Assembly (NCBI GenBank): GCA_963799485.1
Contig: CAWCXJ010000006.1
Coordinates: forward strand, 640,001 to 704,000
Direction of reading: 5' to 3'
DNA from: an uncultured Trueperaceae bacterium
GTDB taxonomy: Bacteria > Deinococcota > Deinococci > Deinococcales > Trueperaceae
Length of the DNA: 64,000 bases
Shown here: positions 1 to 64,000 of the stretch, piece after piece
Layout: each line of letters opens with the position of its first letter
Position numbering within the stretch: position 1 is the stretch's first letter
Translations under genes and position numbers: made by a program
Notes under the pieces: model-generated
Databases searched by the model: none
Seen by the model: the letters and a program-made list of their open reading frames with translations, nothing else
What the model was told of the DNA's origin: nothing

Positions 1-1455
1 GAAGCAGGCTTTCCCATTGCCAGCGACGGCGACTTCGACTGCGTGTACCAGATTGCCAGAGAGGTCAAAGGCCCGGTGATTTGCGGTCTGGCCCGGACGC
101 ATAAAATGGATATCGAGCGGGCGGCGCAGGCTATTGAACCCGCCGAGCGGGGCCGGATTCACACCTTTACGAGCGCGTCGAAGGTGCACCTCGAGTACAT
201 CCTCAAAAAGACCGAGGACGAGGTTTTGGAGCTGTCCGACGAGATGGTGCGGTATGCCAAACGCTTTACGGACGACGTGGAGTTTTCTGCCCAAGACTGT
301 ATGCGGGCAAGTCCCGAGTTCGTTTACAAGCTCGTCCGGACGGCGATTGCAGCGGGCGCGACGACCGTCAACATCCCCGATACGACCGGTTACGGCACGC
401 CCGAAGAGTACGGCGCACTCATCAAGAGCATCTTTAAGAATGTTCCTGAAGCCCATGACGTTTCAATCTCAACGCACTGCCATGACGATTTAGGGATGGC
501 GGTCGCCAACAGCCTCGCCGCCGTCGAAAACGGTGCCACGCAGATCGAATGTACCGTAAACGGCATCGGCGAGCGGGCGGGGAACACCTCGCTCGAGGAG
601 TGCGTGATGGCGCTCTATACCCGCCGCGACCATTACGGCGCGGACATCGGCGTCCAGACCAAAGAGCTGTATAACGTCTCGAGGCTCGTACAGCGGCACA
701 CCGGCATGATGGTGCCGCCCAATAAAGCCATCGTCGGGGATAATGCTTTCGCTCACGAGTCGGGCATCCACCAGGACGGCGTGCTGAAGCACAAGCAAAC
801 GTACGAAATCATGAACGCCGAACTCGTCGGACGCGAGGCGGGCGTGTTGGTCATGGGCAAACATTCGGGCCGTCACGCCTTCAAAAAGGCGCTTGTAGAT
901 ATGGGCTACGATTTAGAGAACGAAGTCCCCGACTACGGTATCAGCGCGGACTCGGTCGATGTGTTGTTCAAACGCTTCAAGGATTTGGCCGATCGCAAGG
1001 GGGCTGTCAACACCGACGACATCCGCGCGTTAGTTGAAAACGAAGTGATGAAAGTCGCGGAGACGTACCGGCTCGAGCACGTCCAGTTTCAGTCCGGCAC
1101 CGGTGAGATGACGCCTTCGGCTTTGGTGCGCCTCAGCACACCTGAAGGTACGCTGGCAGAAACCGCTTTGGGTGACGGCCCGGTAGACGCCGCGTTCAAG
1201 GCGCTCGGCAAGCTGACGCCGGTGCCGTTTGTTCTGGAGTCTTACGACCTCAAAGCTATCGGTAAAGGCACCGACGCGCTCGGTGAAGTTTCGATTCGCG
1301 TCAACAGCGACGGGCAAATTGTCCACGGACGGGCGATTTCGACCGATGTGGTTCACGCGTCGGTCTTGGCCTATGTTGACGTTCTCAACAAACTGGCGGC
1401 GGGGGTCGGGCGCAATAAGGCGGCGGCGAACCAGATTACGATGACGACGCCGTAA
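1..1455 (+). CDS. leuA: 2-isopropylmalate synthase (5' end lies before the window)
   Basis: Frame is open from base 1 (EAGFPIAS...). Motifs HCHDDLG, NGIGERAGN, AHESGIHQDG and the C-terminal regulatory GDGPVDA. Confidence 0.96.
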   Translation, partial: EAGFPIASDGDFDCVYQIAREVKGPVICGLARTHKMDIERAAQAIEPAERGRIHTFTSASKVHLEYILKKTEDEVLELSDEMVRYAKRFTDDVEFSAQDCMRASPEFVYKLVRTAIAAGATTVNIPDTTGYGTPEEYGALIKSIFKNVPEAHDVSISTHCHDDLGMAVANSLAAVENGATQIECTVNGIGERAGNTSLEECVMALYTRRDHYGADIGVQTKELYNVSRLVQRHTGMMVPPNKAIVGDNAFAHESGIHQDGVLKHKQTYEIMNAELVGREAGVLVMGKHSGRHAFKKALVDMGYDLENEVPDYGISADSVDVLFKRFKDLADRKGAVNTDDIRALVENEVMKVAETYRLEHVQFQSGTGEMTPSALVRLSTPEGTLAETALGDGPVDAAFKALGKLTPVPFVLESYDLKAIGKGTDALGEVSIRVNSDGQIVHGRAISTDVVHASVLAYVDVLNKLAAGVGRNKAAANQITMTTP

Positions 1456-1467
1456 ATTGAAAACTAA

Positions 1468-1491
1468 GAGAACCGCGACAAAGCGGTTCTC
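1468..1491 (+). terminator. Hairpin just after the leuA stop
   Basis: GAGAACCGC-gacaaa-GCGGTTCTC, perfect 9-bp stem, no strong U-tract. Confidence 0.55.
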
Positions 1492-1509
1492 CTAATAGAA
1501 TCAAGTTAT

Positions 1510-2190
1510 ATGAGTATTGTCGAAAAAGTCTGGAGCTTCGAAATTCACCTATTTCCGGTGATGGTAGGTCTAATGTTATATGAAGTTCCAGCATTATTGA
1601 GAAGACTCAGAAAGGTTTATTACGTCCCTGTATACTTTTCCGTTTTTCCTTTTCGCGCAATCAACCAACAGTTGAGCACCTATCTAGCAGATGATTTCTT
1701 AGGAATAGGCGAGAATTTAGGGAAGAAAGTTGTAGAACGGCTACGTCGCCGCTTAATTTTTACATCGGTAGTATCTGCTTTCCTTGACGCAATTCTAATA
1801 CCTTTAGTTTTCGGTTCCCTAGCTGCTTTCCTATACTCTCGAGAATTGCTAATAGAATTTATTGCAGTCTTCATAACTTTCAAGTTTGTGCTTATTACCA
1901 GTTCAGTATGGCGGTTCCACTATTTTTCTGTAGCCTCGTCTAGTAAAACTTTTCTTTTAGCTTTGGTCTACATGGCTTACATTTATGTAGCAGTTCAGAT
2001 GATGCTTACAGGGTATCAGTGGGCTTCCCCTTTCGTGCTAGCAAATGATTGGTTAGGTCTATTTCAGTCTTTCAATCGAATTGTTGTTCGTAGATTTCTC
2101 GTGCAAGGAATATTCTTTGTTGTTTTCGTTGCGTTCTTTACTAACTACCTTGCTGATAGAGAATTGAGGGCGGAGAACCAATCACGTTGA
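1510..2190 (+). CDS. Hypothetical multi-pass membrane protein (about 5 TM segments), low GC
   Basis: 226 aa ORF with several long hydrophobic runs. Sampled lines are 33-40% GC versus about 60% in the flanks. TAGAAT lies 8 nt before the ATG. Confidence 0.8.
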   Translation: MSIVEKVWSFEIHLFPVMVGLMLYEVPALLRRLRKVYYVPVYFSVFPFRAINQQLSTYLADDFLGIGENLGKKVVERLRRRLIFTSVVSAFLDAILIPLVFGSLAAFLYSRELLIEFIAVFITFKFVLITSSVWRFHYFSVASSSKTFLLALVYMAYIYVAVQMMLTGYQWASPFVLANDWLGLFQSFNRIVVRRFLVQGIFFVVFVAFFTNYLADRELRAENQSR

Positions 2191-2206
2191 AGTTAGGTGA
2201 GCTATT

Positions 2207-2677
2207 TTGATAGAAGCCGACAAAAAGAAGCTGGAGAGAGATGTTGAGTACCTACTATCTCTAGCGGATTCAAATCACGTTCACACTGTCGCTTTAGTTG
2301 CAACAGAGATGCACTTTAGGACATCCGTAGATAGATTGCTCGAATTCGCAGCATATCCTATTTTATATTGCTGTTTTAGACAACAGCTTCTGCACATGAG
2401 CGTAGGAATATCGCAAATTCAGGTTCAGCACTGGGTGGACTTAGGATTTATCAGGTCTGCTAGACCAAGTCTACGCAACATGCTGGTGTTCTTTGATCCG
2501 AGATTAAACTTGCTTGCATGTGAGGCTTACATTGCTCAACACGCAATAGGGCACAATCCATTCGATTTGCTGTCCTCGTACACCGGGAAGGTAACAACTC
2601 ATCAACTAAGCATTTACATTCATGCGCTGAACTTCTCAAAGAATCTGTGCGAAAGGACAAAGATATGTCTAGATTGA
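2207..2677 (+). CDS. Hypothetical protein with lysozyme-like / lytic transglycosylase-like motifs, low GC
   Basis: TTG start with AGGTGA upstream. Motifs ALVATEMHFR, SVGISQI, DPRLNL..CEAYI and LSSYTG occur in the order of SLT/lysozyme-like motifs. Confidence 0.6.
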   Translation: MIEADKKKLERDVEYLLSLADSNHVHTVALVATEMHFRTSVDRLLEFAAYPILYCCFRQQLLHMSVGISQIQVQHWVDLGFIRSARPSLRNMLVFFDPRLNLLACEAYIAQHAIGHNPFDLLSSYTGKVTTHQLSIYIHALNFSKNLCERTKICLD

Positions 2678-4275
2678 CTATCGAAATCTACGACACTACC
2701 CTCCGTGACGGCACCCAGGGCACCGGCTTCAGCCTCACCTCGGATGATAAAGTCGCCATTGCCAAACGTCTGGACGCCTTTGGCGTCGATGTCATCGAAG
2801 GGGGCTGGCCGGGGTCGAACCCTAAAGATGCTGATTTTTTTGAGCGGATGAAGTCGGTAAAACTGGGTCACGCTAGGCTCGCCGCCTTCGGCATGACCCG
2901 CCGTAAAGGGGGCGTCACCGAAGACGACGCCAACCTCAATGCGCTTTTAGACGCCGGTACGCCTATTGTTACGGTGGTCGGCAAATCGTGGACGCTCCAC
3001 GTGACCGAAGCGCTCGGGACGACCCTCGACGAAAACCTCGCCATGATTCGGGATTCGGTGGCGTATCTGCACGCTCGGGGGCGCGAGGTCTTTTACGACG
3101 CCGAACACTTTTTTGACGGTTATGTGGCGGACGCCGAGTACGCTTTGGCAACCTTGCGTGCAGCCGCCGAAGGAGGCGCGTCGCGCCTGATCCTTTGCGA
3201 TACGAACGGTGGGTCGTTGCCTGCTCATGTCGCCGAGGTTACGGCCCACGTTCACGAAACTTTTGGCGTCACCATCGGGATTCACACTCACAACGACGCC
3301 GAGCTTGCCGTCGCCAACACGCTCTCGGGTATCGGGGCCGGGGCGCGGCAAGTCCAGGGAACGATTAACGGCTACGGCGAACGCGCAGGCAACACGAACC
3401 TCATCAGCGTGATTCCGGCACTTACGTTCAAGCTTGGGTACACACAACCGCAAGATTTGACGCAGCTCCGTGAGCTTTCGCGCTACATCGACGAACGCGC
3501 CAACATGCAGCCCAACATCCGCGCACCTTACGTCGGTGACGCAGCCTTCGCCCACAAAGGCGGGATGCACGTGTCGGCGGTCAACAAAAATCCCGAAACG
3601 TACGAACATATCCCGCCGGAATCGGTCGGGAATATTCGGCAAGTCCTCTTGTCCGACCTCTCGGGCCGCGCCAATGTGCTGGCGAAATCGGCAGGGGGCG
3701 CGCCCGAAGAGGTGGCGGCGGTTGTCGAACGGCTCAAAGAACTCGAGCACCGTGGTTACGCCTTTGAAGGGGCCGAAGCGAGTTTTCAGCTGATGAGTCA
3801 AAAGGTGCGCGGGCACTACCGCTCGTATTTTACGCTCCACGGCTACAAGGTCTTGATCGACAAACGCGACAGCGACTTCGTACCGTATTCCGAAGCGAGT
3901 GTGCAGCTCGAGGTCGGTGGACAGCTTGAACACACCGCCGCCACCGGTGACGGCCCGGTCAACGCGCTCGACCGGGCGCTCGGCAAGGCGCTCGGGCGGT
4001 TTTATCCGACGGTGCGCGAGCTGAAACTGACCGACTACAAGGTGCGGGTGTTGTCGGGAGGAGAAACCGGGACGTCCAGCGTCGTCCGGGTGCAAGTCGA
4101 AACGACGGATGGGGTTGACACCTGGGGAACGGTCGGCGCGAGCAGCGACATCATCGACGCGTCTTACGCCGCGCTAATCGACGCCATCGAGTACAAGCTC
4201 ACTAAAGACAAGGTTGCACCACAAAAAGACGCTGTAACGACCACTGCAACGACCGCCGCAACGACCACTGTATAA
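2665..4275 (+). CDS. cimA: Citramalate synthase (LeuA-like CimA)
   Basis: YDTTLRDGTQG, IEGGWPGSNPKD, DAEHFFDG, AFAHKGGMH. ATG 2665 follows AAAGGA. Confidence 0.9.
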   Translation: MSRLTIEIYDTTLRDGTQGTGFSLTSDDKVAIAKRLDAFGVDVIEGGWPGSNPKDADFFERMKSVKLGHARLAAFGMTRRKGGVTEDDANLNALLDAGTPIVTVVGKSWTLHVTEALGTTLDENLAMIRDSVAYLHARGREVFYDAEHFFDGYVADAEYALATLRAAAEGGASRLILCDTNGGSLPAHVAEVTAHVHETFGVTIGIHTHNDAELAVANTLSGIGAGARQVQGTINGYGERAGNTNLISVIPALTFKLGYTQPQDLTQLRELSRYIDERANMQPNIRAPYVGDAAFAHKGGMHVSAVNKNPETYEHIPPESVGNIRQVLLSDLSGRANVLAKSAGGAPEEVAAVVERLKELEHRGYAFEGAEASFQLMSQKVRGHYRSYFTLHGYKVLIDKRDSDFVPYSEASVQLEVGGQLEHTAATGDGPVNALDRALGKALGRFYPTVRELKLTDYKVRVLSGGETGTSSVVRVQVETTDGVDTWGTVGASSDIIDASYAALIDAIEYKLTKDKVAPQKDAVTTTATTAATTTV

Positions 4276-4380
4276 ATGGTAGATTATACAAGTTTTTGTC
4301 CGAGTTTGGCTCGAGTTCACTGTTGGACAAAGCTTCGTAAAAGTTACCCGTTATAATGTTGTGCTGTTGTTGCATGAAAA

Positions 4381-4410
4381 TTGACAGCTCTACGGTATAA
4401 CCGCTAAAAT
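4381..4410 (+). promoter_or_regulatory. Sigma70-type promoter for gltB
   Basis: TTGACA-N18-TAAAAT. Confidence 0.6.
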
Positions 4411-4578
4411 TAAGAGCGCTGCTAGTCAGCCCCTGTTACTCATGTTGTCACTACCTGTCGCCCCATCCGGCGACGCTTGAGCCGACGCCTTATCTACCAA
4501 AACGGCAGGTACCGAGTAGCTGTCAGTTTGACCGTCACTCCCCTTTTCAAACCGTCTCTGCACGAAAGGAGCGCCCCT

Positions 4579-7500
4579 TTGAAATCCGATTTTGCTACCT
4601 TAGCCTGGCCCGATGAACGCGACGCTTGCGGCGTAGGCTTTGTCGCCGATACCCACGGGCGCAAGTCGCATACCGTTTTAACGCACGCGCTTACGGCGCT
4701 CGACAACCTCAGTCACCGCGGCGCGGTCAGTGCCGACGGGCTGACCGGCGACGGCGCGGGCGTCCTGACACAGTTGCCTCATAAACTCTTTCGGCGTGAA
4801 CTCGAGGCTCAGGGCGTCACGCTAGAGCATGATTCCGACCTCGCCGTCGGCGTGTTTTTTGTCTCGAACGCGTCGCAGTTTGAAGAATTGTACCGCGTCG
4901 CCGGGGAAGAGATTAACGCGTCGCACCTGACGCTCTTGGGCTGGCGCGAAGTCCCTATCGACGTGTCCGCCCTCGGCGACGACGCCCGGGTGCGGCTCCC
5001 GGTGATGCGGCAGGTGTTGCTGGGCCGCCCCGAAGGGCTTGATGACGACGCCTTCGAGCGGCTTTTATACCTGACCCGAAAACGCCTCGAGCGTCGCCTG
5101 TTCGAGACGCAACTCGGCAATTTTTACATCCCCTCGTTTTCGCACCGCACCATCTCATACAAAGGGCTGATGGTCGCGCCGCAACTCCCAAGCTTTTATA
5201 AGGACCTCGCCGACCCGGACTTTGAAACCTCGGTTGCGGTCTTTCACCAACGCTACAGCACCAACACCATGCCGCGGTGGTCGCTCGCGCAGCCGTTCCG
5301 GTTTCTGGCGCACAACGGTGAAATCAATACGCTGCAGGGCAACGTCAACTTTATGCGGGCGCGTGAAGCGGTTTTGGAAAGCGCCCTGTGGGGCGACGAC
5401 GTTGCAGAACTTCTGCCGATTGTCGCCCCCGGCGGCAGCGATTCGGCGGCGCTCGATAACGCTTTTGAGCTGCTCGTCCTGTCGGGCCGCGACCCGATGC
5501 TGGCGCTGATGATGCTCGTGCCTGAAGCCTACGAAGAACTCACCGAGATGAAACCCGACCTGCGCGCCTTTTACGAGTATCACGGCACGCTGATGGAGCC
5601 GTGGGACGGCCCCGCAGCACTGGCGCTAACCGATGGTCGTTACGCCGTGGCCGCGGTTGACCGTAACGGTCTCAGGCCGCAGCGCTACTGGCTGACGCGT
5701 GACGGGTTGGTCGTGGTGGGTTCCGAAGCGGGGATGGTGCCGCTGGACGAAGCGGACGTGATTGAAAAGGGGAAGCTCGAGCCCGGTTCAATCCTGGTGG
5801 TTGATACAGTCGAGCAAAAACTCCTGCGTAACGATGAGGTCAAAGCCCGCGTCGCGGCGCAGCATCCTTACGGCGAGTGGTTAGAGGCTCAGGCTCACGC
5901 GCCCGAACGCACGGCTGAGCCCACCGACGGCCTCGCCACGCGTCCCTGGGACGAAGCGGCGCTGCTGCGTTCTCAAAAGATGTTCGGTTACAACGCCGAA
6001 GATTACGACCGCATTCTGGGGCCGATGGCGCTTTCGGGCGACATCCCGGTCGGGTCGATGGGCGACGATACGCCTTTGGCGGTGTTGTCCGAACAGCCGC
6101 AAAGCTTGTTTCGCTACTTCAAGCAGCGTTTCGCGCAGGTGACGAACCCGCCCATCGACCCCCTGCGCGAACGCCTGGTGATGTCCCTGGAGACGCTCGT
6201 CGGGCCGCGCGGGAAGCTCCTGGAAGAAGACCCCAGCTCAGCCCAAGTCGTCGTTTTCCGGTCGCCGGTTGTAGACGAAGCGCAGTTCGCGTGGCTCAAA
6301 GCTCAGGCGTGGCTTAGCCCGACCGTGCTGCAGGCGCGGTTTGCGGTCGCGTCGGGGCCGGAAGGCTTAGAGACCGCCTTGGCTGCCCTTTGCGATGACG
6401 CTGTGCGGGCCGTCGAACAGGGCGCTGGACTCCTCGTGATTTCCGACCGTGAAGGGGGGCCGGAGTGGGCCCCGATACCCAGCTTGCTGGCGACCGCGGC
6501 GGTGCATCACCGGCTGATCGAAACGGGTTTACGGACGCGCACGGCGATTGCGACCGAAGCGGGCGACCTGCGTGAAGACCACCACCTCGCGTGCTTGATC
6601 GGTTACGGCGCGGCGATTGTTCACCCGTATCTGGCGCTCGCGTCGGCCCGCGACGCAGCGGCGAAGGCCAAAGAGCCCGTAGACGAGGTTACGGCGTCAA
6701 AGAACTATTTGAAGGCGCTCGAGAAAGGCCTCTTAAAAATCATGTCCAAAATGGGCATCTCGGCGGTATCTTCGTACCGGGCGGCGCAGATTTTTGAGGC
6801 ACTCGGCGTGTCGCAAACGGTCATCGACCGCTACTTCCGGGGGACGCCGAGCCGTATCGGTGGGGCCGGACTGGAAGCCTTTGCGGTTGATACGCTACAT
6901 TTTCACGCCGAAGCATTCGGCGAAGACCCCAAACTTAAAGACCGGGGTCTGTACCGTTTCCGCAAGGCGGGCGAATACCACGCGCTCAACCCGCTCGTTT
7001 TTAAGGCGCTCCATAAAGCGGTGCGTACCGCGTCGTTTGAAGCTTACGGCGAGTACGCCAAACTGGTCGATGAGCGCCCCGCGTGCAACCTGCGCGATTT
7101 GCTGACCTATAAAAAAGCCGAGATACCACTCCCGCTCGAGGACGTTGAACCCATAGACGCTATCGTCACCCGCTTTACCACCCAGGCCATGAGTCACGGC
7201 TCGGTCTCGCGTGAAACGCACGAAACGCTCGCCATCGCCATGAACCGCCTGCACGCCAAGAGCAATTCGGGTGAGGGCGGCGAAGACGCCAGACGCTTCA
7301 AGCCCTACACGCGCGATATGCCCGAGTTGTCGCACGCGCCGTGGTATCCGCAAAAAGGCGACTGGGGCAACAGCGCCATCAAACAGGTGGCCTCAGGGCG
7401 TTTCGGGGTGACACCTGAGTATTTGGTTTCGGCACAGGAGCTCGAGATCAAGATGGCACAGGGCTCAAAACCGGGCGAAGGTGGACAGATTCCCGGTCAC

Positions 7501-9138
7501 AAGGTCAATGAGGAGATTGCCGCGATTCGCCGCTCGGTTCCGGGCGTCACCCTGATTTCGCCGCCGCCCCACCACGACATCTACTCGATTGAAGATTTAG
7601 CGCAGCTGATTTACGACCTCAAACGGGTGAATAAAGAAGCACGCGTCGGCGTCAAGCTCGTCGCTAGCGCCGGTGTCGGAACGATTGCTGCCGGGGTCGC
7701 CAAAGGCTACGCCGACAACATCCAGATTTCGGGTTTCGACGGCGGTACCGGCGCGTCACCGCTGTCGTCGGTCAAGCATTCGGGTGTGCCGTGGGAACTC
7801 GGTCTGGCGGAGACGCAGCAGGTTTTGCTCGAGAACAACCTCCGGGGCCGTGTCAGCTTGCGTGTGGACGGCGGCATGAAAACAGGCCGCGATGTGATGA
7901 TCGGGGCACTGTTAGGCGCAGAAGAGTACGGCTTCGGCACCTCGGCGCTCGTCGCGGCAGGTTGCACGATGCAGCGGGCGTGTCACCTCAACACCTGTTC
8001 GGTCGGCATTGCCACGCAGCGCGAAGACCTGCGCGCCAAGTTTCCGGGTCAACCCGAACACGTCGTCAACTTTCTCGTCTATGTGGCGCAGCAGGTGCGG
8101 ATGATTTTAGCTGAGTTGGGCTTCCGCAGCCTTGACGACGTAATCGGCCGCGTCGACCTACTGAGTGCTAAAGCGCCGCCGCACGCCAAAGCCGCGCTCG
8201 ACCTGAGCGCCGTTTTACACGACGCCGACCCGGGCGGCACCAAGCCGCGCCGCTCGCAGCGGCGGCATAACGACCGCCCTGAACCCGCCTTGCCGCTCGA
8301 CGAGACCATCTATCAGGACGCCAAAGAGATCATCTTGTCCGGGGAACCGCTCGCCAAGCGTTACATCATCACCAACCGTGAGCGGTCGGTCGGCGCACGG
8401 CTTGCCGGTGAGATTGCCCGCGTTTACGGCGACGCCGGGTTGCCGAACGGGACGGTTCAGTACGGGTTCGACGGGGTTGCCGGACAGAGCTTCGGTGTGT
8501 TTAACATCAGCGGCGTACAGCTGACCCTGGTGGGTGAAGCGCAGGATTACGTCGGCAAGGGGATGGCGGGCGGTGAGATTGTCGTCAAGCCGCCGCAAAA
8601 CGCGCCGTTTACGGCCTCGGAAAACACCATTATCGGCAATACCGTGCTTTACGGCGCGACCGGTGGCAGCCTCTTCGCAGCCGGGCGTGCCGGAGAACGG
8701 TTGGCGGTGCGTAATTCAGGTGCCAGCGTCGTCGTCGAAGGCTGCGGCGATCACGGTTGCGAGTATATGACCGGTGGCGTCGCAGTTATCCTCGGCTCTA
8801 CCGGGCGCAACTTCGGGGCGGGGATGTCGGGTGGCGTTGCCTATGTGTTTGATGAAAAGGACACGTTAGAGGGCCGCCTGAATGGTGAGATGGTCGCGTT
8901 GGAACGCCTTTCGGCGCAGGTTGACCGTGACCTGCTCAAGGCGCTCGTCGCGCGGCACGCGGCGCTGACCGGCAGCGCCCAAGCTACCGACCTCCTGGGC
9001 CGCTGGGAAACAGTGCTGGGGTCGTTCTGGAAAGTTGCGCCGAGTCAGGGCGACGCTCTGGAGGTCGGGGTGGGTCGGCTTCGAGTCCCTGCTACAAGGG
9101 CTGCAGCAACCTGCCGCCCTTTAGCGCGAAAGCCTTAA
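4579..9138 (+). CDS. gltB: Glutamate synthase large subunit
   Basis: DACGVGF (Ntn Cys), HQRYSTNT, HNGEINT, IKQVASGRFG, C-x5-C-x4-C 3Fe-4S motif, GXGXG domain. TTG 4579 follows AAAGGA. Confidence 0.96.
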   Translation: MKSDFATLAWPDERDACGVGFVADTHGRKSHTVLTHALTALDNLSHRGAVSADGLTGDGAGVLTQLPHKLFRRELEAQGVTLEHDSDLAVGVFFVSNASQFEELYRVAGEEINASHLTLLGWREVPIDVSALGDDARVRLPVMRQVLLGRPEGLDDDAFERLLYLTRKRLERRLFETQLGNFYIPSFSHRTISYKGLMVAPQLPSFYKDLADPDFETSVAVFHQRYSTNTMPRWSLAQPFRFLAHNGEINTLQGNVNFMRAREAVLESALWGDDVAELLPIVAPGGSDSAALDNAFELLVLSGRDPMLALMMLVPEAYEELTEMKPDLRAFYEYHGTLMEPWDGPAALALTDGRYAVAAVDRNGLRPQRYWLTRDGLVVVGSEAGMVPLDEADVIEKGKLEPGSILVVDTVEQKLLRNDEVKARVAAQHPYGEWLEAQAHAPERTAEPTDGLATRPWDEAALLRSQKMFGYNAEDYDRILGPMALSGDIPVGSMGDDTPLAVLSEQPQSLFRYFKQRFAQVTNPPIDPLRERLVMSLETLVGPRGKLLEEDPSSAQVVVFRSPVVDEAQFAWLKAQAWLSPTVLQARFAVASGPEGLETALAALCDDAVRAVEQGAGLLVISDREGGPEWAPIPSLLATAAVHHRLIETGLRTRTAIATEAGDLREDHHLACLIGYGAAIVHPYLALASARDAAAKAKEPVDEVTASKNYLKALEKGLLKIMSKMGISAVSSYRAAQIFEALGVSQTVIDRYFRGTPSRIGGAGLEAFAVDTLHFHAEAFGEDPKLKDRGLYRFRKAGEYHALNPLVFKALHKAVRTASFEAYGEYAKLVDERPACNLRDLLTYKKAEIPLPLEDVEPIDAIVTRFTTQAMSHGSVSRETHETLAIAMNRLHAKSNSGEGGEDARRFKPYTRDMPELSHAPWYPQKGDWGNSAIKQVASGRFGVTPEYLVSAQELEIKMAQGSKPGEGGQIPGHKVNEEIAAIRRSVPGVTLISPPPHHDIYSIEDLAQLIYDLKRVNKEARVGVKLVASAGVGTIAAGVAKGYADNIQISGFDGGTGASPLSSVKHSGVPWELGLAETQQVLLENNLRGRVSLRVDGGMKTGRDVMIGALLGAEEYGFGTSALVAAGCTMQRACHLNTCSVGIATQREDLRAKFPGQPEHVVNFLVYVAQQVRMILAELGFRSLDDVIGRVDLLSAKAPPHAKAALDLSAVLHDADPGGTKPRRSQRRHNDRPEPALPLDETIYQDAKEIILSGEPLAKRYIITNRERSVGARLAGEIARVYGDAGLPNGTVQYGFDGVAGQSFGVFNISGVQLTLVGEAQDYVGKGMAGGEIVVKPPQNAPFTASENTIIGNTVLYGATGGSLFAAGRAGERLAVRNSGASVVVEGCGDHGCEYMTGGVAVILGSTGRNFGAGMSGGVAYVFDEKDTLEGRLNGEMVALERLSAQVDRDLLKALVARHAALTGSAQATDLLGRWETVLGSFWKVAPSQGDALEVGVGRLRVPATRAAATCRPLARKP

Positions 9139-9141
9139 CGA

Positions 9142-9173
9142 AAGCGCCTCACTGTTTCGGCAGTGAGGCGCTT
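9142..9173. terminator. Intrinsic terminator hairpin after gltB
   Basis: AAGCGCCTCACTG-tttcgg-CAGTGAGGCGCTT, 13-bp stem. Confidence 0.8.
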
Positions 9174-9177
9174 CTAT

Positions 9178-9514
9178 TGCCTTTGATGACCTTTTTAGCA
9201 TTCCCGTTCTACTGCCGCTGCACCAGTTCAGTGGCAAACGAATGCCGCTTGTCGATCACGGTATCGTCAAAAAGTAAGTAACCCTTTAGACTTTCTTCCA
9301 ACTGTCCCTTGACGTTATCCCGAACCAGCCGGGGCGTGAGTTTCTCACCCTTTAGATAGCGGTTGACTGCATCGTGGCTGAAGGTGTCGGTGTAATCCGC
9401 AAAGTTCGTCAGGGTGTAGTTGATCTGGCTCACTAGCAGATACCGGCAATAGTCAAGTCTCGTGACTCCCATCTCCAAAAACTACTACACCGGCTCGCTC
9501 TGCGTAAGTCCTAG
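9178..9514 (-). mobile_element. IS701-family insertion sequence remnant (left end plus 5' part of transposase)
   Basis: TRLDYCRYLLVSQINYTLTN, SHDAVNRYL, GYLLFDDTVIDK, then QRQ*NGNAKKVIKG with an in-frame TAG. End motif CTAGGACTTACGCA at 9514-9501. Confidence 0.8.
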
Positions 9515-9720
9515 CACATTCAAACTATGTGATAGCTCCCTCCTCTTTCAATATCTGTCCGAACTACTGTTATGTAAACAGCCAGGGATTTTCGCGAGTT
9601 TTCGGGGCAGAGTGCCGGAGTTGCTGTAGCGACCGTACCGTCTGAACAGGCAATGTTACGCGAAATAACAGCTTCACCTTTTGACCAATTCATCGTGTAT
9701 TTGAAAGTCGTAACTAAGCG

Positions 9721-9945
9721 CTACTCGTCAGGCGTTTCGTTTTCTGTTAGTGCGGTAAGTAACCTCGGGTCGAGTTCGCCCTGTTCGACCGCTCTATTAA
9801 GCATCTCGATGCCCAAGCGCACGACCTCGGATTTGGACACCAAACGTTCCGGGTTCGAGAGCTGATAAGCTGTTTTAGTTAGGAGCGAGTCCTGCTTTTC
9901 GGTGATGACCACCTGCAGCCGCTTGCTCTTTTCGCGTTTGGGCAT
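9721..9945 (-). CDS. Small ribbon-helix-helix-type regulator of a Deinococcota-conserved family
   Basis: KRLQVVI strand followed by helices (LLTKTAYQLS, SKSEVVRLGIE). GGAGG RBS. Divergent from murA. Confidence 0.75.
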   Translation of the reverse strand: MPKREKSKRLQVVITEKQDSLLTKTAYQLSNPERLVSKSEVVRLGIEMLNRAVEQGELDPRLLTALTENETPDE

Positions 9946-9986
9946 CCCTTGCCTCCGTGCTAGAGTTTAGCATTATGTTACACACC

Positions 9987-10015
9987 TTGACAATGACGAA
10001 TGAACCTCGTACAGT
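9987..10015 (+). promoter_or_regulatory. murA promoter
   Basis: TTGACA-N17-TACAGT. Confidence 0.7.
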
Positions 10016-10102
10016 TGTCGTGTGTAACTTGTGTATATGATGTTGTATTCTTCCGGGTTGGATGTTACCGTGAGAGCGCGCCGTCGGCGCTTAGAGGAGA
10101 CG

Positions 10103-11404
10103 ATGGAAACGCATCTTGACGCTTTTTATGTGAGTGGAGGCCGCCCGTTACGCGGCGAAGTCGCTGTTTACAGTGCAAAAAATTCCGCGCTTTACCTGAT
10201 TCTGGGGGCGCTACTAACCCGTGACCCGGTAGTTCTTAAAGAGGTGCCGCGTCTTAGCGACGTTTTGGCAATGTGTGAGCTACTAGAACATTTTGGGGCA
10301 CGTACCACTTGGATAGGCCGCGACCTTCACATAGACGCTGCTGAGCTTGTGACCACCGACGCGCCTTACGCGCTCGTCAGTCAGCTTCGCGCCAGTTTCG
10401 TAGCGATGGGCGCGCTTTTAGGGCGTTGCGGCGAGGCGCATATTTCGATGCCGGGGGGGTGCGCCTTCGGGCCGCGCCCGGTCGATCGCCACATCAAGGC
10501 GTTCCGGCAGCTCGGGGTGGACTTTGCCGAAATCAAAGGCGATTTTCACGCCCAGCGGCGCGACCCGCTCGCCGGACGGGTTGTCTTCGACGCGCCTACG
10601 GTCGGGGGTACGCAAAACATTATCCTGGCCTCTGCGCTCGGGAGCGAGCGGGTTATCATCGAAAACGCCGCCTTAGAGCCCGAAATCGCCGACTTGGTCG
10701 AGATGTTAAACAGCATGGGCGCGCGTATCGCGGGTGCCGGAACCCATACGCTTGTGATCGACGGCGTTGCGGCGCTTTCAGGGACGACCTACAAACCGCT
10801 TCCCGACCGTATCGAAGCCGGGACGCTGCTCCTAGCTGCCGCCGCGACACGGGGGCAGCTTAGCTTGCGCGGCGTTCGAGCCGAACACTTGCGGGCCGTG
10901 ATTGCCAAACTCGAGGAGAGCGGCGCTACTGTCCTCGAGCTTTCATCCGATACGCTCTACCTCGACGCCACCGGGCCGCTCTCACCGGTCGATGTAGTGG
11001 CTTTAGAGTACCCGGGTTTGCCGACCGATTTGCAAGCTCCGTTCGGCGCGTATTTGGCGACGATTCCGGGGACGAGCGTCGTGACCGACCGGGTTTACCC
11101 GGACCGCTTTACGCATGTCGGTGAGTTGGCGCGAACCGGGGCACGGCTCGAGCTGCGCGAACACACCCTCGTGATTCGCGGGGGCGTGCTGCGCGGCGCG
11201 CCGATGCACGCTGCCGACATCCGGGCGGGGGGCGCACTGGTCATCGCGGCGCTTGCGGCGCGCGGTCACTCGACGATAACGGGCGTGCAGTACATCCGCC
11301 GGGGCTATGAACGCCTCGCTGAGCGGCTTGGCAGCTTGGGTGCGAACATCTATCTGGGCGCTGCCCCGACTACAACGTTGGGAACGGGAACTTACGGCGA
11401 CTAG
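10103..11404 (+). CDS. murA: UDP-N-acetylglucosamine 1-carboxyvinyltransferase
   Basis: AKNS, LRAS, MPGGCAFGPRPVDRH (active-site Cys), PDRIEAGT, PTDLQA. ATG follows AGAGGAG. Confidence 0.96.
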   Translation: METHLDAFYVSGGRPLRGEVAVYSAKNSALYLILGALLTRDPVVLKEVPRLSDVLAMCELLEHFGARTTWIGRDLHIDAAELVTTDAPYALVSQLRASFVAMGALLGRCGEAHISMPGGCAFGPRPVDRHIKAFRQLGVDFAEIKGDFHAQRRDPLAGRVVFDAPTVGGTQNIILASALGSERVIIENAALEPEIADLVEMLNSMGARIAGAGTHTLVIDGVAALSGTTYKPLPDRIEAGTLLLAAAATRGQLSLRGVRAEHLRAVIAKLEESGATVLELSSDTLYLDATGPLSPVDVVALEYPGLPTDLQAPFGAYLATIPGTSVVTDRVYPDRFTHVGELARTGARLELREHTLVIRGGVLRGAPMHAADIRAGGALVIAALAARGHSTITGVQYIRRGYERLAERLGSLGANIYLGAAPTTTLGTGTYGD

Positions 11405-11428
11405 TTGGCTTCGCTTCTTTTGAGTTGT

Positions 11429-11865
11429 TTACAAATACTTGCCGAGCATGACCATCTTTTCGCTCGTATAAAACCCGCACGCATGATAAAACGCTTGTGC
11501 CGAGCCGCCTCGAGCCGTGAGCAAGTACAACTTGCTGACCTCTTGTGCTTTGAGATTGACCTCGAGTCCCCTCAGCAGTTTTTTGCCGATACCCTGTCCC
11601 TGATGTTAAGCCGAAATGCACATCTCTGAAAGATAGAACTGCCGGTCTCGGTCACGCTGTTCACTGTGCCCTAGAGCAAACCCGATAACTTCACCTTTAT
11701 CCTCGGCAACTACGCCCAACGAACGCGGCGTATCCAACAGGTCGCGCAGGTAAGTTGAAGCTGTGCCTAGTGTCCACGCCTCGCTCCACGGTTCACCGTT
11801 AAAAACAGCTACAAAACCTTTAGCGCTCGAGTCCAGATGCCGCATTTCAAACGGCTCTAAGGCGT
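11429..11865 (-). pseudogene. GNAT N-acetyltransferase interrupted by an in-frame TAA (11606-11608)
   Basis: VFNGEPWSEAW...FYLSEMCISA*HQGQGIGKKLL...AFYHACGF...GKYL*. The acetyl-CoA motif QGQGIG lies directly after the stop. Start position is uncertain. Confidence 0.8.
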
Positions 11866-13371
11866 CTATTCGCCACGCCTCGAGTAGTTCGGTGCGTCTT
11901 TGGTAATCGTCACGTCGTGCGGATGTCCTTCGATCAGACTGGCCTGCGTGATGGTCACAAACTGCGCCCGCTCCTGCAACGCCGTGATGTCCTCCGCGCC
12001 GCAATAGCCCATCGCGCTCCGCAGGCCGCCCAGCATTTGATATAGAACATCGCCGACCGGCCCCTTGTACGGCACCATGCCTTCGATGCCTTCCGGAACG
12101 AGCTTTTTGGCGTCTTCTTGAAAGTAGCGGTCGGCGCTGCCGGTTTCCATCGCGCCTAAGGAGCCCATCCCCCGGTACGCCTTGTAACGGCGACCGTCGC
12201 GTAAAATCGCCTCGCCGGGAGCTTCGGTAGTTCCGGCGAGCATCGAACCGACCATCACACAATCTGCGCCCGCCGCGAGCGCTTTGGGCAGATCGCCGGT
12301 CATCTTGATGCCGCCGTCGGCAACGACCGGGACGCCCGAGCCCCTTGCCGCTTCAACCACGTCCATAATCGCGGTGAGCTGCGGCATTCCGACGCCGGTC
12401 ACGACGCGGGTCGTGCAGATACTCCCCGGCCCGATGCCGACTTTGATACCGTCTACGCCCCTCGCAAGCAAATCCTGCGCCGCCTCCCCCGTAGCGATGT
12501 TCCCTGCCACCACGTCCACATCAAAACTCTCTTTAAGGTAGGTGAGCGCGTCTAAAATCCCTTGCGAATGACCGTGCGCGCTGTCCAGCACAAGCACGTC
12601 AACCCCGGCTTGGACAAGTGCTTCGGCTCGAGCTTCCAGATCGCCTGAAACCCCGACCGCCGCACCGACGCGTAAACGCCCGAGTTCGTCTTTGGCAGCA
12701 AAGGGGTACTCGAGGTTCTTGGTAATATCTTTGATCGTAATCAGCCCTTTAAGCATGTAGGCGTCATCGACGACGAGCAGCTTTTCAACCTTGTGATGTT
12801 TCAAGATGTCGCGGGCTTGCTCCAAGGTCGTGCCGACCGGCACCGTAACTAGATTGTCTTTGGTCATCAGCTCGGCGACGCGCCGCGAATAGTCGGTTTC
12901 AAACCGCAAATCGCGGTTGGTCAAGATGCCGACCAAGCGCCCGTCCGGTTCGACAATCGGGACGCCGCTGATGCGGTAGTCGCGCATCAAAGCTTCGGCC
13001 TGCTGCAAGGTTGCACCCTGCCCCAGCGTAATCGGGTCGGTAATCATCCCGGCTTCGGAGCGTTTGACCTTCATCACCATCTCGGCTTGCGCGGCCACCG
13101 AAAGCTTTTTGTGAATAACGCCCAGACCGCCTTGCCGCGCCATAGAAATCGCCATCTGCGTCTCGGTTACGGTGTCCATCGCCGACGAGCTGATGGGAAT
13201 GTTGAGCGGGACGTTGCGCGAAAACCGGGTGTGTAACAGAGCGTCTTTGGGCAGAATCTGCGAGTGCGCCGGGACGAGCAGCACATCGTCGAAGGTCAGG
13301 GCCTCGCCGCGAAACTTCGTGGTTCGGGTGTTTTGCGGGGTGTCTAGCGGCTTGATCACGGGCTTACCCAC
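11866..13371 (-). CDS. guaB: IMP dehydrogenase
   Basis: [11 protein letters not shown] pair, [30 protein letters not shown]. Confidence 0.97.
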
Positions 13372-13453
13372 TTTCTTTTTGTGTGAGGCGGCGTTTGTCG
13401 GCGACTGGCTTTTTACGAGGAGCTGCGTCTAAGGCAGCTCGAGCTGCCTTATC

Positions 13454-13846
13454 CTAAAGGGTTGTGACGTGTGGGTAAAGCGCCTCAAGCCACACCTTCG
13501 GGAGTCTGAGGGCGCGTCCGGCTTTATCTACCGGCGTATGCAAGGTGTCGCCCGTGGCAACTTTCTCGTCACCCCGAAAAACGGCGTAGTGATAGCGGGC
13601 GCGGCGGCTTTTGAGTTCGGTCAGGGTGGCCTGAATGAAAAGTTCGTCGTCGAAACGGCTGCTTTTTAGGTACTGCACGTTGACGGCGCTCACCGCGAGC
13701 GAGATGCCGGTGTCCTCGAGCCGCCGGTAGTCGAGCCCCCGAGCGCGCAACCACTCGACGCGGGCGGCTTCAAACCAGATCACGTAGGCGCTGTGGTGGG
13801 CCACGCCCATCTGGTCGGTCTCGGCAAAACGGACGCGCAGCCTCAC
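13454..13846 (-). CDS. Acyl-CoA thioesterase (YbgC/4HBT hotdog family)
   Basis: RVRFAETDQMGVAHHSAYVIWFEAAR. Start codon is uncertain. Confidence 0.88.
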   Translation of the reverse strand: MRLRVRFAETDQMGVAHHSAYVIWFEAARVEWLRARGLDYRRLEDTGISLAVSAVNVQYLKSSRFDDELFIQATLTELKSRRARYHYAVFRGDEKVATGDTLHTPVDKAGRALRLPKVWLEALYPHVTTL

Positions 13847-13850
13847 GTGC

Positions 13851-14144
13851 TCACATGACCTCGAGCGGGTTCGCCGTAAAAATCAGCTTCGGGGTTCGGC
13901 GCAAGTCGAGGTCGTGCGCCAGCTCACGCTGCAAAAAGCCGCTGGCCCGCGCTAAAGCGTCTTGCAAGTCCTGCATATCGTCTTCGTTGAGGGTGCTGAC
14001 GAGCACTTTGGCCTGCGAATAATCGTTGCTGAGTTTAACTCGCTCGACCGTAATCACCAGCGGAATACGGGGGTCTTTAAGCTGCGGAATCCGTTCGCCC
14101 AGGGCGCGGAGGAGGGTACGTTCGTTACGTTCGCGTGCGTCCAT
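13851..14144 (-). CDS. rbfA: 30S ribosome-binding factor A
   Basis: LKDPRIP, V.LS.D...AKV, A.GFLQRELA..L.LRRTPKL.F. Confidence 0.9.
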   Translation of the reverse strand: MDARERNERTLLRALGERIPQLKDPRIPLVITVERVKLSNDYSQAKVLVSTLNEDDMQDLQDALARASGFLQRELAHDLDLRRTPKLIFTANPLEVM

Positions 14145-14238
14145 CCGAGTAGAATAACGCACCCCAAGCGTCAACTTTGGCTGCGGTGAGCCATTTTCAG
14201 GTGAACTCGAGGTTCGCTGACCGCTCGGCGCAGCTAAA

Positions 14239-14267
14239 GGAGAAAGCGACGTAAAGACGCTTTCTCC
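14239..14267 (-). terminator. Terminator hairpin downstream of the SDR gene
   Basis: GGAGAAAGCG-N9-CGCTTTCTCC, 10-bp stem. Confidence 0.6.
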
Positions 14268-14290
14268 CTCGTGTATTCCTGGTTCCGGTG

Positions 14291-15007
14291 CTACTTTTTC
14301 GGCGGTTTGCTCGGTCTGACCTCGACCCGGCTCGGCAGGGTGCGCTCGGGCAGTTTCAGCAAGGACACCACGATGTCGGCGATGTCTTCAGGCTGAATCT
14401 TCCAGGCGTCTTCGTCGGATACTGCTTGGCCGCCGAACGAGGTCGCTACCGACCCCGGCATGATGGTCGAAACCTGAATGTCGTCTTGCCGCAGGTCGAG
14501 CATGATAGCTTCGCTGAAGCCGTTTAACCCGAACTTGGAGGCGTTGTACGCCGAGCCGCCCGCCATCGGGTTTTTACCCGCGAGTGACGAAATCGTAAAG
14601 ATGTAGCCGCCCTGCTTTTTAAGCGCGCCTAAAGACGCCTTGATGCTGTAAAAAACGCCGGTAAGGTTGGTGTCGATGGTGTTGTTCCACTGCTCGGGCG
14701 TCATCTCCTGAATCGTGGCGAAGGTACCGAATCCTGCGTTGGCGACGAGCACCTTGAGCCCCCCGAACTCGTCCACCGTCTTTTTTACGGCGTCTTGCTG
14801 GTCATCAAAGCTGCGAACATCGCAGACAACGCCTAGGGCGCGTCCCGGCCCCTGTTCCGTGAGTTTTTGTGCAGCTGCCGTCACTTCGTCGTCGTGGCGC
14901 GAGGTGATGGTCACGTTGACGCCTTCTTTGACGAGCGCATAGGCGACGCCGTAGCCGATCCCTTTGCTGCCGCCGGTTACTAATGCAGTTTTTCCGGTTA
15001 GGTCCAT
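14291..15007 (-). CDS. SDR family oxidoreductase
   Basis: TGGSKGIG, ANAG, YNASK. Confidence 0.92.
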   Translation of the reverse strand: MDLTGKTALVTGGSKGIGYGVAYALVKEGVNVTITSRHDDEVTAAAQKLTEQGPGRALGVVCDVRSFDDQQDAVKKTVDEFGGLKVLVANAGFGTFATIQEMTPEQWNNTIDTNLTGVFYSIKASLGALKKQGGYIFTISSLAGKNPMAGGSAYNASKFGLNGFSEAIMLDLRQDDIQVSTIMPGSVATSFGGQAVSDEDAWKIQPEDIADIVVSLLKLPERTLPSRVEVRPSKPPKK

Positions 15008-15102
15008 GCTTTACGCTAACAAGCTTCGGGTAAGGGTTTTGCAACGCTCGTGACAAACCCCGCTGCGCTCCCGGTTTAGGCTGCCCTGCATAAGGAGGCG
15101 TT

Positions 15103-16085
<983 letters not shown>

Positions 16086-16089
<4 letters not shown>

Positions 16090-16703
16090 CGTTTCGGATT
16101 TGCCTCAACCCAGCGCCACAAGTACCAGACCGCCGCGCTCCGGTACGGGCGAAAACGCTCACCCAAAGTTTCGACCTCCGCAATCGTCGAGAGGTCGTAG
16201 TAGCGTTCGGCGGCGCGCACCACGCCCATGTCTTTGAGCGACCAAACGTCGGGACGACCCAGTGCAAAAATTAAAAACATCTCAGCCGTCCACCCGCCGA
16301 CACCGCGAAGGGCGACGAGTCGCGCGGTTACGTCTGCGTCGCCGAGGTCGGCGAGGTCGTCCAAACCGCCGTCTAGCGTGTACTTCGCGAGCCCGTGCAG
16401 ATACTCCCCTTTACGGCGCGGGACGCCGAGCGCCAGAAGTTCATCAGACGTATGTTTCAAGATACGCTCCGGTTCGATGTGGGTGGCAGCCTCGAGCCGG
16501 TTGAACGTCGCCCGCGCCGCCGCGCCCGAAATAAGCTGTCCGACAACTGCCCTTACCAGAGACCGAAACGGGGGTGACAGAGGCCAGCTGTAGGGGCCGA
16601 AATGCTCTATCAGTACCTGCATTTTGGGGTCTTCAGCCAAAAGCTCCAACGCGTCAGGGTCAGCGTGGACCTGCTGCTCTGAAACGCCTGCATAGCTTGT
16701 CAC
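16086..16703 (-). CDS. alkA: DNA-3-methyladenine glycosylase II family (AlkA-like HhH-GPD)
   Basis: [32 protein letters not shown]. Confidence 0.85.
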
Positions 16704-16885
16704 AGCGTCTTGCCGCCGCCAACCGCCAACCGCTTCCCGGTCATGAAGTTGGCCTCGTCACTTGCTAAAAAGGTCGCCGGAAGCTTGGTGTCTTCAGGAA
16801 CGCCGCGCCGCTTTGCTACTGCGCTACCCAAGCCCCGCGAGGCTCCCGTTACAAGCGCCACCCGACCGTGCAGCTCAAAGTTCAT
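16700..16885 (-). pseudogene. SDR oxidoreductase collapsed by an in-frame internal deletion
   Basis: N-terminal VALVTGASRGLG is joined directly to C-terminal RGVPED...FLASDEANFMTG..LAVGGG. Only 61 aa remain. AAGGAG RBS is intact. Confidence 0.8.
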
Positions 16886-17067
16886 CGTTGCTCCTTGCTC
16901 TAACTGATTCAGAGAGACGTTATTCCGCAGTTTCGTAAAAAGCGATAACGCACGAAAAATGTCTCTGCACTATAACGGCTACAGTTGCTGCCTCTCGCAC
17001 AACCTTTCAGTTCGGCCTGTCAACCTCAAAACCGAACGAAAAGACCGCCGACCGTTAAACTTTCCCC

Positions 17068-17859
17068 ATGACCCAAAACGAAACCCACCGCCGCGTCCAA
17101 GCCCAGTTCGGGCGCACCGCAGATGCTTACGTTACCAGTACAGGTCACGCCAAAGGCGCAGAACTCACGGAGATGGTGACGCTCGCCGGAAATCTTCTCG
17201 GAGGTTTACGGGGCCGTAAAACCCTCGATGTGGCGACCGGCGGCGGGCACACGGCGCTCGCCTTTGCCAAAGCGGGCGCTGCGGTGACGGCCACCGACCT
17301 CACGCCCGAGATGCTTACGGCGGCCCGGACGTTTGTGCAGGCGAACGGGGGAGAGGCCGTGCAGTTTACGGCGGCAGCAGCTGAATCGTTGCCGTTCGAC
17401 GCCGAGAGTTTCGACCTCGTAACGTGCCGCATCGCCGCACATCATTTTGCCGACCCCCGGCAGTTCGTCCGGGAAGCGGCGCGGGTTTTGCGTCCGGGCG
17501 GGCTGCTTCTGCTCGTAGACAACGTTTCGCCGGAGGAGCCGGGGTTGGCAGCGGCAATGAACGACGTCGAAAAGAGACGTGACCCCAGCCACGTGTGGGC
17601 GTATTCTGTGCGGCAGTGGGTGATGTGGCTGGCGGATGCGGGGTTAGACGCACAGCACCTTTCGCGCTGGTGGGTGCAGAAGCCGTATTGGGCGTGGCTT
17701 ACGCGGGCACAAACCCCTAAAGACGTGGGTGAAGCGCTCTCTAAAGACATCTTGAACCTGTCGCCGGCACAAAAGGCTTATTTGCAGGTGCGAGAGGGTG
17801 AAGGGGGGCTCGAGTCCCTGGCCCACGAAGCGGTGCTGCTCATCGGCAAAAAGCAATGA
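17068..17859 (+). CDS. Class I SAM-dependent methyltransferase
   Basis: LDVATGGG, AESLPF..ESFDLVTCRIAAHHF, RVLRPGG. Confidence 0.9.
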   Translation: MTQNETHRRVQAQFGRTADAYVTSTGHAKGAELTEMVTLAGNLLGGLRGRKTLDVATGGGHTALAFAKAGAAVTATDLTPEMLTAARTFVQANGGEAVQFTAAAAESLPFDAESFDLVTCRIAAHHFADPRQFVREAARVLRPGGLLLLVDNVSPEEPGLAAAMNDVEKRRDPSHVWAYSVRQWVMWLADAGLDAQHLSRWWVQKPYWAWLTRAQTPKDVGEALSKDILNLSPAQKAYLQVREGEGGLESLAHEAVLLIGKKQ

Positions 17860-17922
17860 GTACCGAGCAATGAGTGGAACCGAAAGCTTTACTCATTGCT
17901 CGTTGCTTCTAACTTGTTGCTT
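17851..17922. repeat. REP-like palindromic element, copy 1
   Basis: GAGCAATGAGT...ACTCATTGCTC stem between convergent genes. A related inverted copy is at 39189-39273. Confidence 0.7.
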
Positions 17923-17924
17923 CG

Positions 17925-18959
17925 TCACATCGTCTTTGTGACCTTGTTCAGATGCCGTGACGCGTCCGGGTTCAGGCCTTTGGCGTTCGCCAGATGCAGC
18001 GCCAACAGCTGACCGGCGACCACCAGCGCGAACGCCTGCGTAACCGGCGGGTAGCCGGTGGGTAGAGCGGCGGCGGCGACAGCCTCACCCAGAGCTTCTC
18101 CGCCCGAACCGATAACGCTCAGGTCGGCGTTGACGGCGCGGAGTTTGGCGGCGGCTTCGGCGTTAGACGCGCCCGTCGCGTCGCCTAGTGCGAGCATCAG
18201 CACCGGGTCACTGGGGTTTACGGCGGCAATCGGGCCATGCTGAAACTCGGCGGACGAGTAGGCTTCGGCGTGAAGGTAGCAGGTCTCTTTGAGTTTGAGG
18301 GCGGTCTCGAGCGCCGGAGCATACGAGAGCCCGCGACCCAGCACGTACAGGCTGCGGGCGTGGGTGAGCCGGAGGGCGGTCTCTTTTACGGCCTCGGACA
18401 GCTCCAGAGTCCGGTTCAGCGCCGCCGGAACCGCGTAAAGCGCGTCCAGCAATCCCTTATCTTCGCCCCAATGGGCGACGAGCAGCGACAAGAGCAGTAG
18501 CTGCGTCGAAAACGTTTTGCTGGCGGCCAAGGCTTGCTCGCGCCCGGCCCCTTGCAACAAGGCGTAGTCGGCGGCGCGCACCAAACTGCTCCCTGAGTCG
18601 TTGCTGAGCGCAACCGTGAGCGCGCCCGCCCGTTTTAGAGCGGTGAGACCCTCTAGCACGTCGCTGCTTTCGCCCGACTGACTGACGCCGATAGCGAGCG
18701 TATTCCCGGTTTGCAGCTGCGCCGCGTAAACACTCAAGAGGCTCGGTGGCAAGCTCGCAACGGGCAGACCCAGCGTTTGCCCTGCCAGATAGCCCAAAAA
18801 AGTTACGGCGTGGTCTGAAGAACCCCTTGCCAGCGTCACGATGAGTTTCGGGGCACGCGCCCTCAGTGTTTCGGCAACTTCCTGCACGGTTTTGTCTTCT
18901 AAAAGCCGTGCCAAGATTTCGGGTTGCTCGCGGATTTCGCGTTCAAAATGGGTCGTCAT
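17925..18959 (-). CDS. Double-SIS sugar isomerase (GlmS C-terminal-like), probable glucosamine-6-phosphate deaminase
   Basis: EIREQP, ARGSSDHA, SQSGES, ETALKLKE, EFQHGP, NPD...HLNKVT. No glutaminase domain. Confidence 0.85.
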   Translation of the reverse strand: MTTHFEREIREQPEILARLLEDKTVQEVAETLRARAPKLIVTLARGSSDHAVTFLGYLAGQTLGLPVASLPPSLLSVYAAQLQTGNTLAIGVSQSGESSDVLEGLTALKRAGALTVALSNDSGSSLVRAADYALLQGAGREQALAASKTFSTQLLLLSLLVAHWGEDKGLLDALYAVPAALNRTLELSEAVKETALRLTHARSLYVLGRGLSYAPALETALKLKETCYLHAEAYSSAEFQHGPIAAVNPSDPVLMLALGDATGASNAEAAAKLRAVNADLSVIGSGGEALGEAVAAAALPTGYPPVTQAFALVVAGQLLALHLANAKGLNPDASRHLNKVTKTM

Positions 18960-19825
18960 AAAACCTCCCGGATGCGGTTTTGATGCTGCTCGAGCCTCCC
19001 CATAGCTTCGTCCGGCCCCAAGCCGGTCAGCAGCATTACAATCGCGGTGCGAATATCGCCGCCGTCCGTGAGCGCGGTTTCAGCTTGGAGGGCGCTGCAG
19101 CCCGTCGCCTGCCTGACGATACGCGCCGCCCGTCCCCGGAGCTTGATATTGGTCGGTTTCATCCCGACCATCAGGTTGCCGTACGCGCCGCCCAAGCGCA
19201 CCAGCACGGCGGTCGAGAGGGCATTCAGGGCGATCTTTTGCGCGGTTCCGGCAGCTAAGCGGGTCGAACCGGCGAGGACTTCAGGGGGTGTCTCCAAGAG
19301 CACCCCGATTTCACCCGCGCTGAGCAGCGGGCTGCCGGCGTTGTTGGCCATCCCGACCGTAAACGCACCCTGCGCCCGCGCAAAGACGACCCCGGCCACC
19401 GTAAAAGGGGTACTGCCGCTCGCGGCAACGCCGACCACCGCGTCATCTTTGGTCAGCAAGAGGGCGCGGAGGCGTTCGCGGGCGTTTTCTTCGTCGTCTT
19501 CGGCACTCTCGACGGCCTTGCTGTCTGCACCTTCGCCCCCTGCCAGAACCGCGTGCGCCCGCTCGAAACCAAAGGTCGGCGGCAACTCGGCGGCGTCTTG
19601 CACCGCGAGTCGCCCCGAAGTCCCGGCCCCCAGGTAGACGAGGCGACCCCCGGCGGCGAGCGCCCGCTCTACGCCCGCAGCGGCCCGTTCCAGTTCGGGT
19701 AAAGCCTGCCGGACGGCTTCGGCGGCGGCGGCGTTGCTGTCTATCAGCGCCGAGAGCGTCCGGGACAGGGGCCAGGTGTCGAGGTCGGCGTAGGTCTCGA
19801 GCGAAGTTTCAGTCTTTAGGGTCAT
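18956..19825 (-). CDS. murQ: N-acetylmuramic acid 6-phosphate etherase
   Basis: GAGTSGRLAVQDAAELPPTFG, E.AED, AASGSTP, GSTRLAAGTAQK..LN. Confidence 0.93.
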   Translation of the reverse strand: MTLKTETSLETYADLDTWPLSRTLSALIDSNAAAAEAVRQALPELERAAAGVERALAAGGRLVYLGAGTSGRLAVQDAAELPPTFGFERAHAVLAGGEGADSKAVESAEDDEENARERLRALLLTKDDAVVGVAASGSTPFTVAGVVFARAQGAFTVGMANNAGSPLLSAGEIGVLLETPPEVLAGSTRLAAGTAQKIALNALSTAVLVRLGGAYGNLMVGMKPTNIKLRGRAARIVRQATGCSALQAETALTDGGDIRTAIVMLLTGLGPDEAMGRLEQHQNRIREVL

Positions 19826-19980
19826 AGTTAGGTCTTTCGTTTAGGATTGCGCGTTCGGTGCGCTTGACGGGTTGCGTGCGGCAAGCTGAGACCGTAAAAA
19901 TCAGAGGGAGTTTGCAGGTCGGCGTTTAGTATTGACTGAGGGCTGAACGATTCTGCCTCCCACATCCTGTCTCTCCTGAT

Positions 19981-20730
19981 TTACGGTGCCCGCAGCTCGA
20001 GCCCCAGCTGGTATTTGTCGCCCCGGTAGGCGCTCCGCACGAACTCGAAGGGGGTGTCGTCGGCTCCGAAGGTGGTGCGCTCCAAGGCGAGTACCGGGAC
20101 GCCGCGCGGCAACTCCAGAAGCTCGCGTTCACGGCGACTCGGTTGCCGCGCGCCGACGCTCTGCCGGGCGCGGCGCGGAATCAGCTCGTAGTGTTCGGCG
20201 AGGGCGCGATATAAGCTGCCGCTCTCTGACAGGGCCGCTTCGGGGAGCGCCGCGTAGGGCGGCGGCAGGTGCGCGACCTGCACGGCTAAGGGCTCGCCGT
20301 CGGCGGTGCGAAGCCGGGTGATGCGGCGTACCAGCGTACCGGGCGCTAACTTGAGGGCCGCAGCGACGCCCGCGTCGGCGGGCAGCGCGAGCGACTCGAG
20401 GAGGGTGCTGCCCGCCTCGAATCCCAGACTCTTGGCCTCGTCTGCAAAGCCGAGCACCCGGTCTACGGTCTGCTCGAGCCGCCGCGGCAGTACATACGTC
20501 CCTGAGCCCTGCCGCCGTTCGGCGAGCTTTTGCCCGACGAGCAGCTCGAGGGCGCGCCTTACTGTCATCCGCGACAGCCCCAGGGCGTCGGCGAGGTCGC
20601 GCTCCGACGGGAGCGCCTCACCGGGGGCGATGTCGCCGCCTAGAATGGCGCTCTGGAGTTTGTCCTGAAGCTGCAGGTAAGCGGGCGTCGGCTGCGTTTT
20701 GTCGATGGTGATGCCGAGCCCTAGCTGCAC
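19981..20730 (-). CDS. GntR/HutC-family regulator with UTRA domain (NagR/DasR-like)
   Basis: LPSERDLA, SRMTVRRAL, RQGSGTYV, C-terminal UTRA. GTG 20730 follows GGAGG. Confidence 0.9.
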   Translation of the reverse strand: MQLGLGITIDKTQPTPAYLQLQDKLQSAILGGDIAPGEALPSERDLADALGLSRMTVRRALELLVGQKLAERRQGSGTYVLPRRLEQTVDRVLGFADEAKSLGFEAGSTLLESLALPADAGVAAALKLAPGTLVRRITRLRTADGEPLAVQVAHLPPPYAALPEAALSESGSLYRALAEHYELIPRRARQSVGARQPSRRERELLELPRGVPVLALERTTFGADDTPFEFVRSAYRGDKYQLGLELRAP

Positions 20731-20819
20731 GGCAGCAACCCCTCCGCGACGCGGTAAAAAGAAGGCCATACCGAAAAATGACCGGGCCCCCGCGCACTTT
20801 TGCTCATACCGGAAGTATA

Positions 20820-20835
20820 CCTGTTTTAGACCAGT
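20820..20835. promoter_or_regulatory. Candidate dre-like GntR operator in the divergent promoter region
   Basis: CCTGTTTTAGACCAGT; its reverse complement ACTGGTCTAAAACAGG resembles the DasR/NagR site A(G/C)TGGTCTAGACCA(G/C)T. Confidence 0.5.
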
Positions 20836-20862
20836 TTGTACAGCGCGTGGTAGAGTTCGGGC

Positions 20863-21897
20863 ATGGATATAGGGGCGGCGCGGCTGGGTCTAGAGGCTGC
20901 GGTTTTACGGGGCGAGGTGCCGGGAGTGGTCGCCGTCACAGGTGACGCGGAGCGCATCTTGCCGGTTGCGGTTTGTGGCGTCACACGCTTGGACGGGCCA
21001 CCGGTAACGTCTGACACATATTTCGACTTTGCCTCACTCAGCAAGGTGCTCGGCACGCTGCCCGCCGTGCTGAGCCTCGTTCAGGCCGGCAGAGTCTCGT
21101 TGGATAGTCCCGTAAAACACTTTTTTACGGGCGCAGGCTGGTTGCAAACGCCCTCTTTGGGCGACGCGACGGTTCGGCAGCTCTTGACCCACACGGCAGG
21201 TTTACCGGCGTGGCGGCCCCTCTACGCCGAAGCGAGCACCCGCCTGAGCGTTCTAGGCAACCTTTTACAAACGCCGCGCGTCCACCCGGCGGGCCGGGTC
21301 GTCTACAGCGACCCCGGTTTTATGCTGCTCGGCGCAACCGTTGAGCGCGTGAGCCGGGTGCGGCTCGACCTTTTTACGGCGGCGCACGTGTTCGGGCCAC
21401 TGGGGATGACGACGACCGGGTACGGCGTCCCGGACGGCGCAGCGGTTGCCGCTACCGAAGATTGCGGGTGGCGCGGGCGGGTGTTGCAGGGCGAAGTCCA
21501 CGACGAAAACGCCTTTGTCCTTGACGGCGTAGCGGGGCACGCAGGGGTGTTCGGCACCGCGTTTGATGTGGCCCGTTACGCGCAGGCGTGGCTGCGGCTT
21601 GAGGCTCCTTTCGCGTCTCCCGAGCTTTTGCGGCAGGCGACACTCGAGCACGCACGTGACGACTCGAGTGTGCGGCGCGGTCTGGGTTGGCAGCTCGCGG
21701 GGGCGGGCTCCTCAGCCGGGCACAACGTCAGCCGGAGCGCCTACGGTCACACCGGTTTTACCGGCACGAGTTTGTGGATAGACCCCGACAAAAACCGTTT
21801 TGCCGTCCTGCTTACCAACCGTGTTCACCCGTCCCGGACTTGCGGTCAAAACATCCACGCGCTGCGCGTCGCCTTTCACGACGCGGTGTTCGCCTAG
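20863..21897 (+). CDS. Serine hydrolase, beta-lactamase class C-like (AmiE-like MurNAc-L-Ala amidase candidate)
   Basis: SxxK (ASLSK), LLTHTAG, YSD, VHDENA, GHTGFTG. Context is peptidoglycan recycling. Confidence 0.8.
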   Translation: MDIGAARLGLEAAVLRGEVPGVVAVTGDAERILPVAVCGVTRLDGPPVTSDTYFDFASLSKVLGTLPAVLSLVQAGRVSLDSPVKHFFTGAGWLQTPSLGDATVRQLLTHTAGLPAWRPLYAEASTRLSVLGNLLQTPRVHPAGRVVYSDPGFMLLGATVERVSRVRLDLFTAAHVFGPLGMTTTGYGVPDGAAVAATEDCGWRGRVLQGEVHDENAFVLDGVAGHAGVFGTAFDVARYAQAWLRLEAPFASPELLRQATLEHARDDSSVRRGLGWQLAGAGSSAGHNVSRSAYGHTGFTGTSLWIDPDKNRFAVLLTNRVHPSRTCGQNIHALRVAFHDAVFA

Positions 21898-21899
21898 CT

Positions 21900-23492
21900 G
21901 TGCGGCGGTTTTTTTGCCTGCTCGTCTGTTTGGTAGCGTCACCCGTTCAAGCGCAAGTCGGGCGGCTCCTCATGCTCTCTTTTAGTGGCACAAGCCCGCC
22001 CCTGGAGCGTCTGCACAAGCTTCGTCCGGCAGGGTTTATCTTTTTTCCGAACAACGTCGAAAGCGCCGCTCAGACCCGCACACTGACCCGGCAACTGCAA
22101 GCTGTCGCGGGGTATCCGCTTCTTTTCGGTATCGACCAAGAGGGCGGCACGGTCAGCAGTTTTCGCCCCGACGAGGCGACGTTGTTTCCCGGCAACATGG
22201 CGCTCGGCGCGGCGGGCGACCCGGCGCTGGCTCGAGCGGTCGGCCTGGCGCTCGGGCAAGAGCTGGCTTACGCCGGTTTTAATCTGGATTTTGCGCCCGT
22301 GCTGGACGTGGCGAGCGAACCGGACAATCCTGTCGTCGGGGTGCGGTCGTTCGGCTCGAGTCCCGTCGGCGTCGGGACACTCGGGGCAGCGTTTTCTCAG
22401 GGTCTAAAAGATGCCGGTGTCGCGGCGGTCGCCAAACATTTCCCCGGTCACGGCGGCACCAAAACCGATTCGCACCTGACTTTGCCGGTCGTCCAAAAAA
22501 GCCGAGCTGAGCTGGAGAGGCTCGAGCTACCCCCCTTCCTTGCCGCCGTCAAAGCCGGGGTTCCCGCCGTCATGAGCGCCCACGTCGTTTTTACGGCGTT
22601 AGACGACCGCCCTGCAACGCTCTCAAAACTCGTCCTGACAGGGCTTTTACGGCGCGAGCTGGGCTTTGAGGGCGTGGTGATCACCGACGCGCTCAACATG
22701 AAGGCGATTACGGGTACCGTCGGCCCCGGCAAAGCTGCCGTGCGGAGCGTCCGGGCAGGCGCGGACTTGCTCTTGTTGGTCGGTGACGCAACGCTGCAAA
22801 ACGAAGTTTACGGCGAGCTGAAAAAAGCCCTGGCAGACGGGCGACTGAGCCCTGAGAGGGTTCGTGAAGCGGTTCGGCGCACGTCACAACTGGCGCAGCG
22901 TTATCCCGTAAAAAACACGCCCCGCCCCAACTACGCCGCGCACCAAGCTCTCGCTGACAAGGTGGCGCGGCAAGCGGCGACCCTGTTATGGAACGACCGG
23001 ATTTCGGGGGCTGAGGTTTTGCCTATCCGACCCGCTCAAAACGTGCTGGTCGTCGCGCCCCAACCGCTCGGTTACGGCGACGCGGCGCACCTCGGCAGCG
23101 TCTTTAAGGCGGTACGCGGCGGTGTTCGGAGCGTCGTCGTCAGCGAACGTCCGACCAAACGGGAGCGTGCTGAAGCGGTGACGAAAGCGGTGAGCGCCGA
23201 CGTGGTGGTCTTGGCGAGCTATCACGGCTTCGGCGCGTTTCCGGCGGGCTTGGCAGCGTTGGGGGCCGACCTGGCAGAAACCGGTACGCCGCTCGTCGTC
23301 GTTACGCTCGGCAGACCCGGCGACCTGCGCTTTTTTTCCTCTCGCCCGGACGCTTACGCCGCTGTGTACGGCTACCGCGACGCGAACTTACGGGCGGCCA
23401 GGGACCTGCTGTTAGGTAAAAATCCGCCCCTCGGAACCCTGCCGGTGCCGGTCGGAACCTTCCCGGTCGGAGCCGGGTTAAAGGCTTATTGA
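21900..23492 (+). CDS. nagZ: GH3 beta-N-acetylhexosaminidase with signal peptide
   Basis: DQEGG, KHFPGHG..TDSH, ITDALNM. From GTG 21900 the N-terminus reads MRRFFCLLVCLVASPVQA-Q. Confidence 0.9.
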   Translation: MRRFFCLLVCLVASPVQAQVGRLLMLSFSGTSPPLERLHKLRPAGFIFFPNNVESAAQTRTLTRQLQAVAGYPLLFGIDQEGGTVSSFRPDEATLFPGNMALGAAGDPALARAVGLALGQELAYAGFNLDFAPVLDVASEPDNPVVGVRSFGSSPVGVGTLGAAFSQGLKDAGVAAVAKHFPGHGGTKTDSHLTLPVVQKSRAELERLELPPFLAAVKAGVPAVMSAHVVFTALDDRPATLSKLVLTGLLRRELGFEGVVITDALNMKAITGTVGPGKAAVRSVRAGADLLLLVGDATLQNEVYGELKKALADGRLSPERVREAVRRTSQLAQRYPVKNTPRPNYAAHQALADKVARQAATLLWNDRISGAEVLPIRPAQNVLVVAPQPLGYGDAAHLGSVFKAVRGGVRSVVVSERPTKRERAEAVTKAVSADVVVLASYHGFGAFPAGLAALGADLAETGTPLVVVTLGRPGDLRFFSSRPDAYAAVYGYRDANLRAARDLLLGKNPPLGTLPVPVGTFPVGAGLKAY

Positions 23493-24610
23493 TGACGAAA
23501 CCTGCCTGCACGGTGCTGGGGCTGATGTCGGGCACCTCGTGCGACGGGGTAGACGCCGTAAAAGTCGTTTTGGAACTTACGGCGGGGGGGCTCGAGTGGA
23601 GCGTTTTAGACCGCGCCAGCCTCCCTTATCCCGCGCTCTTGCGCGAACGGCTGTTACGGTCGCTCGTCCCGGAAACCTCGGACGTTGCGGCCCTGACGCA
23701 GCTTCACGCCGAGCTCGGGGAGGTTTACGGTGACCTTGCCGAAACCCTTTTACCTTTCGACGTTGTTTCGCTTTCCGGGCAGACCGTCTACCATATCCCC
23801 CGTAAAGACGCGCTCTTGGGCTGGTCTACGGTGAGCACCTTGCAACTCGGTGAACCGGCCAGGGTTGCCGAACGGGTGCAGCGGCCCGTTTACAGCGGTT
23901 TTCGGCAGTCGGATATGGCGGCGGGCGGGCAGGGTGCGCCTTTGGTGGCGTTCGCCGACCTGAAACTCTTTTACGAACCGGGCCGCGCGGTCGGCGTACA
24001 CAATCTGGGCGGCGTCTCGAACCTGACGTATCTGCCCGCAGACGGCAATCCGGACGGCGTGATCGCCTTCGATACCGGGCCGGGAAACTGTTTGCTGGAC
24101 GAAGCGGCGACGCATTACTTTGGGCAGGCTTACGACGTGGGCGGGGCGTTGGCGGCGCAAGGACAAGTTGACGAAGACGTGCTGGCGACGTTGCTGGGGC
24201 ATCCCTACTTTTCGCTGCCGCATCCCAAAACGACGGGCCGCGAAACGTTTACGCTCCCCTCTTTTCAGGACTTGACAGGTTTGTCCGGGCGCGACGTTCT
24301 CGCTACCCTGAGCGCGTTGACGGCGGAAAGTGTGGCGCGAGCCTACCGACCTTTCGGCGTCGAGCAAATTTTTGTTGCAGGCGGCGGCGCTTACAACGCG
24401 ACCTTGATGCGCGAACTGCGTTTACGGCTGAACATCCCGGTTGACCCGTTAGATATTCGGGGCGGGACACCCAAAGACCGCGAAGCGCTCTGTTTTGCGG
24501 TGCTGGGGTATTACGCGCACGTCGGTCTGCCCAATACCCTGCCGAACGTTACCGGGGCGCGGCGGGCGGTCGTTGCCGGGACGCGCACCGGTGGCTACGG
24601 TGGCGCTTAA
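23492..24610 (+). CDS. anmK: Anhydro-N-acetylmuramic acid kinase
   Basis: GLMSGTS.DGVD, GQTVYH, TLQLG, GGQGAPL, NLGG..N, FDTGPGN, KTTGRE. Confidence 0.94.
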   Translation: MTKPACTVLGLMSGTSCDGVDAVKVVLELTAGGLEWSVLDRASLPYPALLRERLLRSLVPETSDVAALTQLHAELGEVYGDLAETLLPFDVVSLSGQTVYHIPRKDALLGWSTVSTLQLGEPARVAERVQRPVYSGFRQSDMAAGGQGAPLVAFADLKLFYEPGRAVGVHNLGGVSNLTYLPADGNPDGVIAFDTGPGNCLLDEAATHYFGQAYDVGGALAAQGQVDEDVLATLLGHPYFSLPHPKTTGRETFTLPSFQDLTGLSGRDVLATLSALTAESVARAYRPFGVEQIFVAGGGAYNATLMRELRLRLNIPVDPLDIRGGTPKDREALCFAVLGYYAHVGLPNTLPNVTGARRAVVAGTRTGGYGGA

Positions 24611-25063
24611 CAACGGTACGAACCGGGTGAAAGTCGGCCTCGAGACCCTCGTGATTCAGGAGCCGGAGCCGACCTGCACGTCGTTCGTATGAACAGTTAT
24701 GACGGCTCTCCCGGGCCAAAACCGGCTTACCGTGGCGAGCGCCGTCACCGAACCTGCCGCGGCCTCAAAGCGCGCAGAGGTACCCGCTGACGGTGCTCGG
24801 GGGCACTCCCCTCAGCGAAGGGCGCGGGGGACGGACGCGCCGTTCGAGCCGCTGCGCGGGGTAAAGGTTCTCAGTGCAGCGGCAGCGTCCGGACTTCGGT
24901 TGGCCCGGTGAGACACGTCCCTTTGTCACGTCCTTTTGTCGACCTGTTAGCCGGGTCGGAGGTTTTACGGCGAACGGTTGACGGGGAGCTGAGTGACAAA
25001 GATTTTGAGGCGTGGCTGAGCGAAACGGCGGTGAGCGTGGGGCTCGAGCGACTCTACTTCTGA
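24600..25063 (+). pseudogene. namZ: NamZ/YbbC (DUF1343) exo-beta-N-acetylmuramidase remnant
   Basis: Fragments in order across frames: RVKVGLETL; GADLHVVRM; TGLPWRAPSPNLP...YP...GTPLSEGRG; TDAPFE; FVDLLAGSEVLRR...W...RLYF*. Confidence 0.8.
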
Positions 25064-25131
25064 CTTGCAAACCTGAAACTGGTACATAACTGGTAAAATT
25101 TATGCTATAACCAAGCTCTAAGGAGGTCATC

Positions 25132-26382
25132 ATGAAACGTTGGTTACTCGCCCTTTGCGGCCTGCTGCTCTTTACCCCGGTGGGGTCGGCGCAAACGCTC
25201 GAGATGTGGTCGTGGCGTACCGAGGATATAGACGCCTACAACCAGATTTTAGAGGCTTACACCGCCGAACACCCGGACGTGAGTGTCAACTTCGAGGCGT
25301 TCCTAAACACCGAGTACAACACGCTCGTCTCGACTTCGCTCCAGGCCGGGGACGCGGGCGACGTGGTGCAGACGCGCTCTTACGGCGGCGTCAAACCGTG
25401 GATCGACGGCGGCTATTTAGTTCCCTTAGACGGTCAGGAGAGCCTCGCCAACTATGAACCCGGCGTTTTGGACGCCGTGCGTTCACAGGAAAACGACCGG
25501 GTTTACGGTGTGCCCTTTGCCCTGCAAACGCTCCAGATGTTTTACAACAAAGCCATTTTCAACGAGCTGGGACTCTCGACACCGACCACCTGGGACGAGT
25601 TCGTCGCGCTCAACCAGACGCTCTTGGACGCCGGTTATATCCCGATGGCGACGACCGCCAAAGACGCCTGGATGCTGCCGATTTTGCACAGCATTATCGG
25701 GGCCGGAACCTACGGCGGCGATACCTTTGTAGAAGGCATCTTGAGCGGTGAAACGACCTTTGCAGACCCTGCCTTTGTCGAGAGCATTCAAGCCGTCAAA
25801 GACCTGCAAGCTTTTTTCCCGCCCGACGTGACGGCGGTCGCCTACACGGACGCGCAAACGCTCTTTACCACCGAAATGGCGGCGATGTTTCCCGGTGGCA
25901 GCTGGGAGGGTGCGTACTTCAGGAGTCAGAACCCCGACCTAGACCTCGGCGTTTTTACGGTTCCGGCAAAAGGTACGGACGCGCAGCTCAGCTCGTGGTT
26001 TGTCGACGGCGCTTGGGCGGTCAGTACGAGTACAGAAGATCAGGAGGCGGCCTTGGAGTTCGTCAACTGGCTCGGCTCGCCTGACTTCGGGCAGCGTTTT
26101 ACCGATACGCTGGCGCAGATTTCGCCCATCAAAGGTGTGACCCCGACCGACCCGCTGCTTAAGGACATCGTTTCGCTCTACGACGAGGCCGCAACGCCGT
26201 ACCTGCTGCTGGTTCACTTTCGCTACGGCACACCTTCCGGCACGGACGTGATCGGTGAAGACATGCAAAAGCTCTTTCTGGACGATATGAGCGCCCAAGA
26301 GGTTGGGGCCGACTTGCAGGCCAAGCTGTCGAGCTGGTTTACGCCCGGTCAGAGCGCGTCAAACACGTCAGCCGGCAACTAG
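25132..26382 (+). CDS. Carbohydrate ABC transporter substrate-binding protein
   Basis: Signal peptide, YGVP, FYNKAIF..LGL..PTTWDE. AAGGAGGT RBS. Confidence 0.92.
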   Translation: MKRWLLALCGLLLFTPVGSAQTLEMWSWRTEDIDAYNQILEAYTAEHPDVSVNFEAFLNTEYNTLVSTSLQAGDAGDVVQTRSYGGVKPWIDGGYLVPLDGQESLANYEPGVLDAVRSQENDRVYGVPFALQTLQMFYNKAIFNELGLSTPTTWDEFVALNQTLLDAGYIPMATTAKDAWMLPILHSIIGAGTYGGDTFVEGILSGETTFADPAFVESIQAVKDLQAFFPPDVTAVAYTDAQTLFTTEMAAMFPGGSWEGAYFRSQNPDLDLGVFTVPAKGTDAQLSSWFVDGAWAVSTSTEDQEAALEFVNWLGSPDFGQRFTDTLAQISPIKGVTPTDPLLKDIVSLYDEAATPYLLLVHFRYGTPSGTDVIGEDMQKLFLDDMSAQEVGADLQAKLSSWFTPGQSASNTSAGN

Positions 26383-26385
26383 CGC

Positions 26386-27321
26386 GTGAGCGGTCATGCA
26401 GGAACGACGCCGAAGGGGAGATTCAGCTCTCCCTTCTGGCGTTTTTTGCCCTTCTGGTTGCCCGCTCTTATCGTTTACACGCTCTTTATTATCTGGCCGC
26501 TCTTAAATGCGCTGCTTTACAGCCTGTTCGAGTGGCAGGGTCTCCGGCGCGGGGCATTTGTGGGCTTGGCGAACTTTGTCCGGCTCTTTACCACCGAGCC
26601 GTGGCGGAGCGACCTGGCGGCGGCGTTCGGGCACAACGTCGTCTTTTTTGTCGGGACGATGATCGTGCAAAATACGGTGGCGCTCGCCTTTGCCGTCATC
26701 CTTTTCAGCCTCCGGCGCGGCGGGCGTTTCTGGCAAAACCTGTTTTTCATGCCGCACCTGTTGGCAACCGTCGTCGTCGGGTTTTTGTGGAACTTAATTC
26801 TCAACCCGCTCTTTGGCCCGCTCAATCAGGGGCTTAAAGCGCTCGGTCTGGGCGCGCTCGCACAGCCGTGGCTGGGTCAACCTGAAACGGCGCTGCCGAC
26901 GATTATCGCCGTAAATGCCTGGGCGTGGCTGGGGTTTCCGATGATGATTTTTCTGGCGAATCTGGGCAGCATTCCGCCGAGTTACCTCGAGGCCGCCCGT
27001 TTAGACGGCGCGAACAGCTGGCAAGCTTTCCGGCGTATCCAGCTGCCCCTTTTGCGTCCGGCCCTGACTATCGTGACGCTCCTGACATTCATCGGCAACT
27101 TCAACACCTTCGAGCTGGTTTTCGTCATGGCGGGTTCCAACGGTTCCCCCGGCGGCGCAACGGATGTTCTCGGCACGTTTTTTTACCGCACGGCGTTCGG
27201 CGGCGGGCAAGACGCGGTGAGCATGGGTTCGGCGCTCGCGGTGGTGATGTTCGTCTTTATCGCGTTGACCTCGTTTACGGCGCTGTGGTTCTCGCGGCGA
27301 GAAACGGTCGTGTATGACTAG
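26386..27321 (+). CDS. Carbohydrate ABC transporter permease (MalF-like)
   Basis: FVGLANF and the EAA motif YLEAARLDGA. Confidence 0.92.
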   Translation: MSGHAGTTPKGRFSSPFWRFLPFWLPALIVYTLFIIWPLLNALLYSLFEWQGLRRGAFVGLANFVRLFTTEPWRSDLAAAFGHNVVFFVGTMIVQNTVALAFAVILFSLRRGGRFWQNLFFMPHLLATVVVGFLWNLILNPLFGPLNQGLKALGLGALAQPWLGQPETALPTIIAVNAWAWLGFPMMIFLANLGSIPPSYLEAARLDGANSWQAFRRIQLPLLRPALTIVTLLTFIGNFNTFELVFVMAGSNGSPGGATDVLGTFFYRTAFGGGQDAVSMGSALAVVMFVFIALTSFTALWFSRRETVVYD

Positions 27322-28156
27322 CTCATCTTCTCGTGGCGCCCGACTCCCGCGTATGACCCTTATCTACCTCGTGCTCGGGCTTTACGGGTTGAGCGTCGTC
27401 TACCCGGTCTTGCTGATGATCGTGTCGTCGTTTAAGGACTCGCGCGAAATCTTTACCGCGCCCTTTGCACTCCCGCAGAGCTGGAGTCCGGTCAACTATC
27501 TCGAGGCTTGGACGCAAGGAAACTTCTCGAGCTACTTCTTAAACAGCATCGTCGTAACGAGCGTGTCGGTCATCCTCGTTTTAATACTCGGTAGTCTGGC
27601 GGCGTACCCGCTCGGGCGCTACGCCTTCCGGGGCAAAACCTTCCTGAGCTTGTACTTTTTGGCCGGACTGATGCTCCCGATTCGCCTCGGTATCCTGCCG
27701 CTTTTCTTTTTGATGCGTACCCTCGGCCTGCTCAACACCCCGTTTTCGCTCATTGCCATCTACGTGGCGAGCGGCTTGCCCTTTACCATCTTCGTCTTGT
27801 CGAACTTTTTTGAGACGTTGCCCAGGGAGCTCGAGGAAGCCGCCCGTTTAGACGGCGCGAGCGAGTTTCGTATCTACGCACAGGTGATGCTGCCACTCGT
27901 GCGGCCCGCCCTGGCAACCGTGGCTATTTTCAACTTCATCCCCTGGTGGAACGATTTCTTTTTTCCGCTCATTTTTATCCGCGCCGAACGGTACAAAACG
28001 CTGCCGCTGGGCTTATTCAGCTTTTTCGGTGAGCACCAAAACGACTGGGCGCTGCTTTTTGCGGGCTTGACCATCACGACGCTGCCGCTTTTGGTCGTGT
28101 ATCTGTTTGCCAGCAAGCAGATTATCAAGGGTTTGACGACGGGGGCGATTCGCTAG
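27314..28156 (+). CDS. Carbohydrate ABC transporter permease (MalG-like)
   Basis: LEEAARLDGAS, WNDFF, TLPLGL, GLTTGAIR. Confidence 0.92.
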   Translation: MTSSSSRGARLPRMTLIYLVLGLYGLSVVYPVLLMIVSSFKDSREIFTAPFALPQSWSPVNYLEAWTQGNFSSYFLNSIVVTSVSVILVLILGSLAAYPLGRYAFRGKTFLSLYFLAGLMLPIRLGILPLFFLMRTLGLLNTPFSLIAIYVASGLPFTIFVLSNFFETLPRELEEAARLDGASEFRIYAQVMLPLVRPALATVAIFNFIPWWNDFFFPLIFIRAERYKTLPLGLFSFFGEHQNDWALLFAGLTITTLPLLVVYLFASKQIIKGLTTGAIR

Positions 28157-28483
28157 CCAAGCTCTGATCCAAGCGGGTGTGTTTTCGAACCCGGCTTGGT
28201 CTTCGCCGATTAAGTTCCGGGTCAGTACCCGGTAGTACAGTTCTCGTCATAGACTCTCCCGGCCCAAGCCCCAAATCCCGTTGCAACCCGGCTTGGGTTT
28301 GGGCAGTGGACTGCCGCTGAAAACGGGCGCTATCCAAATAGTGCGCCCGACGGGTCACGACCCCTTATTTCAGGGGCACACGCGGCGATAATTTGTATTT
28401 AATGAGCTTTGGGTTTATATTGTGTGATACCCGCGTTTAGGTTGGTACCTTCAGGACTATATGGGAGCCTATGGGGGGAACCT

Positions 28484-29386
28484 ATGGTCAGCACCGATTT
28501 CACCCGTGAAACGCTGCTTCAAGCCGCGCTAGACACACTTGCCGAACACATTGCAGTCATCGACACCGAAGGCACTATCCTTATGGTCAACAAGGCGTGG
28601 CGACGTTTTGGTTGCGACGCTGGCAGTGACGAGGCAAAAGTCGGCGTGTCGGCAAACTATTTCGAGGCGTGCCGGAACGCTACCGGGCAGGCGCGCGGTC
28701 AAGCTTACGCTCTTTTAAGAGGTCTCGAGGCGGTGGCCAGCGGTACGCTGCGTGAGTTCTCGCTCGAGTACGCCTGTGAGCTGCCCACTGAGACGTTGTG
28801 GTTTGCCGTAACAGTTAAACCCCTGGGCACACCCGGCGTCGGCATCATCGTCGCTCACACCGACGTCTCGCAGCAAAAAAAGTACAGGGCGATGGCCTAT
28901 ACCGACCCACTCACAGGTCTTGCCAACCGCCGCGCCTTTGTCGACTTCACTACCCAAGCCCTGACCCGCGCAGAACGCGAAGGCCGGGAGGTCGCGCTTG
29001 TCATCGCCGACCTCGACGGCTTTAAGAAGGTCAACGATGCGTATGGTCACGACGTAGGCGACGAACTGCTTACCGCGTTTGCCGGACGCCTCCGCGCCGC
29101 CTTTAGGGAGAGCGACTTCGTTGCGCGACTTGGTGGCGATGAGTTTGCCGTAGTCTTGCCGGTGCTAAACGAAGCTGCGCTAGGTTCTGCGCTCGAGCGT
29201 TGTCTGGCGCGTCTCAACCAGCCTTATACCCTCTTACAGCAAACGCTTGCGGTAAGAGCCAGCCTTGGGGTGGCCCTCTTTCCTCTTCACGGCTTTGGTC
29301 GAGATTCGCTTATGCGTAGCGCGGACAGGGCGCTCTACGCTTCCAAACGGTGCGGTGGCGGGGTCTCGTTTTACGCCCACTCCTAG
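28484..29386 (+). CDS. PAS-GGDEF diguanylate cyclase
   Basis: PAS (IAVID..G.I..VN.AW), DPLTGLANRR, DLDGFK.VND.YGH..GD, RESD I-site, GGDEF. Confidence 0.92.
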   Translation: MVSTDFTRETLLQAALDTLAEHIAVIDTEGTILMVNKAWRRFGCDAGSDEAKVGVSANYFEACRNATGQARGQAYALLRGLEAVASGTLREFSLEYACELPTETLWFAVTVKPLGTPGVGIIVAHTDVSQQKKYRAMAYTDPLTGLANRRAFVDFTTQALTRAEREGREVALVIADLDGFKKVNDAYGHDVGDELLTAFAGRLRAAFRESDFVARLGGDEFAVVLPVLNEAALGSALERCLARLNQPYTLLQQTLAVRASLGVALFPLHGFGRDSLMRSADRALYASKRCGGGVSFYAHS

Positions 29387-29435
29387 CACCCACTTTTCTT
29401 CACCCGGCAGACCGGGCGGATGGCTCCGTCAGCCG

Positions 29436-30350
29436 CTAAAGGCGCACAGCCGTCAGAAACAGGTAATACTTCCCGGTGATAAAAACCCGAAAGCGGTGCT
29501 GCTGCAAATACTTCCGGTAAAACGCCAAATCCTTAACGACGAGCGACAAATCAGGCTGGCTAAAGTTTTTCATTTTGGCGCCGTAGATGATTTCACCGTC
29601 CCGGTAGCGGCAGTTCGGCAAGGTCAAAATCAGACTTCCGCGCTCCGTAAGGTACTGCACGACTTCGCGGATGAGGGTATGCCCGTTTACGCCGGGGCTT
29701 TGAAACGTTGCAATGCTGATGATGAGGTCGAAGCGTCTTAGCTCGAGCCCTCGCAACTCATTCAAATCGGCCTGGATAAAGCGGTAGGTGTCCCCCGTAA
29801 AACGCTGGCGGGCAGCGTCTAGCGCACTTGCCGAATAATCGATGCCCGTAAAGCTCAGGTCGTAGCCGTCAAAAAGCGTCTCAAACGGGATGAGTTCGTC
29901 CCCCCGGCCCACCCCCAGACTCAGCACGCGGCTTTCCGAAGGTAGCGAAACACGTTTCAGGGCTTCGGTGTAGTCGAGTAAAAAGGTGGGCTCCTCGAGC
30001 TTTTGCACCCGGCTAAACTCCGACGCTTCGCCGTAGGTCTCACGACCGGCTTTGTCTTGATGCCAGGATGCACCTGCCGGTTTCGACACCGTAAACCTGA
30101 CGAGTACGCCCTCAGGTTCAGGCGTGTGCAGGCGGCACCCGAGGCGCTCGGCCAGCTCGAGCCACACCCTCAGCGGTCGGTGACGGTAACGCTTACCCTG
30201 ATGCGCGAACAGTTCACCCGTAAAAAGTCCTGTAGCCAGATCGGGATTGAGGGCGTAAAACGTGAGGGGTTCATCTGTAGCGAGGGGCTCGAGCCTCATT
30301 CTCAGCATTTCGGTAACCCCTGCTAGCGGCTCGTCGGTAAACGTCAACAT
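29436..30350 (-). CDS. Class I SAM-dependent methyltransferase
   Basis: VLSLGVGRGDE, GIDYS, ADL, FDLIIS. Confidence 0.8.
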   Translation of the reverse strand: MLTFTDEPLAGVTEMLRMRLEPLATDEPLTFYALNPDLATGLFTGELFAHQGKRYRHRPLRVWLELAERLGCRLHTPEPEGVLVRFTVSKPAGASWHQDKAGRETYGEASEFSRVQKLEEPTFLLDYTEALKRVSLPSESRVLSLGVGRGDELIPFETLFDGYDLSFTGIDYSASALDAARQRFTGDTYRFIQADLNELRGLELRRFDLIISIATFQSPGVNGHTLIREVVQYLTERGSLILTLPNCRYRDGEIIYGAKMKNFSQPDLSLVVKDLAFYRKYLQQHRFRVFITGKYYLFLTAVRL

Positions 30351-30436
30351 CGCCGTTCGTTCATACCATTTCTCGCCGCTTTACGGTGATGTGCGCCTGA
30401 GACGTGCCGGGCGGGTGTGCTACCATAAACGTCTCG

Positions 30437-31942
30437 ATGCGCGTTCTTTTCGCTTTTCTTCTCCTCTCATTGGCCGCGCAGTTTCCCGTTCAGGCAAAAA
30501 CCGACCAGCTCCGGGGACTCTGGGTAGACGCCTACGGCCCCGGTTTCAAGTCCTCTGAAGAAATCGATGCCCTCATCACTGCGGCGCAGGCGCTGAACCT
30601 CAACGCACTTTTTGTGCAGGTCGTGCGGCGCGGCGACTGTTACTGCTTGCGCTCGACGCTCCCGGTCAGCGACGATCCTGCGCTGACGCCCGCTTTCGAC
30701 CCGCTGGAAACGCTTGTTACACGCGCGCACGCCGCCGGGTTGCAGGTTCATGCGTGGGTCGTAACGCTGGCGCTCTGGGGAGCCGACCAACCGCCGACGA
30801 GCCCCGAACACGTCTACAACCTGCACGGCCCGAACGCTCCTGCGGGGGAACGGTGGCTCAACGTGCGTTACGACGGTGCGGTGCGCCCCGAGCAGGATGT
30901 CTATCTAGACCCCGGTGTTCCGGCGGTCGCGGATTACCTGACAGCGGCAGTTGTCAGCCTCGCGCAGAATTACGATTTGGACGGCGTAACCTTCGACCGG
31001 TTGCGCTACCCGGACTTTAATCTAGACGGCGCGCCGAGCTGGGGCTACAACCCGGTGAGTCTGGCGCGTTACGCGCAAGAAACCGGCGCGGTAGGCCTGC
31101 CGCACCCGAGCGACCCGCGCTGGACGGCGTGGCGGCGGCGGCAGCTGAGCTTGCTCGAGCGCCGCCTCTACCTGGAGCTTAAACGCACGAATCCCAGGCT
31201 CTGGGTCGGGGCGGCAACGATTGTTTACGGCGCGCCGCCTACGGATTCGGGTACGGGCTTTGCAGACAGCGTCGCCTACCGCCTCGTCTTGCAAGACTGG
31301 GCCGGCTGGCTGGCTGACGGCTTTTTGGACCTCAATCTGCCGATGAACTACAAACGGCTGAGCGACCCCCAAGAAGCGCTCTGGTTCGACGCCTGGAACC
31401 GCTACGCCCCGGCGCTCACAGCGCGTGGGCTTACGGCTATCGGGTTGGGGTTGTATCAAAACGACCCCGAAGACGTGCAGGCTCAGGTGCAGGAGGTTGC
31501 GCGGACGCCGGGGCTTGCGGGTTGGGTCGGGTATTCGTACCGCACCCCGAGTTCAGCAACCGACGCGGGTTTAGAAACTGCAGAGACGGCCCGCGCTGCG
31601 TTGGGGCCCCTGCTAAGTACCTCACTCAACACTTCACTTGGTCGTCCGCCACCTGTTACGGCACTTTTGGGCCGAGTCGAGGCGGATGAAGTGGAAACCG
31701 TCGAACTGCTCTACGCCGGGCAGGTTGTCGCTACCGCGCAAACAGACGCCGCCGGGGTTTACGGGTTTGTCCTTCCGGACAACACGGCTGAGGGGTATCT
31801 GCTGCGGCTGACCGGTGGCGTCGCCGTGCCTGCACCGCTCCAGACGGGTAGCGTCGCTCGAGCCCCAACCCTGACGCGCAGCCCGACCTGGTATCTGGCT
31901 GAATCGGCGGCAGACCCGACCGGAACGTCGTCGGCGTATTGA
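30437..31942 (+). CDS. Exported glycosyl hydrolase-like 10 (DUF187/YddW-DigH family) protein
   Basis: Signal peptide, RGLWV, FDPL, AHAAGLQVHAW, LDPG.P.V, YDLDGV.FD..RYP, QDW..W. Confidence 0.85.
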   Translation: MRVLFAFLLLSLAAQFPVQAKTDQLRGLWVDAYGPGFKSSEEIDALITAAQALNLNALFVQVVRRGDCYCLRSTLPVSDDPALTPAFDPLETLVTRAHAAGLQVHAWVVTLALWGADQPPTSPEHVYNLHGPNAPAGERWLNVRYDGAVRPEQDVYLDPGVPAVADYLTAAVVSLAQNYDLDGVTFDRLRYPDFNLDGAPSWGYNPVSLARYAQETGAVGLPHPSDPRWTAWRRRQLSLLERRLYLELKRTNPRLWVGAATIVYGAPPTDSGTGFADSVAYRLVLQDWAGWLADGFLDLNLPMNYKRLSDPQEALWFDAWNRYAPALTARGLTAIGLGLYQNDPEDVQAQVQEVARTPGLAGWVGYSYRTPSSATDAGLETAETARAALGPLLSTSLNTSLGRPPPVTALLGRVEADEVETVELLYAGQVVATAQTDAAGVYGFVLPDNTAEGYLLRLTGGVAVPAPLQTGSVARAPTLTRSPTWYLAESAADPTGTSSAY

Positions 31943-31951
31943 CCTTACCGG

Positions 31952-31990
31952 GCTGTACTAGACTGCTGTACTAGACTGCTGTACTAGACT
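31952..31990 (+). repeat. Three exact tandem copies of the 13-mer GCTGTACTAGACT
   Basis: Read directly from the sequence; the array ends 5 nt before the manA ATG. Confidence 0.95.
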
Positions 31991-31995
31991 GGGGC

Positions 31996-32964
31996 ATGAC
32001 CGACCTTTATCCGCTCGAGCTCGACCGTTTTTTAAGCCCACGCCTCTGGGGAGGCGACCGGCTCGTGTCGTTTTTAGACCTCTCGGAACCCGGTGAGGCG
32101 CTGGGCGAGGCGTGGAGCATTTACGGCGAAAACCGTATTCTTAACGGCCCGCTTCAGGGGAAAACGCTCGCCGAAGTCACTTCTGCACTGGGCGCTGAGC
32201 TGATCGGCAGCGCGCCTCTGAAGCGTTACGGCGACACCTTCCCGCTCCTAGCCAAGTTCATCGACGCCGCCGACAAGCTTTCGATTCAAGTTCACCCGGA
32301 CGACGCTTACGCTCACGAGCATGAAGCCGACACGGGCTTTCACGGTAAAAGCGAGGCGTGGCTGATTCTAGAAGCGGCCCCGGACGCGCACGTCATCTGG
32401 GGATTCAAGGATACGCTGACGCCCGAAGCGGTGAAGCAGGCGGCGCGTGAAGAGCGGCTCGAGCCCCACCTCAACTTCGTTCCCGTAAAAGCCGGCGACG
32501 TTATCTATAACCCCGCCGGAACGGTGCACGCCATCGGCGCAGGCATATTTTTGTTCGAGATTCAGCAGGCGTCGGATTTGACCTATCGGCTTTATGACTA
32601 CGGGCGCAAAGACGCTTCGGACAACCTCAGAGAACTGCATCTGGACAAAGCTTTGGAGGTCGCCGACCTGACGCCCGGTGAACACGCGCACGTCACGCCT
32701 AAACCTTTGGGAGACGGCAAAACCGAGCTGCTCAAAACCGAGTTTTTTGCCTTTGAACGGTGGGAAGTCTCAGGTGAGATGCAAGCATCTACGGTGCCGA
32801 CGAGCGCCGACTTGCTGAGCGTTTTATCCGGTGAGCTTGCTGTGCGCGCAGGTGACACCGAAGTGACGCTCAAACAAGGCGGGTCGTGTGTGCTGCCCGC
32901 TGCGCTGGGGGCGTACAGCGTTTCGGGTGAGGGTGTGGTGCTGCGCTGCTACGTTCCGGGCTAG
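31996..32964 (+). CDS. manA: Type I phosphomannose isomerase
   Basis: WGG, GEAW, FPLLAK..DA..KLSIQVHPDD, GK.EAW, GTVHAIG, EIQQ.SD.TYR.YD. Confidence 0.9.
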   Translation: MTDLYPLELDRFLSPRLWGGDRLVSFLDLSEPGEALGEAWSIYGENRILNGPLQGKTLAEVTSALGAELIGSAPLKRYGDTFPLLAKFIDAADKLSIQVHPDDAYAHEHEADTGFHGKSEAWLILEAAPDAHVIWGFKDTLTPEAVKQAAREERLEPHLNFVPVKAGDVIYNPAGTVHAIGAGIFLFEIQQASDLTYRLYDYGRKDASDNLRELHLDKALEVADLTPGEHAHVTPKPLGDGKTELLKTEFFAFERWEVSGEMQASTVPTSADLLSVLSGELAVRAGDTEVTLKQGGSCVLPAALGAYSVSGEGVVLRCYVPG

Positions 32965-32986
32965 GTTTTGAGCGTCGGGTTCGGCA

Positions 32987-33625
32987 CTAAGTTCGGCGCT
33001 GCGCGAACATCCAGGTATACAGCTCAGGCTCGCTGTAGGCTTTCGTCCAGCTGTTATGACCAACGCCGGGATAGACGGTCAGCTTGACGTTGCCCTTTGA
33101 CTTCTTAAGTGCCTCGACCATCTTCGTAGAAGCGGAGAGCGGTACTACAGCGTCGTCTGCGCCGTGAAACGCCCAGGCAGGCAGATTTTTGAGTTTGGCT
33201 GCGAGCGGCGGAATCCCACCCCCGCAAACCGGGACGAGCGCGGCAAACCGCGCCGGGTCTTTAAGGGCTAGATGCCACGCGCCGTAACCGCCCATACTGA
33301 GCCCGGTGAGATAAATACGCGTCGGGTCTACCGGATACTGCTTTTGCACTGTATTTAGGAGAGACTCGAGCCCGTTTAGCTCGAGCGTCCACCATGAGTC
33401 CGCCGTACACTGCGGCGCGACTACGAGCGCCGGTTCGGGAAACGGGTTGCGCGTCTCTAGAACATTCGGTAGGCCGTGCGCTTTGAGCTTTTCCAGATTG
33501 TCGCCGCGTTCACCCGCGCCGTGCAAAAAGAGGACAAGCGGTACGTTTACGGCGGTGTCCGGGGCGTAGAGCAGATAGGGGAGGGGCGCATCCGTTACTT
33601 TCCCCGGCGTCATTTTAGTTGCCAT
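32987..33625 (-). CDS. Alpha/beta-hydrolase (predicted peptidase/phospholipase)
   Basis: FLHGAGERG, GLSMGG nucleophile motif, HG..D.VVP, GHNSW. Confidence 0.88.
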   Translation of the reverse strand: MATKMTPGKVTDAPLPYLLYAPDTAVNVPLVLFLHGAGERGDNLEKLKAHGLPNVLETRNPFPEPALVVAPQCTADSWWTLELNGLESLLNTVQKQYPVDPTRIYLTGLSMGGYGAWHLALKDPARFAALVPVCGGGIPPLAAKLKNLPAWAFHGADDAVVPLSASTKMVEALKKSKGNVKLTVYPGVGHNSWTKAYSEPELYTWMFAQRRT

Positions 33626-33693
33626 AAAACAGTCTAGCCCGTTCGGTAGCGCGTCACCGGATACTCTCGGGTACGCGGCGTTAGGCTAAGAGG

Positions 33694-35469
33694 GTGACGT
33701 CGCAGCAGCAAATCACCCCAAAAAACGCCCTTAACCGGCTCTGGCAGATGGTTCGCCCGCGCTGGCACCAGGCGGCGGGGTTGTCGCTACTCCTGACCCT
33801 GACTGCCGCGCTCAGCGCAATCTGGCCGAAGTTCGTGCAGTTCACCATCGACGTGCTGATTCCCAGGGCCGACGCGCGGCTTTTTTGGCTCGCGGGTGCC
33901 GGGGCTGTGCTCTTTTATATCTTCTCGGCGTGGCTCGGTTACGTGGCGATGTACTATTCGTATGCCTTTACCCAAACGGTGATTTCCGAGACGCGGCTTT
34001 CCGCTTACGGTCGTTTGTTGACGCTGCCGCTGACCCGCTTTACGCAGGAGCGTTCGGGTTCGCTGGTGTCTAGGGTCGTCTCGGACGTCAACGCTTTGGA
34101 GACCATGATTCAGTCGGGCGCGTCACGGCTTTTAGGGCAGCTTTTCAGCGTCGTGATTATCCTGATTATCTTGTTTTTTACCAACTGGCAACTCGCGCTG
34201 ATTGCCCTGGTGATTACCGCAGCGATGGCGTATACAACCGGGTATTACCAGGGGTCGCTGCGCGCGTCGGCGCGGGGCATCCGGCAGCGCGTCGGCGAGC
34301 TGACGGCTACGGCGTCGGAAGCTATCAGCAACATCGGCGTGGTTAAAAGCTTTGCCAACGAACCCTTAGAGTTTCGCCGCTTCGCCGCCGACAACGACAC
34401 GTATGTCGAGCTGAACTTGGAGCGCCGTAAACAAGTCGGGTACATGGAAGCGTTCGTCGGGCTCTCGGCAGACTTGGGACTCGCCGCCGTCCTCGTTTTC
34501 GGCGGCTACCTCGTGTCACGTCAAGACCTGACCGTCGGGCAACTTTCGGCGTTTTTGCTCTACCTGGGCAGTCTGATTGGCCCGGTACGTTCGGTTATGT
34601 TCTTTAACAACGCGCTCCAGGCGGGTTTAGCGGCTTTAGAGCGGGTTGACGCCCTGATTCAAGACCGGCCCGAAGGCGGCGGCAGCCGGACCGAACCGGG
34701 GACAGGTGAGGTAGGGCTTACGTTTCAAAACGTCTCGTTCGCTTACCCGGAAGGCCGGGATAACGCCCTGAACGACCTGAGCTTTACGGTTTTACCGGGG
34801 CAAACTGTGGCGCTTGTCGGGCCTTCAGGCGCGGGCAAGAGTACTATTGCCAAACTCGTCAGCCGCCTCTACGACCCGGACACGGGCGCGGTAGAACTCG
34901 GCGGGTTCGATCTGCGCGATTACGATCTCGCGGCGCTCCGCAGCCGGGTCGCGGTCGTCCCGCAAGAACCGACGCTCTTTTCGGGGTCGGTGCGCGACAA
35001 CATCCGCTACGCCAAACCGGAAGCCGGCGACGCCGAGGTCGAGGAGGCGGCCCGACTTGCCAACGCCACCGGGTTTATAGAGGCGCTGCCGTTCGGGTTT
35101 GAAACCGAAATCGGTGAACGCGGCGTCAAGCTTTCAGGCGGGCAAAAACAGCGTCTGGCGATTGCGCGGGCGCTGCTCAAGGAAACGTCGGTGCTGATTC
35201 TTGATGAGGCGACGAGCAGCTTGGACGCCGAATCCGAGCGGGTGATTCAGGACGCGCTGGCAGGCTTGTTCGAGGAGCGTATGGGCGTCACGACGCTGAT
35301 TATCGCGCACCGGCTTTCGACGGTGCAGGGTGCGGACAAGATATTCGTGCTGAGTGAAGGTCGTTTAGCCGAACAGGGGACGCACCGCGAACTGCTCCTT
35401 CAGCGCGGGCTTTACCGCAGGCTTTACGATTTGCAGCGTGATGACGCGGTGGCGCTGCCTTTTGATTAG
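33694..35469 (+). CDS. Fused ABC exporter (TMD plus NBD)
   Basis: GPSGAGKS, LSGGQKQR, LILDEATS, IAHRLST. Confidence 0.93.
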   Translation: MTSQQQITPKNALNRLWQMVRPRWHQAAGLSLLLTLTAALSAIWPKFVQFTIDVLIPRADARLFWLAGAGAVLFYIFSAWLGYVAMYYSYAFTQTVISETRLSAYGRLLTLPLTRFTQERSGSLVSRVVSDVNALETMIQSGASRLLGQLFSVVIILIILFFTNWQLALIALVITAAMAYTTGYYQGSLRASARGIRQRVGELTATASEAISNIGVVKSFANEPLEFRRFAADNDTYVELNLERRKQVGYMEAFVGLSADLGLAAVLVFGGYLVSRQDLTVGQLSAFLLYLGSLIGPVRSVMFFNNALQAGLAALERVDALIQDRPEGGGSRTEPGTGEVGLTFQNVSFAYPEGRDNALNDLSFTVLPGQTVALVGPSGAGKSTIAKLVSRLYDPDTGAVELGGFDLRDYDLAALRSRVAVVPQEPTLFSGSVRDNIRYAKPEAGDAEVEEAARLANATGFIEALPFGFETEIGERGVKLSGGQKQRLAIARALLKETSVLILDEATSSLDAESERVIQDALAGLFEERMGVTTLIIAHRLSTVQGADKIFVLSEGRLAEQGTHRELLLQRGLYRRLYDLQRDDAVALPFD

Positions 35470-35595
35470 TTTAACCGCGTTATGTTGACCTTTGCGGTTC
35501 GTAAAACTGTTTTTTATGCAAGCCGCCGCCTGACGCCCACTCGCAGTCTTTTTGCTCGGCCTCGAGCCTTCCAGTCACCTTTCACCTATCGGTAG

Positions 35596-36336
35596 ATGAA
35601 ACGCTTTCGCCGCGCCCTGCTCCTTATCCTGCTCTTCGTGTTCGCCTTCGCTGCCGGACGGCTTTATCCCGTCGTGCGTCGCTCCCCACTTATCCCCAAC
35701 CAAGACGCCGTAGTTGCCGGAATCGGCCCCACGCAGGTTCCGGTCTCGTACGATCCGGATTTGGGCGGGTTTATCGACGTTGGGCCGCGAGACTTCACCA
35801 CGCTTTTCATCTTTTACCCCGGCGGCCTGGTACGCCCGCAAGCCTATACCTGGCTCGGGGTAGCGCTGGCACCCCTCGGGGTTCGGACGCTGATTCCGGT
35901 GTTCCCGGCTGATCTCGCTGTGACTGCGGCGAACCGCGCTGATAAGCTTTTGCCCTTAGCTGAAGGCAAACCCGTCGTTCTGGGCGGTCATTCGCTCGGC
36001 GGGGCGATGGCGGCGCGTTATCTGGTGCGGCGTCCGGACGCGGCGACCGGCCTGGTGCTGCTGGGAGCCTACAGCGCAAACGGTGACGACCTGAGCGCGT
36101 TGCCCTTAGACGTGCTGGTACTCGCTGCCGAAAACGATGGGCTGGCCTCTGTGCAAGAGGTGCGTGCTGGTATGACAAGGCTTCCCGAGTCAGCACAGCT
36201 GAGCGTTATCGACGGTTCGGTGCACAGTTTTTTCGGGCGTTACGGGCCGCAAGCAGGCGACGGGCTGCCGGGTGTAACCCGCGCCGCCGCCGAGCGTCAG
36301 ATTATCGGGGTGCTGCGGGCGTTTTTTAGAGAGTAA
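35596..36336 (+). CDS. Alpha/beta hydrolase with N-terminal membrane anchor
   Basis: FYPGG.V, GGHSLGG, H..FG.YG.Q.GD. Confidence 0.85.
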   Translation: MKRFRRALLLILLFVFAFAAGRLYPVVRRSPLIPNQDAVVAGIGPTQVPVSYDPDLGGFIDVGPRDFTTLFIFYPGGLVRPQAYTWLGVALAPLGVRTLIPVFPADLAVTAANRADKLLPLAEGKPVVLGGHSLGGAMAARYLVRRPDAATGLVLLGAYSANGDDLSALPLDVLVLAAENDGLASVQEVRAGMTRLPESAQLSVIDGSVHSFFGRYGPQAGDGLPGVTRAAAERQIIGVLRAFFRE

Positions 36337-36345
36337 ACTTGAGCT

Positions 36346-37023
36346 ATGGATACCGCTTCACTCATCAAACAAGCCACTGAACATGCCGAGCTGCTAAACC
36401 ACTGGGCCGCGTCGCTGCCGGAACTCGAGCTGGGGAGCCTCGAGCCCGCCCGAACTGCCCTGGTCAGCGTCGACGTGATCGAAGGCTTTACCCGTCAAGG
36501 TGCCCTCGCGAGCCCCCGCGTTACGGCGATTGTGCCGAACATCGTAACTTTGTTGGACAATCTGGACAGTCTGGGCGTCCCTGCGTCGCAGATTGCTTTT
36601 GTCCAGGACGCCCACCCGCAAGACGCCGAGGAGTTTACGGCGTATCCCCCGCACTGCATAGAAGGTACCCCTGAAGCTGAAGCGGTCAGCGAGTTGCAAA
36701 CGCTGCCGAACTGGGCGCAGTATCGTCACTTTGAAAAAAACAGCATCGCCAGCCATACGAGCGAAGGGTTTAATACTTGGCTCGAGGCTCAAGCTGTACA
36801 TACCATCATCGCCGTCGGCGACGTGACCGACCTCTGCCTCTACACGCTCGCGCTGCACCTGCAAGTCCGCACCCTGGCGCGCGGTTTGGGTCAGCGCATC
36901 ATCGTTCCCGAGCCCTGCACGCAAACCTGGGACGCACCCGACCACCCCGGTGACCTCTATCACCTGCTGTTTTTGTATCAGCTGGCGCGTAACGGCGTCG
37001 AGGTCGTCCGCGCGCTGCGTTGA
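36346..37023 (+). CDS. Isochorismatase/nicotinamidase-family cysteine hydrolase
   Basis: SVDVIEGF, DAH, PPHC..GT.E, KNS, GDVTDLC. Confidence 0.87.
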   Translation: MDTASLIKQATEHAELLNHWAASLPELELGSLEPARTALVSVDVIEGFTRQGALASPRVTAIVPNIVTLLDNLDSLGVPASQIAFVQDAHPQDAEEFTAYPPHCIEGTPEAEAVSELQTLPNWAQYRHFEKNSIASHTSEGFNTWLEAQAVHTIIAVGDVTDLCLYTLALHLQVRTLARGLGQRIIVPEPCTQTWDAPDHPGDLYHLLFLYQLARNGVEVVRALR

Positions 37024-37421
37024 CCTGTTTGACAGATGAGTTTGGTCAGTAGTTCGGACGCTTTTGGGAAAGTACGTCGGGAACGACATTTTTCTAAAAG
37101 GGAACCCAACAAAGATTTACGTCACAGAGAAAAATTAGAGTTTACGGCGAACCCTGCCCAAAGTGTTGTTCAGCTAAAGCATGGTTGTGAAGGGACGCTT
37201 TTGGCTCGAGCTTTTCTGACAGTCCTGCCTGTATAAGGTTAAATCCCTCGTCAAACCCACCTTGAAAAACGCTATTTTACGGCGAGCACGTTTTGTACGG
37301 CAAGAAAAACCGGCGTGAAAATGTGCGTTTTGCACATTCTATAACCCGATTGGATTTGTAGACTTATCAGGTTGTTCAGACCGGGCGCTGTGTTCGGTAC
37401 ATAACGGTTTGAAAGGCATCT

Positions 37422-39188
37422 ATGGGTTGGGAAGCTTGGGTTAGTGTCGGCGTTATCATTCTTAATATCTTGCTGCTTGTATTGACGCGTATCGGCGCGG
37501 ACATCGTACTCGTTTCGGGGGTGACGGTGCTTTTGCTGCTCGGCATCTTGTCCCCGACCGACGCTTTATCCGGGCTTGCTAACGAGGGCATGGTGACGGT
37601 CGGGGTGTTGTACGTCGTGGTTGCGGGACTCCGCGAAACAGGCGGCGTAAACTGGCTCGGTCAACAGCTTTTCGGTCGGCCCAAGTCGCTTGCCGGGGCG
37701 CAGTTTCGGCTGATGGCCCCGATTGCAGCGCTGAGCGCGGTGCTAAACAACACGCCGCTGGTCGCGATGATGATTCCGGCGGTGTCGGACTGGGCCAAAC
37801 GCAACCGTTTTTCAGCCTCGAGGCTCATGATTCCGCTCTCTTACGCCGCGATTCTGGGCGGCACGATGTCTCTTATCGGGACAAGTACCAACCTGGTGGT
37901 CAACGGACTTTTGCTCGAGCAAACCCCGGTTCGTTTCGGGCTTTTCGATATCGCCTGGGTCGGGCTGCCGAGTGCGCTCGTCGGCATCGGCTTTATCGTG
38001 CTCGTCGGACGCTGGCTTTTGCCCGACCGGAGTTCGGTGATCGACCAGCAGGGCGACCCACGCGAGTACACCCTCGAGATGCTCGTCGAAACAGGCGGCC
38101 CGCTTGCCGGCAAGAGCATCGAGGAAGCCGGACTCCGCAGCCTGCCGCAGCTTTACTTAGCCGAAATCGGACGCGGCGACCGTGTGATTCCGGCTGTCGG
38201 GCCGCAAGAGGTCTTGCAAGGCGGCGACCGGCTCGTGTTTGTCGGCGTGGTCGAATCGGTCGTTGACCTCAATAAAATTCGCGGGCTGATACCTGCGCCT
38301 GATCAGGTCGCCAAACTTACGACGCCGCGTTCGCAGCGTTCGCTCATCGAAGCGGTCGTCTCGAGCAGTTCGCCTTTGGTGAATAAAAGCGTCCGCGCCG
38401 GGGGTTTTCGCACCGTCTATAACGCCGTAATTATCGCTGTGGCGCGTAACGGCGAGCGGCTCAATCAGAAAATCGGCGATATTGTCTTGCAAGTTGGCGA
38501 TACGCTGTTGCTCGAGGCTCCCCCAAGCTTTACCCGTACCCACCGCAACTCGCGAGATTTTTTTCTGGTCAGCCAGGTCGCCAACTCGACCCCGCCGCGC
38601 CACGAACGCTCGGTCGTTGCCTTCGCCATTCTTATCGGGATGATTTTGCTCGTTACCTTCAACGTGCTGAGCATGTTGCAAGCGTCGCTGCTCGCCGCCG
38701 GCCTGATGCTCCTGACCCGCTGCATTTCCGGAACGACGGCGCGGCGCAGTGTGGACTGGCAGGTTTTAATCGTCATCGCTGCGTCGTTCGGGTTAGGGAA
38801 GGCGCTCGAGGTCACCGGCGCAGCGCAGGTGATCGCCGGGTCTTTGGTTGAGGTGGCCGGGGGCAACGCCTACCTGAGCCTTATTATCATCTACTTCGTT
38901 ACCATGCTTTTTACCGAGATGATTACGAATAACGGTGCGGCGGTCTTGATGTTTCCTATCGCCCTGGCGACCGCCAACGGTTTAGATGCGAACTTTGCCA
39001 CCTTTGCCATCGCCATTATGATGGCGGCCTCGGCGAGCTTTTCAACCCCCATCGGCTACCAAACCAACCTGATGGTTTACGGCCCCGGCGGCTACCGCTT
39101 TACCGATTACTTCCGTATCGGCATCCCGATGAACCTGCTGATGGCGCTCGTCACGCTGCTGATCGCCCCCCTGATTTGGCCGTTGTAA
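37422..39188 (+). CDS. SLC13/CitMHS-type permease with two TrkA-C domains
   Basis: LNNTPLVA, GGTMSLIGTSTN, TPIGYQTNLMVYGPGGY.F.D. Confidence 0.92.
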   Translation: MGWEAWVSVGVIILNILLLVLTRIGADIVLVSGVTVLLLLGILSPTDALSGLANEGMVTVGVLYVVVAGLRETGGVNWLGQQLFGRPKSLAGAQFRLMAPIAALSAVLNNTPLVAMMIPAVSDWAKRNRFSASRLMIPLSYAAILGGTMSLIGTSTNLVVNGLLLEQTPVRFGLFDIAWVGLPSALVGIGFIVLVGRWLLPDRSSVIDQQGDPREYTLEMLVETGGPLAGKSIEEAGLRSLPQLYLAEIGRGDRVIPAVGPQEVLQGGDRLVFVGVVESVVDLNKIRGLIPAPDQVAKLTTPRSQRSLIEAVVSSSSPLVNKSVRAGGFRTVYNAVIIAVARNGERLNQKIGDIVLQVGDTLLLEAPPSFTRTHRNSRDFFLVSQVANSTPPRHERSVVAFAILIGMILLVTFNVLSMLQASLLAAGLMLLTRCISGTTARRSVDWQVLIVIAASFGLGKALEVTGAAQVIAGSLVEVAGGNAYLSLIIIYFVTMLFTEMITNNGAAVLMFPIALATANGLDANFATFAIAIMMAASASFSTPIGYQTNLMVYGPGGYRFTDYFRIGIPMNLLMALVTLLIAPLIWPL

Positions 39189-39273
39189 AGCAGTAACGAG
39201 TTAAAAGCAACGAGCGGTGAGTGAGCAAGCTTTCGACTTCACTCATTGCTCGTTGCCGGGTACTCGGTACTCA
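39189..39273. repeat. REP-like palindromic element, copy 2 (inverted relative to copy 1)
   Basis: GCAACGAGC..TGAGTG...CACTCATTGCTCGTTGC between convergent genes. Confidence 0.7.
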
Positions 39274-39756
39274 GTAGTAGACACTGATGGTTCCGTTTGT
39301 AAGCTCGATACGCTCTTGTTGACTCACCAACACCCCGCCTGAAAGCGACGCGCCGATATAGTAGGTCGGCTGCGTAATAAGGTCGGCTAGCGTGCTACCG
39401 TACTCCGGCCCACCGATAAGCACCTCTTGTGAGACACCGGGCGTAAGTGTCAGGGGCCCGGAGAGCGGCAGATCAACCGCTGAAGGTAGAACGCAAGGTG
39501 TTGAAGGTGCAGTGGTACGACCATAAACCGTCACAGTTGCGCTACTTGTCCCTACCGAGGTGTACGTCGCCGTTGCACGGTAGTTGGCTCCACTAAACCC
39601 TACCGGAGCTGTTTCGGTTACTGGAGACGGTGTGTAGCAAACAAGCCCGTAACTGCTGTTGCCGGGAATCTCGACGTCGGGAACGCCGATACGGATAGGA
39701 GCAAACGAGCATCCGCCTAGGAGCGTCAACATAATACCTAAAAGGAAACGTTTCAT
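39271..39756 (-). CDS. Hypothetical lipoprotein
   Basis: MKRFLLGIMLTLLGGC lipobox. Confidence 0.75.
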   Translation of the reverse strand: MKRFLLGIMLTLLGGCSFAPIRIGVPDVEIPGNSSYGLVCYTPSPVTETAPVGFSGANYRATATYTSVGTSSATVTVYGRTTAPSTPCVLPSAVDLPLSGPLTLTPGVSQEVLIGGPEYGSTLADLITQPTYYIGASLSGGVLVSQQERIELTNGTISVYY

Positions 39757-39766
39757 TCTCTATATT

Positions 39767-39797
39767 AAAACCCCCGGCTGGACAAACTGCCGAGGGG
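39767..39797 (-). terminator. lon terminator
   Basis: Minus strand CCCCTCGGC...GCCGGGGG followed by TTTT. Confidence 0.6.
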
Positions 39798-39815
39798 CGC
39801 ACACCAGGGTGAGGT

Positions 39816-42206
39816 CTAGAGCTGAGCTGAAGGGGAAACCGAGTCGTCGGGCGTCGGCGGGATAAAGCTGCCCTGCGCGCCCTCTTCTAGGAGCATCAGT
39901 TTGACGACTTCACTGAAATCTTTGACCGGGGTCACGGTCAGGTCGTCTAAAATCGCGTCGGGAACGTCTTCCAAGTTGGCTTCGTTCGCTTCCGGAATAA
40001 TGACGTGCTTGATCCCGGCCTGGTGCGCGGCTAAGAGTTTTTCCTTGACGCCGCCGATGGGCAAGACGCGCCCGCGCAGGGTAATCTCGCCGGTCATCGC
40101 CACGTCGCCCCTCGCAGGCCGCCCGGTCAGCGCCGAGACGACCGCCGTTGCCATCGCAATTCCGGCACTTGGGCCGTCTTTAGGGGTGGCACCCTCCAAA
40201 ACATGCACGTGCAGGTCGCGCTTTTCGTGAAAGTCGGGGGAGATGTTAAAGTCCGCCGCGCGGGCCCGCAAGTAGGCGATCCCGGCCTGAGCGGACTCTT
40301 TCATCACGTCGCCGAGCTGTCCGGTGAGCGTCACTTTACCCTTACCGGGCGTGCTGAGCGCCTCGATGTCGAGCGTAACGCCGCCGACCGAGGTGTAAGC
40401 GAGGCCGTGGGCAACGCCGATTTGCGGTTCACGGTCGGCGCGGTCGTCGCGGAAGGGCGGGACGCCCAAAAGTTGCCGCACCGATTTTTCGTCCAGCGTA
40501 CGCGCGTCTTTCCAGGGGGTGCCGAGGTACTCTTTGGCCGATTTGCGCGCGAGTTTGGCGAGCGTCCGGTCTAGGTTACGCACGCCGGCCTCGCGCGTGT
40601 ACTCGGTGATGGTGCGGCGCACCGCGTCGTCGGTCAAAGTAAGCTTACCGTCCAGTCCGTGCGCCTTAAGCTGACGCGGGACGCGGTAGCGTTTGGCGAT
40701 CTCGAGCTTTTCGTCCAAGGTATAGCCCGGAATCTGAATGACTTCCATGCGGTCTAGGAGGGGCCGGGGTATCGTGGCGAGCGAGTTCGCCGTCGTAATA
40801 AACATGACTTTCGACAAGTCGTAAGGAATCTCTAGGTAGTGGTCGGCAAAAGTGTTGTTCTGCTCGGGGTCTAAAACCTCTAACAGCGCCGAAGACGGGT
40901 CGCCGCGAAAGTCGGCGGTCATCTTGTCGATTTCGTCCAAGAGAAACACCGGATTGACCTTGCCGGCGGTTTTCATACCCTGAATGATGCGCCCCGGCAG
41001 CGAGCCGATGTAGGTGCGGCGGTGTCCCCGGATTTCAGCCTCGTCGCGGACGCCACCCAAACTCATCCGCACAAAGGCGCGGTTGAGGCTTCCGGCAATC
41101 GACTTGCCGAGGCTCGTTTTACCGACGCCGGGCGGCCCGACGAGGCACAAGATCGGCGCGCGGTATTCGGTGCCTTCGATGTCTTTGGTGAGCTGCCGCA
41201 CCGCTAAAAACTCTAAAATGCGGGCTTTGGGTTCCTCGAGGGCGTAGTGGTCTTCGTTCAAGATTTTTTCGGTGTGGGCGATGTCTAAGTGTTCTTCGTC
41301 CATCTCCGACCACGGCAAATCGAGCAGCGTATCTAAATACGTGCGGACAACCGTCGCTTCGGGGCTGCCGCCGGGCATCTTCTCGAGGCGCTCGATCTCT
41401 TTGAGCGAACGTTTTTCGGCCTCTTCCGGCATGTTTTTGTCCGCTACGCGCTTTTTCAGGTCTTCGATTTCGGAGAGCGTTTCTTCGCCGCCGCCGAGTT
41501 CTTTTTGGATGGCCTTCATCTGTTCGCGCAGGTAGTATTCACGCTGATTGGCGTCCATCTGCTGTTTGACCCGCGCCGAAATCTGCTTTTCGGTATCGAA
41601 GCGGTCTAAGTCGCGGGACAAGAGGCTGTAGACGAGTTCCAAGCGTTTGTTGGCGTCGGCCTCTTCCAAGATGTTCTGCTTGTCCATGACCTCCCAGGTG
41701 CTGTACTTGGCGGTCAGGTCGGCCAAAGCGCCGGGTTCTTTGAGGCTGCGGAGGTTCTCTAAGTGAAACGAATCGAGGCGCAGGTTTTTATTCTGCTGCG
41801 CGTAGTCGCCGAACGCCGACTTGACCTGTTCGACCAAGGCGCGGGTGCGGGCCTCATCGGTGCTGGTCGTTTCGGGGAGTGTTTCGACCACCGCGCGGAG
41901 CGTCCCGCCGGGCAAAAAGTTCTTGACGCGGGCACGGTCTTTGCCTTCGACCAAAACCTGCAAGGTGTCGTCGGGCAGCCGGATAACTTGTTTGATGATG
42001 CCCAAAGTGCCGACTTCAAAAAGGTCGTCGCCGGTCGGGTCATCGACGCGGGGTTCACGCTGCGCCAATAAGAGGACGCGGTTGTCCGAGGCTTGGGCTT
42101 CCTCGAGGGCGCGTTTGGATTTAGGGCGACCGACATCGACGTTTTCAAGCGTGCGCGGCAACACCACAACGGTTCGTAAAGCGATAACAGGCAGTTCCCA
42201 TTCCAT
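39816..42206 (-). CDS. lon: ATP-dependent Lon protease
   Basis: GPPGVGKTS, RGHRRTYIG, LLDEIDK, PKDGPSAG, IGGVKEK. Confidence 0.97.
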   Translation of the reverse strand: MEWELPVIALRTVVVLPRTLENVDVGRPKSKRALEEAQASDNRVLLLAQREPRVDDPTGDDLFEVGTLGIIKQVIRLPDDTLQVLVEGKDRARVKNFLPGGTLRAVVETLPETTSTDEARTRALVEQVKSAFGDYAQQNKNLRLDSFHLENLRSLKEPGALADLTAKYSTWEVMDKQNILEEADANKRLELVYSLLSRDLDRFDTEKQISARVKQQMDANQREYYLREQMKAIQKELGGGEETLSEIEDLKKRVADKNMPEEAEKRSLKEIERLEKMPGGSPEATVVRTYLDTLLDLPWSEMDEEHLDIAHTEKILNEDHYALEEPKARILEFLAVRQLTKDIEGTEYRAPILCLVGPPGVGKTSLGKSIAGSLNRAFVRMSLGGVRDEAEIRGHRRTYIGSLPGRIIQGMKTAGKVNPVFLLDEIDKMTADFRGDPSSALLEVLDPEQNNTFADHYLEIPYDLSKVMFITTANSLATIPRPLLDRMEVIQIPGYTLDEKLEIAKRYRVPRQLKAHGLDGKLTLTDDAVRRTITEYTREAGVRNLDRTLAKLARKSAKEYLGTPWKDARTLDEKSVRQLLGVPPFRDDRADREPQIGVAHGLAYTSVGGVTLDIEALSTPGKGKVTLTGQLGDVMKESAQAGIAYLRARAADFNISPDFHEKRDLHVHVLEGATPKDGPSAGIAMATAVVSALTGRPARGDVAMTGEITLRGRVLPIGGVKEKLLAAHQAGIKHVIIPEANEANLEDVPDAILDDLTVTPVKDFSEVVKLMLLEEGAQGSFIPPTPDDSVSPSAQL

Positions 42207-42330
42207 AAACACAAGTAAACAGCACGCGTGCAGTCTTTACCGTAAGGTGGCTGACGCGACCCGAAAACACGGCTGCCGGTAAAGGGCTGTGCCTTACGGC
42301 GCTGCTTCGGTGCTTTGGTTAGGCTGGAGC

Positions 42331-42944
42331 ATGGAAGCACTTATTATCGGCGCAGGCGGCGGCATCGGCTCAGCTTTAGTTAAGGTGTCAAAGATTACGA
42401 AATAACGTTGGTGGGCCGTAACGCCCGTAAATTGCCAGGGCTCAGGGGTCAAGTGGTGCCGACGGACGTAACGAGCGAACTCGAGGTCGAAGCCCTGTTC
42501 GCCGATCTGCCGCCTCAAGACCTCATCGTCTACGCTGCCGGGGACGTCGAGCCCGAACCGCTCCGCAGCACCTCTGCCGATAGCTGGAACCGCGTCATGG
42601 ACGCGAACCTGACCGGACTTTTCTATACCCTCAAGTACGCCGACGGTAAGCTCAGTGAAGGCGCACGTATCTTCGTTCTGGGGGCGCGCCCGGAACTCGT
42701 GACCTTCCGGGGATTTGGAGCCTACGCCGCAGCCAAAGCAGGCGTCGCGGCGCTCGTCAAGGTCGCCGCGCAGGAATATAAGCGCAAGGCGTCCTTGACG
42801 CTCGTCTTGCCCAAAGCTGTCGATACGGGGTTTTGGGCAAATGTCGGTAAGGTGCCTAAAGATGCGCTCGAGCCCGGAGCGGTCGCCGAAGCTATTGTTA
42901 AAAGCCTCGCGGGGGAGCCTGAAGACGAGTTGAAAGTTGGGTAA
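42331..42944 (+). pseudogene. SDR oxidoreductase with a frameshift near 42387 (or a sequencing error)
   Basis: MEALIIGAGGGIG in one frame continues as KDYEITLVGRN...YAAAK in another. One missing base restores the ORF. Confidence 0.75.
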
Positions 42945-43587
42945 GCACCGCACCGAACGCTTTTATGTCCGGCACAGTCCCATACCCTGCGCCCGGTTCG
43001 TTCCCCAGATAGACGGCTCGCATTCCACATGCCAAAGCACCTTTGACGTCGGCCTCCAAATTGTCCCCGACCATCAATGTCTCGTCCGGTTCTGTTCCCA
43101 GCGCCTCACACGCAAGTCGAAAGATGCGCGGCTTGGGTTTACGCACCGCGACGTCGGCGTCGCCCGAGACCAAAATGCGTTTGAAATAGCCCCCCAGCCC
43201 CACCGCCTGAACTGCGGCACGCTGCATATCGGTGGGACCGTTGGTCAGTAAGGCGCAGGGGAGAGCTTTTTGGCGGCAGAGTGCAAGAACGTCTGCTGCT
43301 CCCGGGAGCAGCGCCATCTGTGAAGCATACGCGCTCAGCGCTTGCCTGACCAAATGTTCCAGGTCATCCGGAGGACGCTGCTCGAGTATCTCCAAAACCT
43401 CTTGTACCGCGCTGCAAAGCGTAATTTGACCTTCGCGGCGTAGTGCTTCAGAAAGTGCTTCTGCAAAATTTGCCAAGTCGCACTGCACCAGCATCAAATC
43501 AGTGCGGAGGCTGCCGGTAAACCCCTGAAAATCGCCCGTAAAGCGCGCCAGCGTCCCGTCAAAGTCGAAGCAGACGGCCCTGATCAC
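42898..43587 (-). CDS. HAD family hydrolase
   Basis: FDFDGTL, LTNG, KP.P.IF, VGDNLEAD. Confidence 0.9.
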   Translation of the reverse strand: MIRAVCFDFDGTLARFTGDFQGFTGSLRTDLMLVQCDLANFAEALSEALRREGQITLCSAVQEVLEILEQRPPDDLEHLVRQALSAYASQMALLPGAADVLALCRQKALPCALLTNGPTDMQRAAVQAVGLGGYFKRILVSGDADVAVRKPKPRIFRLACEALGTEPDETLMVGDNLEADVKGALACGMRAVYLGNEPGAGYGTVPDIKAFGAVLTQLSTRLQAPPRGF

Positions 43588-43595
43588 CGGTCAGC

Positions 43596-44579
43596 TCACC
43601 AACGCTGATGCACCTGCGGCGCAATCTTCTCGTCGTAAACGGCTTTGACTTTCGCCATCGTTTCGTCCGAAAGCGCCGGCAGGTCGGCGGCTGCGGCGTT
43701 GTCCTGAACCTGTTGCGGATTTTTGCCGCCCGGAATCGCGCAGGTCACTGCGCCAAACATCAAAATCCAGCGGAGCGCAAACTGCACCAAGCTCATCCCT
43801 TCGGGGACGAGTGCCCGGAGTTCGTCTACCGCTGCCAAGCCGGTGTCAAAGTCCACGCCGGAAAACGTCTCACCCTGGTCGAACGCTTCGCCGTGCCGGT
43901 TGTAGTTGCGGTGGTCGTTTTCGGCAAAACTGCTGTTTTTGCTCATCTTGCCGGTCAAAAGGCCGCTGGCGAGAGGAACTCTCGCCAAGATCCCGACATC
44001 TTTGGCTTGCGCTTCGCGGAAAAACAGTTCGGCGGGGCGTTGCCGGAAGATATTGAAGATAATCTGCACCGATGCGACGCCGGGGTATGCTACGGCCTTA
44101 AGCGCCTCCTCGACTTTTTCCACACTGACGCCGTAGTGCTGAATCAGCCCTTCGGACTTCAAATCGTCCAGCGCGCCGAAAACCTCGGGTCGGTAATAGA
44201 CCTCGGTCGGCGGACAGTGAAGCTGCAACAGCTCGAGCGAATCGGTCTCCAAGTTTTTCAAGCTGCGTTCGGCAAACGCCCGCAGATTCTCGGCGTTGTA
44301 ACCGTCCGCCGTGTGCGGGTCTAGACGGCGACCGGCTTTGGTCGGGATGATGAGCGTTTCACTCGTCTCACGTTTGAGCCGCGCCAGCAGGCGCTCACTG
44401 CGTCCGTCGCCGTAAACATCAGCCGTGTCGAACAAATTGATACCTTCATCGACCGCCGTATGAAGCGCCCGGAGTGCGTCGTCTTCCGAGACCTCGCCCC
44501 AGTCCGAACCGATGGCCCAAGCGCCGAAACTGACCGCCGAAACCTCGAACCCCGTCTTGCCGAGTTTGCGTGTGTGCAT
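43596..44579 (-). CDS. Aldo/keto reductase
   Basis: FGAWAIG, DTADVYG.GRSE, LQLH, IPGGK. Confidence 0.92.
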   Translation of the reverse strand: MHTRKLGKTGFEVSAVSFGAWAIGSDWGEVSEDDALRALHTAVDEGINLFDTADVYGDGRSERLLARLKRETSETLIIPTKAGRRLDPHTADGYNAENLRAFAERSLKNLETDSLELLQLHCPPTEVYYRPEVFGALDDLKSEGLIQHYGVSVEKVEEALKAVAYPGVASVQIIFNIFRQRPAELFFREAQAKDVGILARVPLASGLLTGKMSKNSSFAENDHRNYNRHGEAFDQGETFSGVDFDTGLAAVDELRALVPEGMSLVQFALRWILMFGAVTCAIPGGKNPQQVQDNAAAADLPALSDETMAKVKAVYDEKIAPQVHQRW

Positions 44580-44649
44580 AGTGATGCCTCCGCCGTTACG
44601 CTAACACCTCGGCGTCTCCTTGATAACGACCAAACGCTTTTGCAGGTGA

Positions 44650-45320
44650 CTAACCCGGTTTGGCCTGCGTTTGTGCGTCTATGCGAGCACGTTCACGCCC
44701 GGCGGCAAACTTTTTACGGTGGTAACGAATCCAAAAACTGATGCCGATACCGCCTAAAAGCCACGGCGAGGCCCAGACTGTCCACTCGAGCCCCGCCGGC
44801 AGCCTCGGCCCGACGTTTTGCACCATAAACGCCGTAACTGCCGCCAGATACGAACTCACCATGCGCTCCAAGTGATACGCCCACCACCTCAGGTCGGGAT
44901 TTGGGCGGCGAAAGCTAAGGTCGTCTAAAGCATTACCGAGAACCACGCCGAAGACGATGCCAAGCACTGAAAAAGCTGTAGACGCGCAAGAGGTCGAGGT
45001 GTTGCCGACACTAAATCCCAACAGCGGCAGCGCCCCCAGACGACAAGGCCGACGCCCGCGAAGAGCGCGACAGTTGCCCCGACCCAATCGAGCCGCGCGG
45101 CGCGTTCACCGTGTTCGGGACGCTTGCGCCGGAGCGAGCGCACGCCCGAAAATGCGCCGTAAAAACTCAAACTCGAGATGATAAACAAAACACGTTCGGC
45201 CTGAAGAAAAGAATCGCCAGAGCAGTAACGAAAATCACGAACATCGCCCAGAAGTAGACGCGTCCCTAGCGGCGGTGGGCGGTTCCGTCTTTTTGCGCCG
45301 GCATGGCGACGGGCGTGGTG
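44650..45320 (-). pseudogene. DUF2306-like membrane protein pseudogene
   Basis: KDGTAHRR*GRVYFWAM at the 5' end and RWWAYHLERMVSSYLAAVTAF at the 3' end, with a stop and several frameshifts between. Confidence 0.65.
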
Positions 45321-45564
45321 CGGGTACGCTTGTTTGCGGAGTCTAATCAATCATCTGCGAAATAAGGAAAAATATGGCGGGTTTTACTGTCTAGGACAAC
45401 AAATCTCGCGTTCAGCCGGATATGATGCAAGTTTTCTTGTTCAGGACGTGATAATTAGCGGTTTTTTAGCTTATTACGCAGACTATCTAATAGGGATGCG
45501 GGAGCGCCTGGAGATTCTGGGTGGACGGCTCGAGCCGGGTTGCGTCTAGCGGTAAAGTGCAAAT

Positions 45565-45732
45565 ATGACCGTGATAGTAGACAACCTAGCTAAAACGTTT
45601 TTAGAGTTTTGGGCGCTGGCGAAAAACAGACCGGTTGCCGAGCAGACTGCCTTGTGGGAAACGCACTACGCCTAACCTCACCGTAAAATTATGAATTACG
45701 AAAAGCACTGCAACGACCTGGAGCTGCCTTAA
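45565..45732 (+). pseudogene. 5' fragment of an unidentified gene
   Basis: TAAAGT-6nt-ATG, then MTVIVDNLAKTFLEFWALAKNRPVAEQTALWETHYA*PH; decays afterwards. Confidence 0.35.
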
Positions 45733-45835
45733 ATGATAGCTTTTTCGCTCGAGCTTTCAGACTGCCGTAGAAAGATATAAGGGTGACGCTCCACCTTCTT
45801 TTCTACTTTCCCCGGCACCTGAGGCGGCGCGCGCC

Positions 45836-46615
45836 GTGAACGTCCTGGCGGTTATCCAAGACGACGCCCAGGCAGCAGAACTCGCGGACCGCTTTTACAA
45901 ACGCCTCGGCGACGCGCTGAGCTTCCGGCGCAGCGTCAGCGGCAAGCGTGCGCTCGAGCTGCTCCAAACGCTCTCTATCGACCTGATTATCTGCGCGCGT
46001 GAAACGTCCGACCTCGCCGGTCTCGAGGTGCTTAAAGCGGTGCGTAAAGAGTGCGAGATCGCCGTAATCCTGCTCGACCGAAGCGTCTCGTCGCGCTTTT
46101 CGCCGGGACCTTTCGACGCCATTCTAGATACCCAGGCCCACCCCGCCGACGTCCTCGAGGCCGCCTTCAGCTTGCTCGTCGCGAGCGGTCGGCTTGAAGA
46201 TGCGCGCCGTCCACAAAGTATTCCCGGGAGCGGCCGCTCAGGCCGCGACGCCAAGGTCGGCAGCACCAAGGTCGGCGGCACCCTGGAAGTTGTCTCTCTC
46301 TTCGACCTCGTGCTGCTCTTGACACAAAAGCACAGTACCGGCAAACTCTACTTGCTGCTCGGTCAGGTCGAGGCGATGTTCGTGTTTCAAGGGGGTGGGC
46401 TCGTTCACGCCGAATACAGCGAACTTACCGGCGAGGCGGCGGTGATGAAGATATTCCGGGAAGCCGAACTGCGTCCCGACGCCGAGTTCTTTTTCGAGCC
46501 GTCACCGCACAAACTGCCCCCCGGCGGCGTGACGGTTCACAGCTCGGTGCAGGAGATCTTGCTCAAGGTCGCTGTCGGACTAGACCGGCAGCGTGAACCT
46601 GCAAGCGGTCTGTAG
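45836..46615 (+). CDS. Receiver-like domain plus DUF4388/PATAN domain protein
   Basis: N-terminal REC-like pattern (SG..ALE.L....IDLII, GLEVL..VR). C-terminal GTL..VSLFDLV.LL....STGKL, F.GG.LVHAE, GEAA. Confidence 0.8.
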   Translation: MNVLAVIQDDAQAAELADRFYKRLGDALSFRRSVSGKRALELLQTLSIDLIICARETSDLAGLEVLKAVRKECEIAVILLDRSVSSRFSPGPFDAILDTQAHPADVLEAAFSLLVASGRLEDARRPQSIPGSGRSGRDAKVGSTKVGGTLEVVSLFDLVLLLTQKHSTGKLYLLLGQVEAMFVFQGGGLVHAEYSELTGEAAVMKIFREAELRPDAEFFFEPSPHKLPPGGVTVHSSVQEILLKVAVGLDRQREPASGL

Positions 46616-46642
46616 AGCGGGCGCGCCGACGCTCGCCCAGCT

Positions 46643-46942
46643 GCTTGTCTCCCTGAGCTTTTAGAAGTCCTCGACCGCGCCGTAACAACCGTCGCGGTAG
46701 ACGCCGCCGGTACCTAAAAGCTTGCCTGGGCTATCCGAGAACACCATACCGATTACGTTTTAGCCCTCACAGGTAATTACCGGCATCTGCTTGCGGGTGG
46801 CGTAGGGTACGCGGGGACTAGAAACCAGTACTTGACGTTAAATCGACTTGAACCAGAAACGTCGCTTAAAGCCGGTGTCAAGGCCAAACGTATGAGAGTA
46901 GGCGACGACTGCCTACGCAAAGTTCTCTAGGCGTAAGCCCTG
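46643..46942 (+). mobile_element. ISAs1-family transposase remnant with right end
   Basis: PELLEVLD...VAVDAAGT*KLA..I.....DYVLALTGN, then LNRL.....KAGVKAKRMR.....LRKVL* and a terminal GCCCTG. Confidence 0.75.
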
Positions 46943-47071
46943 TTCCGTGCGGCTGTGCGGTGATCACCGTATAGCCGCATAGTGTATGTATCGCCGTGGG
47001 AAGACGTCAAGGCGTTGTAAACGCAGAAAGTTAGGGTACTGCGACCCAGACCCTCACGCTAGCACGACGCC

Positions 47072-47617
47072 CTAGCGTTTCGACACCCGGCGGCTCTCCG
47101 GGTCGTAAAACCGCAGCGGCGCATCTTTCCAGGCTCCGGCGTAGTCGACGCCGATGCGGGACGTCGCAACGACTTGGCTCGGGGGCGTCCCCTCGGTGAG
47201 GATCAGCGGCGTTCGGGTGAGGTCGTGGCGGTTATAGTCTCTCGTTAGGCCCAGCGCGCGCGTCAGTTTGCCGGGGCCGTCGGTCTTGCCCGTAATGTTG
47301 GCGAGCGGCTCGCCTGCCCGGACGAGGACGCCTTGCGCGTCGCCGTCCTCGCCGGTGACGACGTTAAAGAGTTCATACACGCCGTAAATCAAGTACAGGT
47401 AAGCCCGTCCCGGCGGGCCGAAAAGCACCTCGGTACGCCCCGTGCGGCCCTTTGAAGCGTGACACGCGAGGTCGTGCGTACCGACGTAGGCTTCGGTTTC
47501 GACGATGCGGAGGCGCTTATCGGCAAACACGAGCGTTTTGCCGATAAGCGCTCTGGCGACAGTTTCGGCGTCCCTGCCGTAAAACGAAGTGGGTAGTGCA
47601 GCCACCTGTGCATTCAC
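47072..47617 (-). CDS. mpg: 3-methyladenine DNA glycosylase (MPG/AAG family)
   Basis: RIVETEAY, D.ACH, YLIYG, VLVRA.EP, GPGKL..AL, RIGV. Confidence 0.92.
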   Translation of the reverse strand: MNAQVAALPTSFYGRDAETVARALIGKTLVFADKRLRIVETEAYVGTHDLACHASKGRTGRTEVLFGPPGRAYLYLIYGVYELFNVVTGEDGDAQGVLVRAGEPLANITGKTDGPGKLTRALGLTRDYNRHDLTRTPLILTEGTPPSQVVATSRIGVDYAGAWKDAPLRFYDPESRRVSKR

Positions 47618-47645
47618 CCTTTCAGCTTACCCATATAGTACGGAC

Positions 47646-48242
47646 ATGAGCGCTACAAATACTGTTATAAATATTGCCGTACTGCTTTACAACGGGGTCG
47701 CCGACCTCGACGCGCTGGGCGTTTACGGCGTCCTGGGCGCTGCCAAAACCGCACTTCCCGAGGACGCGCTCGAGCTCTACACGGTGGCCCGCTCCCGTAT
47801 GTCGGTGACGACAGCGGGCGGCCTTATCGTAACGCCGCACTGGGCGTTTATGAGCGCGCCGCCGCCGGGCGTCCTTATCGTACCGGGCGGTGACGTCGAT
47901 ACGGTTAAAAAAGACCGGGCGGTGATGGCGTATCTGACGGAACACGCGCCGGCGGTGCGCTGCTGTGTGGCGGTCGGTACCGGCGCTTTTTTGCTGGGCG
48001 AGCTGGGGCTGGTGCGTGACATGGACGCTACGACCTGGGCGGGGGCGTTAGAAAGGCTCCGCGATTATGAGGTGGGCGAAATTGTCGGTGCGCCGGTCGT
48101 AAAAAATCAGCTCGGCGACAAAGCCCGCTGGTTTGCCGGGGGTGGGGAGAAGAGCTTGGTCGTCGGTTTGGAACTGTTGCGACATCTGTTCGGTAGGGAT
48201 GTGGCTGAAGTGGTGGGGGAGAGGCTCGAGCTCACCCGCTAA
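47646..48242 (+). CDS. DJ-1/PfpI family protein
   Basis: IAVLLY.GV..LD, LIVPGG, VGTGAF.LG..G, ATT. The usual nucleophile-elbow Cys appears replaced by Gly. Confidence 0.8.
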   Translation: MSATNTVINIAVLLYNGVADLDALGVYGVLGAAKTALPEDALELYTVARSRMSVTTAGGLIVTPHWAFMSAPPPGVLIVPGGDVDTVKKDRAVMAYLTEHAPAVRCCVAVGTGAFLLGELGLVRDMDATTWAGALERLRDYEVGEIVGAPVVKNQLGDKARWFAGGGEKSLVVGLELLRHLFGRDVAEVVGERLELTR

Positions 48243-48257
48243 GCTTATAGTGCAGTT

Positions 48258-48920
48258 ATGGACGACATTCTCATTTTCGACGTCAACGAAACCCTGCTGG
48301 ATTTAGGGGCGTTAGACCCACACTTCGAACGCGTCTTCGGCGACGCCGGGGTACGCACCGAGTGGTTTGAAACGATGATTCAGTCGGCGCTGCTCGGCAT
48401 TGTTACAGACACCTATCACGATTTTGGGGCGGTGGCAAAGGGGGCGCTGGAGAGCACTGCGGCCCGCAAAAACCTGACCCTTACGGACGCCGACAAAAGC
48501 GCGATTTTGGGGCAGATTCGCAAGCTGCCGCCGCACCCGGACGTCGCCGAAGGACTGTCCCTTTTACAAAATGCCGGAGTACGGCTGGCGACCCTGACGA
48601 ACTCGACTTTGAACGTGGCGCTGGCGCAGCTCGGCTACGCCGGACTTACAGGTTACTTCGAGCGCATCTTTTCTGCCGATACCGTAAAACGCCTTAAACC
48701 TGCCGCTGAGCCTTACCAACATGTAGCCGCCGAGTTGGGTGTACCGACCTCGAGGCTGAGGCTTATTGCGGCGCACGCGTGGGATGTGGCGGGTGCAAAA
48801 CGTGCAGGGTACAAAACGGCGTTCGTAGCGCGGCCCGGTAAAGTGCTGGGGCCGTTGGCGTTGCAACCGGATATGGTGGGGAACGATGTTCTCGAGGTCG
48901 CCCGGAAACTCCTGGCTTAA
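48258..48920 (+). CDS. Haloacid dehalogenase type II
   Basis: FDVNETLLD, LTNS, KP, AAHAWDVAGA. Confidence 0.9.
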   Translation: MDDILIFDVNETLLDLGALDPHFERVFGDAGVRTEWFETMIQSALLGIVTDTYHDFGAVAKGALESTAARKNLTLTDADKSAILGQIRKLPPHPDVAEGLSLLQNAGVRLATLTNSTLNVALAQLGYAGLTGYFERIFSADTVKRLKPAAEPYQHVAAELGVPTSRLRLIAAHAWDVAGAKRAGYKTAFVARPGKVLGPLALQPDMVGNDVLEVARKLLA

Positions 48921-49276
48921 GCAGCTTGGCTAGTCCGGTTTGACTGGTTGGGCCGCCCGGCGCGTCCGAACGTCTTGCCGACGCGTTCTTGCTTACACTG
49001 CCACAAAAGATTGCTCCGGTTGGCCTTACGGAGTTCGCTTCAAACAGGGTGGGCGTGCCTAGTGGGTGCCCGCCGGGGGGTACCTGCTACGACGAGGGCT
49101 TCAACTAGGTGCGTCAAATGTCATCACCCCTTAAAAAAGCCGGCTGTCGGTTGCGGCGCTTGCCGCGCTGAATTCTTTTTGGGTCGGGCCGATCGGGTTC
49201 AGGGTGCGGGTCTGGTTTTGGTTTTGCCAACATAGCCTGAAAGGGTATGCCCGCGACAGCTTTTCGTCAGCCGGTT

Positions 49277-49819
49277 TTAGGCCGATGTCTGCGCCGAAGG
49301 AATTGCGGCGGTCTCGAAGAGCAGTTTCTCGGCTTCACCCGGCGTGTCGAGCCGGTAGAGCGTAAGCTGCGGCGGCACCTCGGCAAAACGTATTGCGTAA
49401 CGCCTGCGCTGCCGCCAGTGCGTCTTGAAAAACCACAAAAAGATTGAATCGCAGCTAAAAAATGCTTTGTGGACGGTTTCGGTATTGCCGTTCCAGAGCG
49501 CTTCACGTGTGAACGCACGGCGACAGGTGCGCCGAAAAAGTCGCCAGAGTTTGGTACCGAAACTGTAATCGAGCCAGATGACGGTATCGGCGTGGGCCAA
49601 AATAAACGGTTGCACCTCGCTGTAGTTACCGTCTACGACCCAGCGTTCAGCCTGTAGCGCCTCTTTGACTCGCACTGCAAAGTCCGCTGCAGGTGTCCAG
49701 TCGGCACGCCAGTAAAACGAATCGAGTTCGGTAAAAGTCACCTCGAGCTTTTTAGCGAGCGCCTTGCCGAACGTCGTTTTGCCTGCGCCGGTGGTTCCGA
49801 TGACGACAACGCGCTGCAT
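49277..49819 (-). CDS. Adenylate kinase-like P-loop protein (topology modulation protein family)
   Basis: GTTGAGKTT, ELD..YW..DW, WVVDGNY, ADTVIWLD. Confidence 0.85.
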   Translation of the reverse strand: MQRVVVIGTTGAGKTTFGKALAKKLEVTFTELDSFYWRADWTPAADFAVRVKEALQAERWVVDGNYSEVQPFILAHADTVIWLDYSFGTKLWRLFRRTCRRAFTREALWNGNTETVHKAFFSCDSIFLWFFKTHWRQRRRYAIRFAEVPPQLTLYRLDTPGEAEKLLFETAAIPSAQTSA

Positions 49820-49820
49820 C

Positions 49821-50726
49821 CTAGAAAACGTAGACGCCGGGCTCGAGCCCCACCGTCGCCGCCTCGGGTTCGTCGCCCTCTTCGTCCGTTTTCCAGGCAC
49901 ACGCCAGATTGCGACTATTAAACCCAAACCCGATTTTACGGTCGTGGGTCACGCAGATAAGGCCGCCGCTGCCGCCGAAGTGGACGACTTCTGTGAGGGC
50001 GTTTGTCAAGATTTCTTTTAAGTTACCGCCGACCCGGTAGCGCTCCGCCACCGTCTTGGCGGTTACGGCCCGCATAAACGCCTCACCCTTACCCGTACAA
50101 GACACCGCCACCACCCGGTCGGCGTAGGTACCCACACCGATAAGCGGCGTATCGCCGACTCGTCCGGGCCACTTGCCGAGCATTCCGCCGGTGCTCGTCG
50201 CGGCGGCGAGTCGGTCCTGTTTGTCGCGGACGACTGCACCCACGGTAGCCGAGTTGGCGGGTTCGCCCGCGTCTTTTTTCCACGCCGCGTAAGCAGCGCG
50301 TGTCCGTTCGGTGAGTAGCGCGGCGTTGTCCGTATTGTCGGGGAATGTTTCGGCGAAGGCGTCCGCTCCGGCTCCGACAAGAAAGACGTGGGGCGTCCCC
50401 AACCTCACCCGCTCAGCGAGCAAGACAGGATTTTTCGCCCGCGTCACCGCGCCGACAGCCCCGGCAGAACCGTCCCAACCCGCCGCCACCGCCGCGTCGC
50501 ACTCGACCACACCATCACGGTTCGGCGACCCGCCCGTTCCGGCGTTAAAGGCTTCGGCGTTGTTTTCCATCAGCGTTATGGCGACGAGCGCAGCGTTTAC
50601 GGCGTCGGCCCCGTTCATGAGTGCGGCAAAGCCTGCGTCTCTCGCCTCGCGGAGACCCGCTTCATAGGCGTCTCGGTCGCTCGCCTCGATATTTCCTGCA
50701 CCGCCGTGAATAAGAATCGTTGCCAT
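49821..50726 (-). CDS. iaaA: Isoaspartyl peptidase/L-asparaginase (Ntn hydrolase)
   Basis: IHGGAG, FNAG.G, TVGAV, AATSTGG, GRVGDTP, SCTG.GE. Confidence 0.9.
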   Translation of the reverse strand: MATILIHGGAGNIEASDRDAYEAGLREARDAGFAALMNGADAVNAALVAITLMENNAEAFNAGTGGSPNRDGVVECDAAVAAGWDGSAGAVGAVTRAKNPVLLAERVRLGTPHVFLVGAGADAFAETFPDNTDNAALLTERTRAAYAAWKKDAGEPANSATVGAVVRDKQDRLAAATSTGGMLGKWPGRVGDTPLIGVGTYADRVVAVSCTGKGEAFMRAVTAKTVAERYRVGGNLKEILTNALTEVVHFGGSGGLICVTHDRKIGFGFNSRNLACAWKTDEEGDEPEAATVGLEPGVYVF

Positions 50727-50945
50727 AAACTATCTAACCACGCGCCTGGTAAGGCGTGAAACTACCCGCAGAATAGTAGTTGTAAAGGCTTGCCGCTACC
50801 GGCGTGCATTTTACGGCGTGTGCTATTATCCCGGCGTGGCCCAAACCAGAGGCGACCTGCTACGGCCTACAAAGGGGCCCGAGCAGGTAGACTGGGCGGT
50901 AATGATTACCAAAACGGTCAAAGAGCTCTCATCGGGGACGCCACG

Positions 50946-51497
50946 ATGAAAACACGCGGAACACGCAGCGGTATCTTGCTGAGTCTGGACGCCAAGGATA
51001 CCGCCGAGAGTATCCGGCAGGGCGTTCAAAAAGAATTACTGTCCGGCAAGGTGTTTGTCGAACTTGCTGAGCGCACCCCGTGGGAAACACTTAAAGGACT
51101 CGAGGCCCTTATTACCGACGCCGGGGGCACGCTCGCCGAGGTTAGACCGCCGGGCGCGGTAGTGCAGGCCAAGGGCGAAACGCAGATCGTCGCCCGCACC
51201 GTGCGAAGCGGAGGCCGCGTCGAATCGCGCGGTTCGGCGATTGTCATCGGCGACGTCAACGCCGGAGCCGAAGTCATTGCCGAAGATGACATTATCGTTT
51301 TGGGTACGCTCCGGGGGATCGCCCATGCAGGTGCGGACGGCAACGAAAACGCCTTTATCTGGGCGCAACAGGTCAAATCCAAACAGCTCCGCATCGCCGG
51401 GGCGTTGGCGCAAGCAGGCGGCGACAGCAAAACCGTCTCCGGACCGGAGGTCGCGCAGCTGCATAACGGTCAGATTATCCTGCGCCCCTGGGATTAA
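50946..51497 (+). CDS. minC: Septum site-determining protein MinC
   Basis: RTVRSG, GDVNAGAEVIA..DI.V.G.LRG.AHAG, QLRIA. Confidence 0.9.
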   Translation: MKTRGTRSGILLSLDAKDTAESIRQGVQKELLSGKVFVELAERTPWETLKGLEALITDAGGTLAEVRPPGAVVQAKGETQIVARTVRSGGRVESRGSAIVIGDVNAGAEVIAEDDIIVLGTLRGIAHAGADGNENAFIWAQQVKSKQLRIAGALAQAGGDSKTVSGPEVAQLHNGQIILRPWD

Positions 51498-51677
51498 CTA
51501 AGTCCCTGGTACTAACTAAAATGCACACCGAGTTCTCCTTTGAGCGGGGCAAAACGTCTGTGGACTTTCGGCAATATGCGAAGCCGTTCTGGCTGCAGCG
51601 TTGTTGGTAACTAAAAGTATAGGTCATCGCCTACAAACCGCGAGAATACGAGCAGCGAGTCGGCAACACGCCAAGGT

Positions 51678-52652
51678 TTACGGCACGGGTGCGCCGCGTG
51701 CCGCTTCCATCAGGGCAAACCATTCGGCGCGCTCGAGTGTTACTTCGTCGGCCTTGACCGAATCGGCGATCCGCGACGCCTTGTGCGTCCCTAAAATCGG
51801 CTGAATCCCTGCCGGGTGCCGTAACAGCCAGCCGAGGGCGATGGCTTCTTTGGTGGTGTTTTTCTGCTCTGCCAGCTCTGCAATCAGCTTGGCAACCGCG
51901 TGAACGTTTTCGGGCTCGTCCGGGCCGGGGTTAAAAAGCCGTCCGCCCGCCACCGGCGACCACGCCTGTACGGTGATGTCGTGTAGGCGGCAATACTCCA
52001 AAACGCTCTGTGTGTTGGCAAAGGGTGCCGTAGGCAAATTGACCAAAACGCCGTTACCGATCATGTACGAATGGAGGAGGTTGAGCTCGAGCTGGTTGAC
52101 CACCAGCGGCAAGTCCAAAGCTTTCTTGAGCAGTTCGATCTGCAAGGGGCTGTGGTTACTCACGCCGAAATAACGCACCATGCCGTTTTTATGGAGGTGC
52201 TCGGCGGCTTTCGCAACCTCTTCGGGTTCGACGAGCGGGTCGGGGCGGTGAAACGCGAGCAGATCCACGTAATCGGTACCGAGGCGTTTAAGGCTTCCCG
52301 CGACGACCTTGATAAGATGCTCCGACGAAAAATCGTAGCGTCCCGGTGGGCCGTAATCGGGGTCGGAACCGACGATAATTCCGGCTTTTTCCTGCAACAC
52401 GAGCTTTTCACGCAACCCTGGATTTTGCTTGAGGGCGTAACCGATCACTTCGTCGGATTTGCCGAGCGTGTAGATGTCGGCCAGGTCTATGTGGTTGATC
52501 CCGTGTTCATACGCTGCGGTCAAAAGCTCGTTCGCACGGTCTTTGATGTCTTGCGTTGCCGGGGTTTTGTCCCAGGTGCCGCCGATATGCCAGGTGCCGA
52601 AGGCGATACGGCTGACCGTAAGGTCGGTGTTGGCTAAGGTGTACGTTTTCAT
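51678..52652 (-). CDS. Aldo/keto reductase (YdhF-like)
   Basis: D.ADIY..GKS, HRPDPLVEPEEVA, GVSN, QAWSP, WLLRHP. Confidence 0.9.
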   Translation of the reverse strand: MKTYTLANTDLTVSRIAFGTWHIGGTWDKTPATQDIKDRANELLTAAYEHGINHIDLADIYTLGKSDEVIGYALKQNPGLREKLVLQEKAGIIVGSDPDYGPPGRYDFSSEHLIKVVAGSLKRLGTDYVDLLAFHRPDPLVEPEEVAKAAEHLHKNGMVRYFGVSNHSPLQIELLKKALDLPLVVNQLELNLLHSYMIGNGVLVNLPTAPFANTQSVLEYCRLHDITVQAWSPVAGGRLFNPGPDEPENVHAVAKLIAELAEQKNTTKEAIALGWLLRHPAGIQPILGTHKASRIADSVKADEVTLERAEWFALMEAARGAPVP

Positions 52653-53236
52653 AAGCGTTCCCCAATCCGGCTTCACAAAACGGCAGGTACGAACCTACGC
52701 CGGTGAAGCGATTTTAGTTTGGGAGAGTATAACGCCGCTGAAACCGTATAGATTGCGTTACACGTAGCTAACGCAACCGGCGGCACTTTGATTGGTAGAC
52801 AAAAAATGCGCCCTTTCAGGCGCTTACAAAAGCCAGCCTACACCCGTATACGGTATTCGTCAAGAGTATGCGCTGAGACCCGGACAAAAGTCTGTATAGT
52901 CTCAGATGGAACAGAAAAGAGCGGTTTCAGCGTCAGCCCTAGCAGAGTTTACGCGCCCTTATAAAACGCTTCTCAAAGACCGCCGTTTGCACGAAGGGTT
53001 TGATTTTCTGTAGGGCCGGCCCCGTCTTTATAAAAGTGTAGCGGTGCGTCCATGTATGTACCTGTGCGTCGGTTTCGTTAAAACGCTTACGTTCGAGCTT
53101 TTGCGCTCGTCGGTACTGCCGACACGGTGACGTTCGGTTGGCGGCGGACCAGGCTACCCGACCGTCTCGGGCTGAATGGGGGGATAGGTGATCGCGAGCT
53201 ACACTGTTTTACTCATCCGAGTTTCGCTCATTTGGC

Positions 53237-54046
53237 TTAGCCGAACGCGGTCTGCACTGCGCCGCCGTCGACCCGGTAGTTCGAGCCGTCGACGTACATC
53301 GCCAGGTCGGAGCACAAGAAGGCAATTACGTTGGCGACCTCTTGCGGATTGCCGCGCCGTTTGAGGGTGATACCGGGACGCTCTTCAGCCAAAAAGCTCT
53401 CGACGGCTTCGTCGATGCTTACGTCCATCTTTTCTGCCCGCTGCTCCATCATCGCGTTCGTCATCGGCGTTTCGACGTAGGCAGGTGAAACGACGTTTAC
53501 GTGTACCCCGTCTGGGCCATAAGCTTTGGAAAGTCCTTTGGTCAGGTTGATGACGCCCGCTTTGGCGGCGTTGTAAGGCGTTTCTTCAGCGTAAGGCTGA
53601 ATGGCATTTTCAGACGCGATGAGGACGATGCGACCGTAGCTGCGTACGCGCATTCCCGGAATAAACGCGCGGCAAACACGTACTGCCCCCATTAGGTCGG
53701 TGTTTAAGGTCTCGAGCCAGCCGTCGTCGCTCAGCTCTAAAAAGTCGCCTGCTGCACCTCGTGTCCCGGCAATATGTGCCAAAACCGCTGCGCCACCTTG
53801 CTCGTCGGCAGCTTTGAGAAGTCTGTCGACATCAGCCAGCTTGGTCAGATCGGCCACGACCGCGTAAACTTCAGCGCCGGGTGCGTGCACTTCGACCTGC
53901 GCCTTGGCTTTCTCCAGAGGTTCTTTTTTCATATCGCTGAGGAGTACCTTCGCACCTTCAGCGGCGAGCGTCATGGCGGTGTGCAGGCCGATACCTGAGT
54001 CTGCGCCGGTGACAACGGCGAGGCGTCCGTTAAAAGCTAAGTCCAT
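53237..54046 (-). CDS. SDR family oxidoreductase
   Basis: TGADSGIG, YNAAK, FLCS, G..YRVDGG. Confidence 0.92.
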   Translation of the reverse strand: MDLAFNGRLAVVTGADSGIGLHTAMTLAAEGAKVLLSDMKKEPLEKAKAQVEVHAPGAEVYAVVADLTKLADVDRLLKAADEQGGAAVLAHIAGTRGAAGDFLELSDDGWLETLNTDLMGAVRVCRAFIPGMRVRSYGRIVLIASENAIQPYAEETPYNAAKAGVINLTKGLSKAYGPDGVHVNVVSPAYVETPMTNAMMEQRAEKMDVSIDEAVESFLAEERPGITLKRRGNPQEVANVIAFLCSDLAMYVDGSNYRVDGGAVQTAFG

Positions 54047-54145
54047 AAAAGAAATTTACCGAAACAGCGGCGCAGAAACTACGCGCTGCACTATAATCGC
54101 TTTATAACAAGGGCAATTCTCGCGCTGTTTTCTGTTTGTTTGGGC

Positions 54146-54175
54146 AAAAAGGACACGGCTACAAAACCGTGTCCT
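54146..54175 (-). terminator. Intrinsic terminator
   Basis: Minus strand AGGACACGG-N8-CCGTGTCCT followed by TTTT. Confidence 0.75.
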
Positions 54176-54194
54176 GAGGTGTGTGGACGGGGAC

Positions 54195-55190
54195 TTAGCG
54201 GTACCTGGAGAACTGCGAGTTGCGGCTGAACCAGGCGTTACGTGCTTTTATCCAGACATTTTTGTCCGTCGTAACATCGAAGCAAGCGGGGCTGGCCTTT
54301 TTGAGCTGCTCGAGGTAGCTCTTGTTGCCCCCGGTGTAGACGATGGTGTTTTTGTTACCCTTACAAGCGCCTTCGTTAAGCGGTCGGCTGTAGACCTGCG
54401 GGTGATCGCCGGGATCCATATACCCTGCGCTCTTCGGCAGCAAGAAGACGTTATTTTTGAGCGTAAGCTTGCAACCGGGGTCTTTGGTGCGAAACGTCCA
54501 CTTGAACATGTAGGCGCTGCGTTTTGCGTCCATAGCGATCAAGCTGTTGTCGATCGTAAAAGAGTTGCTTTTAAGCGCATTGCTACCCTCTTTACGGCAC
54601 GAGAAGCCCATAAAAGCCCCATCGACCAAGACGTCGGTAACACGGCCGCTGTTGCCCCGGTCGTTCTCGACGGCGTCGTCCCCGGCGTGTTTGATGTACG
54701 AACTGCGAAGGGTCCAGTTGGGCGTATTGTTCTTAAACGAGACGCCGTCGCCGGCGTTGACAACGGCGATGTTTTCGACTGTGATGTTCGGTGTGTCGGT
54801 GAAATAAATGCCGTTTTGACCGTGATAGGCAGACCACGCCGCGCTAAGGCTAAGGCCTACGTCGTAGACGCCGCCCGAAAGGCACAAAGAACCTTTGTTA
54901 CGCGCCCCGATAAACGAGAATTTACCTGCTCGCGCCATCAACTTGGCGTTGCTGGCGTCGATTTTGGGATTGCTCTGATTTCTAGCGAGCACCGTCTGGT
55001 TGTACGTCCCGCTTAGCTTCGTGACCTTGCCACCGCTAAGACAACCTGCAGCTTGGGTTGCGAGTTCGGGTACGGGCGTTTTGAGGACGCTGCTACACGC
55101 GCCCAAGAATAGAAGTATGCCTAGAAACGAAATAGACGTGCCGCGGGTGAACAGGCGTTTCTTACCCTTAGCGTTTACGGTAGTGTTCAA
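54195..55190 (-). CDS. Lipoprotein with probable right-handed beta-helix (pectate-lyase-like) domain
   Basis: TTG 55190 follows AGAGGA. LFLGAC lipobox. Repeated beta-helix-like coils (NAGDGVSF, HAGDDAVEND, LTLKNNVF). Lys/Asn-rich. Confidence 0.65.
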   Translation of the reverse strand: MNTTVNAKGKKRLFTRGTSISFLGILLFLGACSSVLKTPVPELATQAAGCLSGGKVTKLSGTYNQTVLARNQSNPKIDASNAKLMARAGKFSFIGARNKGSLCLSGGVYDVGLSLSAAWSAYHGQNGIYFTDTPNITVENIAVVNAGDGVSFKNNTPNWTLRSSYIKHAGDDAVENDRGNSGRVTDVLVDGAFMGFSCRKEGSNALKSNSFTIDNSLIAMDAKRSAYMFKWTFRTKDPGCKLTLKNNVFLLPKSAGYMDPGDHPQVYSRPLNEGACKGNKNTIVYTGGNKSYLEQLKKASPACFDVTTDKNVWIKARNAWFSRNSQFSRYR

Positions 55191-55732
55191 TGTGAGTCCT
55201 CTCTGCTGGTGGTTGCCAAACGGACACGGCACCAGGGACTTGGGGAGACACAAATATAGCTGCAGTCAGCTTTGCAACCCCGGTGGTTGTGCGCGTCTCC
55301 TGACGTAATGACTAGTTTTTCTTGCTGTGTTTGAGGGGAGGCCATCCGCTCAACGAAGCTAAAGGTATCCCGGACGTTTATTAAAGTTATTAAGCATTTA
55401 TGAGAAAAAAATGATAACAAGACCAACAAAGCTTCACAGGCAAGAGAAAACTTTGACTTTTTACCCCGCCAATCCCCTCTCATAATGCTATATAAAAAGC
55501 TGAAAATGTCCACTTTTTCACACCCGATTTTCTCGTCCAAGGTCAAAAAGTGTATCCGGCGGCAGCAAATCTGAACCTTACGACTTACGTTTCCGGTCAC
55601 TCACAGCCAAACTCTTTCTAGTAACACTCCGACCACTCCCATCAGTCCACTTCCACCAGTGCGGATTGAGTACTGACGCCCTAGGCCCTTACCCGGGTCT
55701 GCTAAAGTTGACGAATAGAAAAGGAGCAAGTT

Positions 55733-56719
55733 ATGGCTACGATTCGCTGGGGCATTCTGGGAACAGGCAATATCGCGCAGCAGTTTGCCAGGGGGCTCGC
55801 CGAAATCCCGGACGCACACCTCGTCGGCGTCGGCTCGCGAAACTTGGAGACCGCGCAGGCTTTTGCGGCGACTTTCGGGGCCACGCGCGCACACAGCAGC
55901 TACAAAGCGCTCGCTGAAGACGCCGAAGTCGAGGTCGTTTATGTCGCAACGCCGCACACGCTACACGCTGAAAACAGTTTGCTCTGTCTAGCGGCCGGCA
56001 AAGCGGTACTCTGCGAAAAGCCCTTTGCCCTTAACGCAAGTCAGGCGCAAACAGTGATAGACACTGCCAGAGCCAAAAAACTCTTTTTGATGGAGGCGAT
56101 GTGGACGCGCTTTTTTCCGCTCTTTAAGACGTTACGCGACCTCGTTCAAGAAGGGCGTATCGGCGAACTCAAACTTTTGCACGCCGACTTTGGTTTCGCA
56201 AGCCCGGTTACGCAAAACCGGCTGTTCGAGCTGAATTTGGGCGGCGGCGCACTGCTCGATTTGGGCGTCTATCCGGTGTCGCTAGCGTCGTACCTCTTGG
56301 GAACGCCGACGGAGGTCTCGAGCCACGCCTACCTGGGCGCGACCGGGGTCGATGAGCAAAACGCCATCGTCTTAAAACACCAAAACGGCGCACTGGCGCT
56401 GCTCAGCACCACCATTCGAGCAGCCACACCGCAAAAGGCCGTCGTGATGGGTACCGAAGGAAGTATCCGGGTCTGCGCGCCGTGGTGGCAACCCGAAAAA
56501 CTGGTTTTGACCGGTGCAAAAGGGGAAGAAACGTTTAGCTCACCACTGCCGCATAACGGCTACGCTTATGAAGCTGCCGAGGTGATGCGCTGTTTAAGGG
56601 AAGGGCAGCTCGAGAGTCCCGTCATGCCGCTAGACGAGACGCTCAGCATTATGAAGACGCTCGACACCTGCCGCGCCCAGTGGGGTCTCGAATACCCCGG
56701 TGAAACCCGCCCCGGTTAG
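55733..56719 (+). CDS. Gfo/Idh/MocA family oxidoreductase
   Basis: WGILGTG.IA, VLCEKP, MEAMWTRF, GGGALLDLGVY. Confidence 0.92.
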   Translation: MATIRWGILGTGNIAQQFARGLAEIPDAHLVGVGSRNLETAQAFAATFGATRAHSSYKALAEDAEVEVVYVATPHTLHAENSLLCLAAGKAVLCEKPFALNASQAQTVIDTARAKKLFLMEAMWTRFFPLFKTLRDLVQEGRIGELKLLHADFGFASPVTQNRLFELNLGGGALLDLGVYPVSLASYLLGTPTEVSSHAYLGATGVDEQNAIVLKHQNGALALLSTTIRAATPQKAVVMGTEGSIRVCAPWWQPEKLVLTGAKGEETFSSPLPHNGYAYEAAEVMRCLREGQLESPVMPLDETLSIMKTLDTCRAQWGLEYPGETRPG

Positions 56720-56722
56720 TGG

Positions 56723-57022
56723 CTACTGCCCCGTCGGAGCCGTGGCGGCGTCCCCGACGACCGTCGTCCAGGGTCTGACCCGCCACGCCCGGACGAGGCC
56801 CGCGCGGACATACGGGTCGGCCTCGGCAAACCGCTCGGCGACCTCCGGCGTCTCGCCTTGAAAGAGCAAAACAGCCTCGTCTACGGGGTCGGTCAGCGCG
56901 CCCGCAAGGAGCAGTTCGCCTCTGTTTTGCGCCGCCCAAGCCAGGCGGAGGTGTTCGGCGCGAAACTCGGCGCGGCGCTCGAGATAGTCCGGGGCCAAAC
57001 TGTAAAAAAGAAGGTAATGCAC
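56723..57022 (-). CDS. YciI-like protein
   Basis: R...RAEHL, LAGAL, F...DPYV..GLV..W.VRPW. Confidence 0.88.
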   Translation of the reverse strand: MHYLLFYSLAPDYLERRAEFRAEHLRLAWAAQNRGELLLAGALTDPVDEAVLLFQGETPEVAERFAEADPYVRAGLVRAWRVRPWTTVVGDAATAPTGQ

Positions 57023-57025
57023 CGC

Positions 57026-58039
57026 CTACACCACCGCCGGAACAAGCGTCGGTTTACGAAAGGTGATGTTCTCCCACTCGCCCTCTTCGACGACCGCTAA
57101 AGCACTGTTTTGCGACTTGAAGTGCGCCACGACCTCTTGCACCAGATCGTCCGGCGTCGAGGCTGCTGAAGTCACCCCGACCGAACGCACACCCTCAAAC
57201 CACTCAGGGCGCACGTCGGCGGCGCTCTCGATACGTCTGGCGTTGCCGGTCAGGTCTTGCGCGAGTTCCAACAGGCGCATGCCGTTCGAGGAATAGTCGC
57301 TGGTAACGACTAAAAACATCTCAACGTTGGGAGCGATTGTGCGAACCGCGTCCTGACGGTTCTTGGTCGCGTAACAGAGGTCGTCCGACGGTGGGACGAC
57401 GAGCGCGGGAAACCGGGTTTTCAAGATGGCAATGGTTTTGGCGACGTCATCGACTGAAAGCGTCGTCTGGGTCAGCACGACGACCTTTTCGGGGTCGGGT
57501 ACGGTGACGGTCTCCGGGTCGGTCAGTTCGGGGTCGTGTTTACGGTTGCCGACGACGCTGACGACGGTCGTCGCGTTCGGCGCTTCACCCTTGGTGCCGA
57601 TGACCTCTTGGTGAGCGCTCGAGTCCCCGATCAGCAAAATATGAAACCCTTCGCGGGCATACTTTTTGGCTTCGGAGTGGACTTTGGTGACGAGCGGACA
57701 GGTCGCGTCTATCGTAGCGAGCCCTAACGCCTGTGCGCCCTGCCGCACCGCCGGACTTACGCCGTGCGCGGAGAAGACGACTGTTTCAGCGAGCGGTTCG
57801 CCGGCGGCCCGGGCTTTTTCTTTGAGCGGCCCCAACTCGCCGAGTGCCTCGACAAAGTGAACCCCGTGCTCCGCGCCCAAGCGCCCGACCACCGTGTCGT
57901 TATGGACAATCGCGTGATAGACCGCCAGCTTTTCACCCTGCGCGCCGAGGGTTTGCGCCGCCTCTTCAACCGCCTGAATCGCCATCACCACGCCTGCACA
58001 AAAGCCTCGAGGTTTGGCTAGATAGAGCGTTTCAACCAT
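57026..58039 (-). CDS. ispH: 4-hydroxy-3-methylbut-2-enyl diphosphate reductase
   Basis: [44 protein letters not shown]. Confidence 0.96.
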
Positions 58040-58074
58040 AGCTTTACTATACCGGCCCAGCGCTTGCCCGCGCG

Positions 58075-59190
58075 TCAGCCGGATTTTTGGGCGTCTCGCA
58101 TAGACGCAGCTTCGGCGCGGCGCTCGGCAACTTCGGAGGCGGCGTCCGCCGTCGTCCAGCCCTGCGCGGCGGCGTGTTCGGCGGCGGCGGCGGTGTCTTT
58201 TGTCAGCATCAGCGTGCTACCGTCTTCGGCGAGTTCACGGGCGAGCTTTTGTACGCTCTCACGCCGCACGGCGTCTGCCACGTCGCGGATGTAGATACCC
58301 AAGACACGTCCCGGAAAGTTGTGGACGATCTCGTAGTAGATTTCCGGGTCTTCCTGACCCGAGTCACCGATAAGGATAAAGGGCAGGGTCGGATATGTTT
58401 CTAGAATCTGTCGAATCGCCGTTTGCTTGTGCGAGCCGTGCGAGGTCGGCAGGAGTTCGGTTTCGCTGAGACCCCAGTCGCGGAGTAAAACCGGGCCGAG
58501 CGGAATCTGGTTGAGCGCCATAAACTCGGTCAGCACGTCGTAGAGGTTCCAGGGACTCGAGGACACGTAAAAAAGGGGGTTCTGAGTACCCCTAAGCGCC
58601 TCGTAAAAACCCGCCACACCCTCGAACGGCAAACGGGTGTAGGCGTTGCCGAACAGCACCTGACGCGCGAGGCTGCGGAGGCTCGTCGCGCCGGTCTGCA
58701 GCACCGTGTCGTCGACGTCGCTGATGACGCCGAAGTGTGCGGTTTCCGGCGGGATGAGGACGGACGCCTCGGCGCGAACGGGCGGGCTGCGTTTGGGTTG
58801 GGTCAGCTCGAGGCCCAGCGTCAGCAGGTCGTCATCATCGGGTTCGGCATCAGGAATATCCAGCCACTGGGCGATATGTCCCTCATCGTCTGCTCGCAGC
58901 GACCGGGCAAACCCCGGAACCGCCGCCAGCGTAGCGTTCAGCTCGGCGTGCGCGACCTCACCGCTACGAAAGCGTTTCCACGTCCCCTTGAGGTTGTCCC
59001 ACAACGAGTCTTCAGCCGTCGCCGCCTCGAGCCCGTTGTCTTCTAAAACCCGCCCCAGCAAGAACGCCCGTCCCGGTACGCCGTAACCGAGGTAGCTCTG
59101 CACGAGAAGCGGATCGTCTTCGCCGGTACCTGAGAAAGCCCGGTCGAACTGTGTTTCGGCCTGGTAGATGAGTTTATGCCAACTTGACAT
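58075..59190 (-). CDS. App1-family (DUF2183) phosphatidate phosphatase-like protein
   Basis: ISDVDDT (DxDxT), [26 protein letters not shown]. Confidence 0.85.
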
Positions 59191-60393
59191 TTAGGAGCCT
59201 TTCCGTTTGGAAACAACCGCCGCCGACTCGTCGGGTCTGCCGAACGCGGTATCTAAAAAGGTCGTATCGCGCTCTTTTTCAGCGCGCATCGCTGCGAGGG
59301 CGGCCTCGTCTATCCAGCCCTGCGCCAGGGCGTGCTGCGCCGCCGCCAGCGTGTCATTGGCCAGTACGAGCTGACTGCCCTGTTCCTGAACGCGCTTGCC
59401 GAGCGCCGTAACGACGCCGCGCCGCGCCGCGCCGCTGACGTCGCGGATATAGATGCCCAAAATGCGTCCGGGGTAGCGCGCAACGATTTCGCCGTAGATT
59501 TCCGGGTCTTGCTCGCCCGAGTCGCCGATCAAGATAAAGGGCAACGCCGGGAACGTGTCCAGAATACGCCTTATCTCATGCTGCTTAAATGCGCCGTGTT
59601 CACCGGGAAACAGCTCGCCGGTACCGCCGCGCCACGCACGCAGGTTGAGCGGCCCCAAAGGAATCTGACCGAGCGTAAGAAACTCCAGAAGCAGATCGTA
59701 GAGGTTCCAGGGGCTCGAGGACACGTAAAAGAGCGGGTTCCGGGCGGGGGTGGTGCCCTGCTCGAGCGCCCGGTAAAAGGTCGCTACTCCGCGAAACGGC
59801 AGCCGCGTGTGGGCGTTACCGAAAAGCACGGCCCCCACTACCCGCACCCAGCGCGTCACGTCGGTTTGCACGACGGTATCGTCCATGTCGCTGATCACAC
59901 CGAACTGCGCTTCCTTGTCCGGGACGAGTACCCGCCCGACGGCCCGCGCCGCCTCGACGCCCCGGCGCTGCGGTGCGACCAGGCTGTAGGTAACTTCCGT
60001 CCACCCTGCCGGAGCTGCTTCGGGCAGCTCGAGTTGCGCTTTGAAGTAACCTTGCGCGTCGGCCTCTATTTCCTCTTCGCCCCCCGGATAGCCGACCTTG
60101 AGGCGTGCGTGCGGCACCTTGTCGCTGACAAAACGCTTGTAGGTATCTAAAAAGTTACGCCAGCGGGTCGCGTCGGGCGTCGCTATCTCGAGCCCCTTGT
60201 CTTCGATAACCCGGCCCCGAACAAAAAACCGGGTTGGGGTACCGAAACTCAGGTAAGGAATGATTTCAAAGGGGCGCTTCGAGCGAAACCTTTTGAGTTT
60301 GCGAAAGGTCGTAAAGTCGCGCTCGAGGCTCAGCAAAAAATGAGTCAGCGCTTTTCTGACCCTTTCCACCACTGCCGTTTTGAGCATCGTCAC
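59191..60393 (-). CDS. App1-family (DUF2183) phosphatidate phosphatase-like protein, paralog
   Basis: [33 protein letters not shown]. Confidence 0.85.
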   Translation of the reverse strand: MTMLKTAVVERVRKALTHFLLSLERDFTTFRKLKRFRSKRPFEIIPYLSFGTPTRFFVRGRVIEDKGLEIATPDATRWRNFLDTYKRFVSDKVPHARLKVGYPGGEEEIEADAQGYFKAQLELPEAAPAGWTEVTYSLVAPQRRGVEAARAVGRVLVPDKEAQFGVISDMDDTVVQTDVTRWVRVVGAVLFGNAHTRLPFRGVATFYRALEQGTTPARNPLFYVSSSPWNLYDLLLEFLTLGQIPLGPLNLRAWRGGTGELFPGEHGAFKQHEIRRILDTFPALPFILIGDSGEQDPEIYGEIVARYPGRILGIYIRDVSGAARRGVVTALGKRVQEQGSQLVLANDTLAAAQHALAQGWIDEAALAAMRAEKERDTTFLDTAFGRPDESAAVVSKRKGS

Positions 60394-60516
60394 GCTGCCC
60401 CCCGAACAAAAGCTCTCACGAACTTAATATACTCGCTTAGGCAACGGCAAACCTTGCCGAAACCCGCAAAAGGCGGATAGGTTCATACTCCACAGTTTAG
60501 CGCGTGGCGGCCCGGC

Positions 60517-60546
60517 TTGACCACTGGACGCGCGCCGTGATAGGCT
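60517..60546 (+). promoter_or_regulatory. tRNA promoter
   Basis: TTGACC-N18-TAGGCT with extended -10 TG. Confidence 0.65.
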
Positions 60547-60557
60547 TCTTTGCCTGC

Positions 60558-60634
60558 GGGCGATTAGCTCAGTTGGTTAGAGCGCGTCGCTGATAACGAC
60601 GAGGTCAGTGGTTCAAATCCACTATCGCCCACCA
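60558..60634 (+). tRNA. tRNA-Ile (GAT)
   Basis: GGGCGAT/ATCGCCC acceptor stem, D-arm, CGTCG-CT-GAT-AA-CGACG anticodon arm, GGTTCAAATCC T-arm, encoded CCA. Confidence 0.97.
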
Positions 60635-60637
60635 AAT

Positions 60638-60663
60638 CCTGCCCCAAGGGGCAGGGTTTTTTT
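60638..60663 (+). terminator. tRNA terminator
   Basis: CCTGCCC-caag-GGGCAGG followed by GTTTTTTT. Confidence 0.85.
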
Positions 60664-60839
60664 GTTGTGTACTGAACTGTATTGTGTACTAAACCTGTCC
60701 GGCCCCGGTGACCCCGGTTTGACGTTCAAGCCGGGGCCGGTACACCCCAAGGTATGCGCCTAAGAGAGATCGGGCGTAAACGTGAGTAGAGAAGAGCTTT
60801 GGCATACCAGTGCAAAATGAGCGACTGCCTTGGCCTGTC

Positions 60840-61103
60840 TCAGCTTTCAGCGGGGCGTTTAAGAATAAGCGACGAGCTTGTGAGGTGGATGTCGTGAGTT
60901 TTTTTGCTTTCATCGACCGAGCTCATGTCCATCACGCCGGCAAGCTCCCAGCCCTCAGCGCCCAACCTGCCGAGCAGGTCGATAAGCCGTGTTCCGGGGG
61001 CGACCTGTTCGGGCTCGCCCTTACCTAGAATGATGAGGCGACTGTGCCCCTCTTTAACCGGCCTGGTCGTCATCATGACCTGCAAATAATCCCATTTGTT
61101 CAT
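60840..61103 (-). CDS. Small hypothetical protein (DUF4177-like)
   Basis: M.KWDY, L.RLGAEGWEL, ILKRP pattern. TACCAT-6nt-ATG. Confidence 0.7.
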   Translation of the reverse strand: MNKWDYLQVMMTTRPVKEGHSRLIILGKGEPEQVAPGTRLIDLLGRLGAEGWELAGVMDMSSVDESKKTHDIHLTSSSLILKRPAES

Positions 61104-61231
61104 ACGCCTATGGTAGCCGAAACCGCCGCCCGGTGCAGGCGGCGTGCTGTGTTGTCTTGACAACGCAGCAAGGTGAGATCACACCGCGAAACAACCCGGT
61201 TGGAACAAAGCTACAAATTAGGGTTACGCGA

Positions 61232-62440
61232 CTAACCGCTAAAAACGGCGCGTTTACCGCCCAGCTCGAGCTGTAGCGTTACTACACGACCGCCCCGCTC
61301 GACCTCGAGTTCAACGGTCTGCCCGACCTGTTTACGGCGCAACACCCCGACCAGCGCGTCGGAAGTGGGCGTCGGTTCGCCGTCGACCGAAACGATCACG
61401 TCGGCGATGATCTGCACCGATTCCCGGCCGAAGACCTGCCGCTGCACGGCGTCGCGCAGACCTGCTTGGGCGGCGGGGCCGTTTGGGGCGACCCGACCAA
61501 CGATAACGCCCGGCAACGGGCCCAGCTCGAGGCCCGTCGGCAGCGCCGGGTCGTAGCTTTCTAGCCCCGGCAAGCCGATAACGAACCCGATAACCGGCAC
61601 GTCGCGCTGCTCACCCGCCCGGAGCGCCGCCAAAACCTCACTGTTTGAAACAACCGGTACCGCGTAGGCCGCGTAACCATCGTCTTCGGGGAGCAGCTCG
61701 CGCAGCGGGAAGAGTCCCGACCGTGGCGCGGAGATAGTACGGCGCGGCATAAAGGCGATATAGCTGACGACGCCGACGGCGCGCCCGGCTTCATCTAAAA
61801 CCGGGCCGCCCGAATCGCCAGGGGCGAGCGCGGCGGTCAGTTCGAACGTTCCGTCGGCAAAACTCGCCTGCACCGCCGCGACGTTCAGGCGGCGCACCTC
61901 ACCCGCGCGCCCCTGCAAGAAGTCGCCGCGACTGTTGCCGATCGCGACGACGCTGCTGCCGACGACAGGGCCCCCCGGTGACACCTCGAGGTAAGGCACG
62001 TCTTCGGCGTCTAAAGCCTTTAGGAGGGCCAGGTCGCGGTACGCGTCGAAGCCGACAAGCTCGAGAGCGTAGCGTTTTCCGCCCGGGCTGAGCGCGCTCA
62101 GCGTCACCTCACCGGGGACGTTCGCGCCTGCGTCGATTACGTGATAGGCCGTCAACACGAGGCCGTCAGGTGAAATAAAAAAACCCGTCCCGACGCCGAG
62201 GGGCGTACCGGAAAAGGTCATCAGGCTCGAGCCGATCTCGATCTGCAAGGTTGCCGGACGCGCCTTTTCAAAAGTGTCTAGCAGCGCCCCGGTAGGCGGC
62301 ACCACCGCCGGTAACTCGGGAGCACGCCGCTGCACAAGGGCCGCTTCAGGCGGCGGGCTCGGATAAAACTCGTAAAAAACAAGGGTTGTGGCGAGCAGGG
62401 AGAGCAGAAGAAGAAACCGGAGCGGCTTAAAACGCGTCAT
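61232..62440 (-). CDS. HtrA/DegP-like S1C serine protease with PDZ domain
   Basis: GTGF, LTAYHV, DLALL, PGDSGGP, C-terminal PDZ, N-terminal TM segment. Confidence 0.92.
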   Translation of the reverse strand: MTRFKPLRFLLLLSLLATTLVFYEFYPSPPPEAALVQRRAPELPAVVPPTGALLDTFEKARPATLQIEIGSSLMTFSGTPLGVGTGFFISPDGLVLTAYHVIDAGANVPGEVTLSALSPGGKRYALELVGFDAYRDLALLKALDAEDVPYLEVSPGGPVVGSSVVAIGNSRGDFLQGRAGEVRRLNVAAVQASFADGTFELTAALAPGDSGGPVLDEAGRAVGVVSYIAFMPRRTISAPRSGLFPLRELLPEDDGYAAYAVPVVSNSEVLAALRAGEQRDVPVIGFVIGLPGLESYDPALPTGLELGPLPGVIVGRVAPNGPAAQAGLRDAVQRQVFGRESVQIIADVIVSVDGEPTPTSDALVGVLRRKQVGQTVELEVERGGRVVTLQLELGGKRAVFSG

Positions 62441-62697
62441 TACAGTGCGGCACCTTTCGCGTGGCGGGGCTCTCCACGAACGGTTTTCGGCCGAATCCAA
62501 AAAGCGTGACGCAAGAGCGTTGACTAGTCCAGTTTACGGCGCTGCAGAGCGAGGAACTGTCAGCTACCGGGCGCTTGCAGTGTGCTTGTGATGTGCTTAC
62601 CGCGTGCTTACGGTGTGCTCTGCCGTCACCATAAGCTTTGCCGAAGCTGCGCCCGAACCTCACACATTAAAACACCCGGAGTAGGTATAGTCGCTCT

Positions 62698-63822
62698 ATG
62701 ACGCCCCGCCCCACTACGGCTTCAGTTGAGCTTGGCAGCCCGAGCTCCAACAACCCGAGTCCCGGCAGCTCGAGCCCCAGTGATTCGAGCCCCAATAATC
62801 AGGGAGAAGCCGACTACGTAGGCTGTATTGCCGAAATCGCCCGGACCCTCGAGACCTGGAACGGCCCGGTCGTCCTCGCCACCCACGTCGATCCGGACGG
62901 CGACGCCTTAGGCAGCTCACTCGCGCTCAAACGGGCACTCGCGGTTTTGGGCAAAGAAACGCTGCTGCCTTGTACGCCGCCGCGTTACCTCGAGTTTCTC
63001 GCCGAACCCGGTGAACTTTCAGCGCCCCTCGAAGCGCTGCCGGACGGTGCGCTCGTCCTCGTCCTCGACGTCGAGGTAAGTAACCGGCTGGCGGGTGTAC
63101 CGGTCGTTGACACAGCGGTCACGGGCGCGGCCTTGACCGTCGTTCTAGACCACCACGGGACCAACAACCGCGCCGGCGACCTCGTGTGCGTACAACCGGG
63201 CAGCGCCGCGACCGCGCAGCTGGTCAAAGACGTTATCGACGCGCTGCCGCTGGCGTGGACACCCGAACTCGCGACGCCCTGCCTGACGGGTTTACTCACC
63301 GATACCGGCAACTTCCGCTATACCAACACGACCCCCGAGGTACTCCGCGCCGCCGCCGATTTGCTGATAGAGGGCGTCGACTACGCCGAACTCAACGACC
63401 GGCTGGCGTGGCGGCATCCCGACTATTTCCGGATGCTCGGCAAGGTGATGAGTACTGCCAGCTTCCCCTTTGGTGGCCTCGTCGCCTACGCCGAGATTAC
63501 CCGGGCGATGCGCGACGAAATCGGGCCGACCGACGACGACTCGAGCGACTACGTGGGGCTGATTCGTTACGCTGCGGGCAGCGTCGTGGCGCTTTTTTTA
63601 CGCGAAGAACCCCCTGAAAACGGGCAACCTAAAGTCAAGGTCTCGGTGCGCGCACGGCGCGGCGTCTCGGCGCAGGCCATCTGTGTGGCTTTAGGCGGCG
63701 GTGGACACGTCGCCGCCGCGGGCGCAACCTTGAGAGTCGGCTTGGAGGAGGCCAAGGCGCGAGTTTTGGAGGCTGTACGGGCAGAACTCGAGCGGGCGGG
63801 TTACGACGTACCGGCAACGTAA
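62698..63822 (+). CDS. nrnA: DHH/DHHA1 phosphoesterase (NrnA-like oligoribonuclease/pAp phosphatase)
   Basis: HVDPDGDALGS, LDHH, TDTGNF, VSVR, GGGGHVAAAG. Confidence 0.88.
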   Translation: MTPRPTTASVELGSPSSNNPSPGSSSPSDSSPNNQGEADYVGCIAEIARTLETWNGPVVLATHVDPDGDALGSSLALKRALAVLGKETLLPCTPPRYLEFLAEPGELSAPLEALPDGALVLVLDVEVSNRLAGVPVVDTAVTGAALTVVLDHHGTNNRAGDLVCVQPGSAATAQLVKDVIDALPLAWTPELATPCLTGLLTDTGNFRYTNTTPEVLRAAADLLIEGVDYAELNDRLAWRHPDYFRMLGKVMSTASFPFGGLVAYAEITRAMRDEIGPTDDDSSDYVGLIRYAAGSVVALFLREEPPENGQPKVKVSVRARRGVSAQAICVALGGGGHVAAAGATLRVGLEEAKARVLEAVRAELERAGYDVPAT

Positions 63823-64000
63823 CCGAAAAAGACAACCGGGTTACTTTGCTTGCACCGGTACGTTCGCCTTCACGTAAGGCGTTGCCTGATACGGTTGCCC
63901 AATACTACTGCCTGACACCGGCGTTTTACGCGCTTATTCTTGATTCTCAGTACCCAAAGACGACGGTCAAAACAGCTAAGACGGCCCGACAGCTTCCCTG

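Follow-up and report, generated by a model that had tools for sequence, protein, structure and literature searches.

The question raised by this locus is why a small pair of low-GC genes should stand inside a run of biosynthetic genes, and what the two encoded proteins might do together. In the 64,000-nt stretch of Trueperaceae DNA analysed here (the window), the pair has ilvBNC-leuA on one side and cimA-gltB-aroA on the other. A sequence-only reading had taken the pair for a foreign module, composed of a membrane protein and a lysozyme-like protein, that acts on the envelope or in defence. The features that bear on the question are the following.

Positions 1 to 1455, plus strand: left flank, 3' part of leuA (2-isopropylmalate synthase; NF002086), the last gene of ilvB-ilvN-ilvC-leuA.
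Positions 1456 to 2676, no strand: inserted segment of about 1,220 bp with GC of about 0.4, present only in this genome according to blastn, alignments to five same-genus genomes (G001-G005) and composition.
Positions 1463 to 1496, no strand: stable hairpin just within the left insert border (inverted repeat I4; dG -17.4 kcal/mol, z -6.15).
Positions 1510 to 2190, plus strand: ORF1, 226 aa, ATG start, a five-TM membrane protein.
Positions 2195 to 2200, plus strand: ribosome-binding site AGGTGA, read from the sequence, 6 nt upstream of the ORF2 start.
Positions 2207 to 2677, plus strand: ORF2, 156 aa, TTG start, a lysozyme/SLT-fold protein.
Positions 2665 to 4275, plus strand: right flank, cimA (citramalate synthase; TIGR00977).

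The basic layout is as it was first read: the two frames are intact, co-oriented and separated by 16 nt, and they lie between leuA (629 bits against NF002086, cut-off 532) and cimA (665.8 bits against TIGR00977, cut-off 450), with ilvB-ilvN-ilvC identified by Pfam upstream of leuA. The contrast in composition with flanks of about 60% GC was also borne out, since 200-nt windows give 0.37-0.465 across 1501-2700 and 0.55-0.67 outside it (0.55-0.635 upstream, 0.575-0.67 downstream), while the GC of ORF1 is 0.39 and that of ORF2 0.43. The left border of the insert falls directly after the leuA stop codon and the right border four codons into cimA, so that the ATG and the first four codons of cimA lie within the insert, where they overlap the 3' end of ORF2 by 13 nt. 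The open reading frame listing also offers an alternative GTG start for cimA at 2647.

No integrase or transposase adjoins the pair, as had been claimed, and the closest trace of mobility, a DDE_3 fragment of 90 aa, lies some 5.4 kb upstream, past ilvBNC-leuA; no convincing terminal repeats or target-site duplications were found at the insert borders. The hairpin at the left border has no T-run after it on the plus strand and is terminator-like on the minus strand, and hairpins of this kind occur at the borders of some other loci of the pair but are not conserved. A promoter scan returned a single match, on the minus strand, which is below the mean of 2.4 for shuffled sequence.

Comparison with the same genus bears on how the segment came to be there. 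Neither gene was found in any of the five same-genus genomes, and homology to these genomes stops at the leuA stop codon and restarts inside cimA, both by blastn and in the alignments. In relatives the spot between leuA and cimA is either empty or filled by different genes, such as one for a racemase, HicA in G001 and DUF4145 in G005. Within the order the pair is patchy (7/363 genomes), and the tree places ORF2 closest to relatives on low-GC contigs rather than to members of its own order. These results support the horizontal acquisition that the earlier reading had proposed: the segment 1456-2676 is a two-gene operon that came in from outside and took the place of what usually stands at the variable leuA-cimA spot.

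It might be objected that the frames are chance ORFs in AT-rich junk, or that the junction is an assembly chimera, and the host genome is indeed a 15-contig assembly with an estimated contamination of 4.63%; nothing else speaks for this explanation, which we consider extremely improbable. It is refuted for practical purposes by the homologs of both proteins across phyla, with their conserved motifs and confident folds, by a bridging contig at the left junction and by the right end of the insert, which provides the start of cimA in frame. The bridging contig, 151 nt long and drawn from a public run, is identical to 1363-1513 and spans the leuA/insert border, but it is not independent support because the run may be the source sample of the assembly. 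Contigs from public runs cover 1363-1513, 1980-2199 and parts of the sequence past 2686, and no run contains more than 0.11 of the words sampled; no RNA run is listed among them. The junction between leuA and the insert is thus not obviously an assembly artefact.

Whether the two genes belong together can be judged from the company they keep elsewhere. Genome contigs were scanned with a 9-sequence alignment (A6), a first scan with an ORF1 alignment (A1) having found nothing. In all, relatives of ORF2 were found at 26 loci in several phyla: ORF1 lies directly upstream at 15 of them, the two genes are fused at two (L049 and L050, each a single ORF), ORF2 stands alone at eight, and one locus is cut by a contig end. 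Seen from the other side, all 15 ORF1-like genes with visible context are followed immediately by an ORF2-like gene, and the spacing at the 13 loci where it was measured ranges from +16 to -65 nt. Three further fused proteins are known besides the two fused loci. The fused protein P0060 matches the ORF1 profile with 99.6% and the ORF2 profile with 99.3% probability, and P0098 matches the two profiles with E values of 2e-17 and 1e-15; the fusions contain no additional TM helix. The co-occurrence and the fusion into one TM-plus-lysozyme polypeptide that the first reading had proposed as a check are therefore both found, and adjacency kept at 15 loci together with fusion into one polypeptide supports the view that ORF1 and ORF2 form one functional unit. 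Prediction of an ORF1/ORF2 complex from alignments A8 and A5 gave a score of 0.03, against a mark of 0.32, which counts neither for nor against an interaction.

Two features of the pair are absent from the earlier reading: the presence of ORF2 at 8/26 loci with no membrane partner, which implies that the enzyme can persist without ORF1, and the predicted location of ORF2 in the cytoplasm, which is taken up below. The ORF2 family has at least 140 cluster representatives, and the family clusters have one or two members each. Divergence is rapid: in two Deinococcus genomes that carry the pair at the same site, purF is 89% identical whereas ORF1 is 44% and ORF2 38% identical. In clades of solo ORF2, dN/dS is 0.23-0.59.

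The five or so TM segments first ascribed to ORF1 are visible in the family-averaged hydropathy, at approximately residues 13-32, 85-106, 110-133, 147-167 and 190-213. The family shares a conserved RRLxKxYYxPxYF motif following TM1, and the C-terminal tail is charged. The side of the membrane that carries loop 1, loop 3 and the C-tail has a mean of 12.7 Lys and Arg residues and the opposite side 2.4, and on the positive-inside rule alone the topology is predicted to be N-out/C-in, with a cytoplasmic C-terminus and outer loops of only 4 and 22 residues. ORF1 has no match at E <= 1 in Pfam or PHROGs, holin families included. Its best structural match (Z 7.2) is to the membrane domains of ABC transporters and none reaches 8, a level that is taken as noise because ORF1 is a helical membrane protein; its Atlas score of 0.83 is uninformative.

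These properties also bear on one variant of the earlier proposal, a muralytic toxin accompanied by its immunity protein, which we reject as unlikely because the parts occur fused and because ORF1 is polytopic and its outer loops are very short.

The lysozyme-like character of ORF2, previously read from motifs, is now supported by fold as well. The AF2 model (pLDDT 94.5, pTM 0.88) was compared with 48,161 chains, and the best match is the muramidase Tse3 at Z 9.7 over 144 aligned residues, followed among the lytic transglycosylases by MltF at 8.6, MltE at 7.4 and Slt70 at 6.7, although by the tool's own note a Z of 7-10 is only moderate for a helical protein. Among the top 25 structural rows, 19 are peptidoglycan or chitin glycosidases. 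Foldseek found nothing for the model at E <= 1e-3 in PDB or BFVD, a profile of 70 ORF2 sequences has no match at E <= 10 among PDB sequences, and ORF2 has none in Pfam at E <= 1. Three of 38 relatives fall just below the gathering cut-off of PF01464 (best 20.7 against 21.3 bits), hhalign gives a probability of only 3.9% for ORF2 against SLT, and a search of the own genome with PF01464 finds one other gene and not ORF2.

The putative catalytic glutamate E34 is invariant in all 70 members of the alignment, as are E46, G67, Q70 and G127, and R43, W76, N101 and Y125 are kept in at least 90%. E34 aligns with the Glu of 'ES' in SLT domains (the window has EM here, with Met for Ser), and the GLxQ, N..YL and YNxG motifs of ORF2 are in register with those of 10 true SLT domains, whose motifs go by the names ES, GLMQ and AYNxG. 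Compared with SLT family 1 (PF01464; Slt70, MltE, MltF, MltC), ORF2 has the same overall fold (Z 6.7-8.6) and the same order and register of the Glu position and the GLxQ-like, N..YL and Y(N)xG motifs, but it lies under every sequence threshold, has lost the Ser after the Glu, and carries between motifs I and II an additional helix, about 18 residues long, with the invariant E46 and the near-invariant R43, that has no counterpart in true SLT domains. On the strength of the model and the motifs, ORF2 is best described as a protein of the lysozyme/soluble-lytic-transglycosylase superfamily that has diverged very far but retains a putative catalytic Glu, and from this we infer a muralytic activity.

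The location of ORF2 is less usual. Known SLT enzymes act in the periplasm, and ORF2, unlike them, has neither a signal peptide nor a lipobox: by hydropathy, a TM-like N-terminal segment precedes the Glu in only one of the 70 members (the window value is 0.82). Lacking an export signal, ORF2 is predicted to be a cytoplasmic protein, kept apart from the cell wall. An enzyme so placed could have a different substrate, and it has to be considered that ORF2 acts on a glycan in the cytoplasm or at the inner leaflet, for instance a precursor carried on a lipid or a sugar polymer of phage origin, which ORF1 would supply or position. The predicted cytoplasmic location in free, fused and solo forms would suit such a role, as would the family-specific insert with its conserved charged residues; neighbourhoods give no pointer to glycan synthesis, and we know of no such cytoplasmic-glycan activity for the lysozyme fold in bacteria. 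We regard this explanation as very unlikely.

The opposite possibility is that the topology is wrong, or the protein exported after all, and that ORF1 serves as the anchor or regulator of a lytic transglycosylase working on the outside of the membrane, much as FtsEX-type membrane proteins control hydrolases, as part of cell-wall remodelling. An SLT-like fold with a conserved putative catalytic Glu, a membrane partner, tethered fusions and a weak likeness, at noise level (Z 5.5-7.2), between ORF1 and membrane domains of the ABC and FtsX types would all be expected of such an arrangement. The 69/70 members without an export signal, the C-tail placed inside by the positive-inside rule and the shortness of the outer loops count against it, as do the patchy occurrence, the low-GC islets, the rapid divergence and a pair that is dispensable in 5/5 congeners, and its probability is low.

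Tse3 (4luq), a Pseudomonas aeruginosa T6SS effector, is the closest structure (rmsd 3.4) and resembles ORF2 in having no signal peptide of its own. The identity is 15%, and Tse3 is a protein of about 400 aa, delivered by the T6SS, whose partner is a soluble periplasmic immunity protein, Tsi3 (according to entry titles), whereas the partner of ORF2 has five TM segments and is in some cases joined to the enzyme in one polypeptide. No secretion-system (T6SS) genes were seen in the annotated flanks of the loci.

Another parallel is the phage holin-endolysin cassette, as in lambda S and R. In such cassettes a membrane protein is followed by a small muralytic enzyme that lacks an export signal, the genes overlap or are closely coupled, and the membrane protein ends in a charged C-terminal tail; the pair shares these traits, its enzyme being putatively muralytic. 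The pair could on these grounds be a leftover or domesticated phage lysis cassette with no role in defence, either as a decaying prophage remnant or kept for the release of vesicles, DNA or bacteriocin. Many phage endolysins are among the structural neighbours of ORF2, and in the Atlas its nearest clusters are unnamed Uroviricota at 0.95, with SLT clusters at 0.93; the best viral structural rows are SLT-domain phage proteins, none of them significant. Against this, ORF1 has five TM segments and 226 aa, which makes it larger than typical holins, and the covalent fusions also set the pair apart. No phage structural genes were seen at the flanks in the window or at other annotated loci, and the pair occurs intact as an isolated unit across phyla. 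Four pattern scans of IMG/VR and a tblastn search of 50,697 phage records, both less sensitive than a profile search, found no relatives. Taken jointly, the two forms of this explanation are unlikely. Plasmids searched by tblastn with both proteins likewise gave no match.

As the earlier reading had surmised, the pair belongs to no named family or system so far as sequence comparison can tell: no match for either protein was found in Pfam, NCBIfam, PHROGs or PADLOC (zero families in PADLOC-DB v2 at E <= 1), and we met no lysozyme or SLT component in any defence system described in the literature searched. The pair does resemble the two-gene anti-phage systems with a membrane component in PADLOC, in being a small, patchy, islet-like TM operon that is sometimes found beside restriction, HEPN or toxin-antitoxin genes, and differs from them in that no model matches either protein. 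Copies of the pair are often low-GC islets next to such genes or to integrase genes; the neighbours at loci of the pair or of ORF2 include GmrSD_N and HEPN (L012), a DNA methylase (L016), MqsA (L008), CopG (L010), an integrase (L009) and 2H-SAK (L014). Several loci have plain housekeeping flanks, among them the window itself and L018, and the defence-like neighbours are anecdotal.

Neighbours of this kind also invite the suggestion that the pair is itself toxin-antitoxin-like, an addiction pair made up of a toxic product (ORF1, for example, if it depolarises the membrane) and a second product that counteracts it, with the lysozyme fold in the role of a binding module. Two small, translationally coupled genes that are mobile and patchy would answer to this description, and the spots are elsewhere occupied by HicA, MqsA or CopG modules. 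Catalytic-type residues that are invariant in 70/70 members favour an enzyme, fusion in at least two lineages suits cooperation more than antagonism, and ORF2 also occurs solo; we consider this explanation quite unlikely.

The reading that we prefer, to which we would give somewhat less than an even chance, is that the pair is self-contained, combining a membrane gate with a cytoplasmic enzyme that degrades the wall, and that it probably serves in suicide lysis or in conflict. Such a lysis device would follow holin-endolysin logic: the ORF2 enzyme would be kept idle in the cytoplasm, either free or tethered to ORF1, until some trigger caused ORF1 to open or disrupt the membrane, whereupon ORF2 could reach the peptidoglycan, cut the glycan strands and lyse the cell. 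That ORF1 acts as the gate, and what the pair does for the cell, we infer from the features described above. In the fused forms the enzyme would remain tethered on the cytoplasmic side, which the simple release model leaves unexplained.

A role in conflict could take the form of abortive infection against phage or of an addiction-like selfish module, and the genomic behaviour of the pair suggests such a use because it occurs in tiny mobile islets, spreads patchily, diverges fast and has restriction, HEPN or toxin-antitoxin neighbours. The more specific proposal that this is an undescribed, widely scattered anti-phage abortive-infection system with a wall-degrading effector, in which a five-helix sensor or gate, sometimes covalently fused to the enzyme, would keep a cytoplasmic lysozyme-fold enzyme from the peptidoglycan until infection and then let it through to lyse the cell ahead of phage maturation, and which would spread as a 1.2-kb islet by replacing the content of variable spots between housekeeping genes, is possible but doubtful.

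Whatever its role, the pair defines two unannotated families, a divergent branch of the lysozyme superfamily and its five-TM partner, and the locus is a clean case of cassette replacement at a variable spot within a conserved biosynthetic operon. If the pair does serve in lysis-based defence or addiction, it would add a kind of effector, a peptidoglycan-cleaving enzyme kept in the cytoplasm, that we did not find among catalogued bacterial immune systems, and holin-endolysin logic would then be at work outside phages.

Two co-oriented genes of low GC content lie between leuA and cimA, as the sequence-only reading had described, and the ORF listing, the GC windows and the flank profiles all bear that description out. 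The features of the region are the following:

1510-2190, plus strand: ORF1, membrane protein gene (226 aa, ATG start; ORF listing)
2207-2677, plus strand: ORF2, lysozyme/soluble lytic transglycosylase (SLT)-like gene (156 aa, TTG start; ORF listing)
6 nt 5' of the ORF2 TTG start: AGGTGA site
Left flank: leuA (NF002086, 629 bits)
Right flank: cimA (TIGR00977, 665.8 bits)
1463-1496: hairpin just inside the left border of the insert, after the leuA stop (dG -17.4 kcal/mol, z -6.15)

The two genes are separated by 16 nt, and the ORF2 stop codon (2675-2677) overlaps cimA, whose ATG is at 2665. In 200-nt windows the GC content of the pair region (1501-2700) is 0.37-0.465, as against 0.55-0.67 on both sides, and the order of the surrounding genes, which are housekeeping genes on one strand, is ilvB, ilvN, ilvC, leuA, the pair, cimA, gltB, aroA. 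The GC content also falls to 0.425-0.48 across about 250 bp of the cimA-gltB intergenic stretch (window 4201-4476), in which there is no plus-strand ORF of at least 60 aa. The sole trace of mobility around the pair is a 90-aa DDE_3 transposase fragment about 5.4 kb upstream (L057:5859-6128, contig C6 of the window genome G000), a decayed IS remnant that is located upstream of ilvB and adjoins a response-regulator gene.

Comparison of five genomes of the same genus shows that the leuA-cimA junction is a hotspot, a variable spot. In G002 leuA directly abuts cimA, in G003 and G004 an Asp/Glu racemase gene lies between them, in the closest relative, G005 (leuA 87% identical to the window at the nucleotide level), the junction holds a low-GC (0.41) DUF4145 ORF and the racemase (L024:7134-7901), and in G001 the racemase is joined there by a DUF3291 gene and by a HicA toxin preceded by a small ORF (L025:7419-8330). 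The racemase gene is present in all four congeners with an insert and absent from the window genome. Since homology between the window and its congeners ends 1-2 nt past the leuA stop and restarts about four codons into cimA, about 1,220 bp (1456-2676) are unique to the window genome, and as judged from these alignments the segment replaces the racemase-bearing one. Terminal repeats were looked for, and none marks the insert borders; the very stable hairpin at 1463-1496, which is terminator-like on the minus strand only, may keep the insert insulated from the operon. Primary data contain the left junction, in that 1363-1513 is matched exactly by a 151-nt contig of a public run, which is possibly the source sample. 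A look for RNA data among the public runs found none. The pair is a horizontally acquired two-gene module.

The sequence-only reading could match the pair to no named system, and this is upheld by searches of both proteins against Pfam and PADLOC, which gave no match at E <= 1, and against NCBIfam and PHROGs, which gave one chance-level row each; word-indexed searches returned nothing for ORF1 and only the query itself for ORF2. A genome search with a single sequence detected an ORF1 relative in the Deinococcus genome G033 (E 5e-19), and the ORF that comes next there, of 157 aa, has the motif pattern of ORF2; a profile search of the order gave matches in 7 of 363 genomes, the window genome counted. 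Full-length ORF1 copies occur beyond that genome in G033, G120, G143 and G267, and an ORF2-like gene lies directly 3' in all five full-length copies, including that of the window. Two matches are partial, a weak one with two stops in G009 and a 35-residue piece in G134. The latter remnant lies in a low-GC islet (L010:1000-1800) beside an unknown 151-aa ORF and a CopG-like antitoxin, and the islet gives the impression of a cassette copy that has decayed or been overwritten. The ORF1 profile recovered 8 more proteins, all annotated just "hypothetical protein [Deinococcus sp.]". An exhaustive profile search for the ORF2 family, seeded with ORF2 and its G033 partner, gave 140 cluster representatives at E <= 1e-3 and 43 at E <= 1e-10, mostly of 130-185 aa; the ten that were checked are unnamed or "hypothetical" and represent clusters of 1-2 members. 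Pattern scans added 15 metagenome loci and 7 genome loci, one of which is identical to G267; the hosts of the genome loci are among Latescibacterota, Rhodothermales, Proteobacteria, two deltaproteobacterial MAGs and Longimicrobiales.

Co-occurrence and fusion, which the sequence-only reading had proposed as tests of its single system, are both positive, but about a third of the loci carry the enzyme alone. When HMMs were applied to six-frame ORFs, ORF1 was found directly upstream at 15 of the 26 loci with an ORF2-like gene, the two formed a single fused ORF at 2 (L049, 422 aa; L050), ORF2 was solo at 8 (L014, L015, L018, L052-L056) and a contig end cut the locus at 1 (L048), these loci being partly non-independent (L046/L051 identical; L049/L050 and L053/L054 near-identical; L048 96% identical to L014). 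Where it was measured, in 13 of the paired loci, the spacing from ORF1 to ORF2 runs from +16 to -65 nt. Three further fused proteins occur among the representatives: P0060 (399 aa), which matches the ORF1 and ORF2 profiles with 99.6% and 99.3% probability, P0098, which matches them at E 2e-17 and 1e-15, and P0072, which is N-truncated. ORF1 and ORF2 are one module of two unannotated families, linked by adjacency and fusion. On one metagenome contig the ORF2-like gene (L044:618-1142) is split into ORFs at 618-854 and 885-1142, which reflects either a broken gene copy or a sequencing error.

In Deinococcus G033, G120 and G143, whose genomes have a GC content of 0.65-0.75, the pair makes up an islet of 1.2 kb at 0.33-0.42; the values are 0.40 against about 0.58 for the Latescibacterota pair and about 0.55 against 0.70 in G267, where a tyrosine recombinase comes after it. 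On the low-GC contigs L042 (0.28) and L043 (0.385) the pair is at native composition, and in the ORF2 tree (26 rows, excluding L044 (split gene), L054, L013 (duplicate) and P0098 (truncated)) the window copy groups with these two (support 86/89), apart from the Deinococcus clade and G267. Fused forms make up one clade of the tree and solo forms three, with dN/dS of 0.23-0.59 in the solo clades. G033 and G120 carry the pair at an identical site, between purF and DUF2196, where purF is 89% identical, ORF1 44% and ORF2 38%, and nucleotide homology of the pair is almost nil; this contrast means that the pair either diverges very rapidly or has been replaced at a common spot. The single solo gene is also mobile, since the copies at L014:3850-4360, L015:3849-4350 and L052:588-1046 share about 84% nucleotide identity while flank homology is absent, and what moves independently seems to be a unit of about 500 bp. 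At L045 two hairpins that resemble each other (GCACAAAC...GTTTGTGC type; 100 nt 5' of 2770 and 3' of 3902) flank the pair and are reminiscent of repeat or cassette-boundary elements; none was noticed at other loci.

GmrSD_N and HEPN lie directly upstream at L012, and the neighbours of other family loci include a DNA methylase (L016), MqsA (L008), CopG (L010), an integrase (L009) and 2H-SAK (L014), as well as plain housekeeping genes. That ORF1 and ORF2 themselves form a toxin-antitoxin-like pair, a reading which the tight spacing would suit and the solo genes would not, is quite improbable. No relatives of the pair were found by four IMG/VR pattern scans or in searches of 50,697 phage records and 72,556 plasmids, and the Atlas feature clusters nearest to ORF2, to be taken as leads only, are those of unnamed viral proteins (0.95) and of SLT (0.93). 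We regard a phage lysis remnant as an unlikely origin of the pair.

The AlphaFold model of ORF2 (70-sequence alignment) has pLDDT 94.5 and pTM 0.88. Foldseek found nothing significant for it, the top rows being the phi29 tail wall-degrading enzyme, a soil phage endolysin and Tse3. An independent structure search of 48,161 chains, in which Z below about 8-13 can reflect a common helical arrangement, ranked Tse3 highest (Z 9.7; rmsd 3.4 over 144 residues) and MltF next (Z 8.6), followed by Cj0843c, MltE, SltB3, Slt70, MltC, g-type lysozyme, endolysins and GH19 chitinases, and such glycosidases account for 19 of the top 25 rows. Alignment of the family with ten true SLT domains from relatives using hhalign is poor (probability 3.9%, E 0.011), with a register in which TE(S)xFR corresponds to ES, SVGxxQ to GLxQ, NY..C..YL to N....YL and YxG to AYNxG; Pfam SLT scores are near threshold in 3 of 38 family members (top 20.7 bits, cut-off 21.3). 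Because Z is only moderate, the fold call leans also on the consistency of the match list, the motif register and the near-threshold scores, and ORF2 is therefore placed in the lysozyme/SLT superfamily as a new branch that has diverged very far, outside Pfam SLT itself. The earlier description of ORF2 as lysozyme-like is thus supported by predicted fold and motif register. Residues E34 (the putative catalytic Glu), E46, G67, Q70 and G127 are invariant in all 70 sequences, and E46, like R43, lies on a helix of about 18 residues that separates motifs I and II and is specific to the family.

Family-averaged hydropathy gives ORF1 five TM segments, in agreement with the approximately five first proposed. 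In each protein, loop 1, loop 3 and the C-tail together carry 12.7 K+R on average and the N-tail, loop 2 and loop 4 carry 2.4, and an N-out/C-in topology is predicted from this asymmetry. The AF2 model is a helical bundle (pLDDT 83.3, pTM 0.78) for which structure search gave no informative neighbour; the conserved marks are an RRLxKxYYxPxYF motif past TM1 and a charged C-tail. Since the fusions contain no further TM helix, the enzyme domain is predicted to be cytoplasmic in all forms. A TM-like stretch precedes the Glu in just 1 of 70 ORF2-family members, so that no export signal is seen, and ORF2 appears to be a lysozyme-superfamily enzyme that is predicted to be kept inside the cell. The proposal that ORF2 is an exported wall-remodelling enzyme and ORF1 its regulator has a low probability, and the proposal that its target is a cytoplasmic glycan, which would share the predicted location, is less probable still.

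A full-text search of the open literature found no defence or lysis module that combines a membrane protein with a cytoplasmic lysozyme/SLT, and the main texts of Millman et al. (10.1101/2022.05.11.491447), Vassallo et al. (10.1101/2022.05.12.491691) and Rousset et al. (PMC9122126), whose supplements could list candidate systems, contain no mention of lysozyme, transglycosylase, muramidase, peptidoglycan or holin. The pair is of the same broad kind as known arrangements of a muralytic enzyme with a membrane partner, with a putative function. It is firm that the unit has two parts, that one is a membrane component and the other a lysozyme-fold enzyme whose catalytic-type Glu is intact and which lacks an export signal, and that the module behaves like a mobile accessory gene; the simplest model that would use all of these points is holin-endolysin logic outside phage. 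The tethered fusions and the solo genes are not readily explained by this model, and we put forward only tentatively, as a real possibility, that the pair is a phage-free lysis unit of this type, used in abortive infection or addiction. The enzyme would wait in the cytoplasm, ORF1 would control its access to the wall, the opening of ORF1 would mean lysis, and the module would probably serve an abortive infection or addiction-like function.
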